Source: the human T2T-CHM13v2.0 reference genome, Homo sapiens. Taken from it: 64,000 nt of DNA. The notes below the pieces were generated by a model. The model saw only the letters and a list, made by a program, of their open reading frames with translations. It had not been told where the DNA came from and searched no databases. Made by a program: the position numbers and the translations under genes. The stretch is from the NCBI RefSeq assembly GCF_009914755.1, contig NC_060925.1; one strand, given 5' to 3'. Below, in pieces: positions 1-64,000 of this stretch; position 1 is the stretch's first letter, and each line of letters begins with the position of its first letter.

Positions 1-249
1 ATTGCTTGTGCATTGGTGCATACAAATTTAAGATTACCATGCCTTCTTGGTGGATTGACCCTTTCTATCATTATGTAATGCCCTACTTTGTCTCTACTAA
101 TTTTCTTTGCTTCTGAAGGCTGCTTTATTTGACATTAACATAGCCATTCCTATTTTATTTTGATTAATGTTTGGATGAATATATTTTTTCATGCAAAGCT
201 ACTTTAGTTAATTTTGAAGTGAATTTCTGCAGACATATATAATTGGTTT

Positions 250-765
250 ATTTTTTTGTTATTTTATTTTATTTATTTACTTTTTCTCAACTTTTAGGTT
301 CAGGGTACATGTGCAGGTTTGTTACATGGATAAATTGTGTGTTGCTGAGGTTTTGTGTATGAATAATCCCATCACCCAGGTAGTGAGCATTGTACGTGAT
401 AGGTAGTTTTCAACCCTCACCCTCCTCACAGCCTCCCTGCTCTAGTAGTCCTCAGTGCTCAGTGTCTATTGTTCCCATCTTTATGTCCATGTGCATGCAA
501 TGTTTAGCTCCCACTTATGAAGTGAGAACATGTGGTATTTGTATTTGGTTTTCTGTTCCTGCATTAATTCACTTAGGATAATGGCCTCCAGCTGCATCCA
601 TGTGTCTGCAAACAACATGATTTTGTTCTTTTTTAATGACTGCATAGTATTACATGGTATATATGTACAACATTTTATTTATCCAGTCCACTGTTGATGG
701 GCATCTAGATTGAGTTAATGTCTTTGCTATTGTGAATAGTGCTGCAATGAACATCACAGTGCATT
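250..765 (-). mobile_element. Older L1PA (about L1PA13-16) 3' end nested in the L1M
   Basis: poly-T tail followed by ttttaggttcagggtacatgtgcaggtttgttacatgg...atcccatcacccaggtagtgagcat, a typical antisense L1PA 3' UTR. Confidence 0.85.
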
Positions 766-2531
766 CACAATGCCAATTTTTGTCTTTTAATTAGTGTGTG
801 TAGACAGTTCACACTTAATTTAATTATTGATATAATCAGGCTTAGGTCTGCCATTTTATTTTATTTTATTTTTCTGTTGGTTCTCTTTCTCTTATTTGTT
901 TTGTTTTGTGCTTTTCTTTTTCCTGACTTCCTACAGGTTATTTAAACTTTTTTTATAATTCTATTTTTCTAAATTTTGATAGGGGTTTTGAGTGTATCCT
1001 TCTGTATAGGTTCTTAAAGTACGGCTATCGACATTACATTGTATCATATACATACATAATACATCACTGTTTACTGTTTTTTACATTTCATCAGTTCAAG
1101 AAAAGTGTAAAAATCCTTACCTCCCTTTACATCTCTACCATTCCCAAGTTATAATTACTTGAAATTCTTCTCCTACATACATTTAGAAACACATTAATGT
1201 TATCATTTTTGCTTCCAATGTCAAATATAGTTTAGAAAACTCAACAGGAGAAATAAAACATATCGTATTTACCAATATTTTTACTCTTTCTGTTGTTCTT
1301 TCTTTCTTCTTGATTTTCTAATATTTATTATTTTATCATTTTCTTTCTGTTTAAGAAACTTCTCTAGCCATTTTTAAAGTTAGGTCTGATGGAAACAAAT
1401 TCTCTTAGTTTTCCTTAATCTGCAGATACATTGACTTCTTCTTTCTTGAGGGATATCTTTGCTGGGTACAGAATTGTGAGTTTGCCGTTCTCTTCATTCA
1501 GCACTTGAAAAATGCTGTGCCACTTCTATCTGGCATCCATGATTTCTGATGACAAATCCATTTTCATTCAAGTCGTTTTTACAAACATATTTCTTTCTCA
1601 TTGCTTTCCAGATTTTTTCTTTCTTTTCAGTTCTTAGAAGTTTGAGCACAAAGTGTCCTGCTATATCTTTCTTTGTTTCTTTTTTTCTTTTCCTGTTTAC
1701 TCAACTCTTGATTATGTAGGTTGAGGTCTTTTGTCAAATTTAGGAACATTTATGTTATTACTTCTTCAAATATTTTTTCAGCTGGGCCTTATTTTTTTGT
1801 GACTCTGGATGACACAACCATTAGATTTTTGTTGTTATTGTTAGAGTTACACCAGTTTCCCAGGATGTGGCTTTGTTTTTCTGTTAAGATAGAGTAATTC
1901 ACATTTTCTGTCTTTAAATTCACTGATTCTTTCCTCTGTCCTCTTGATTCTTCTTTTGAGTTTATCCATTGAGCTTTTACATTTCAGATACTGTGTTTTT
2001 CAGTTCTAAAATTTCCATTTGGTTATTATTTACATCACCTATTTTCTTGTTGACACATTTTACCTTTAAAATTTTTTTCAAACATGCTCTTACATGCTCA
2101 TTTAAGCATTTTTATTATGACTGCTTTAAATCTTTGTTAGATAATTCTAACTTATCTGTCCCTCAATTTTGACACTTATTATCTTTTTCCAGTCAAGTTG
2201 ACATTTTTCTTTATTTTGGTTTGATGAGTGATTTTTGCATGAAACCTGGACATTTTTGATATTATACTATGGAATTCTGGATCTTATTTAAAAGTTCTAT
2301 TTTATCTGACTTCTTCTGACACTGCTCTGTCAGGGGCAAAAATGATGCTACTTCACCACTGCCAGATGGAGGAGAAATATGAGTTCCCCACTCAGCCTTC
2401 ATTAACACCAAGGTGGGGTTAGTGGGTATGGGTGGGAATTTTGGCTCCCCGCTAAGACTTCACTGATTCCATGATGCATATGAGGGAGAGAAGTGTCATA
2501 TTACTTCCCATGTGGTCACCATTAACACTGA

Positions 2532-2555
2532 GTGTGTGTGTGTGTGTGTGCGTGT
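2532..2555. repeat. (TG)n microsatellite
   Basis: visible TG run. Confidence 0.9.
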
Positions 2556-3229
2556 CTATGTGTGGTTGTGTTTGTTACCTCTGAGAGGTGATAAAAATCC
2601 TGACTTTCCACTAGTCATTCTCTGATACACCCCAGTATGTATGAGGAGGGGTGCCTTGTTACTGACAAGTAGAGTTTAAGTCCAGGCCTTCCAGATTATA
2701 TCCACTAAAACTGCAGGATGGGGAGAGCCCTTTTCTGCCCAGCATGATGAAAGTATCAACTCCCTACTCAGACTTCTCTGACACCAACCCAGTGGTGGGA
2801 TTGGGGCCTCTCTTTATATCCTGTTAAGAATGAAAATCTAGGTTCCCTACTTGGCCTTTGTTTGTGTGAGTAGAAGTGGTCACACGGTTTTCTCCAGTGT
2901 TTGAGTAAGTAGTGCAATTATTGTCTAAGAGGTTTTTATCTCACTGTGCGGCCCCTTTTCTAGACCCTATCTATAGAAAGAAAGCTTTTGATGAAGATAT
3001 ATTTTTTTTGTCTGCATCCATTGGCATTTGTAGCTTTCTAGCTTCTTCGGTTTCCAGTCTGGAATATATGATGCCAAAAAAAAACTCAAGGAACTCACCA
3101 TTGTCCAATTCCTTGGATCCTGAGGTCCCTAGCCAGTCTGTCTTCTTCTTTTCAGCTTTCAGTTTTCTTATGTTTGCTTCATAGATTATGTCCTGGGATT
3201 TAGTTGTACTTCATCTAATTTTATTTTAT

Positions 3230-4930
3230 TTTTCCCCTCTATTCACATGGAATTCAACACAAAATATAAAAAAATATATCTAACATAATGTAAGCATGTA
3301 TATAGAAAACCCTCAATAATCTGCAAAAAGTTACTAGAACTAATAAATGAATTTAGTATGGTTATAAGATATAAGGTCAATATACACAATTAATTATATT
3401 TATATATCCTGGCAACAAACAATTACAAAATAAGAATTTTAAATTCAGTTTACAAGTGGCATAGAAAAATATTAAGTACTTGGAAATAAGCTTCACAAAA
3501 TATGCTTTATACTATATAAGACATGCACACTGAAGCTATAAAACATAAATTAGAGAAAATAAAAAAAGAACTAAATAATACACAGATATATTCCATATTC
3601 CTAGATTGAACAAAATTAATGTTATTAAGATCTCAACTCTCATCAATTTATTACTTAGCTACAATTCAATATTAATCAAACCCCAGACTGTTTTTGGTAG
3701 AAATTGACAAAATAATTTCAAAACATATTTGGAAATGTCTACAATCCAGAATAGCCATAACCATTTTTGAAGAGTGGTTGCAAGAATTACACTACGTAAT
3801 TTCAAGACTTACTACCAGAAAGCTACAATAATCAAGACAGTATAGTATTGGCAAATAAATATATATGTGAATCAATGGAATAGAAAATAGAGTCCAGAAA
3901 CAGACTTATACAAACACACAAACATACACACACACACACATACATATATGACCAACTGACTTTAATAAAGACATATGTGATCATTTGGTTTTTAAAGCAA
4001 TTCAATAGGGAAATGACAGTAATTTCAACAAACAGTGCTGAAACAACTAGATATCCATATGGAAAAATAATGTGCCATGATATTTACCTCATACTGTATT
4101 TATAAATTAACTCAAAATGAATCATAGACCTAAATGTTAAAGTGATAAACTTCTAAATGAAGACATTTATAAAATCTTTGTGACCTTGGGTTAGGCAAAA
4201 TTCCGAAAAGTACAATTTATACTCTCTTGAGTACAAGATGGGAAGGGGTATTACACTTGTGTGTGTCTGACAGCTATCACTAATTGTAGGCTGAACCAAT
4301 TCAAATTGGAATCTTTGATTAATAAACTGACCAATCAATTACCTGGGGTACTTAAAATAAGTATCATCATTTTGGTGAAGGCTTAGGTTTAATTTAAGGA
4401 CTGATCATCAGTGAAACCAAGGAAATAAAAATATAATTTAACTATTAACTCCAAGAAAAAGTTTTGATTTGTGCAACACAGAAAAAGTAATTTTAATTTT
4501 ATACATGGTTCAGATATGAACAATAATTGTATGGCCATGTAAAATTGGCTATTTACTTAAAACTGTTCAGAACTATGCATCATAGGAGAATGCAAATAGA
4601 ATAAATGTAGGATAGGTGGGACAGGTTGTAAAAGAGCTAAAATGTTATCTTCAGTAGTAAAGTCAAAAAATAATGTCTAAAGTGAAGAAAAAGATAGAAA
4701 AGCAATATAAGCATGTTATTAGAAGTAAGAAGCTGAATATAAAATAGAGAATAAAACTGCAAAATACATTAAAATTTAGGTGAGGAGTTAATCTGGGGAA
4801 TAAATTGAGGGTAACAGTAGCCTGAGAGTGGTATTGAAGACCAAAGGGACATGAAGCATGAGCTTCTGCTTTAAAATATTCGTTCAAAATATTTACTTTT
4901 AGATGCAATAAATAGGTCTTCTTTGATAAA
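3230..4930 (+). mobile_element. Old L1M ORF2 3' half plus L1MC4-like 3' UTR with internal deletion
   Basis: tatagaaaaccc...ttactagaactaataaatgaatttagt and aaagctacaataatcaagacagtatagtattgg match L1 ORF2; similarity jumps to 3' UTR-like sequence after ~4205. Confidence 0.75.
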
Positions 4931-5264
4931 AATGAACATCGCATTTAGAAAAATGGAAAGGGAATATGGTAGAGACGGAGGAAGGAAGATAGAAAAGAGA
5001 CAGAGCACTACAGTAAGTTGCGTTATTGTACAGATAATGACTGTAACCTTGCAGGATAAATGAACTAAAACTAGCTAAATGTTATGCAAATGAATATTTA
5101 TTACTTGAGATGAAAATTGAGCCGACAGCCTCTTAAACTTGTAAAATAATCTCAAATGATTTAGGCAAAAATGAAGATGCTTGTTACCTGATTTCATATG
5201 TCACTATTGATAATCGAGATTAGAATATAAGATGCACAGAAAGAAAGGAATTGTCATGGCTAAG

Positions 5265-5445
5265 ACTTACTTGGCACTTACTATATGCCATGCAATTGTT
5301 CTAAATATGTATTTTTAAGAGCTAAATCATGACTCAATTTTATGATAGTAACTATTATTATCACCATTTTACAGGTGAGGAAAGTTGTTCAAAGTCACAA
5401 CTATTAAGAGACAGAGTTAGGATTCAATGCCAGGCAGTCTGATAT
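5265..5445 (-). mobile_element. MIR SINE
   Basis: core attatcaccattttacaggtgaggaaa and ggattcaatgccaggcagtctga. Confidence 0.8.
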
Positions 5446-6455
5446 TCCATGAAGATCAAATGCAACAAAGCCATATTTCTGATGTTGCTTATTATTTTGC
5501 CTAATACATTGTAATATAGGTGATTATATTAATTGATGAATGAAATAATAAAAGTAAACTTTTGATTATATATTCAAGTTTACATATTCGAGTAAATTAA
5601 AAGATATTTTGGTTGATGGAGGGTAGGGAATATTATTATTGGGAAAATCAGAGGTAATTTTTATCCAGCTATGCTATATTTTATGTCATGTCTGTTAATT
5701 TAGGAAACTTTTCCTGGCCAACAGCACAAGTTACACATTTTACATTATATGCTTTCATAGCATTCCATATTTTTCCTTTACAACAACTTGCTATAATTCA
5801 AATTTAAAATTACATCATAAATGTCTGTATAATTTCTTAAATAATAGGTTTCACACTGATGGGTGCCTTATCTTTTTTCACTGATATGCTCCCTGGTATC
5901 CATCACAGTGATGTCACATGACATATACTAAATATTTGCTAAATAAATGAATGAAAAAATACCCATTACATGAATGCAATGACATATTCATCAATTCTCT
6001 ATGAGATTTAAATTATTTTCCTTTTTTCTTTTTGCTATTATAAACACAATACCTAAAGGAATAGCCTTATACATATATTTTTTACATTTATCTGATTTTT
6101 TTCCTTATATGGATATCTAAATGTGAAATTCATGGGTAAAATTATGTGCACTTTACCAGACTGCCCTTTATATTTTCTATAAATTCATGCTTCCTTTCAT
6201 GGTATATGCATTGGTTAAGGCAATGTAAGGTGCTTAAACTGATAAGCCCAAATCTTAGTGGCCTAAGAAAAAAGAAATTTATTTCTTAATCATATAAACT
6301 TCATTTGGTGGTGAATTGCATAGTGGGACCCATGCAGTCAGTGAGAGACCCAAGTGGATAGAGCCTGGCAACTTCCATATATGGCATCAAAGTCTCCCCG
6401 AATTTCTAAATCCAGCCAACAGGGAAGGAAAAAGCGGATAGTATATGTACGTGTA

Positions 6456-6824
6456 CAATATGGTCTGGCTGTGTCCCCACCCAAATCTCATATTGAATTA
6501 TAGTTCCCATAATCCCCACATGTCATGGGAGGGACCCAGTGGGAGGTAATTTAATCATGGGGGTGGTTACTTTCATGCTGTTCTCATGATAGTGAGTTAT
6601 CACAGGATCTGATGGTTTTATGAGGGGCTTTTTCCCCTTTAGCTCAGCACTTCTCCTTACTGCCACATGTAAAGAAGGACGTGTTTGCTTCCCTTTCCAT
6701 CATGATTGTAAGTTTCCTGAGGCTTCCCCAGCCATGCTGAACTGTGAGTCAATTAAACCTCTTTCCTTTATAAATTACCCAGTCGGGTATGTCTTTATTA
6801 GCAGCATGAAAATGGACTAATACA
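6456..6824 (+). mobile_element. THE1 (THE1C/D-like) MaLR solo LTR within an older MLT1-like LTR
   Basis: atatggtctggctgtgtccccacccaaatctcat ... aattaaacctctttcc ... ggactaataca. Confidence 0.92.
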
Positions 6825-7121
6825 ATGTGGGAGGGATGGAGTGGGTGGAGGGCAGGGGATGTTATATATCACTTCCGCCACGTGTCATTATTCAAAACAT
6901 CTATGTGCAAATAGAGAAACATGGCCCTGCTGTTGACTTAGAAGAAAAGGATCATCTGCAGTAAAAAGCTAGCTGCTATCTACCAGCGTATAAAGAGCCT
7001 ATTCTGTACCTTGCCAAAACAGAATTCAATCACGCCTTATAACCTTTGCCAATCTGAGAGGGTAAAAGATTACCTGTCTTACTTCAATTTACAGTTTTAA
7101 AAATCTCTAGTAAGATTAAAC

Positions 7122-7168
<47 letters not shown>

Positions 7169-7185
7169 ATCTATCATCTATCTAT
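7122..7185. repeat. (TCTA)n tetranucleotide STR
   Basis: about 11 perfect TCTA units followed by interrupted units. Confidence 0.95.
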
Positions 7186-8120
7186 GTTCTTTTTATATCA
7201 TATTTAGTAATTACCTGCTAATGTCTTTTTACCACATTTTTATTAGGCAGCCTTTATTCTTAACCTCTTAACATGTGCCTTATGCATAGTTTTGGATTGA
7301 AATTTAAATTAGTCTGATTCCAAAGCCCGTTTCTTTTAGTGCCATTATAACTCAATAGAAATGGAATACTTATTTCCAAGGCCTATATCCTTGAGTATTG
7401 TTGGCTGAAAGCATAAATTCTAGAAACAATATAAAATTGTAGATCTTGAAAAAAATTGGGTGATCCATACATTTAGCTGCAAACCAAAGACTTCAGAGTG
7501 CCAAGAGTCAAGGCAAAATAACTCATATTAATCAATGAGTTCAAAGAGAAATTAAAATTAAGTAAGAAAATGAGTGGAGAGTTCAAAGCCAGGGATGGTA
7601 ATGGCAGAGGAATGAGTTTGAAGGAGAAATGAGCTGGGTCCTGAACTATAATAACAAGTGGGGCTGACTTGGCTTTTTGTGTTTTTATTGGCAGTATGCG
7701 ATTTAATTTATAAATTTGATTATGTACATATTTTCAAATTATGTATTATATAAAATAATAGTATGATTTACATATATGGCTTTTTCCATGCTTACATTTT
7801 GTGAAACAATTTTATTAGAACTCTTTACATGCATATTTGACCTAAATGTCTTTATAATTACAAGAGCCACTTTTTCTCTTTTCCTAATTTTTCTTTAAAT
7901 AATTAATACTCCAACACCCCCCCTCCCAGCAGCATTTTTATGTCAGTTCTGGTTTAGAAGTTTTGCATACTATTTCTACAATTTTAGTGGTTCCCTCTAT
8001 ACAGGTATATTTAAAATTCTAAAGCTAATCTGTCCTTCCCTTCTCTATGTATCAGTTAAGTTTATGCTTGGGTGCATATGAGAGAAAACCCAAACTAGCA
8101 GCAGTTTAAACACAAGGGTT

Positions 8121-8492
8121 TATATCTCTGCCCGTTTTCACACAACTATAAAGAAATACCTGAGACTAGGGAATTTATAAAGGATAGAGGTTTAATTGAC
8201 TCACAGTTCCACATAGCTCAGGGAGGCCTCAGGAAACTTACAATCATGACAGAAGGTGAAGGGGGAGCAAGGACCTTCTCACAGGAGAGAGAAGAGTGAG
8301 AGCGAAGGGAAGAGCCCCTTATAAAACCATCAGATCTTCTGGGAACTCACTCACCAACATAAGAACAGCATGGGCGGAACCGCCCCCATGATCCAGTCAC
8401 CTTCCACCAGGTCTCTCCCTAGACACATGAGGGTTATGGGGATTACAATTCAAGTTGAGATTTGGGTGAGGATACAAAGCCTAACCATATCA
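8121..8492 (-). mobile_element. THE1D/MSTA-like MaLR solo LTR
   Basis: gaggtttaattgactcacagttccaca, ggaaacttacaatcatg, ends in ctaaccatatca. Confidence 0.9.
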
Positions 8493-8883
8493 ATCTGTCT
8501 CATGAAATAATTTTGGAAGTGGTCCTTATAGAGCTGATGTGGAAGATTCATGGTTACTGAGTACCCAGACTATTTTTTTTTATTCTGTCCCGTCTTCCTA
8601 GGGTATAATTTCCACCTTTAAGATCAGTTTATCACCCAATGTGGCTGCTGGGACTCGAGCTATTATACCAACATTCTATGAATAAGGAGGAGGAGGTGAA
8701 GGCAAAAAAGTGATTTTCCATACAACTGAATCATATCCCCTTAAGAAACCTTTATGAATATTTCACACAAAATATTCATTTCTCATTGACAAGGTATTAA
8801 TTTATAAGTTCACCCAGCCGTAAGAGGCCAGTAGGAAATATGAAACTTTGGTCATGTTGCCAATCTCAACATATTTTATTTAA

Positions 8884-11632
<2,749 letters not shown>

Positions 11633-11760
11633 AAATGGAAAAATGGATATGAAGTAAGCAACTAGGAGTCTTTGTAGCTATATCTTCCCAAATAAGACAA
11701 GGAACTTAAGGTCATCTTCTATTTAAATTCTTCTCTTCTGTTTCATGTATTATGACTTGT

Positions 11761-12068
11761 ATTTTATTTATTTATTTATTTATTGAGACAGAGTTTCACT
11801 CTTTTTGTCTAGGCTATAGTGCAGTGGCGTGATCTTGGCTCACTGTAACGTCCAGTTCCTGGGTTCAAGCGATTCTCCTGCCTCACCCTTCTGAGTAGCT
11901 GGGACTACAGGAACCCGCCACCATGCCCAGATATTTTTTGTATTTTTTGGTAGACACAGGTTTTCACCATGCTTGCCAGGATGGTCTTGAACTCCTGACC
12001 TCAGGTGACCCGCCCACCTCGGCCTCCCAAAGTGCTGGGATTACAGGTGTGAGCCACTGCGCCCGGCC
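11761..12068 (-). mobile_element. AluS (Sq/Sx-like), full length
   Basis: (TTTA)n tail, both arms, ends gcgcccggcc. Confidence 0.95.
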
Positions 12069-12069
12069 G

Positions 12070-13200
12070 CATTTTACTTTTTTCTAGTCTTTTCCCATTC
12101 TCTTTATTCTCCTTTTCTGGAATTCTTAATTAACTCATTTATGTTGCAGCTTCCTTTTCTTCCCTCCATGTTTCTTAATATGTCCTTCGTATTTTGTGTA
12201 TTTTCTTCTATTTCTGATACTTTCTCAGATCTATTTTCAGATTGACTAATTCAACTGTCTATAGTTCAATTAATTTTTAATTTTAATTATTTTAATTTTT
12301 ATTTCTAGAATTTTAATTTTGCTTTTCTAACCTACTTGTGCTTTTGTTTCATTGACTTATTCTTGTCTGTAGGACTTGCCTCATTCTTTTTTCGGAAAAC
12401 ATTTTTAATTGTCCAATAGTTTTAAGCTTATGGAAAAATTGTAAAGATAGTACAAAGAGGTCCTCTATATCCCTAAGCCAGTTTCCTCTATTGATCACAT
12501 CTTTCCTTCTTAATATATTTGAACATAATTGAAATATTTACTTTGAGGCCCCTTTCTATGTATTTTATTATTTCCAGATACCTGGGTTAAAGTTCTTTCC
12601 ACATATTTGATTTGCTAATTCTCATTTATGGCAGTATGTTTCCTCATATTCTTTACCATTTTTATAAACCATAAACTATTTTTCACTGATAATTTTCTTG
12701 ATCAGTTTTCACAAATGTGCTTCGGGTTATGGAAATATAATTATGGATGGATTTTTACTTGATTCTACCTGGTATAATGGATTTTCTAGGCTTTATATGT
12801 TTCTTCAGTGATTTCTCAGATGGGATTTTATCTAGTATGAATAGTATACATTCGGACTTTTCATCCATACACTGCATAGGTTTGGGGTTCTGAAATTTAA
12901 TAGGTGATTCATTTTTCATTCACAGGTTAAGTTTCCAGACATCTGAACAGGTAAATGGAATTTTTCTAGATATAAACACTCACATGGGACAATTCATTAC
13001 TAGCACACAGAAGAAAGCCAGACTCAACTTCACATTGTGCATGAGAGCCTATAAGTTTATAAAGATGTTGAAATCCCAGCTCCTAGTTTTAGATACCCAA
13101 TATTATTCATATATTTTGAATTTATTGTTTATAGTCTATCTATACTTTCTACTTTTCATATGGAGTTGGAAGGTAGTTGAAAAGGGTTAGCCCACCTTTG
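12070..13200 (-). mobile_element. Highly degenerate old L1M/HAL1-like sequence
   Basis: T-rich antisense ORF1-like texture (ttttatttctagaatttt, tctcagatctattttcagattgactaatt). Confidence 0.4.
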
Positions 13201-14034
13201 TCTGCTCCATGATATTAACTGGATTTTGAATCTGTTTATTAGCTTAGAGATGACTCTTATTAACATCAGAGTATAATTTGGGCAACATGCTAAAAGAGAA
13301 AATCAGAGTTCTTCTGAATTCCAGAATATTGAAAACATAAATGAAGATAAATGAAGTGTGATTCAACATTGCAAATTCAGAGCATGGAAATAGAGTGGTT
13401 GGTTAGCATGTGACTAAAAAGATTCTGAGATTTAGCAGCTAATTTAGCCATTAGGAATAGATGTCTATTGCTAGACTATTAGTTCATAGAAATAATGATG
13501 GACTTTGCATTTTTCCCTGCTTTATCCTCAGCACCTAGTATGTTGTTCAATACGTGCTCAGTAAGCATCTTTTGACATTTCTAAGCAATTGTCTTAATTC
13601 ACGCCCCATTCATCAACTCATTTAGAATTCGACTATCCCATCCACCAGTTTTGGCCCTCATTTCCTCATCTCTATACTTTATTCTATAGATCAGCTCCAA
13701 GCTGTTATCTTCCTGGCTATAGCATTAGCTCTTCTCTACAAATAATTTCTGACTTTCTACCGGCAATGCTGCTAGATTTAGCCATATCTGATAATTCCAG
13801 GTCTTCAATATGGCCTCAGGGATCCTTCTTCCTGGTGTTGCCTTTTTAGACAATCCTTTAATCATCTACATTATATTGACTCAAAACTACAGAAATCAAG
13901 AGTAAATATTCCTTTCATATTCAAATCAAATGAGAGCCAAAGCATAAAACAATATTCTAGTTTCACTAATGTGGGAAGGTGAAAGCATTTTGGAGGCCTT
14001 GCCCAAGTGTACAAGTAAAAATAATATTAGATAT

Positions 14035-14410
14035 GTTAACAATTAGAGCTCAGTTGCAAATAACAGAGACCACTCTATTTTAAACAGAAAGTTATTCAAT
14101 ACTTTAAAGTAGGAGCTTAAGACGTTGTTGAAAAGGCAGGACTACAGGAATGATTCTCCAAAATCACTCTAAAATTTGCCTTCCATAAGAACTGTTACCT
14201 CTTCTATTATCAGGAATCTGGAATATCAGGAATCCACTAGGCCAACTGCTGGTACCAGGATCTCACTACATTATCCTTCATGCAGGCACCTGAGGGTTTC
14301 CATAGCAACGTCGACACTAAAAACACATCACTTAAGCTGTAATTTCGTGTTAAGGGAGATGCTGCCAGAACTGCTGGCTCCTAAGTCACACTGTACCTGC
14401 CGGTTCCATA
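14035..14410 (-). mobile_element. Old MLT1-like LTR fragment
   Basis: cagttgcaaataacagagaccactct start typical of MLT1L/N LTRs. Confidence 0.45.
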
Positions 14411-14411
14411 C

Positions 14412-14800
14412 CTTGGAGTCAGGCAGACCTAGGTTTGACTGCTGGTTCTCTTATACATTAGCTATGCAAACATGAAAATATTGTTTTACATCTCTAAGCC
14501 TCCATTTCTCAATTTGTAAAAATGTAAATAATAATAATTCATAGACTTTTTGTGAAAATGAATGAGCTCCTGAGTACAGTATGTGACATATAATAGACAC
14601 ACCAAAAATACTAGTGACTTTTCTAAATTTGACTATGCCTTTAAATTGTTCTGTGACCCTGAGTGAATTAGTCTACATGTGCTCATATTAACTTCCTCAT
14701 CCACAAAATGCATTTGATATTTTCTTGCTGTTTCCTCTGAATTATTGTGAGAATCTGGCAAGATGGTTATAGAAAAAGTACAAAGAACTATGGAGTATTA
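14412..14800 (+). mobile_element. Two adjacent MIR-family SINEs
   Basis: ttggagtcaggcagacctaggtt ... aagcctccatttctcaatttgtaaaaatg; second core tgtgaccctgag...ttcctcatccacaaaatg. Confidence 0.75.
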
Positions 14801-16063
14801 GGTAATATTATTTTTTATAGGCTGTTGCAATGGAGTTGACCAACCAGGTCAGTCAGGATATAGTCATATCCTTTATAAAATCATTTCCTATTTTTTCTCT
14901 CACTGATAATATATAAAGTCAGTCAAAATTGTTCATGAATTTATTATATATATGGGTTTGCACCTAGAAAAACAGATGACAAAGTAGTAAGAAAATGATA
15001 TCTATGAAGAAAGCTTAAATAAATGAGAATTATTTATCCTGTAAAGATGATTTGCAATGAGTTTTTAAGTGTAGAAACAGGGTTTTGCTTTCAGAATACC
15101 CAATATATGAAAACTGATGTTTACAAACCCAAATGAGGGGATAATCAATCACTCCACAAGAAGATTCCTCACCTCTCAAACAGATTCTCTTTTATGCAGA
15201 GAAGATTCCAAATAGAAATCAATTAAATTTATAAAATTTAATTTGTCCAAAACGTTTCAGAAAAAGGAGATCCATCTGTCTAAATGTCTCTTACACTATG
15301 GATGATCACCATCTGCTTTCTAATCCCCACTGGGCAGCAAAGAAGAGATTGAATTCTAAAATGTGAGACTTAAATTGATCAAAGGAAGAATTTCATATCT
15401 ATGTAGGCTTTTTAATCATAAGCATCCATTAATAAAGGCAAGTTATGTACCTTACCATATGTCTTCCAAACAAGATGACCTCAGTTTTCTCCAGGATAGT
15501 GGATTAAGAGTGTGCCTATCTGAAGACTGAGGTGGATGAGATGACCTTTAAGGCCTTGCAAGCCCTAAGAGGCCATGACTTTTTGGAGTGCAGATAATAT
15601 TCGGAGCTGTTTGTGAAAAGCATTAGGAGAGATCTTGCCATATGGAATAGATTCACAATTTGAGGTTGCATGTAGAAGAGAGAGTAAATATAGAGGCAGC
15701 TGAAGGGCTGGAAGACATCTCTTCAGCAATATGCTTTCTGAAATCCAGGACACCTGTTTTGCCAAGTTGGGTCAGAAACCTGGAAAGAATATACTTTCTT
15801 GTGAAGATTTTCCTGGAGATTTTCATGACTTCTTGTCTTCACGTTTAGCACAGCCTAACAAGCATACAAAGGTAGAGAGCCACAGAGCAGAAATGAAAAG
15901 CCTAAGGAACATTTTAGAAGGGTCTCAAGTTAATAGTTCAACTAAAATTCGACTTGGTTCATTTGTTTGTTTGGTCATTTGGTTTAGCTTGATGAGATGA
16001 TATGTTTAAGATAATTGATCTTTCCCTCCTGAAAACATGCTCTTAGCATTATATTTATACCTC

Positions 16064-16268
16064 TAGTAGTATGCTGGTAAATATTTAGCGACTGGCTCTC
16101 TGAAAGAAAACAAACTTTTTAAAGCTCTGATTTGTAGCATTTGCCAATTTCTATGGTGTAAATTCTTCGACCATGGGCAATTTCAGACTAGCAAAGGATA
16201 GCAGTTAGGGCAAAAGTGTGAAGAGTTAGACATTATTAGTCTTCATGATCCAACTCCAGCACACATAT
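16064..16268 (+). mobile_element. MER63-like hAT DNA transposon fossil
   Basis: tagtagtatgctggtaaatattta ... tttgtagcatttgccaatttctatggtgtaaat ... ccagcacac; related copy at 33570-33757. Confidence 0.7.
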
Positions 16269-16769
16269 TCATCTTCCTTAAGACATTTGCCACTCTCGTT
16301 ATTGGATTGTAGACTCATACATCCCTTACCTTGTCTGTTTCATTGTAAACATAAGTCCCTGGTTCTTAGGTGCTTTGTTTGATTCCTCCAGCACTCCTAC
16401 CATGATGCCTGGCACTTGTCTAGTGCTTAACTAATGTCTATGGAGAGAATGACTGACTGACTGAATGAGCTTTTAAATTCTTAATTAGACTGAAGTCCAA
16501 TGACAAATAGTAAAATCTTATTTTATTATCATTTTTTGAATTTTGGTTGTGTTGAAATATGGCTAAGGGGTCTTAGCCAATTCTTGTCTACTTTCTTGTT
16601 ATCCATATCCCAATATTTTTTAGGAATTGCACAGCAGTATAACCCAGAAATGTGGCTCCTTCCCAGGTCAATAGCCAATAACAATATTTTAGAGTTTTTT
16701 TTCCTTTTGTTTGTGTTTTTTTTTTTTTTTTACAGAGGGCATGCGATCCAATTTTGTCTACAATATGCA

Positions 16770-17093
16770 AGGAAGAATCTGTTGGAAGGCTTCTGTACAG
16801 GTTCTCTTCCAAAATATAAAGAGATGCACTACCAGAAAGCCTCTCATCTTTTCATAGCACCATGTTGGCATGTGATGCTTAGATCTGAGCAGACTCCTGG
16901 TATTCTTTAGTAAAATCTAAGAGAGTCACAGAGCAACTGACCCAGAACCTTGACACTGTTGATCTGCTGAATTACCCAACCCCAGCTGCCTTCACTCTGA
17001 TTTCTTGTTATATAAGATAATAAATTCATATCGTTTAAGCCATTTTTTATTGGGTATTCCATTACACACGATCTGAAAGCCTCGTAACTAGTC
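16770..17093 (+). mobile_element. MLT1 (H/J-like) LTR fragment
   Basis: ttcttgttatataagataataaattc...gtttaagcca...ttgggtattcc 3' LTR signature. Confidence 0.6.
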
Positions 17094-17363
17094 CACTATA
17101 TTATAAATTCTGCAGACTCCTCTAATGTTCTCATCATAAACAAGTTCTTCACTGGCTGATTTTTACCCAGTATTGCTTCTCTCCACTTTATCATACTCCA
17201 GACCACTTATAGTCCTTTAAATATGGATGCAGCTTTGTGTCTTTGCTCAAGCGTTTTCTTGTTTTTGAACATACACCCTATCTTATATCAAACCTCTACT
17301 CCCTCAATTACACTTTGATTCCTCAGAAAATTCTGGTCACTCTTTAAGACACATATTCTCAAT

Positions 17364-20585
<3,222 letters not shown>

Positions 20586-20700
20586 AAAGACTTCCTTTAT
20601 CTGCAGTAATTAATTACATAATAATCTGTGTTCCATACTATACCCTGTATGTACTGCTGTCATATTTAAGTTATTCTTTTTTTGTTTACTACTTTACTAT

Positions 20701-20751
20701 TCTCTCTCTCTTTTTCTCTCTCTCTCTGTGTGTGTGTGTGTGTGTGTGTGT
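20701..20751. repeat. Compound (TC)n(TG)n microsatellite
   Basis: visible. Confidence 0.9.
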
Positions 20752-21143
20752 ATACGTGTACAAGCTTATTTTCTTGAGTTTATTAGTTTGGTGCCTGGCA
20801 CATAGAAAATACCCTATCGATGTATTTAATAATATTAGGAATTTTAATATGTGACGTCCCAATTCTTGACTTTAGGAACGTTTTTAAGGGCTTCATGTCA
20901 TATTTCATTTTGTGACACTTAAAAGGCCATCTTTGCAATACATATAAAGAGCTTCTCCCAAATCTTGCCACCATCCACATGAAGCTGAGTAGTTATTAAA
21001 TTTCACATTTTTGTTATTTTCTACCTTCTGTAGAAGCATCAGAAAGACTCAGCAATGAGCCACTGCCATTCCTCCCAGCCTGATCCAGCAGGGTTTTGAT
21101 TCCTGAAGAGCTAGCACTTTACCAGCCTTCAGCATTAAGACAC

Positions 21144-21144
<1 letters not shown>

Positions 21145-21187
<43 letters not shown>
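21145..21187. repeat. (TTA)n trinucleotide STR, about 14 units
   Basis: visible; produces the spurious poly-Ile ORFs. Confidence 0.95.
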
Positions 21188-21188
<1 letters not shown>

Positions 21189-21989
21189 TTAACTAAAGCC
21201 TGGGATCTTGAGTTTAAAAACATGTTTGGTGCAAAGTTTTGGAGTTCCAAAGGCCAAAGCTGTTGTATGAGGACAAGTTTAGTTTTGGGTTCTCCAGGTA
21301 ACAATGAATCAGGATTCTGCCTTACTCTCTCATGACACCCTGGGAAGGTGGTAGATCTCCAAAGGGAAATAGGCACTAGACACCTTGGCACCTACTGCCA
21401 GCCAAGAATCCCTAGGACCAACTTTGAAATGGGAACAACAGAGATCCAAGACTGGAAGCGACCATGCTGACTCAGGAAATTAGTGTTTGAAGGTGAATAG
21501 CATGGACTAAAAGCCAGGATGCTTGTCCTGAATATTCCAGATTGTGTCAGGCTCTCAAGGCCTGGGTACCACCTTGGGTAAGAAGAGAGCTCCAATAATG
21601 ACTGTAATTGAGGCAGGATAAAGGACTAAAGTAGATTAAATGATTGTACAGAAATTTAAAATGTGGCATTTTTTTTTATACCCCAAGTTGCTTAGTATGC
21701 CAGTTGTGCAGGAGAAAAATCGAGTTGATTGCAATATATACAAGCTCATATTGTCTTTCTGCTGCAAGTTTGCTTCAACTTATTGGTTTAATTGTAGTCC
21801 TGAAGGTATATATCTATGAGGTCATGATTCTCACCTTGAAGAGGTGAAGGATGAGTTCCCCTTTCCTGGAAAGTTTGTCATTCCTATTTGTATTTTCTGA
21901 TCCACCAGAAAATGTAAGCACAAAAACACAAAATTGTGTAAAAGCATCAGTAAAATGTGAGTGGTGGGATAGAGGAAATTTGCATTTAC

Positions 21990-22172
21990 TGTACAGCAAC
22001 TATATACCTGACACTTGAAATGCATTATCTTACTTAAATCTCAAAAAATTCTGCAATGCAGCTATTCATCATCACACCCACAGATGAAAAGCCTGGGGCT
22101 AAGATTAAAGAGCTTGTCAAAGGTCATTCACCTAGGAGGTGGTAGCAACAAATTTCTATCAGAGGCTGATGG
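21990..22172 (-). mobile_element. MIR SINE
   Basis: cagatgaaaagcctggggctaagattaaagagcttgtcaaaggtcat. Confidence 0.7.
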
Positions 22173-22509
22173 ATATATTCTTCTTCCAATACAAAAAGAA
22201 AAATGGAAACAAAAACAAAAAGAAGAAAAAAACTCTCTTGTGTGTAGAGAGTCTGAAATTCAGAGAAACGGCTTAGCAGTATGTCCTTTGGAATGAAATG
22301 AGGGAAGTTTGCAGTTTGTTGAACTTGACTCAGTATACTAAATCTTACATCATTCCTGGGATGCCATTTCTGATGGATTCACCATACACAGGTCATATAA
22401 TCCTCCAAATCTATTGTGTGTTGATTCTTCAAAAAAGCTGTTACTAATTTCTTTTCCGGCAAATTGTGATGCATGCACTTCTCATATGTAGTGTTAACAG
22501 AGAAGATAA

Positions 22510-22837
<328 letters not shown>

Positions 22838-23299
22838 TCAAACATTTAATCCTAACTAACTCAGCCTAGGTGTAAACCAATTCAAATGAATTAAAACTAA
22901 TTCAACAATCTATCTAAAAGATGCCCTTAAAGACACAATACAATAACCTACTTAAAAACAATTTGAAAAAATTAAGGAAACCTACATGTAGGATAGTGAT
23001 AACCTTCCTTACCAAGCCATTTCAATAATTTTTAAAAAGCAGACAGCTCTCAACTCAATAGGTCCATATATAAAATGGTGAACCCTTCCCAAGTGTCTAG
23101 CAAATGTACAAGTAGAAGAATTTTATGCAATTATGTTCAGGAAATATTAAACCTTAATTAATGTATTGGTGATTTCAATAATAAAATGCCCTCTGTCGTC
23201 TAAGAACAAATGGAAAGCATTAAACCAATGGCTAGATTTATGGCTAAATAAATTAAGCACATTGTCAAATTTGTCAGAGAAATCTTTCCACCTATATGT

Positions 23300-24500
23300 G
23301 CCCTTGGTTCTAGAGACCTCCCTCCCCGAACGCCAGTCATTCTGTCAATGATGCTCTGCACTCGTGCATTGTGACGATTGCAATACATTTAAATTATACA
23401 TGGGGCATTTTCCGGTGAGTTGTGCATCTGTAAAGTGACCAGAGGTACAGAATCCCCTAGTTTGCCTAATCTACTCACTTGTGTACATCTGTGCATGTGC
23501 TTCAGGGGTATTAGATTGGAGATTGGGTGGGAATATGGATGCCGGGGATGCTGAGTTTAATGGAGGAGAGAAGCAGCTGCATTGAAACATAGGAATAACA
23601 AAGAGCCAAAAAAAAAAAAAGATTTTTTTTCTTATGAATATATTTAACGTGTTAAACAGATTCTGGCAATTTCCTGATGGCTCCAAAAGAAGCCTGAACT
23701 GAGATTTTCACAGACAGTGTTCCAGGCCCTGAATACTGTACCTCGTGTATTGAATCACATCTGCTACAGAGAGGAAGCAATGAATAATTAACTCGGCCTC
23801 CACATTACTGCCATAGATTACAGTCATCTTGACTGCTGGACTACCCTGCACAACATAAACCATTTAGAAAACTCGGTTACTCTCTTTCCTTTTAAATTTG
23901 TCTTGCTAACACTTACTGCTTAAAAGGGTAAATCTTTCTCTAGTTTTAATTAAAGCATTTAAAATAATTTACATTGAAATCATATGTGCTTGGGTCTGTC
24001 AGAATTGATGCTTTAATAACATGCCATCCCTTTCTCCATTGCCCTGAAATCTGTTAAAATTACCACTAATCTAATTGGGAACAAAGTTGTCAAATGCATG
24101 CAGCTCTGACAGTTTGTCTTTCTGCAAACTGCCGACAGATTGCAAGTTACGCATGTGTTGAGCAGATGGGTAAGTTAAAAGGAACACCAAAAAAAAAAAA
24201 AAAGCAATTTATTAAATCACCTGGAACCAGCAGCTTCGGTCCAAAAATAGTGAGAATGAAATATAGCAGGAGCTGGGAGTGCTGGCACTAGAATATACCA
24301 GAAGGTACCGGTTACAAAACAAGATAAACATTTGGAGATGCCTCAGCTGTGTTACAGAATAATGAGGAGTTATTTAACCCGATATAGATTACCAGCCAAA
24401 ATTAATTTAGGGTGCAGCTTTTTTGGAAAATGGTTTGCAAAGTGATTGCCTTAACCCTTTCCTGTCTTCTCGTTATCACAGGAAGACAGGCATATTTTTC
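23300..24500. promoter_or_regulatory. Repeat-free island, candidate enhancer/conserved non-coding element
   Basis: no recognisable repeat over ~1.2 kb; clustered TGACAG/CTGTCA and TAAT motifs; conservation not testable here. Confidence 0.35.
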
Positions 24501-24524
24501 TCCTTCTTTCGTTCTCAAAGGCAT

Positions 24525-24760
24525 CAATACATATTCACATACATATATGAACCTACACCTTTGCACACATAACACACTGGCATACATATGCACACATATT
24601 CATACTCGTATACACATGAATGCATGCACATCTGTGACACTAATATGTATGTGCACACATGTATGTAAATACATATTATCTCGTATATAGGTAAACAACC
24701 ATGAGATATATATGTACATAAATATTCGTATCTATTTATCCATCTACCTATTTACCTATC
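24525..24760. repeat. Degenerate (CA/TA)-rich low-complexity tract
   Basis: alternating purine-pyrimidine cacata/tacata units. Confidence 0.75.
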
Positions 24761-25022
24761 TATGATTATATTCATGAGAGATTGTTTTGTTTTCCATCAT
24801 CTGAAGCAAGGTTCTGAGTAAGCCATGCATGCATGGGTTACCCAGCCTATAGCTGCTGTTATCATAATTGCTCTCTCGTGTTCCATTAGTAAACTGTCCA
24901 GGCAGGAGGTAGGGAAAAGCCAAGGTAAGCATGGGGTAGGAGGAGAGTGAGAAGAACAGGAGCTGAAGCCTGAGAGCCTCTCTCATGGGTCTCCACTGCT
25001 ACGCCATGTGATCAGAACTTTT

Positions 25023-25132
25023 TGTTTTATTTTCCTTTTATTTTTGAGACAAAATCTCTCTCTCTGTCAACCACAATGGAGTGCGGTGGCACGATCATAG
25101 CTCACAGCAGCCTCTAACCCCTGGGCTCAAGC
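25023..25132 (-). mobile_element. 5'-truncated AluJ-type fragment (~110 bp)
   Basis: tttgagaca...gagtgcggtggcacgatcatagctcac...ctgggctcaagc; TSD TGATC(A/G)GAACTTTT at 25009-25022 and 25133-25146. Confidence 0.88.
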
Positions 25133-25519
25133 TGATCGGAACTTTTGAGAGGTGTTCTTTAAAAACTTACTTGCAAGGAGCCAATAAACCTTAAGACCCA
25201 AGAAATAAGAACAAAGAAGACATGTTTTAACTAATATTTCTCTCACTTAGGTGACTTGGGTCTGTAAGAAATCATCAATTTAAGTTTTAAAGTGCAATAA
25301 GTCTGAAATCAAGATATTTTCTGTCTCTACTAGGAGCCAGAGGCCCAGCAATTTAACTCTCTTTCTCTTCCTAGAACAGGCCAACACAATTACTTCAAGG
25401 AGAATCTCTTGCTGGAAATTTAGGTGATCAGTGATGAAGAGCCAAGAACTGAGTGTGTTCCCAGGTCCCCAAGAGGAATGCAGTGGAATTCAGATATTAA
25501 ATATTGGTGTTTTTGGCTC

Positions 25520-26850
25520 GCTCCCCTTATCGCTTTACTTGCATCTCCTGGGGATGTCATCCACTTTCATAGTTTTGGCTGCCTTATAGTCTAATGGCTT
25601 GCAAATCTGTATCTCTTGCCTTGGTTTTTCTCACTTGGAGTCAGATTCTGATATCCAAATACCGGTGACAAATCACCATGTAAACATTCCTCAGGCCTCT
25701 CAAGTTCCATGAGTTCAAAACAGAATTCCTCAATTCTTTCACAAACTTGCTTCTATTCCTGTGTTCACCATGTTATTTGTTCATATTGCTTGGCACTTTA
25801 TCATTCACACTAGAAAAATAATCTATGAAATCAGAGAATAATCCTTAAATCACCTCTGTTATCCACTAGCCATAGCCACTCACCAAATTCCACCAGTTTT
25901 GACATCCAAATGTTCCCATAAATCTGTTCTTTCCCACTCTTTCTCTAATAGAACATCTCTGGCTTAGGCTTTCTTCATCTCTTGTGTGGCTATCAGGTTA
26001 GGTCTTCCTTTCCAGAATTTCATATCTCCTATGATCAATTTCCACATAGCTGCAAGGGTGGCTCATATAAATTCAAACCAGACCATGTTCCTTTCCTGCT
26101 GGCTCTGCTGGACTTTCTATGTTGCCCCAGCCTATCTGCTTTCTACCTTTCTCTTCTGTCACCCGAGGCTGAGAGAGAGGCAAACTCTATTTCTCCCATC
26201 CTGTCCTTGTCAGGCCACAAATGGACACTGACTGCATTTTTCTCCTGAAGGCCACAGCTCCTGTTGTGTTACTTTCTTCATCTATAGCTTTGGCTGGAGC
26301 TGTCTCCAGATTCTAGTAAGTTCTTTATCCCTTTGTCCTTTAAAGCCAAGGGAGGTATTATCTCTTCTCTGTTGCTAGCCCTAGGATGCTTTCCTAGGTC
26401 TTGTTAGTTTCCCTTTAGCCCTGCCCATTCCTTTGTAAACAGTCCCTTCATTACAATTTCCTCAATTACATTTTTGTAGGTGCCATCTGTTTCCTCCCAA
26501 GGTCCCAACTGATGCATCCCGCCATTGCCAAAAGGATGAAAATTTCAAATTCATTACATGGCAAAAAAGCCTCTTTAAAATCTAGCCCTTGCCAAATTCT
26601 CCAGTCTCTCGGCCCCTGCCCTCACAGGCTCACGTGTTTAGGCTCCCCACATACACCATTACTGTTTCACACCTCTCTGGTTTTCCCCTGCCCTTTGCTT
26701 GAAATGTCCTCTCAGCCCCCCAGGTCCTTGCCCCACTCTCAGCTTCGTACTCTTTCTGGCTCTTACATCTTTTCCCTTAATTAAAGATGCAACTTAGGCA
26801 TCACTTTCTCCAGAAAGTCTTCCCTGAACCTCTAGTATTCCCACCTTCAT
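25520..26850 (+). mobile_element. L2 LINE fragment interrupted by an LTR33-like element
   Basis: caaatctgtatctc, ctcaagttccatgagttcaaaacagaattcct, ggcatcactttctccagaaagtcttccctga. Confidence 0.7.
26092..26516 (+). mobile_element. LTR33-like ERVL solo LTR
   Basis: cctttgtaaacagtcccttcatta...gtgccatctgtttcct...actgatgca 3' end. Confidence 0.7.
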
Positions 26851-26950
26851 CCACAGTCAAAGTTTTAATAGACTCACAATGAATATTACATATTCAAGGC
26901 TCTGGGAATTTGCTTGGTAAGGTATCTGACCTCTTAAATTAATTTCCAGA

Positions 26951-27149
26951 TTCTTTCTTTCGTTCTTTCTTTTGTTCTTTCTTTCTTTCTTCTTTCTTCT
27001 TTTTTTTTCTTTCTTTCTTTCTTCTTTTCTTTCTTCATTTCTTTCCTTTCTCCTTCCTTCCTTCTTTCCTTTCTTCCTCTTTTTCTTTCCTCCCATTCTT
27101 CTTTCCTTTCTTCCTTTCTGCCTCCCTACCTTCCTTTCTTTCTTTCTTT
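26951..27149. repeat. Polypyrimidine (TTTC/TTCC)n low-complexity tract, ~200 bp
   Basis: almost pure C/T on the + strand. Confidence 0.95.
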
Positions 27150-27159
27150 GTTAAATTTA

Positions 27160-27345
27160 CTGATTATCTCATTTAATCCTGATGGCAATCTTATAAGTTA
27201 AATCCTATTATTATGCTGTTTTTAATTAAAGAAAGATAAACTTAAGAAATTCAAATGTCCTATTGAATGGCAAACAGCTAGCAAGTTAAGGCGCTAAGAC
27301 TTCAATGCAAAGTTTTACTGTAGAGTCTGTACCCTTAATGATAAT
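27160..27345 (-). mobile_element. MIR SINE (degenerate)
   Basis: tatctcatttaatcctgatggcaatcttataag...tattattatg. Confidence 0.6.
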
Positions 27346-28146
27346 ATTAAAGGCAAGATTTGGTTATGTCTGGGTGTTACTTACAGCATATGTGTGAATA
27401 AGTATATACAATCCTTGCTTATAAATAGTAAGAACTATATAAGGTTTATCAAAGATAGAGAGCCAGCCAATATATGTTAATTTAATAGATAAATGTAGCA
27501 TTCTGCTTGCAAGCTAGGGATAATTTTAGGAGCCCTCGGTGTGGTATTTAAGATACCACAAGTTAATAATATTTGCTCAATTTTTCATTTTCAAGATGGC
27601 AGTTTCTCACACACAACTTGGGAGTAAAATAAATATGAAGGTCCCCAAAATAAGTATTAGAGAAAGATAGAAATAGTAACTACGTATTTTTTAACAAAAC
27701 TCAAATATTTTGAACAGTATGTTCCTAGCCTGGGAGCTTCAGTTGTCCATAGAGAGAAAGGCAAATTCACAGGCAAAATATGCAACTATTCTGAGACCTT
27801 TGTAGAACAAAGATCTCCCGTTGCTGTGATGATTATCATCATCAACTAAGCAGACAAGTTTTGATAGAATGCACAGCAGCTACTGAGGAAAGAAGGGGGA
27901 CCAACTCGGCAAGTTAGATTCATGGTTCAAATCCTCAACACATTGATAGACGTCATGGCCATACATTATAATTTACTAATATCTTAACTACCAAATAAGA
28001 GGAACAGTACAAAAGTACTTATGTAAGCTGAAATGCAAAACGCAATTGGAAGGCTTCATTATATTTGCCCATTAGGGTAATATGCAGTTAAAAGACTATA
28101 TCAAAGCTATATTATCCCCCATGTATCCACTCACAAATGCAATCTC

Positions 28147-28670
28147 CAGTGGTTCCCGAGCAAAGTATACATCAGGATCACCAGAGAGACTCTTTAAAAA
28201 CACATACATTTGTAATTCAAACCAGAAGATTCTGATTCAAGAGTTCTGAATGAGCACTGGCTTTTATATACTGGAAAATCTCTCTAGATGAATCTAATAT
28301 CTACCCATTTATTACGTAGAGTAGGCTAGGTTGTGCTGCAGTAACAAAAACAAACCCACCAAAATATCAATGACTTAACACAACACAAGTTTATTTTTCT
28401 CTCATGCCACATGGATTTTTCATCAAGTTACATCCTACTATGACCATAACAGCAGTGGGAAGAAGATGGATCAAACACTGCACTGGATCTTATAGCTTCT
28501 GCCTGGAAGTGCCACTTCTCTCATTCCATTGGCCAAAGCAAGCCACATGGCACATTTAACTTAAAAGTGGTAGGGAATTCTTAATTCCACCATCTGCCTG
28601 GAATGAGGGAGACCTGGAAATATTTGTGAGCAACACTAATGGAGGCCAAAATCTCTGATTAAGAACCATG
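28147..28670. mobile_element. MER5-like hAT element split by an MLT1K-like LTR (~28307-28650)
   Basis: cagtggttc...catcaggatcacc...ccagaagattctgattca; taggctaggttgtgctgcagtaacaaa LTR start; ends ttaagaacca. Confidence 0.65.
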
Positions 28671-29639
28671 AGTTATGATCAGTTTCTCAAAGTATTTCAA
28701 GTAATTTAACCTACTTCTGCTGCCACACATTCTTCTCTTCTTTTTAACCTTTTGTCAGAAATTTTCAAAATACAAAAATGTCTTTAATAATAACTTAGGT
28801 TTTGTGATTTATTTGATGGCAGTTTTTAAAAAGATGTTTTTAATCCTACTTAGAAACAGTCCACTTTCATGATTTGTTGCAATTTTCTTTCCCTGGTTAA
28901 TTAAACTCATTTCTTAGGAAATGACTCATGGCGAATCACACTAAGAATAAAATTAGTCACATTGCCCTCTTTGTTATAAGATGAGTGTAAATAATCTTTA
29001 AGGAAATTTTTCTTAAATCAAAAAAGCATGTAATAGTCCCCAATTCAGTAACATTATGTAAAATAGCAGACTCAGAGAGTAGTAAATCCAGATGCTGTCC
29101 TATTATTGCATGAAACAAGGCAGAAATTTGTGTTCCTTTATTGTTAAACCAGGCTCTATCCATTGAATTTCTTTATGTAAATACTCTTTTGGAGGGTTAA
29201 AGTACCATTACAAAAATTCCTAGACTAAAACCTGTTGTATGGTTTCTTTGACCACTGGAGAGATATAAAACCATTACATTTAAGTATCATAATAGCTAGC
29301 ATATGTTATTTCTTAGAAATGACACTACCATCTGGATTAAGGTCTACTGATGATTTCATACAATACTCCAGTTTTCTTCGGGTAGAGAGAGGCCAAACTG
29401 TTTTGACTTTAACTACCCTTTTGTTCTAATGAAAATAATAAAAGGTTACACTTATGTCTGACCTACTTGCTGGAGATCACATACTGCCTTATTAATAAAT
29501 AATATAATTATTATAGTAGCTGAAAATGCAGAAGGCAAGCCAGTTGCTTGTGTTAATAATGTGAGTTGGGGCCCAAATCCATCGTCCAATATTATCCATT
29601 TCTAACCAAACAGATCATGCGATTTCCCTGGTTGCCAGA

Positions 29640-29830
29640 AGCACGTTCTGTAGTGAAAAGTCCACCTGCCTTGTGTTCAAATCTTGCCTCTGCTGTGTGC
29701 TAATTGTCAGACATTGGGCGTGTTTCTGAATCTCTGAACCTCAATTTCCTCAGCTACAAAATGAGAATAATTATATCTATGGTAAGTTTGTTAAGAAGCT
29801 TAAGGATTATGACTATAAAAATCTCTAGTA
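29640..29830 (+). mobile_element. MIR SINE
   Basis: gttcaaatcttgcctctgc...tctctgaacctcaatttcctcagctacaaaatgagaataat. Confidence 0.8.
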
Positions 29831-30972
29831 AATTACCACTTTCCCAACGTAACAGGTTAGAAAAATCAGAGTCACTATTATTCCTAAGTTTTTTTTATCT
29901 GCATGGTCATCTTTATTTCCTTCAACCTGTGCAAAGAGAAGCAAGACAAGATTAAAAGCAAAAGTATGGTCAGAATGTGAAATAAGTCAAATTGGAAATG
30001 TGATAAGCAAAGACCGTATTGCACATTATGTATCTATTCCTGGAATAGCTTTCTAACGTGGTGGAATCACTAGACAATAAAAATACACTCCTGTGTATAA
30101 TGTGATAGCGGTATTTGTTCATTTGCATGTAAGCCACCCTCATGGCTGGCTATCTTTAAAGGTCATTTGGTGAACTCTCACCGAAAAAAAAAAGTGTAAT
30201 CTCTTTTACTCACTGAAGTCATGAAATACATGAATGAGTGAAATACATACACTGAAGTCATGAAATACATGGGGGGTTGTGGTGGAAAACATAGAAGGGT
30301 GGAGGAAGGGGACCCTCTCACCTGACTGCCTCCTCACTGGCCCCTTGGCTACTGTCACGCACACAGCAAACCCTCTGGGCCAATCCATCTGACTGGCTGT
30401 GCAGGGAATGGGGCAGCCTGGATAATTGATGGGCTCAATCTGACCAGGCACAGGTGGCACAGAGACGGCGTACAGCAGCTTCTCGGGTTTGCCAGTGCCA
30501 TCTGTTGCCATAAAAACATCTGTCGTCAAGGTCACCCTGTCACCCTCTGTTAAAGTTACAGGTTTGGTGAGTAGGATAATGTCACCTAAGAAGAAGGGTT
30601 ATGTATGCTGGGGGCTGGGAGAAAAGAGAAAGGGAGACCAAGATACACAATGACAACAGGAAATCTTTCTTTTATTTTAATTTTGAAAGATAAATAATAA
30701 TAATAGAATTACTGAATTGAAAAATTAGAAAAAGTGCACATGTTTTTAAAGGAGAACCTTATAAAAGGCTTGCAAGATTATTGTCATTGTTCACTCTAGC
30801 CAAAACATTAGCTCATTTTAAAGAATAATAGCATTTTTATCAAAGACATGACATGTATTTGTAAAGGAAATATGATATTTACTTGTAAAAACAAGCACTT
30901 TCCTTTCTGCTTGCTAACTTTAAAAACCATTTTTTGGTATGATCCTTTTGTATAAGTACATTTAACTAAGCA

Positions 30973-30974
<2 letters not shown>

Positions 30975-31009
<35 letters not shown>
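30975..31009. repeat. (TG)17 microsatellite
   Basis: perfect TG run. Confidence 0.95.
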
Positions 31010-31010
<1 letters not shown>

Positions 31011-32459
31011 TGCATTCACAGCATGTTCAGGGAGGGAGTAGAATGGAAGGGATGGAAGGGGGCATTGCATTTATCAAAGTATTTAACTGGCATTTGAGCT
31101 TTGCTCTGCTGCCAGAAAGAATGACCCATTTGTTAATAAAGAACAATTAAGTTAATAGACTCAAATGATCTGGTGGACAAAGTACTGTAATGAAGCAAAT
31201 GCAATATTGGATTTTTAAGCAGCAAGTATTACATGTGGCCGGACTTCCAGCAGCAATGGCTCATCTTTCCCTGTCTGTGTTTGTTGCTGAGGCGTTTTAA
31301 AGCAATTTCACCCAGTGGCAAAGAAACATCCTTCCCATCTGTTTAAGAAGTGCGGCTTTACTTATCGGACAAATATTGCTGGCACCATGGGCTTTCAGGG
31401 ACTTACTGATTATCATTGAATGGTGAGATGAGAAGGGGAAGATAATCTGCTGGATTTTGTAAAACACACTCACATCTGCCCACATCAAACCTAAAGAGTA
31501 CTACATTAGGACAATACAGTTTCTCAGCAGAAGGGAAGGTCAGGGAAGGAGTAGACAAAACAGCAGATGAATATGCTTTGTTTCATCTGTACCTGCAGCC
31601 TGGTCACCAAACACCATGCAGAACATTAAAGTGGAGCTCTTGGGAAAAAAAAGCAAAATATTTATGGCCAACTGTAATTTTAATGTTGTTAAATGTGTGG
31701 AGGGTATATAGAATTTAGTTTGTTCCCTGATTCAATAGTTTAATGTTTTGGTAGTATAAATATGATGATTATCTGGCAGCAATTTCCTCTAATTTGGGCC
31801 ACTATGAGGATCACCTTTTCCTGAACCTCTGGTCCCAGTCTGATAAGACAAGTAATGTAAGTAAAGACCAAAAACTTAATTCAAGTAAAGGGTTATAAAC
31901 ATTGGTTTCTATGCTCTGGATTTCAAATTATTTAGTGACATACATTTAAATCCATATTCCAAATGGAACAAAGGATTATTTCAATTATTTGGCTTCATAT
32001 GGTTCACAAAAATTAACTTTCCTTGTAGTCGTTTCTTTTTGATTCCAAAGCATATTAATATTATCACATTAATTTCAAGAGGACTTTCATAACTATAATG
32101 CAGTTGATAAACAACTGGACTTGGACTGCTAACTGAGTATATGGCCCTAGGAAAGTCACTTAATATCTCAAAAATTCTGCCACAAACTTCCCATCCAATT
32201 CTGGATTCCTTAAGTACAACTTATTTGCATGTGTCTTCCTCCTTCTAGTTCATAAAATCAAGTCACTCTCCTAGTTTTCTCATTTGATTCCAGTATCTTA
32301 GCTCATTCTTCTCTTGCCAGCTTTATGCCCTAGTTCTGTATCCTGTGTTTGACATTTGTCTCTGGTCCCTCCAGATTTGTCAGTCTTAGCAATTGACAGA
32401 CTTTGCACCTTGTTAATATAGCTCATAGGGGAAACAATTGAGCATCTTCTTTTGGGACA

Positions 32460-32650
32460 TGGGCTTTGAAGTTACTGTGAGCAGTTGGCCACTTAACCTG
32501 AGTGACCTTAGGGAAGTTTTTTTAACCTTCTCAAGACTCAGACTGCTCATCTGTAAAATAGAATTTAAAATGATAATTATCATATAGAATTCTTGAGGAT
32601 TAAATGCCTGACATACAGCAAGTGACATATCAATGATTTATGTTAATATT
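32460..32650 (+). mobile_element. MIR SINE
   Basis: gtgaccttagggaag...ttaaccttctc...ctcatctgtaaaatag...gaggattaaatg. Confidence 0.75.
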
Positions 32651-33569
32651 ACCAATCATTAGCTTAAAATATTATCCAAAACTGAATGTTGTTATTTATT
32701 GAATATAAATATTTTCAACTCCTGGCTTAATCCTGGAAACTTCACCTCATGTGGTTCCTTACCCCAGCTGAAAGTCAGGCTAAGCTTGGGTCCCTAATAC
32801 ATTGTGGTTGATTTAAATAAATATCTCCTCTGATCTCTAAGCCTGGAAAATGTGGGGAGAATTTTCTATGGGTGTTTCTGGGTCTGTACTAGAGTGCCCA
32901 AAGGCCTTCACAGAAGTAACATGCTTCACTGTGAAAGGATAAGACTACAAAACAGAAACACTTTTCCCACCAAAGCTGCCTTCTCTTAACTGCTTGGCTT
33001 CTGTGTAATAAATAGACCATTTGAAATATTGTTCTATAGTTAACACATTTGAAACCTGCTGGATATGGTAGTCCCCAAGATCAGCATTAATATTGTAACT
33101 CCTAGACTATGATTAAATATATTCACGCTAACCTATCAGAGGAAGCAATAGAATTAAAACATAATTTATTATTTTCCTTGATGATTTAAGGAGTTCATTA
33201 TAAACACAGGAGTTCTGAAGTGCTGTGAGAAGATAACTTTAGGGTACTCCGGGCTCTTTTGTTTTTCCTATAGCAAACAACCTCAGACTGTATATGTCTT
33301 TGAATGCTCATGTCATTCAGATGTGTGTTTCTCTTTTGCCAACTTTCTGGCCTCTTTTAATTTGCTGCTTCTAGTGTACTGTTAGAAAGACACTAAGTAA
33401 TAAAACTTGTTAGTTCTATGTGAAAACTGAGAGTGATAATACCATGAGTGAGAACATCAAGAACTATACTTAGTAAGACACTTACATGGATTTTGTCAAT
33501 TGGCTTCTCAGTGGCTTTACTTAATGGTCTCATTTTCTGGATTTGGGCTTTGTTCTCTATAGGAAAGAT

Positions 33570-33757
33570 GAGCTGATAAATGTTTAAAACCAGGGGAGTG
33601 GACGAATCTCAAATTTGTAGCATTTGCTAATTTCCTTGGTGTAAATAATCTCACCAGGTCTGATTTCAAACTACCATTGTGGTATCACTAAACACAGACT
33701 CTGTGAAACACAGAATTAGGAAGAGACAAACATAAATGGCCTGCTCCAGCACACTAC
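33570..33757 (+). mobile_element. MER63-like hAT DNA transposon fossil
   Basis: gctgataaatgttta...tttgtagcatttgctaatttccttggtgtaaat...gctccagcacactact. Confidence 0.7.
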
Positions 33758-33934
33758 TTACTGTATTGAAGATACTGTCTAGTAAGAGACTTGTGTAAAG
33801 TAACCTGCTACCCTGGTAACATTAGCATTCACCTGAATACTTAAAACTACTAGAAATGTGAGATCTCAGAAAGGGCCCATTGTAGAATCTTAACTACTGG
33901 TTATTACTTGTACAGGGATTGAGTTCTTTGTTAA

Positions 33935-34178
33935 TTTAACGTTTATTGATAGCTTATGTGTCCTACATACTGTGCTAAGCACTTGTGATTCAGCTCATCC
34001 AATCCCTATAATAACCCCCTGAAACAAGAACTGGGATTAACTACATTTTTAAAATGATGAAACTGAAGCTCAGAATCATTAAGTAACTTACTCAAGGTCT
34101 CACAATTTTTATGTATAGAATAGGAATATAATTTAGGAAGTCTTGTTGAAAACCCCACATCTTTAACCACTGTGAACC
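33935..34178 (-). mobile_element. MIR SINE
   Basis: atactgtgctaagcact...gatgaaactgaagctcaga...taagtaacttactcaaggtc. Confidence 0.85.
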
Positions 34179-34499
34179 AACTTTGTAAATAACATAGCAC
34201 ATTTGACTTGTAAGTATTTTCTAACAGATAAACGTGTGTCTAGTTGATGATCATCCATTCGTTTCCTGACATGGTTTTAGCACATACCTTGTAATGATCC
34301 TGTTAGTATAGGGCCATGAAAAAGGTTATATGTAAATTTGTTATTTAGCAAAGAAAAAAAGAGAGAGATATAAAAACATCAAAACTTATAAATTGTATTT
34401 TGATTCTTTCATCTGTATCCTCTTTCCATATTTCTTTTTCAGTTTTTTATTAAATTTGAAATCTTAATTACTATGTAAGTTATATAGCATGCCTAGCCT

Positions 34500-36450
34500 A
34501 AGCTAATGGCTATAAAAATAAAAATAAAAACAAAAGAGCAAATGAAAGTCTGATTATTTCCATCAATGCCCATTAATTCAAAAACACCATAATAGAATAT
34601 TGGTTTGCAAATAATATGCCAGTGACCATCACATAGCCACATAATTTAAGCAACTATAAGTGCAACGTCATATTATAGAGGACTTCTAATTTAATTGAGT
34701 TTAAAGTAGGCCAAAGTCGGTCATTTATACTTCTCTGAATAGATTATAATTACTTCCCAGAAAATAAAAACAAAACATTCAGAAGGATAACCAATCTTTT
34801 CTAGAGATGAAAATATTTCCTTCAATGACCTATTTCAATGTGAATCCACTGGCATTAAAAAAAGCAGTGCAACTGAACGTTATTTTTTAATCAATGGTTA
34901 TGGATAAATCTAAGTTAATATTCAATAAATCGTCTCCCTTTAAAGGTGGTCCAGCAAAACATTTAGCTTTTGCTTGATGCAGCTCTTCTCCCTGACAGTG
35001 ATTCTCAATTACCTAGTTTTCCTGTGTATCAAGGAAACAATCAAAAACTGGATTAAATAGGACCTTACCCTCATGCACTATAGTCATTTTCAAATAAATG
35101 AACTGTGTGTGTGTACTGGCATCCACTTTGCCAAAATGGTATAACTCTAACCTCAGAAGCACGCACCAGTTAGCAGGGTCTGCAAAAGTTCAGCTGGTGA
35201 GGGAGCACACATTTTCCTTCTTATCCCACATCCGTTCACTGCCAATTAAAAACAGGTAACCCTATAATCTGCTTCTGGTAGTACCAAGCTAATTAGACTT
35301 TGACAAGAATGTAGCAACGCCCAATCGCAGAAAATTAACACGCATGTTTCTCTACAGATACTTGGGGAAAAGGGAGAAATAAAGCCACATGCAAAATCTT
35401 TCCAAAATCTCAGCCAGACCTCATTTGTGTCCACATACTTCATGTCACATTAACTCACCCACCCTGATGCCCAGAACTACGCCCTCCAGCTGACTGGCAA
35501 GGTTAGGCTTTAGCTTTTTAATAACCATCTTATACATATAGACCTATATATCTAGGATCTATAAAGCACACAGATGATTATTTAGGATTAATGGATCATT
35601 CAAAGTGCCAGTTGGCACGTTTTGAGTAAAAAGTGTAACAAATGCAGCTGTTTACTAATAAATAAAGCCTCAGCTGTAAGAGAAATAAATTAGATGCATT
35701 TAATTGGTAGGCTGCAAACCTCCCCTTTATTACAATGCAGCTTCTTGTTATTTTATGATGTCAGGGTAGATGGCAGACTGACAGAGTGTTTATGAATCAC
35801 AGTTTGCAGATGGCACTCTTGGTTTTCAGCAGCTATGAGCACAAGTAGCATGAGGCCTCAATAGTGGATTTTGCCAAAGACGACCCCCTGAGAATTAGCT
35901 GTCTTCATTTCTCTTGTGCCAATCTCTCCCTGGCAGAACCCTTACTTCACAAACCCACCTTTAATAAATTGTGGCTGCCTGGCAGGGAATCAAAGAGAGC
36001 TCACACCCACAGAATGCCCTCATCTCGAGGTGATCTCTTTGTTATTGCTGAGGAGGCCTGTGCAATGATTCTCAGAGCAGACTTCCTGCAACTTCATACG
36101 AAGATGACCAAGGATCAGGCAGGACAGAAACCCTCCCCCTTTCGACTCCTTGGCTTTCTTTGCCCACTCTCCTTGCAGCTGACAGAAGGGATTTCCTATC
36201 TCTAGAGCACTGCATAAGGTCCTTGCACTTGGGATTCAGAGCTCCCCTAACTAATGACAGCTTTGTCATCATACAGCTGGGGAGGGGTCACCCCAACCCA
36301 TGGAGCTGAGGCTTCACAGCGTCAGCACTCCTGCATTCCCCTGATGACCATTCACTTCTATGGCTGGGAACAGCACACAGGAGACATGCAGTCATAATTG
36401 TCAACAGATTTGTACATTTTCATCACCAGTTATACTCCTAATGGATTTTT
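34500..36450. promoter_or_regulatory. Repeat-free island, candidate enhancer/conserved non-coding element
   Basis: ~2 kb without recognisable repeat; four TGACAG, TTTATGA and TAAT motifs. Confidence 0.35.
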
Positions 36451-37089
36451 ATTCTAATGGGCTGTTTTTACTTTATTAGAAAAGTGAGAGGATCAAGCCC
36501 CTTTTCACGGAACAGAGTTTAGTCTGAATGTATAATAATAGTAATTATAAGGTTAATGATACTAATAGTAGTAATACTAATATCAGAAGCTACCATTCGA
36601 GTACTTAGTATGTGATAAAATAGAATAACTTCCCATAGGATTATTTAAGTTATCTTATGCTAGTTTAAAACACATAAGCACCATTCCCTTTCTCTGCTTG
36701 TTTCCTTTTCCTACGTTGCTTTGGTCAGACACTTGAGTCCTGGTTACGTGTCCAGGAGGACCTGAGAGAAATCCTGAGATTGCTTCCTCTTTTTCTACTG
36801 TGTCTGCTGGAGGCCTGATGGAATGAATATATCTCTTCAGCTATCTTATGAAGCTGAAATTAAAATGGCTGCTGGTGGTCAAGCTGGACTAGGTAGAGAA
36901 AACATACAAACAAAAATGAACTTTGTTGGTTGGTATTAAAAACAGTTCTGAAAACTTTAAGTGGGAAAGGAATTAAACTCAGATTTTTTACTTTAGATGA
37001 GGACTCCTGTCTCATAATAATAAAAGAGGTTATTTAAATCCTTTTAATTAAATTTCATCTATGTTATGTAAAATATGCATGCATTTTTC

Positions 37090-39450
37090 CGGAAATCAAG
37101 CAGAAGGCAAAGATGTCCACTCTCATTACTTTGACATAGTTCTAGAGTTCCTAGGTGGCATAATAAGGCAATGTATGGATACATACAAACATAATACATA
37201 AATAAATATATAAAATTGAAGGCATTCAGATTGGAAGGGAAGTCATAAAACTATCTTCATTTTCAAATGACATAGTCCTGTAACCAGGAAGTCCTAAGGA
37301 ATCTACAAAAAAATAACAAATGAATTCAGCACAATCAGGATATAAGATCATACACTCACAAAACTGTGTTTCTATATACTGGCAATAATGATCCAAAAAT
37401 GAAATTAAAAAACAATTTCATTCACAATGGTATCACCAAAAACAAAGTATTGGAAATACAGTTTTAAGAAGTTGTGTCAGGCTTGTACATTGTAAACTGT
37501 AAAGCATTACTGAGAAAAATTAAAGATCTAAATAAAATGAGAGATATTCCATGTTCATGGATTGGCAGGCTCCATATTGTTAAGATAGAAATTCTTCTCA
37601 AATTTGTCTACAGACTCAGTGAAATTTCTAGCAAAATTCTGGGTTTTTTTTTAACAGAAATTTACAAGCTGATTCTAAAATTTATATAAAAATTGAAATG
37701 ACTCAGAATAACAACAATAAGCAAAGTTGAAGGACTCACATTTTCCAATTACAAAATACTATAAAGCTACAATAATTAAGAGAGTGCGATACCAAAGTAT
37801 GGTTAGACATACGTATGGATGGAACACAATTTAGAATTCAGAACTTTACTCTTACATTTGAGGTTAATTAATATTTGACAAAGATGACAAGGCATTTTGA
37901 TATTTTCAGGAAACAATGCTGAGATGATTAGATTTCTGCATGCAAAAAGATGAATTTAGATGCTAACCTCATATCATATAAGAAAATTAATGCAAAGCAG
38001 ATCATCAACACATCTTTAAGAATTAAAACATAAAACTTTTAGAAGTGGTTATAGAAAAACAGTAGAATAACTTGGGAGGAATAGAGTTTTTCTGAGAAGG
38101 TGATATTGAGCAGAAAGCTGATTGAATTGAACTCTAATTGATTGAAGCAAAAATCTGGAGAAAAAATATTCCATAATCCAGGCAGATTGAATAGCAGTTG
38201 CAGTACCCAAAGCTCAGGGTAAGATATGCAATTTTTCAAGAAGCACAAAGACCAGTATGGTTGGTTTCATTGTGACATTAGGCTAGACAAAGATCTCTTA
38301 GACATAAAAAGAATTATCTATTTTAAAAAAGGATAATAAGTTGGACTTCATCAAAACTTAAAGTTTTGATCTTAGAAAGATATCATTAAGAAAATAAAGT
38401 GTTGCATATCATTCTAAATGTTGTGAAAAAGAAATTTTTAAAAAAGAAAAAGAAGTGTTAAGCTGCAGACCAGAAAAAAATATTTACAAATCATATTGAC
38501 AAGGACCTTGTATCAAGAATAGAAAAAGAACTCCTACAAATTAATGATCAAAAGACAAATAGCTCAATTCAAAAATGGGCAGAAGGTGTAAACAGACACA
38601 TTACAAAGAAGATGGTGACCAATGGAAACATGTAAGATGCTCAAGGTCATTAGTTATCAGGGAAATGTAAGTTACATGCACAAGGATATATTACTACCCA
38701 TTCACTAAAATGGCCAAAATTAAAAGGAATGACAAAAACTAAGTCTTGTCAAAAAGTGAGAGCATCTGGAACATTCATGGATTTATGTTGAGAGTATAAA
38801 ATACTATATCTATTTTGGGAGAACGTCAGTAGTTTTTAAATAAAGTTAACCATACACTACTACTTGTCCCAGTAATTCTAGCACTAATTAGCTTCTAAAC
38901 AGAAATCAAAACATTTTGTGCATGAAATACTTGTACACAAATGTTCGTTGTAGTTTTGTACATAATAGCTCAAAATTGAAACTATCCCAAATATCATCAC
39001 CAGGTGAATGGATAAAAATAATTGTGGTCTATTTATACATTGGGTTATTACTCATTAATTAAATAGAACACACTACTGATTCATGCAACAGCATAAATGA
39101 TTTTTCCAAAACAGAATGATTCTTCAAAACATAATTCTCTAAGGCATTATACTGATTAGAAGAATACAGAGTAAATACAGTGTGCTTCCATTTATATGAA
39201 ATTTTAAAATAAGCAAAACTAAAGGGCCAAAAAGGAAAACAGTGGTTGTCTCGGGCTGAAGGTGGAGAAATTGACTGAAAAGTATCTTGAGGACACTTTT
39301 TGGAATGATGTAAATATTCTGTATCTTGAGGGGCAAGTGGTTACATAGGGTTTTTTTCATTTGTCATATCTTGTTAACAGTACACTTAAAATAATTATAA
39401 TTTTTTGCGCTTAAATTATACCTCAATAAAGCTGAAATAAAAGTAAAATT
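37090..39450 (+). mobile_element. Old L1M (L1ME1-like) ORF2 3' part and 3' UTR
   Basis: ORF 37474-37689 gives DIPCSWIGRLHIVK; 3' end taaattatacctcaataaagctg. Confidence 0.85.
38065..38262 (-). mobile_element. Internal L2-like fragment embedded in the L1M
   Basis: ttctgagaaggtgatattgagcaga ... ccaggcaga...aatagcagttgcagtaccc ... agaccagtatggttgg. Confidence 0.55.
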
Positions 39451-39533
39451 AAAAATTAGCAACATTGGCATAAAAAGCGACAAACTGGAAATGACAAGAA
39501 ATCTTAAAATAACCTTACTTCTAAGACAAGCAC

Positions 39534-39888
39534 TGTCTTAGTTTTTTGGGGTTGCTATGACAAAATATCATAAATTGGGTAGCATATAAAAAACAGAAAT
39601 TTTTTCTCACACTCCTAGAAACTAGGAAGTCCAAGATCAAATCTCTGGCAAGTTCAGGGTCTAGTTAGGGCCTGTTTCCTGGTTCATGAATGGTGCCTTC
39701 TTACTGTGTTCTCACATGGTAAAAAAGAAGAATGAGCTCTCTGATTCTCTTTTATAAAGACACTAATTCCATTTTTGAGGGCTCTGCCCTTGTGACCTAA
39801 TCACCTCCACAAAGACCTCGCCATCATCTTGGGGGTTAGGATTTCAACATACAAATTTTAGGGGTCCACAAACATGCAGACTGTAGTG
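39534..39888 (-). mobile_element. MLT1A0-like MaLR LTR
   Basis: tgtcttagt...gctatgacaaaatatcataaattgggtagc...gggggttaggatttcaacatac. Confidence 0.85.
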
Positions 39889-40569
39889 TTTCACCTTGGC
39901 CCTCCATAATTCATGTCCTTCTTACATGTAAAATGCATGTATTCCATCCCTATAGCTCCAAAATCTTAATTCGGTTCATCATCATTTTATTAGTTTAATG
40001 TCCAGAGTCTCTTCTAAATATATAAATCAATATGAGTGAGTTTCAAAGTACAGTTCATTCTAAGGCAAATTGCTCTTCAGCTGTGAACCTGTGAAATCAA
40101 ACATGTTTTGTGCTTCCAAAATACTATAGTGCCATAGGTATAGGAATGGCATTCCCATTTCGAAATGGAAAAATAGAAATAAAAGGGATTATGAGTCCCA
40201 ACTAAGTCTAAAACTTTAAGGATGGGAAATAATTTGTTTTGGTTTGATGCTCTGCCCTCCAATCTTACTGAGGCAAACATCCGGCCTCCTCAGCTTAGCT
40301 GATTAGGAGTTGAGCCCCCAAGACTCCCAGCCAAAGAGCTTTGAGGAAGTAATGGACAGCAAGCACCAATGTCTTGGCCTCCTTTGAAATCATTATTCCC
40401 CCAAGGCCCGTGATGAAAGAGGGAGAATTGAAGATTCTGAAATGCCTTCAGTATGATTTTTCCGTTATCTTGATGAATAAGCACCTTGCTGATCTACACT
40501 AATCTCCTAATCAAATGGTACACACTCTTGGTGTTCTCTCTCAAACACTTCTTATTTTGTACAATAATG

Positions 40570-40865
<296 letters not shown>

Positions 40866-41095
40866 GATGAGCTGAGAATTTCCAAATGTTCAAGTTCTGC
40901 TTCCTTTTGATTAAAAATTCCATCTTCAAATTGTTTATGTCTTCTCGTACTTTACTATAAGCATTCAGGAGAAGCCATTCAGCACCTTCAACACTTTGCT
41001 TAGGAATTTCTTCAGCTAAGTATTCTATTTCATCACTCAAAAGTTCTACATTCCATAAAACACTAGGACACAAATACAATTCAATCACATTCTTT

Positions 41096-42222
41096 TTTTT
41101 TTCTGTGTCTACTAGTGTTTTCTTTTTTTCTTTTTTTTATTATACTTTAAGTTCTAGGGTACATGTGCACAACGTGCAGTTTTGTTACATATGTATACAT
41201 GTGCCATGTTGGTGTGCTGCACCCATTAACTTGTCATTTACATTAGGTGTATCTCCTAATGCTTTCCCTACCCCCTATCCCCACCCCACAACTGCCCCAG
41301 TGTGTGATGTTTCCCTTCCTGTGTCCAAGTGTTCTCATTGTTCAATTCCCACCTATGAGTGAGAACATGTGGTGTTTGGTTTTTTGTCCTTGCAACAGTT
41401 TGCTGAGAATGATGGTTTGCAGCTTCATCCATGTCCCTACAAAGGACATGAACTCATCCTTTTTTATGGCTGCATAGTATTCTGTGGTGTATATGTGCCA
41501 CATTTTCTTAATCTAGTCTATCACTGATGGACTTTTGGATTGGTTCCAAGTCTTTGCTATTGTAAATAGTGCCACAATAAACATATGTGTGCATGTGTCT
41601 TTATAGCAGCATGATTTATAATCTTTTGGGTATACACCCAGTAATGGGATGGCTGGTTCAAATGGTATTTCTAGTTCTAGATCCTTGAGGAATCTCCACA
41701 CTGTCTTCTACAATGGTTGAACTAGTTTACGGTCCCACCAGCCATGTAAAAGTGTTCCTATTTCTCCCCATCCTCTCCAGCACCTGTTGTTTCCTGACTT
41801 TTTAATGATCGCCATTCTAACTGGTGTGTGATGGTATCTCATTGTGGTTTTGATTTGCATTTCTCTGATGGCCAGTGATGATGAGCATTTTTTTCATGTG
41901 TCTGTTGGCTGCATAAATGTCTTCTTTTGAGAAGTGTCTGTTCATATCCTTCGCCCACTTTTTGATGGGGTTGTTTGTGTTTTTCTTGTAAATTTGTTTG
42001 AGTTCTTTGTAGATTCTAGATATTAGCCCTTTGTCAGATGAATAGATTGCAAAAATCTTCTCCCATTCTGTAGGTTGCCTGTTCACTCTGATGGTAGTTT
42101 CTTTTGCTGTGCAGAAGCTCTTTAGTGTAATTAGATCCCATTTATCAATTTTGGCTTTTGTTGCCACTGCTTTTGATGTTTTAGACATGAAGTCCTTGCC
42201 CATGCCTATGTCCTGAATGGTA
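41096..42222 (-). mobile_element. 5'-truncated L1PA4/5-type LINE-1 (~1.1 kb) with short 3' transduction
   Basis: attatactttaagttctagggtacatgtgcacaacgtgcag 3' end; TSD ACATTCTTT at 41087-41095 and 42224-42232. Confidence 0.93.
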
Positions 42223-42544
42223 TACATTCTTTACCACTTTATAACAATGATGGCCTTTCCTCCAGTTTCCAATAATGTGTTCCTCATTTTCATCTGAGAC
42301 CTCATCAGAATGGCCTTTACCATCTATATTTCTCCCATGAATATATTGTTCATGTCCACTTGGATATTCTTTAAGAAGACTGAGGCTTTCTGTATAGATT
42401 TTCTCTACTTTTGAGCCCTTACCAGAAGAATTATCACTTATTGATAGCAACCTAGGTTTTTACTAGCATGCACATCAAAATTCTTCCAGTCTTTACTCAT
42501 TAGCTAGTTCCAAAGTCGCTTCTACACTTTTAGGTAACATTATA

Positions 42545-42830
42545 GCCTATCCTTCTGCTCTTGCCTGGAACAGAAGTGTGTTGCTGGAAATGAAGCAATC
42601 ATTTTTCAACCATGAACTAATGACATGAGGATGAAACCCACACTAAGGATATTTGAGAAAAATGTTAGAAAATTTCTGTTCCTAATGTCAACAAGGGCCA
42701 CATCAACCCTGAACTCTAACTCTCAGCTTCCTCTTACATGAGAATGATAAATTTCTTATTTCATTAAGCTACTATAGTTAGTTTTCTGTTACTAGGTTAC
42801 ACAAAGAAGAATGCAATTCCTAACTGATAA
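42545..42830 (+). mobile_element. MLT1 (H/I/J-like) LTR fragment
   Basis: cttcctcttacatgagaatgataaatttctt...ttaagctact...ttttctgttact...tcctaactgata. Confidence 0.6.
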
Positions 42831-43589
42831 AATGCTTCAAAGCTGCTGCAATTAAAATACTGCACATCATCATATTAATGCTAAAATAGGCAAGTACATT
42901 AATGGATGGTCCAGAATTTATACTTGTATAAATATACATATGTATTATATTTATCTCTATGTACATTAGTTTTTATTATAAAGTAAACATTTAAAATCAG
43001 TACTATGTGTTGAGTTAGTTCATTCAAAGTAGCCAACAGATGAAGAAAGAGTTCAGCAAGATAGATTTAACCATCTTTGGAAGTCTTCCTATTCCAACAG
43101 CCAGCTCCTCTCTGTGTCTGCACAGCCCCATAGTGGTCTGCATTTTTGGATCACGGCTGCTCTCTGTAGACTCTGCCTCTCATATCACAGAACATCCCCA
43201 GTTCATTGTCCTCCATTACTGAATCTGTACCCGCTTCGTTTTCATCACTGTCTGCCCCAGGTGAGTCTTCGTCCTGCCCTTCCTCAAGCTCGTGCCACAT
43301 GATCCTTAACATTGAACCTTTCACAATTGGTAAATTCTTGCTGCTTGACTCTTTAATTCAAAAGTCAATTTTCTTGATAATATTCAGGACTCCATCCTCT
43401 GTACTCTTTTCTGCCATCCATTTATGTTGATTGATTAGGTCAGAAAGCCCAAGCTTTTCATTTAGTTCTTCTTAACACCCTTGTCATTTAAGTCCATTAG
43501 TATTTTAATAGTGGATTTTAAAATATTATATTAAATTTTATTGCTTTTTGACAAAGGCAGCTCAAGAATAATTTCTGAATACCTTATAG

Positions 43590-43770
43590 AAACCATAAAA
43601 TGTCAGAGCTGCAAGGGCCCTTAGAGATCATCTGCTATTACTTTTTATTTTACAGATGGAGAAACTACAGCCCAGAGAGGGGAGTGATTTTCCCGTTGTT
43701 GCACATCTCATTAGTGAAGATGTTAAAGGTAAAACCCCAGAACTTTCTTGATTTTCATCTTAATCTCCAC
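43590..43770 (-). mobile_element. MIR3/MIRc SINE
   Basis: aatgtcagagctgcaagggcccttagagatcatct...attttacagatggagaaact. Confidence 0.8.
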
Positions 43771-44012
43771 TTGTCCAGGTTTTATTTCTTGCTATTGGAG
43801 GCGCCACCCTCCAATTTTTTTTACATGTTTTATAACGTAAGTAATCTGTTAGGGCAAAACATGCAATTCTATATAGAACAAATATGCATATATGGGGAAT
43901 GAGTTCTTAAAAACATTTATTCACTAGGGTAAGTGATAAAACAAAAGTTTGGAGACCGCAGACTTTGAATTTCAAATTCTTAGTGTGAAATATTAGTCTA
44001 TTTATTAGGCTA

Positions 44013-45765
<1,753 letters not shown>

Positions 45766-47342
45766 CTAAATTAAAATTGAAGCTCAATAATTCTTACATT
45801 TAAAAAAAGGCCTTGGGTACATTTCTTAATTAACCCCACCTCTGTTTCTAAAGGAAAGAAAGCTGTAAACCAGGAGTAAATTATATTGCCTTGCAAACTG
45901 TGAACTGTAAACCTGTAAACTGATGGTAAATGAATTGTGACCAGAACACAACCACACCCCAGCCATGAATGGATGTCACAACAACTCAAAGAAAATGGAG
46001 GAAGAAAAATGTGTCCATACCATGCCCAATCTTTCAACACTTCATTTCTGAAGGACTGACAGCAAAACTGCCTTTCTCATGCAGCTGGTTGGGCTGGGAT
46101 CTTGTCCAAATGCATGAAGGTGACTTTGATTCTGTGTTGTTCAGCTTCTACAGAGGGAGAGAAGGATACAGGCAAGAGCATGCTCCTTTGACATCTCACA
46201 ACGGCACATGGCCCAGCTCTGTCTGACTTTGGCACTTTGTCCAAGAAACTTTTCCTTTCCAAACAGCACATCCTTCTTCTGACCTCACATCTAGAATCAG
46301 TTTTGTTCCAGAGCATAACAAGGTTCTCGATGCTCCCATGGCTGCCAACTTTGTAACTAAAGACAAATGGGAAAAGCAAATGGATCCTGGGCAACATGTG
46401 CCATTACTTTCCTGGCTGTAGACAGTGATGATGTAAGGTTTTATGTGGTCTCCTTGCCAGCTTCTGAGCCTGATCACAGTGATGAAACTAGCAAAGGAGT
46501 AATTATGAACATTCACATAACAGTGCAGAGAGAGCAGAGCTCTTAAAGCAACAGAAGGAGCCCCAGCTTTATCCAATTTTGGTTATTACATACATTTTCT
46601 GATTCTAATGCATTTCATATATTCATTTATTATGCTCCTACTATAGTGTATGCATATACATACAGGGAAGTATATATAGTCTCTGAGGACATGATGTTTT
46701 ACAGAAACCTTAATGGAGCCATTGTGAAAATTTAGGGACTGGTTATGAGACAGGGGCAAGGATAAAGGCTCTGAGATGAGAGCACTTTAGTGTTTTCTGA
46801 GAATAGCGTGGAGTTCAATGTGGCAAGAGCAGAAGGGACAAAGGAGACAGTGGTAGGAGGTGAGGTTCAACAGGAAGCCAGAGGTTAGTTAGAGAATTAC
46901 TATACCTACTTCTTAGAGGAAAAGCCATAGGAATATTCTGAGCAGCGGAGGGGCATGGTTTGACTTTTGTGCTAAAAGGGGCACTCTAGTGGGGAGTGGA
47001 GAATAAACCTTGGGAAGGTGACAGAAGATGCAGGCAGGCAAGTAAGCACACCTCATAACATCACATTGCACCCCCTAAATGGATGTAATTATCATTTGCC
47101 AATTAAAAATAAAACTTATAACAATTAAAATTCTTTTTTAAAAGAGCTAACTGCTGCCATCCAGAAGAAAGAGGGAGAGAGACTGGCTTATACCAAAAGG
47201 TGGAAGTAGGGGTTAATGGTGAGAAGAGTTAGCATTCAAGATAAATTTTGAGTGGGGAGCCTGAAGGATTTGCTAATACACAGGGTATAAAGTGTGAAAG
47301 AAAAAGAGAAGTTGATGATGACAAGGTTTTGGCTTGAACAGC

Positions 47343-47582
47343 TGTATTAGTTCGTTTTCCTGCTGCTGATAAAGACATACTAGAGACTGGGAAGAAAAAG
47401 AGGTTTAATTGGACTTATAGTTCCACATGGCTGGGAAGGCTCCAGAATCATGGCGGGAGGTGAAAGGCACTTCTTACATAGTGGCGGCAAGAGAAAACGA
47501 GAGAGGTGCAAAAGTGGAAAGCCCTGATAAAATCATCAGATTTCATGAGACTTATTCACTACCAGAAGAACAGTATGGGGGA
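47343..47582 (-). mobile_element. Partial THE1C-like MaLR LTR (3'/U5 side only)
   Basis: tgtattagttcgttttcctgctgctgataaagacatac...gagacttattcactacc...cagtatggggga, then abrupt end. Confidence 0.92.
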
Positions 47583-49914
47583 CAGCTTTCGGCCTGTTGC
47601 TGGGCTTTGGTGGAAACTAAACATTTGACTGGGTCATCAAGTCACCTGTGACCTGAACTGCCTATAATGAACTGGGTGCTTTCTGACCCATCTAGCCATA
47701 AAGTGGGTCATGCACAGCAGCATTCCTTCATCAAATGGAAGTGGTATATACATTATCAGGCTCAAGCAGGTCCTGAAGGCACAAGTAATTTACACGAGGA
47801 AGTGGCTCAAATGCCCACGGTCTCCACTTCTGCCACCTTGCCTTCTCTTCCCGAGCCCACACAGATGGCCTCATGGGGAGTTCCCTATTATCAGTTGACA
47901 GAGGAAGAGAAGACTAGGGCCTGGTTCACAGGTGGTTCTGCACAATATGCAGGCACCACCCGAAAGTGGACAGCTGTAGCACTACAGCCTCTTTCTAGGA
48001 CATCCCTGAAAGACAACAGTGAGGGGAAATCTTCCCAGTGGGTAGAACTTAGAGCAGTGCACCTGATTGTACGCTTTGCATGGAAGGAGAAATGACCAGA
48101 TGTGCAATTATATACTGATTCGTGGGCTGTAGCCAATGGTGAGGCTGGATGGTCAGGGTCTTGGAAGAAGCATGATTGGAAAATTGGTGACAAAGAAATT
48201 TGGGGAAGAGGTATGTGGATGAACCTCTCTGAGTGGCCAAAAACTGTGAAGATATTTGTACCCCATGTGAGTGCTCACCAATGGGTGACCCAGCAGAGGA
48301 GGATTTTAATAATCAAGTGGATAGCATGACCCATTCTGTGGACACACCTCAGCCTCTTTCCCCAGCCACTCCTGTCATCACCCAATGGGCCCATGAACAA
48401 AGTGACCATGCTAGCAGGAATGGAGGTTATGCATGGGCTCAGCAACATGGACTTCCACTCACCAAGGTTGGCCTGGCTATGGCCACTGCTGAGTGCCCAA
48501 TTTGCCAGCAGCAGGGATCAATACTGAGCCCTTGATATGGCACCATTCCTCGGGGTGATCAGCCAGCTACCTGGTGGCAGGTTGATTATATTGGACCTCT
48601 TCCATCATGGAAAGGGAAGAGGTTTGTCCTCACAGGAATAGACACTTACTCAGGATATGGGTTTGCCTAACCTGCACTCAATGCTTCTGCCAAGACTACC
48701 ATCCATGGACTCATGGAATGCCTATTCACTGTCATGGTATTCCACACAGCATTGCCTCTGACCAAGGCACTCACTTTACAGCTAAAGAAGTGTGGCAGTG
48801 GGCTCATGCTCATGGAGTTTACTGATCTTACCATGTTCTCCATCATCCTGAAGCAGCTGGATTAATAGAACGGCGGAATGGCCTTTTGAAGTCACAATTA
48901 AAATGCCAACTAGGTGACAATACTTTGCAGGGCTGGGGCAAAGTTCTCCAGAAGGCCATGTATGCTCTGAATCAGTGTCCAATATATGGCACTGTTTCTC
49001 CCGTAGCTAGGATTCACAGGTCCATGAATCAAGGGATGGAAGTGGAAGTGGGTTACCCCCAGTGATCCACTAGCAAAATGTTTGCTTTCTGTTCCTGGGA
49101 CATTACATTCTGCTGGCCTAGAGGTCTTAGTTTCAGAGGGAGGAACACTGCCGCCAGGAGGCACAAAAACAATTCCATTAACCTGGAAGTTAAGATTGCC
49201 ACCTGGACAATTTGGGCTCTTCCTGTCTTTAAGTCAACAGGCTAAGAAGGGAGTTACACTGTTGGCTGGGGTGATTGACCCAAACTATCAAGATGAAGTC
49301 AGTCTACTACTACATAACAGAGGTAAGGAAGAGTATGCATGGAATACAGGAGACCCATTATGGTGTCTCTTAGTATTACCATGCCCTGTGATTAAGGTCA
49401 ATGGGAAACTACAACAGTCCAATCCAGGAAAGACTACAAATGACCCAGACCTTTCAGGAATGAAGGTTTGGGTCTCTCCACCAGGAAAAAACCCATGACC
49501 TGCTGAGGTGTTTGCTGAAGGCAAAGGGAATACAGAATGGGTAATAGAAGAAGGTCATCAATACCAGCTATGGCCACGTAACCAGCTGCAGAAACAAGGA
49601 CTGTAGTTGTTATGAGTATTTCCTCCTTTTGTTAAAAACATGTTTGTGCATGCGTACACTTATATTAAGAAAATATCTTCATTTTATTTCCTTTTCCTTT
49701 ATCATGTGACATAAGATTTATTGACTTCACATCAGCATTTAAGTATTGTTAACTTTATGTAATAGCGTTTGGGTTGGGGATTGGTGCGCTTCTGGTTGTA
49801 CGAAGGAGAGTTGTGTTATGTTAGGCATAATTATGACCTGATTATTGTCTTTACTTGAAGATTATGTAAGATCTGAGGAGATGTGTATGAGTTCAAGTTG
49901 ACAAGGGGTGGACT
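47581..49914 (+). mobile_element. HERV-L internal region: pol connection/RNase H, integrase, dUTPase (disrupted) and polypurine tract
   Basis: ORFs give RAWFTGGSA, SSQWVELRAV, LYTDSWAVANG, HVSAHQ, WAHEQSDH...ECPICQQ, IASDQGTHF, LRLPPGQFG...AGVIDPNYQ; PPT acaaggggtggact. Confidence 0.95.
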
Positions 49915-50452
49915 TGTGATGATTAATACTGGGTGTCAAGTTGATTGGATTGAAGGATACAAAGTATTGATCCTGGGTATTTCTGTGAGGGTGTTGCCAA
50001 AGGAGATTAACGTTTGAGTCAGTGGACTGGGAAGGTCAGACCCACCCTCACTCTGGGTGGGCACAATCTAATCAGCTGCCAGCACGGCTAGAATATTAGC
50101 AGGCAAAAAAATGTAAAAAGAGAAACTGGCCTGACTTCCCAGCCTACATCTTTCTCCTGTGCTGGATGCTTCCTGCCCTCAAACATCGGACTCTAAGTTC
50201 TCCAGTTTTGGAATGTAGACTGGCTCTCCTTGCTCCTCATCCTGCAGATGGCCTATTATGGAACCTTGTGATCATGTGAGACAATACTTAATAAACTCCC
50301 ATATATATATATGTACATATATATAGTTATATATATACATATATAGTTAGTTATATATATATAGTTATATAGTTATATATATAGTTATATATACATATAG
50401 TTTTTTTATATATATATATATTTCTGTCCCTCTAGAGAACCTGACTAATACA
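49915..50452 (+). mobile_element. MLT2A (HERV-L) 3' LTR with internal (TA)n-rich tract at ~50301-50421
   Basis: tgtgatgattaatactgggtgtcaagttgattggattgaagg ... ttaataaactccc ... gagaacctgactaataca. Confidence 0.93.
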
Positions 50453-51566
50453 ACAACTGAGTATATTAAGGTGGGGAACAGGGTGGGAAGGGGGTAATTC
50501 TGGCTTGAAGTGGGAAATCAAGAACTCTCTTTCAACATGTTAGGTTGGAGATGTCTATTAACCATCCCAGGGAGGCTTCAACTAGGAAGTTAGGTATATA
50601 AGTCCAGAATTCAGTTATGACTAGAGTCAAAAATTCAATAGGTATCATGTGTTTAAAGTGATGAAACCTAGAAAGTTAATGCAGGTAGAGAATAGAAATC
50701 TTGGAAAGATGGACTAATCCCTAGGAAATTTTAATAATTTATTAGTGAAGATGTTATTCAACCCCAAATAATTAAACCTATCTTTTAGTGGGTCATTTTT
50801 TATGGCATAATAGAAATTTCAAAAGGTGTAAGACAAAGGCCTTGCCTTCAAAGAAGAGAGATTGGTGTATTTTTAAGAACACTGCCAATGAACACTAGAC
50901 CTAGCCTACCTCCTACTAGATGTGTGATCTTTAACAAATTACCCAATGGTTTTGGTTTCAACATTTTTATTGTATAAGTGACATACTAAGTACCTATATC
51001 ATAGCAATTTTAAGAGAAAATTAAATTAGATACCAAGTATATGATATTGTAGACATTCCAGCTTCTTTCTCTTCAAAGAATGTTTATTTGGGGGAACTGT
51101 TCCCCCACACATCTTCCATCTAGTCTAGATTGTAAGCTGCATGAGGGCAGAAAACACTTTTATCTTATATCTGTTATATAGAAAATAATGCCTAGCATTG
51201 TAGGTTCTCAACAATTATCTGTAGAATAAATCAAGTGGGAAACCAGTAGGTATATTTGGGTAGGATTTAGGTGCCTGGATACTTAGATGATTCAAAGTAA
51301 ATGCTGTCCCTTTACCTCACAGAGTTTACACACAACCCAGGCGTTTCAATACAATGATAGAAAGAAAAGACAACCATGATGGAAGACTTAATCCCCAATT
51401 AAAAACACAGAACTTATTTTCCATCATTATATTTGTGTATAATTTAAATATGCTGGGTTGCCTTTAGTTCATTTAAAGCAAAGCAATGCATCTAAATGAA
51501 ACAAATATCTTATTCAAGAAGTATTGTAGAAATTTATTGAAGTTTTCTTTAAAATTCAGTAGTTAT

Positions 51567-51858
51567 TCTTGCGATACAAACTATCGCAAGAGCAAAAAAC
51601 CAAACACCGCATATTCTCACTCATAGGTGGGAATTGAACAATGAGATCACATGGACACAGGAAGGGGAACATCACACTCTGGGGACTGTTGTGGGGTGGG
51701 GGGAGGGGGGAGGGATAACATCGGGAGATATACCTAATGCTAGATGACGAGTTAGTGGGTGCAATGCACCAGCATGGCACATGTATACATATGTAACTAA
51801 CCTGCACAATGTGCACATGTACCCTAAAACTTAAAGTATAATAAAAAAAAAGAAAAAA
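51567..51858 (+). mobile_element. Short (~290 bp) L1PA2-type 3' end with 5' fold-back
   Basis: 16-bp TSD AAAATTCAGTAGTTAT at 51551-51566 and 51859-51874; gatgacgagttagtggg, cacaatgtg, poly-A. Confidence 0.96.
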
Positions 51859-52419
51859 AAAATTCAGTAGTTATGTGTATACCGTCAACAACATGCAATG
51901 AAAGTTCTGAAAGATCTGCTTTACACATCAGTGGAGCCCAAGTCTCAGAGCCCAAGGCAGTGGCTCATCATTTACTCTCCTCCTTGCACTCTTCTCAAGC
52001 CTGAAGCTCTCCTCTCTGGAAAGATGACATCCTGGCATCTCCATATCTTTTGTTTGTTAAAATGCATATTGATATATTGATTTTGTTTCCCTCAGTTTCC
52101 TTGAGTGCCCTCCCCTCATATCACCACTTCCCCACTCCAACCCCATTCCTCATTATGACTGGGGCTTTCCTTCTTAGGAGTCGGAGTAGGAGAGGGCAGG
52201 GGGATTCCAGTGGCTTGGGATTTTTTTTTTAATATAGTTCTTATATGTTAAAAAATTGATTATAGCAAGAAACTCACACTTTAGGGTCTGAATGGAACCT
52301 AGGACAGGGTGATGATCTCTAAGGAGAATTTAGCAGGGCAGAGGGTGTAGGAATGGCCTTCTCTTGCTGACTAGCCTTCTCTCTCACTGTCTTCTCATGT
52401 TTGTCCTCATTTCCTCACC

Positions 52420-52820
52420 TGTATTCGTTTTCCAGAGCTGGTGTAACAAGATACCACAGATTGTGTGACTTCAACAACAAAAATGTATTTCCTCACAATT
52501 CTAGGGCGAGGTGTTTGAGATCAATATGTCACCAGGGTTGGTTTCTTCTGAGGCCTCCCTCCTAAGTTGCAAGGAGCTGTCTTCTCACTGTCCTCACATG
52601 GTCTCTTATCTGCACTAGCATCTTTGGTGTCTCTTTGTGTTCAAATTTTTCTTCCTATAAAGACACAAGTCAGATTGGATTAGGTCCCACCCATATGGCC
52701 TTATTTAACCTTAATTATGTCTTTTAAGACCCTGTCTCCAGAAACAATCACCCTCTGAAGTATTGTGGGTTAGGACTTCAACATATAAATTTGGGAAGGA
52801 GCACAATTAGGCTCAGAACA
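52420..52820 (-). mobile_element. MLT1B/C MaLR solo LTR
   Basis: tgtattcgttttcc...gtaacaagataccacaga...cagattggattagg...ttaggacttcaacatataaatttggg. Confidence 0.85.
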
Positions 52821-52954
52821 CCTATGTAGGAGACTTTTTCCACAACTGTCTCTCTTGCTTTTCCATCTTGGGACGATTTGAGAGGCCTCAAGAGCACCGT
52901 GAGTAAAGTGCAGAATTTGAACTAGTCAGTCCATAGTATGACTACCAATTGGGC

Positions 52955-54530
52955 ACTGTGGTGGAAAGAGCATGGCCTCTGCCCTAGACTGCTCTGGGAC
53001 TGACTCTCAACTGAGCTGCTTACTAGTTGAGTGAAGGACAAAATAGGCAAGTCACTTAATTTCTCTAATGGAAAATTTCCATATATTTAAGTTGAAGGCA
53101 TCTTCTTTCATAGACATGTTATGAGTATTAAATAAAATATTTTATATATAATAGACATAATAGATATATAATATCTATTATATCTAATATGTATATATAT
53201 ATGTGTATTACATTCCTGGAACCCAGTGGATATTAAATAAATGTTACTGTCTTGCCTTCCATTTCTTATTTTAAATGGCAGCCTCTTGTGAGAATAATAA
53301 GATAGTAATAAGTTCATAGGCTAGTATTGGAAATATTATTAGGTATATATAATTAGTGCTCAATAAATGGCAGCTTTTATCATTTTAAGTCTCTCTCTGC
53401 CAGTGGGACACATTTCCCAGAGTGTCCAAGCCAAAAGATTTTTTAAGGGAAGTTAGGCCTTTCTAGATACAAAGAGTATGAACAGGGCTGAGTATGGTAT
53501 TGAATAAACCAGCTTGTTGCAGTAAACAGCCAGTACATATTGATGCATTACTGAGATATTGTTAATCTGTTTAAATTCTAAAGCAGTTTAAAAATTTTTC
53601 ATAAATAGCCATAGTTGTTTTATGAGGTATGTTGGGCTTGTAAATTGCTATTTTATTGTTATTTTGAGGAAACAGAAGCACAAAATACAAAAATGTAAAG
53701 TCTTACGGCTTGATGGTACAGAGCTTATTGCCCTCTACTTTCTCTTTAGGACTCCTAAAGTAATAATATTGGTAACAATTACGACTGTAACAACAAAAAT
53801 AATCAGATTATGTAACTCTTTAGTAATAACAAAGTTTTCCCATCTATGAATTGATCTGATGGTCACAAAAAACCACTGAGGTTAATCCTGGCAGGGATTA
53901 TTAATTAAACTGAGCTTGCAGATGAGGAAAACCAAACTTAAAGAGTCTAAATGGCCTCTCCAAGGTGAGATAGTTAATACATGTGCATAGTTGTAGTCCA
54001 CTCTAAATAAGATTGTTGAATAAATACAGGAGTGGACAAGTCACATAAAACATAAGTCTTTACTCAGTTTTATTATTTCCCCTTATGCTACAGAAACTGC
54101 AACTTCCTGTGGAAACCACTGGAGAAGACAAACCATAGCTGACTATTGAGGCAGGGACCATTCTCCTTCAACTTCCAACTTCGCCTTCAATTATTTTAAC
54201 AAATCAATTTGTAGGTCAGCTTACCTTAGAAGCATCCTTAAGCATTTGACATATTTTTGTACCACCTATACTTGACAGCACATGTATATTTTATTTCACT
54301 TGAAATTAATAAAGCGTGGAAAAAAGCACACACTCTGATGTCATTTATTATTGGGAATAAAACTGGCTCTACCACTTATTAGCTCTTATTAGGCCTCAAG
54401 TTTCCCAACTGTAAAGTAAGAGAACAATAGTCTCTACCTTATTGGGCAACTGTGAGAGTTAAATGAGATCGTCCCCGTGGGAAACTTAGTAAATTCTTCT
54501 GAATAATGTGCACTATTAGTAGGAATTATG
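52955..54530. mobile_element. Three degenerate MIRs (~52955-53380 +, ~53780-53990 -, ~54310-54530 +) with an AT-rich tract
   Basis: ggcaagtcacttaatttctct; gcagatgaggaaaacc; ggcctcaagtttcccaactgtaaagt. Confidence 0.65.
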
Positions 54531-55279
54531 TAATTTTTAATATAAGCAAAAGGCAGAGAAGAAAACTGTGATAAATGCCCCTGTGGAAAGAGGCTTGGTA
54601 CATGCCAAGCCCTTCACAATGTGAATAATGATGATGATAGTGACAGTGGGGATTACTGTGGAGAGGATGATGAGGATGGAAATGATGATTTGTGCCTGTG
54701 ATAGGCATGGTCAGGGCTTTGAAAAAAGCCTTAACTATACTTCTTATCAACTGTAAGCTGTGGAATATATCCTTCTTATTTACAACAAATGAATGAATGA
54801 ATGGAGAAAAAAGAGCTTCTAACTCTCCTAGCACCTATTTCTGAAACAATTCTTTCTTACGCCTAGACATCAGGAATCTCTATTTCTTTCAAGAGACTGA
54901 AAAAATGTCTTCTGTTGAATTGGTAAAATCTCAAAACCAAGCAGCCAGGAATTTTTTTTTGAGAAGTTCCTAAGAAGAAAATAGGTCAGCATAATCTAAA
55001 GCAATATTTTCAAGCTGACAAATTGGTCTCTTTACATTCTTTGGCTGTACTTAATGTCAAATTTAAGAATAGTGTTCAAATGAAGGCGGTAACAATCAGC
55101 CCATGTCAACTTTGGGGCTTGGCTAGGTTCTGTGTCATATTTAAAGAGTGACATTGGCCCAGCAAGAAAACCTCAGACATTGATTGACCAGAATAGGAAA
55201 GGACTGGAAACCAGAATCCATAAAGAATGGTGAGAGAAATTGAAATGTTTCCCCTGTTAATAAAAGGGAGGGGTTAAAA

Positions 55280-55470
55280 AAAAGTAACTATCTCTTTTTA
55301 CATTTTTAGAAGAGTGTCACATGGAGGAAGAAGGAAACTGAATCTCTGTGTCTCCAGAAGGCAGTTCTAGGACCAGTGCATGGGAATTTCAGGGAACAGA
55401 TATGGGTTCATGTTAAGGAAAATCTTGCTAAGTGAGCTGCTCAATGCTGCTTTTAAAGGTAGGAAGAGGG
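55280..55470 (+). mobile_element. L3/CR1 LINE fragment
   Basis: tgtcacatggaggaagaagg...ctccagaaggcag...ctaggaccagtg...ttaaggaaaatctt. Confidence 0.6.
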
Positions 55471-56829
55471 CTATGTTTTATATTCAATATGCTCTTCATA
55501 TTTTTTTGCCTTTTCCAGCTGGTTTATCTAAACAGTTATAATTCATGTTATAATCAGAGAAGAAAACCAATACATGCTATAACATAAAGGAAGATAAAAC
55601 TAACATTTATTGAAGAGATATTATTTGCCCAGTGTTTGACATACATTACTGGATAAAACCAGTAATAAAGTTGGTTGGGGTATACACACGAAATTTTTTT
55701 TTTCTAACCGCTACCACCAGATATGTCATAGTAAGTCTTTTTATTATCATATTGTATTAACTTCTGAAGTGAGTGCTATGACTTTATAACTATTTTAAAT
55801 TATTAAAAATTCAGTCTGGTACAGAGTTAACCCCCAAACTGATTAGTCACCCTCTTCCTTCTCCCAGTTCAAATTTGACCCATGGCTCCAGGGAATTGCA
55901 GGTGTGTGTATGTGGGGTGTTGTCCTTCTTCCTCTCCTTCTTGTTCTACCTCCTCAGGCGGAAAGGCTTATGGGAAATGAGGAAAAACATTTACATTTAA
56001 CTGGGTCTGCAGTTGTATCTTCTCCTGGATGTTTCTACTCCTCCTCAGGCTAACACAAATTATTCTGTGTGGCAGGTTTCCACACAAAGGTGCTTTTGTA
56101 GGGGTCATGTATGAGTTCTTGCACAGTTTCATAATTGGAATATTCCATTCCTACTCAATTTTTCCCCCACAAAATATACATACAGCAATACCATAAGCAA
56201 TATGCTTCAGCCTCTTGCAGTCCTGGTCCCCATGCCTGTGTGGAGTTGTTCTCTTGGGTGACACTGGCAAGGTAATTCAACCCAAGTCACCTTTCCTGGG
56301 GGCTCTTTATTCACAGGAAACTAACTTATTCTTACCACATCAAGTGGTGGACATAAACCTGTTGGAAATTTCCACTTTTTACTCCACCTTCTCCTTATAA
56401 CTCTCTTTTATCTTGTTCAAAGAGACAGTGGGCAAATAAAGAATCTTCTGCATTAACAGTTGTCTCACTAGGGAATGAGATGCAAGTCTCTCCTTCTTGA
56501 AGGTGCTCCCATTCTTTAGCATTGATTCTCCTGGGGCCTCTCATTTCCTCTGGGATGAGGAGGAAAAATGAGCAGCCCTCCCCACACTAGGTCAACTCAT
56601 CATGACTCATCATATTTGCTTTTCCACTTTATCATTTTCCTTCTTATATTCTGGGGGTGTGGGTGGTGGTAGCTAGTTGACCATCAGTGGTAGTAGAATT
56701 GTTTGCCTACTTCTTCCTCAGCCTAAGAGACACTCGCTTGTGGGTAGCCCTTTGGTTTCTCTTGCTCTATAATGTTGGAAATGTAATGCATATTTACTTC
56801 TGTTTGATGGCCTACTCTCCAGTCTGCGG

Positions 56830-57275
56830 ACAACAAGAAAAATCCCATTTACTATCCATGGTACATACATGGTCCCATTTAATCCTCATGAAAAAATTAT
56901 GAAGAAATACTGTTACCATTTTATTGACAAGGATATTGAGACTACAAAGGGCTAAGAAAGTACCTAATGCCACTGACACTAAGGGAAAAAGCAAGAGGTG
57001 AACCCAGGCTTGGCTGACTTCAAAGGTTATTCTTTATTCATTATACCAGAAGTGGCCACCTATGTAGCAGAGTTTAAAAACATGACCTTGGCTAAAAGCC
57101 CAGTTTTTACCAGGGCAAGTCATCTTCTTAGAGACTTAGGTCTCTCTTCTTCAAAATGGGTGATCAGTATGGTATCTACCCTCAGAGGTCCTTGGGAGGA
57201 TTAAATATGATAATAAAACTCAAGTGCTTAGCTTGAAGCCTACACTTTATAAGTGCTCAATTAATGTTACTGATT
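56830..57275. mobile_element. Two MIRs in opposite orientation (~56830-57045 -, ~57060-57275 +)
   Basis: ccatttaatcctcatg...gtgaacccaggc; tcaaaatgggtgat...gaggattaaat...aagtgctcaattaatgtta. Confidence 0.75.
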
Positions 57276-59229
57276 GTGTCATGCAAAGGGGTCCTACATA
57301 CATACTCCCTTTGTATAAAACTAAAATAGGATTTATACAGAATAAAACTTACAAGTGGAAAGGAAGCACACACAGACCTTGGGTTCTTATTCCATAGAGA
57401 GTTGACTCAGGCAGACAGCTCTATTGGGGACACCACAAAACGTATTCCAATAGATAAGAACCCTGACCCCATAAAACTGTTTCTGTACAAAGAGAGTAGG
57501 AAGAGGGGTCCTCTCAATGACTTCCTGCTTATAAAGTGAGGACTCTCCAAGTTTAACCTCTGGTATCAGACTGTTTTGGTAGAGCTCAGGAATGTTGAGA
57601 TGGCTCTTGCAAAGCTAGAGAATAAGGAAATGAGCTTCTACAGCCATCTTAGATTTGTGTTTCCTTGGGGATTATTGCTATTGTTGCAGTTCTGTTTAAA
57701 ATAGTAGTGATCCATGTGGCAATGGCAATAACAATAAACACAAAGTATTATACTCAGAGCTACTCACAGATAATGAGCTCCCTGCCCCTGGAAAAGGTCC
57801 ATCTCAAGGCTAGATGGCCATCTTTCAGCCATCTGAGAAAGGATTCCAGCACTGGGTTAAAGGTTGAAGAGATGACCTGTAGGTTTCAATTCAAATTTGA
57901 ATTTCTCTCAGTCTATGAGTGACTTGAATTGGTTACATGGATCCAAGCCTTCCTTCTTGGCTTAAACTACTCTATGCTATTTCCATTTTGAACCAGCAAA
58001 GTACCCCTACCCACAAGAGTCTCTAGCCCACCTGCACCACTGAATGGTAATGTTGACAAAGAAGAAAACCCCAGCTCATTCTTTGAGCCAAACATACCAC
58101 ATTGGTTTTTCTCTTCCCCGAATATGCAGACCGTTTATTTAGAGAGCCCAATGACTTAGATCTGGTTATATATTATTCCTAGTGGATATGTTTGCTCACA
58201 TCCATGGGACTTCACTGTTGAAGAACTGTGAGATTATTGCCTACATTTTTCCAAATCATATTTAATATAGCTGCAAGCCAGGGTTTCGGTAGTGTGGCAT
58301 AATCTCATCAGAATGATCAATTCCTTCTGTTCCAGAACCAACGGGCATTCAACCTTGCCTTAGAGAAATGCTAGCTGGAAGCCTTTGGATTCTCATATCA
58401 CTATTTGTTACCAAAAAAAAGAAAAAATAAACACTGCTAGCCCAGACTCATACAGCCTTCATTTCCTTGGAAGTACAAAGACTTTTCAAGTTGGTTTAGC
58501 ATAAACTTCTGGATGAACCACTGCATCTGTGAAAGTTAATGTCCTGTACTTTAGCCCAGATGAATAAATCCATCTCCTTATTGGCACCATGAAGACTTTC
58601 CATTTTTTTGAACATTTAAAGTTCCTTTTTTATGTATTGGGAGAATTTTTCAGCCAAGACTGCCTGATTTTTGAAACAGAGTTTTTGGGTGTTCACAGTT
58701 AAATGGAAAAGACAAAAAGAAAAATTTAAAATAATCAAGAGAAACAACAAAAAAAAAAAGGAAAGAAAGAAAGAGAAAGCCAATCAACCACAATAAAGAA
58801 CATTTAAATTTATTTCTTTATGGACTAAATTTCCTCAAATATAGACAAAGCCAAGAAGTTGGAAGCTTGGTTTATTTTTTTCTTTTTAAAATATTACTTT
58901 CTTTCAATTTATTTTTATATTGGTAGATGATGTGAGACTCATTACATTTTATAGGCCTGAACAAAATCTTACAATTTCTTACTAATATTATGCAATGACA
59001 TAATGCCATTTGTAGAGGTGTCACATAAAGCAATTGACTTTTACTGGCTTCTTATGGCAGGGCTTGCCATTTTATATTCTGTTTTATGTAAGCGTTTTCC
59101 AAATTTATCGACCTCACAGGATTTCTCAAGTTGCTTAATTATGGTAGGAAGAAGATATCTCTGTGGTCTGACACAAGAGGCTATTAAAGTCTCCTTTAAA
59201 AAGGGAATCCGAGAAGTGGGGAGGTAAAT

Positions 59230-59450
59230 GTGGCTAACATTTAATGCATGCCTACTATGGGCTGGATGCTGGGAGGTAGGGATAAAAGTACCTGGCACTG
59301 CCCTGAAAATACCATGCAACATATATTTATTTTTCTAATTTCACAGATGAGCAAACTGAGTCTCAGTTGCTATGTCCAGCATCACAGTAGGTACTAAGTA
59401 AATGGAGGCACCAAGATATCCACTCAGGTTTGACTTCAAGTCCATGCTAT
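59230..59450 (-). mobile_element. MIR SINE
   Basis: tttcacagatgagcaaactgagtctcag. Confidence 0.65.
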
Positions 59451-59639
59451 AGAATCACAAAGGACAGCAATGCTCATATCATGATGGATCAGCCTCTCAG
59501 AGGAAAACTCTGAAAGCAGGTAAATTCTTTACCCAGTGGATGAAGGCTCAGGAGGACCTCCCCAGTGGATTAAGAAATGGAGTCTGTCTTTTTCTTTTTA
59601 CCTAGTGTTGCAGCCTTCACATCTGGATCAAGCACCATT

Positions 59640-59960
<321 letters not shown>

Positions 59961-60463
59961 TAAGAGAGAGAGGTGCACCAGGGATGCTGGTAGGAAAAGG
60001 AATTCAAGTCCTACTAATAATACAATATTAATGCTCTCACAGATCTAAGAGAGCTCCTAATCAACATTTTATTTTCATTTTGGGGGTATTTGAGGCCCTA
60101 AAAGGGAAAATGAAGAGCTATTTGAAGTCTTGGCCAATAACTTCAATGATCCATTCTCTTCAATCAGAACCAGTGCTTGGCCACTAGAGAAAAAGTACAT
60201 ACAGTTACAAATTGATGGTCAAGTTGCCAACTGCCATTTATTGGGAAGTATCAATATGGTACTTCTGTCTCTGAGCTCACCATACTGGCTACTGGCACCA
60301 TTGAGCTCATGAGTCAAGTTATGGTTCTACCTGACTAGTTATTTCACTGTTTTCTGAACATTTTCCTCATCCTTCGCTCTCTCACGGAATAATTTTCCTT
60401 GCTTCCAGTCTAAAATGAAGCAAAAATTAAGCCTCAAAGAAACTGTTTACCTCTGTGAGACAG

Positions 60464-61268
60464 TGTAGTGAATTCTTATAATTTTAAGTTGCCTCAGCAT
60501 CCATTTTGAATACAAGTTTAAGTTTCTCATACCAAGAGCAGCAATCAATTGCCCTTGACACAGTTTCAAGTTCCACATGACACACAAATGGCTCAAGCTA
60601 GTGGCCAGAGATAAAACTTAGAGGCATCCCTCCTTCCTAGCAGGCTAGACCCCTCGCTTTCTGCACCTCCTGTAAATAGACTTTTAGGCATTTGCCTGCA
60701 TACTTAAAGTGACCCACACCCTATTTCCTTATATATACTGCTAGTTGTCATGTGTTGTCTCTTTCTCTTCCTGAATTTTCATTTCTACCTCCCATGACCC
60801 ATGACCTGGGGCCAGAAGACTGCCCTGCGAACTCATTGAGCACTCCCTGCCCAGAATCTGTAAGTAAAAATCTTTGAGGTTGTTTCCTATTGGTGGTGGT
60901 GGTACATTGAATTTGTGTCTTCCACCTGAAGAACTAGGAATTGTCCTAGGCTAGATTTTCCCCAAGATATTGGGGAGAACACAAGATCAGGCCCCCAGCA
61001 CCACAGCGATGCTTAGGCAGGCATAAACTGGCCACAGGTCAGACAAGAGCACAAGGGCATCTGCCAACATAAACAAGTTTCCTGCATGAGAGACCCCTGG
61101 ATCACAGGTTGGACAACTAGGTATTAGGCCACCCACCAGGCAAAGGAAGTATCCTGTGAAAGGAATGCTGTGAATACCCATGTGCAGCCACCCTTTATTT
61201 CCCATTAAGGTAGGGTTGCTAGCCGCTCTGGTACTAAAACCTCAGTTTAGTTGGGGCCTCTCAAAACA
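60464..61268. mobile_element. ERV solo LTR, LTR47/MER72-like (family name uncertain)
   Basis: TG...CA termini (tgtagtgaattctt ... ctctcaaaaca), 5-bp TSD GACAG/GAGAG, TATA-like ttatatata near 60729. Confidence 0.7.
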
Positions 61269-62440
61269 GAGAGGAAGATTCTAAAATTCTCAGATGCATA
61301 CTTGTCACAATATAATCTCAGAGTCCTTGAGATTAGATAATTCTGAGATTGGGGGAAGGAAAAAGAGAAGATGGAAAAGTGATTTTGATAAGAGAAGGTA
61401 GGAGGGACTGGATAGGATTCCTTTAACTGGGAAGCAGAAAAAGCAACTTTCATCAGGGGCCAGGGAGCAAATGGTAGAAACACAGAACAAGCTACAACAC
61501 AGAACAAACACAGAACAACCTTGAGTGTGGACACCACATCAGATGAATAACCTGCCCATTGACATTACTAGGCATGGTTAGCACCAGTCAACATGAATTG
61601 ATGGGACAGAGAGAGGGATGTTTGTCACCTTGATGGAGAAAGTGTCATGATGGAAAAACCTGGCAATGTGGGAGCAAACAACTGATTGCAATTCCCCTGA
61701 GAGTGGTGCGGGAATGACATACCAACACCATCCCATGTAATACGGGCTGCTTTCTTTTTCTCCTTCTTTTCTATTGTGAATGGGAGAGCAGTGTCATCCC
61801 CTGTGTATCTCCAGCCATCCATTAGAGCTTCTCATGTATAGCAGGCACTTGAAATAATTTGTTCAATGACAAAGCCAATATATGAAGTAATTTGTCCAAA
61901 TTAACACAGTGAGTTTAATAATCTGACTAGGACCAAAAGCCAGGGCCTCAATTGAAGTCCAGTAGTTCTTCCAAATGTTTTCTGTCTTAACATACGCACA
62001 GAAGGATGGATGAATAAAACAGATAAAGGACAGAACTCTGATGGGAGGAGGGGTTACACAGAGCACAGTTTTAAATGCACGTTTTTATTCTGAGTTCTGA
62101 TTCTGCCCAAGTAACAATGCCGTTCCTCTCAGTCAGTAACTGTGGCTTCCAGGAAGTATAACTGCTTGAGCACAGGACATTATTATTCAATTTACATCGA
62201 CCAAGCAGAGACTGCCTGATGACATTGTAGATAGACGGTATTTGTGGCTTTGAGACTAATGATTTGAGTTTTTCTCCTAGTTTAGGTTTGTGTCCTTACG
62301 AGCATGTCAGAGCTGTGGTCAAATCTAAGTAGCTCCAATATCAGAGAGTAGAAGTAAGTTTTCCTTGAGTATTACAACAATGCCAGCCAGCCGCTGTGTT
62401 CAGTTCCCAAAAATGAAAGAAATATTGGAGACCATCTAGT

Positions 62441-63005
62441 CTAGTGGTTTTCAGCTGAAGGTGATTGTTCTCTTCCAGAAGCCACTTGGCAATCTCTGGC
62501 GACATTTTTGATTGATAATTAGCTTGTCTTAGTGTGGACTGGTACAACAAATTACCATAGACTGGATGGTTTAAACAATAAAAATGTATTTCTCATAGTT
62601 CTGGAGGCTGGAAAATCCAAGATCAGGCTTCCAGCATTGTTGGGTTCTCGGGAGGCCTTCTTCCTGGTTTGCCGATTGCCATCTTCTTGCTGTGTCTTCA
62701 CAAGGCAGAGAGCAGAGAGAGAGGAAGCAAGGCACTAATCTCATTATGAGAGTTCCACCCTCATGACCTAATCATCTCCCAAAAGCCTCATCTCCAAACA
62801 CCATCACATTAGGGATTAGGGTTCAACATATGAATTTAGGGGGAACACAGGCTTTCAGTCTATAGCGCAGAGGATGCTCCTGGCATGTAGTGAGTAGTGG
62901 CCAGGGCTGCTGCTAAGTATCCCCCCATACACAGAACATCCTCCTGCTATAAAGAATTATCTGTCCCAAAATGTCAACAGTATTGCAGTCAAAAAGAACT
63001 TCTAA
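62441..63005 (+). mobile_element. MER20 hAT element split by an MLT1A-like LTR (62525-62866, minus strand)
   Basis: tagtggttttcagctg...ttggcaatctctggcgacatttttg | ctggcat...ggccagggctgctgctaa...aagaattatctgtcccaaaatgtcaacagt. Confidence 0.85.
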
Positions 63006-64000
63006 TTCAGTTCATATTTTTCCCAAAGTAGAATTCGTCTACAGTGACCTTGATATGGAATTTTCCAGCTTCTGGTTGAATATGTCCAGAGATTTAGTAC
63101 TAGCTCACTCTTTCACTACTGAATGCTAGCTTAGTTGCTTGTTTTTGGTGCCCCAGAATGCTGAATGCATATTATCACATTGTTTCATAATTACATGATT
63201 TTTGTGTCTCATCTATTACAGGATGAGCTCCTTGAAAAGCTAATCATATTTCATACTCATCTTTGCATTATCGGCTTCTGCATAATGCTTGGTACTGAAA
63301 ATATCACTTAATAACTATTCGGTGAATAAACAAATGAAAGATGAGAAGTCTTTCATTTTAAGTTACATCCTATCTTTAGACTGGAAATCTCATGCTTATG
63401 TTCTACCCATTGAAAGTTTTCTCTTGGACTGGAGATGGAAGAGACAGACCACTTGTTGCACCACTCTATCTTGCCCTTTGCCTCAAGGCTGTCCTTGTGA
63501 GTTTGGGAACTATACATATTCTTAGTTTGAACTTTTCTCTCATTGGAAGTAAAACTTTCCATAAAAGTGCCAAAACTGGGGGCAAATGGAAAGCATTTTA
63601 TCATCAACAAGTTTAATTTGCTGAGTGCTTTGCATTAAAATCACTGAAGTGAGTTGGGCTGGCCAATTCCCAAACTCTATTGCCAAACCGAGAGGCACTT
63701 TCTCATCCTTCCTTTAAATGGCAATGAGCCATTGGATCGCTGAACTTGGACCTATATTGGAAGGAAGAATAGAGTATGAAAACCAATTTTCCCATGGGGT
63801 TGAAAAGGCCAGAGTGACTTACCATACTTTTCCAACTCTAGTTTAAAGTCTGTAAATAATAATGTAACTCACATTTGTAAAGAGCTTATATAAGCCTTAG
63901 ACATCTGTCCTATCTTTTTTAAAGAAAATATGGGAGCAAACAATTTCTTCTATTAAAACACTAATATATTGTGGCACAGAATGCAACACTGGCATGATAT

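What the first reader, a model, noticed from the sequence alone, without database searches (positions are those of the whole stretch)
47338..50457. THE1(MaLR)/HERV-L chimera apparently integrated as one unit using two U5 ends
Seen: the insert is an antisense 3' part of a THE1 LTR (47343-47582) fused at a 2-nt GA overlap to sense HERV-L pol/dUTPase and a full MLT2A 3' LTR (to 50452). Both ends are the LTR 3' terminus (TGTATTAGT...ACTAATACA, a 9-bp inverted repeat). It is flanked by ACAGC (47338-47342) and ACAAC (50453-50457), a 4/5 match of the 5-bp TSD size typical of ERVL/MaLR, and removing it restores a continuous L2 (ggttttggcttga-acaac-tgagt). Known: MaLRs lack pol and are thought to borrow ERVL enzymes. 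Inference: THE1 and HERV-L cDNAs were joined in one particle or pre-integration complex and integrated as a U5-U5 substrate, a possible fossil record of MaLR/ERVL co-packaging.
Basis: partly seen in the sequence, partly recalled or inferred. Interest (0 to 1): 0.8.

Follow-up and report, generated by a model that had tools for sequence, protein, structure and literature searches.

The report
Inverted MaLR/HERV-L insert with two U5 ends
A 3.1-kb insert in an old L2 repeat joins, tail to tail, a piece of a THE1-type LTR and the rear half of a HERV-L provirus, so that both outer ends are the same kind of viral end; it looks like one aberrant integration and may be a physical trace of the two elements sharing one replication machinery.

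Summary
An antisense THE1-type MaLR LTR piece (47343-47582, about positions 114-354 of a 354-bp LTR) is fused through a 2-nt GA overlap to HERV-L pol (RNase H, integrase, dUTPase) and a complete 3' LTR (49915-50452). Both outer ends are exact LTR 3' (U5) termini, flanked by ACAGC and ACAAC. The junction is unique among the scored genome matches. The flanks are one collinear L2 copy.

One caveat weakens the duplication argument. L2 has a near-repeat (CAACTG...CAACTGAG, about 25 nt apart), so the exact register cannot be fixed. The duplication therefore rests on the 4/5 pentamer match. For comparison, 12 of 14 solo relatives show 5/5 or 4/5.

Best reading (about 0.55): integrase inserted one chimeric DNA carrying two U5 ends. 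That DNA formed before integration, either when two nascent minus-strand cDNAs primed each other or by end-joining.

Main rival (about 0.25): two independent insertions about 20-25 nt apart, then one deletion.

Orthologous loci could not be examined. This is a single case and a new variant of known aberrant retroelement integration. Interest is moderate to high.

The parts
47151..47337 (.). left flank, old L2-type repeat
   Evidence: L2 profile positions 114-289, part of the 73.7-bit hit. Relatives L012 and L013 are 71-73% identical.
47338..47342 (.). left pentamer ACAGC (putative target-site duplication copy)
   Evidence: Read. It aligns to L2 profile 290-294, gcaac.
47343..47582 (-). 3' 240 nt (about positions 114-354 of 354) of a THE1-type MaLR LTR; its U5 terminus is at 47343
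   Evidence: The 39 relatives are 88-90% identical, and the LTR end ...GACTAATACA is shared by 18 of 29 relatives.
47581..47582 (.). GA overlap shared by both parents at the internal junction
   Evidence: MaLR copies read ...GGGGGA|AAC and HERV-L copies read ...GAGA|GACAGC.
47583..49914 (+). HERV-L internal region from mid-pol to the polypurine tract, degraded by stops and frameshifts
   Evidence: RNase_H 48096-48329 (E 1e-5), rve 48536-48825 (E 2.6e-3 and 1.6e-4, below the cut-off), dUTPase 49028-49498 (E 3.2e-10).
49915..50452 (+). complete HERV-L 3' LTR (MLT2A-type) with a TA-rich microsatellite at about 50295-50425; its U5 terminus is at 50452
   Evidence: The 39 relatives are 88-90% identical over 49915-50300, and start and end motifs match the relatives.
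50453..50457 (.). right pentamer ACAAC
   Evidence: Read. It aligns to L2 profile 290-294 in the joined alignment. An alternative placement at the L2 near-repeat about 25 nt downstream is not excluded.
50458..50646 (.). right flank, the same L2 copy
   Evidence: L2 profile 317-511, 31.5 bits on its own. It is collinear with the left flank in a single 115.1-bit hit.

Best explanation
A single integrase-catalysed insertion of one chimeric double-stranded DNA whose two termini were both U5 ends. One end came from a THE1-type MaLR cDNA (the last 240 bp of its LTR). The other came from a HERV-L cDNA (the last 2.87 kb: mid-pol, dUTPase, 3' LTR). The two were joined tail to tail at a 2-nt GA overlap before integration.

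The two LTR families share the terminal sequence (G)ACTAATACA. One ERV-L-type integrase could therefore bind both ends, trim them and insert them with its usual 5-bp stagger.

The way of joining that I favour is inferred, not shown. Two nascent minus-strand DNAs were being copied in the same reverse-transcription complex. Each stalled: THE1 after 240 nt, just past a G5 run, and HERV-L after 2.87 kb. Their 3' ends paired through GA:TC, and each was extended on the other up to that strand's 5' end, which is the U5 terminus. This directly yields a blunt duplex with two authentic U5 ends. End-joining of two broken cDNAs inside one pre-integration complex would give the same product.

Shown: the anatomy, the junction, the termini and the flanks. 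Inferred: a single event, how the pieces were joined, and a shared particle.
For: - Both outer ends stop at exactly the base where integrated relatives stop. On the MaLR side 18 of 29 relatives end GACTAATACA. On the MLT2A side all 4 visible ends match.
- The flanking pentamers match 4/5. By my own arithmetic the chance of at least 4/5 in random sequence is 1.6%. Among 14 solo relatives of the MaLR part, 7 have 5/5, 5 have 4/5 and 2 have 3/5. MuERV-L makes 5-bp duplications (PMC4516963, passages).
- The differing base is a transition, and the right copy matches L2 relatives.
- The flanks form one collinear L2 hit of 115.1 bits, against 73.7 and 31.5 bits separately.
- The internal junction is clean, with a 2-nt overlap and no filler.
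- The junction is unique among 40 scored matches of 2496 candidates.
- The missing HERV-L 5' part and MaLR LTR 1-113 are not elsewhere in the window.
- Both parts show the same identity band to their relatives, 88-90%.
- Retroviral RTs can clamp and extend strands paired by only 2 nt containing a G or C (PMC3035444, abstract).
- Purified integrases insert two U5-only donors concertedly with a regular 5-bp duplication (PMC3790719, passages).
- One-duplication complex insertions attributed to aberrant template switching are known in plants (PMC1950507, text part 1).
- DUX4 activates both THE1 and MLT2A1/2, so co-expression is plausible (PMC3836709, passages).
Against: - This is a single locus, and no orthologous empty or filled site was examined.
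- The duplication is imperfect (4/5).
- The L2 test cannot fix the register. An offset scan gave 106.9-113.4 bits for all offsets from -8 to +15: 113.3 at the duplication register and 111.3 with both pentamers kept.
- In pairwise tests the duplication reading scored better in 10, equal in 2 and worse in 7 of 19 L2 relatives.
- L2 relatives carry CAACTG at the site (5 of 19) and CAACTGA about 25 nt downstream (3 of 19). The right flank could therefore begin at the second copy, with no true duplication.
- A 15-nt L2 gap lies 4 nt from the site. However, 3 of 19 relatives have gaps of 15-23 nt in the same stretch.
- No natural two-U5 provirus was found in the papers searched, so its prior frequency is unknown.
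- The sequence cannot distinguish RT-mediated joining from end-joining.
Confidence: 0.55

Rival explanations
1. Two ordinary, independent insertions followed by one deletion. An antisense THE1 and a sense HERV-L integrated about 20-25 nt apart in the same L2 copy (or at the very same pentamer). A single deletion of about 3.6 kb with 2-nt microhomology then removed THE1 LTR 1-113, the short L2 spacer and the HERV-L 5' half. The outer ends are exact termini automatically. The pentamers look alike because L2 repeats CAAC(T)G here.
For: - L2 has a near-repeat: CAACTG at the site in 5 of 19 relatives and CAACTGA about 25 nt downstream in 3 of 19.
- Profile and pairwise scores barely distinguish the registers.
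- A 2-nt microhomology is typical of genomic deletions.
- MaLR fragments, often antisense, are frequent beside or inside HERV chains and are usually read as secondary integrations (PMC4724089, passages).
Against: - It needs a HERV-L insertion within about 25 nt of one particular end of a THE1, in the right orientation, then a deletion with both breakpoints inside the elements, and a 4/5 pentamer match. My rough estimate, from copy numbers in PMC3836709 and assumed deletion rates, is on the order of 1e-3 such loci genome-wide. That is an estimate, not a computation.
- When the right flank is aligned alone, the profile places TATATTAAGGTGGGG on L2 positions 314-328 rather than treating it as an insertion. 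That leaves ACAACTGAG best placed at 290-298.
- The duplication register scores 2-4 bits higher.
Confidence: 0.25
2. Integrase-independent repair of a chromosome break by capture of two cDNA fragments (RT-product-mediated break repair). MaLR and ERV-L cDNAs, abundant in cleavage-stage embryos, were stitched together and into a break by microhomology.
For: In mouse zygotes, breaks capture MuERV-L and MaLR fragments, sometimes several at one break, joined by 1-5 bp microhomologies (PMC4516963, abstract and passages). The internal GA junction here looks the same.
Against: - Captured fragments in that study are truncated at both ends, lack LTR termini and as a rule lack duplications (PMC4516963).
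- Here both outer ends are exact, integrase-type LTR termini with no extra or missing bases, and they are flanked by pentamers of the family-typical length.
Confidence: 0.08
3. One integration of a two-U5 chimera, but without co-packaging. Two separately made cDNAs, from different particles, met in the cytoplasm or nucleus. They were ligated by host end-joining, or each gave one end to one intasome, and were then integrated.
For: The same structural evidence as the best explanation. Integrases accept two separate U5 donor molecules in vitro (PMC3790719, passages).
Against: Nothing in the sequence argues against it. It differs from the best reading only in where the two cDNAs met. It would still require an integrase that accepts both termini.
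Confidence: 0.2

Closest known systems
Canonical ERV-L / MaLR integration (class III ERV, 5-bp duplication)
   Same: Exact LTR termini ending in CA at both host junctions. Flanking 5-bp repeat, as in 12 of 14 solo relatives and as stated for MuERV-L (PMC4516963).
   Different: A normal insert has one U3 end and one U5 end of one element. This one has two U5 ends from two different elements in inverted orientation, and no 5' LTR.
Template-switch 'complex' LTR-retrotransposon insertions (Sabot and Schulman 2007, PMC1950507)
   Same: A composite of two parent sequences bounded by one 5-bp duplication, explained by aberrant strand transfer between co-packaged RNAs before a single integration.
   Different: Those are same-family, same-orientation, three-LTR structures in grasses with normal U3/U5 ends. 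This one is heterologous (non-autonomous plus autonomous), inverted, and U5/U5.
RT-product-mediated break repair capturing MuERV-L and MaLR cDNA (Ono et al. 2015, PMC4516963)
   Same: ERV-L and MaLR cDNA fragments joined to each other by 1-5 bp microhomology. The same pair of element families is involved.
   Different: Captured fragments lack LTR termini and regular duplications. Here both outer ends are processed LTR termini with a pentamer repeat.
In vitro concerted integration of two U5 donor ends (e.g. PMC3790719)
   Same: Two U5 ends in one intasome give a regular duplication.
   Different: That is a test-tube reaction with oligonucleotides. This would be a natural germline instance, with ends from two different elements.
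Recombinant ERV families such as HARLEQUIN (PMC5753468, passage) and mosaic HERVs (PMC4724089)
   Same: Sequence contributions from more than one ERV family in one insert.
   Different: Those are collinear recombinants with normal LTRs that later multiplied, or nested secondary insertions. This junction is unique in the genome and the insert is a dead end.

Membership tests
ERV-L (HERV-L) provirus fragment | pol with RNase H and integrase, followed by a dUTPase domain downstream of integrase | tested here: met
   Pfam: RNase_H 26.2 bits (cut-off 25.8); dUTPase 40.3 bits (cut-off 22); rve 18.4 and 22.4 bits, below the cut-off of 32.6. The order is RNase H, then integrase, then dUTPase. PMC5753468 states that the ERVL lineage encodes dUTPase.
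ERV-L (HERV-L) provirus fragment | LTR of the MLT2A type with TG...CA termini | tested here: inconclusive
   It is homologous at 88-90% to 39 genomic copies with the same start and end. The label MLT2A is recalled; no repeat library was available to name it.
MaLR, THE1-type LTR | LTR of about 350 bp reading TGATATGG...GACTAATACA, abundant, solo copies with a 5-bp duplication | tested here: met
   Relatives are 354 bp. There were 5070 candidates. Of 14 solo copies, 12 have at least a 4/5 pentamer match. The subfamily (THE1A-D or MSTA) was not determined, and the name is recalled.
L2 LINE (flanks) | old dispersed repeat, collinear on both sides of the insert | tested here: inconclusive
   27 genomic relatives at about 70-75% identity, and a single collinear profile hit. 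The exact register is ambiguous. The name L2 was not checked against a library.
Canonical concerted retroviral integration | both host junctions at processed LTR termini | tested here: met
Canonical concerted retroviral integration | target-site duplication of the family's length | tested here: inconclusive
   ACAGC and ACAAC match 4/5. The L2 near-repeat offers a chance explanation.
Canonical concerted retroviral integration | one U3 end and one U5 end of a single cDNA | tested here: not met
   There are two U5 ends, from two element families.
RT-product-mediated break repair (RMDR) | inserted fragments truncated at both ends, without LTR termini or regular duplication, with microhomology at the host junctions | tested here: not met
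   The outer ends are complete LTR termini. Only the internal junction shows microhomology.

The most novel reading that the evidence does not exclude
This is a germline fossil of a heterologous reverse-transcription accident. A THE1 RNA and a HERV-L RNA were copied in the same particle. Their stalled minus-strand DNAs primed each other through a 2-nt clamp, and the resulting two-U5 duplex was inserted by the HERV-L integrase. If so, it is direct physical evidence that MaLRs rode in ERV-L particles and used ERV-L reverse transcriptase and integrase. It would also show that a natural intasome can work with two U5 ends.
Probability: 0.3. Interest if true: 0.75.

Novelty: new variant of a known kind. 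Interest (0 to 1): 0.55.

Why it matters
MaLRs make up about 4% of the human genome (PMC4724089) yet encode no polymerase or integrase. That they borrow ERV-L enzymes is a long-standing assumption, based on gag homology and co-expression (PMC3836709, PMC4516963). An insert in which a MaLR U5 end and an ERV-L U5 end were handled by one integration reaction would tie the two cDNAs to the same complex.

It also defines a searchable signature: outward-facing U5/U5 or U3/U3 pairs sharing one duplication. That signature would turn the helper question into a genome-wide statistical test, especially in mouse, where MERVL and MT/ORR1 are young.

Tried and rejected
- **L2 relatives inside the window.** Searches by blastn and nhmmer found none.
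- **Right flank against the genome.** A genome search with the right flank alone found only itself. L2 relatives had to be reached through L012 as a bridge.
- **Fixing the duplication register.** An offset scan and a pairwise test were meant to settle it but did not discriminate.
- **The 15-nt L2 gap as an insertion scar.** Rejected as evidence either way. Deletions of at least 10 nt occur 23 times, and of at least 15 nt 7 times, in 9979 aligned columns. In addition, 3 of 19 relatives have gaps in the same stretch.
- **Two other MaLR LTRs in the window (about 6456-6825 and 8148-8492) as possible missing pieces.** Rejected. They are only 67-69% identical over the 3' part, and the first has its own 4/5 pentamer flanks.
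- **A propagating recombinant family.** Rejected, because the junction is unique.
- **Papers.** Searches for aberrant or inverted proviruses, minus-strand self-priming, tail-to-tail LTR elements, 'U5-U5', and HERV-L/MaLR chimeras found no description of a natural two-U5 heterologous insert. The one 'U5-U5' hit concerns RNA contacts. The library lacks most older subscription virology, so this is not proof of absence.
- **Vargiu et al., chain rvnr 5922.** This MaLR chain has a MuERVL-like Pol. It clusters with HERVL32/HERVS and no coordinates were seen. Their Table S1 was not read.
Full report
**What is there.**

Reading the window confirms the stated coordinates:
- the pentamer ACAGC at 47338-47342;
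- TGTATTAGT starting at 47343;
- ACTAATACA ending at 50452;
- the pentamer ACAAC at 50453-50457.

The two 9-mers are exact reverse complements of each other.

**Left part (47343-47582).** This is an antisense MaLR LTR piece. A search of the window's own genome scored 40 of 5070 candidates, and the 39 non-self matches are 88-90% identical, nearly all over the full 240 nt. Comparing 29 of these loci shows a 354-bp LTR that starts TGATATGG and ends GACTAATACA. The window retains about positions 114-354. The name THE1 is recalled, and the subfamily was not determined.

**Internal part.** It is degraded by stops and frameshifts but still gives three Pfam hits in the ERV-L order:
- RNase_H at 48096-48329;
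- integrase core at 48536-48825, below the curated cut-off;
- dUTPase at 49028-49498.

**Right LTR (49915-50452).** It starts like 10 of 10 relatives and ends like the 4 whose ends lay inside the fetched stretch. Its extra length is a TA-rich microsatellite.

**The internal junction.** All 9 HERV-L copies examined begin to match the window at 47581. Of 12 MaLR copies, 8 match up to 47582 and the others stop 1-9 nt earlier. HERV-L copies read ...GAGA|GACAGC and MaLR copies read ...GGGGGA|AAC. The parents therefore overlap by the two bases GA, with no filler. In a search with 47480-47700, only the window itself spans the junction. The other 39 scored matches (of 2496 candidates) start at query positions 98-112, most of them at 102. 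The chimera is therefore not a multiplied family. The missing HERV-L 5' half and MaLR LTR 1-113 are not elsewhere in the 64 kb.

**The flanks.**

No L2 relative lies elsewhere in the window. Through a bridging relative I built a profile from 29 hits in 27 loci. The left flank matches profile positions 114-296 at 73.7 bits, and the right flank matches 317-511 at 31.5 bits. With the insert and one pentamer left out, there is one hit covering 114-511 at 115.1 bits. It runs through ...ggcctgaGCAACtg.... So the two flanks belong to one collinear L2 copy.

Two caveats follow.
- **A gap near the site.** A 15-nt gap lies 4 nt to the right of the pentamer. This stretch is deletion-prone: 3 of 19 spanning relatives have gaps of 15-23 nt there. 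Overall there are 7 deletions of at least 15 nt in 9979 aligned columns. The gap is therefore not a sign of the insertion.
- **A near-repeat in L2.** L2 relatives carry CAACTG at the site (5 of 19) and CAACTGA about 25 nt downstream (3 of 19). The right flank's first bases, ACAACTGAG, can be placed at either copy.

The register tests did not resolve the second caveat. An offset scan gives 106.9-113.4 bits for every offset from -8 to +15. The duplication register scores 113.3, or 115.1 when the right pentamer is the one kept, against 111.3 with both pentamers kept. A pairwise test favours the duplication reading in 10, ties in 2 and disfavours it in 7 of 19 relatives.

L2 continuity is thus shown only to within about 25 nt. 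The duplication rests on the 4/5 pentamer identity. By my own arithmetic the chance of at least 4/5 in random sequence is 1.6%, and somewhat more here because of the near-repeat. For comparison, the 14 solo relatives of the MaLR part have 5/5 in 7, 4/5 in 5 and 3/5 in 2.

**How it most likely arose.**

Both outer ends are exact, processed LTR 3' termini. The two LTR families share the terminal (G)ACTAATACA. One integrase could therefore have handled both ends.

I read the insert as one integration of a duplex with two U5 ends (confidence 0.55). My preferred route for making that duplex is inferred. The top strand from 47343 to 47582 has the polarity of THE1 minus-strand DNA starting at its primer. 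The bottom strand from 50452 to 47581 has the polarity of HERV-L minus-strand DNA. Their 3' ends are complementary over GA:TC. If the two nascent strands paired and each was extended on the other, the product is a blunt duplex ending in two U5 termini.

Published work makes the individual steps plausible:
- Retroviral reverse transcriptases can clamp and extend 2-nt duplexes that contain a G or C (PMC3035444, abstract).
- Purified integrases insert two U5-only donors concertedly with a regular duplication (PMC3790719, passages).
- Composites bounded by one duplication and attributed to aberrant strand transfer are described in grasses (PMC1950507, text part 1).

End-joining of two broken cDNAs in one complex would give the same fossil, and the sequence cannot tell the two routes apart.

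Co-expression of the two elements is plausible. DUX4 binds and activates both THE1 and MLT2A1/2 (PMC3836709, passages). In addition, the THE1 and MSTA/B families are simian-specific (PMC10735291, passages).

**Rivals.**
1. **Two independent insertions plus one deletion (0.25).** The insertions would lie about 20-25 nt apart, or at the same pentamer. The near-repeat keeps this rival open. It needs a rare coincidence of position, orientation, deletion breakpoints and pentamer likeness. My rough estimate is on the order of 1e-3 such loci genome-wide, from copy numbers in PMC3836709 and assumed rates. That is an estimate, not a computation.
2. **Integrase-independent capture of two cDNA fragments at a break (0.08).** This was seen for MuERV-L and MaLR in mouse zygotes (PMC4516963). 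It explains the internal junction but not the two exact LTR termini or the pentamers.
3. **One integration, but of cDNAs from different particles.** This variant cannot be separated from co-packaging with this fossil.

**What could not be done.** No primate orthologs and no repeat library were available. Older subscription-journal virology is largely outside the library. The supplementary table of PMC4724089 that lists mosaic chains was not read.

**Verdict.** This is a new variant of known aberrant retroelement integration, known from one locus, with interest 0.55.

Noticed in passing
window 50295-50425; loci L073-L082: The TA-rich microsatellite sits right after ...AATAAACTCCC in the right LTR. 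In 7 of 10 related LTR copies a simple repeat (TA, TG, TCTA or TGTCTA types) has expanded at the same LTR position. This LTR family seems to carry a recurrent microsatellite seed.
   Followed up: partly
L2 profile positions about 290-330; window 47330-47342 and 50453-50480: This L2 stretch has a near-repeat (CAACTGG... and ...CAACTGAG, also GGATGGAG and GAGATGGGG) and is deletion-prone: 3 of 19 relatives have gaps of 15-23 nt. Such internal repeats can mimic target-site duplications when inserts in L2 are judged by eye.
   Followed up: yes
window 6456-6825 and 8148-8492: There are two other MaLR LTRs in opposite orientations, about 1.3 kb apart. They are 75-86% identical to the 5' 113 nt of THE1-type LTRs but only 67-69% identical over the 3' part. 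The first has its own 4/5 pentamer flanks, ACGTG and ATGTG. The second has a degraded U5 end. They look like ordinary independent solo LTRs.
   Followed up: partly
loci L044-L072 and L073-L082: THE1-type and MLT2A-type LTRs share both termini closely: TGATATGGTT against TGTGATGGTT at the 5' end, and (G)ACTAATACA at the 3' end. This fits use of one integrase type by both families.
   Followed up: partly
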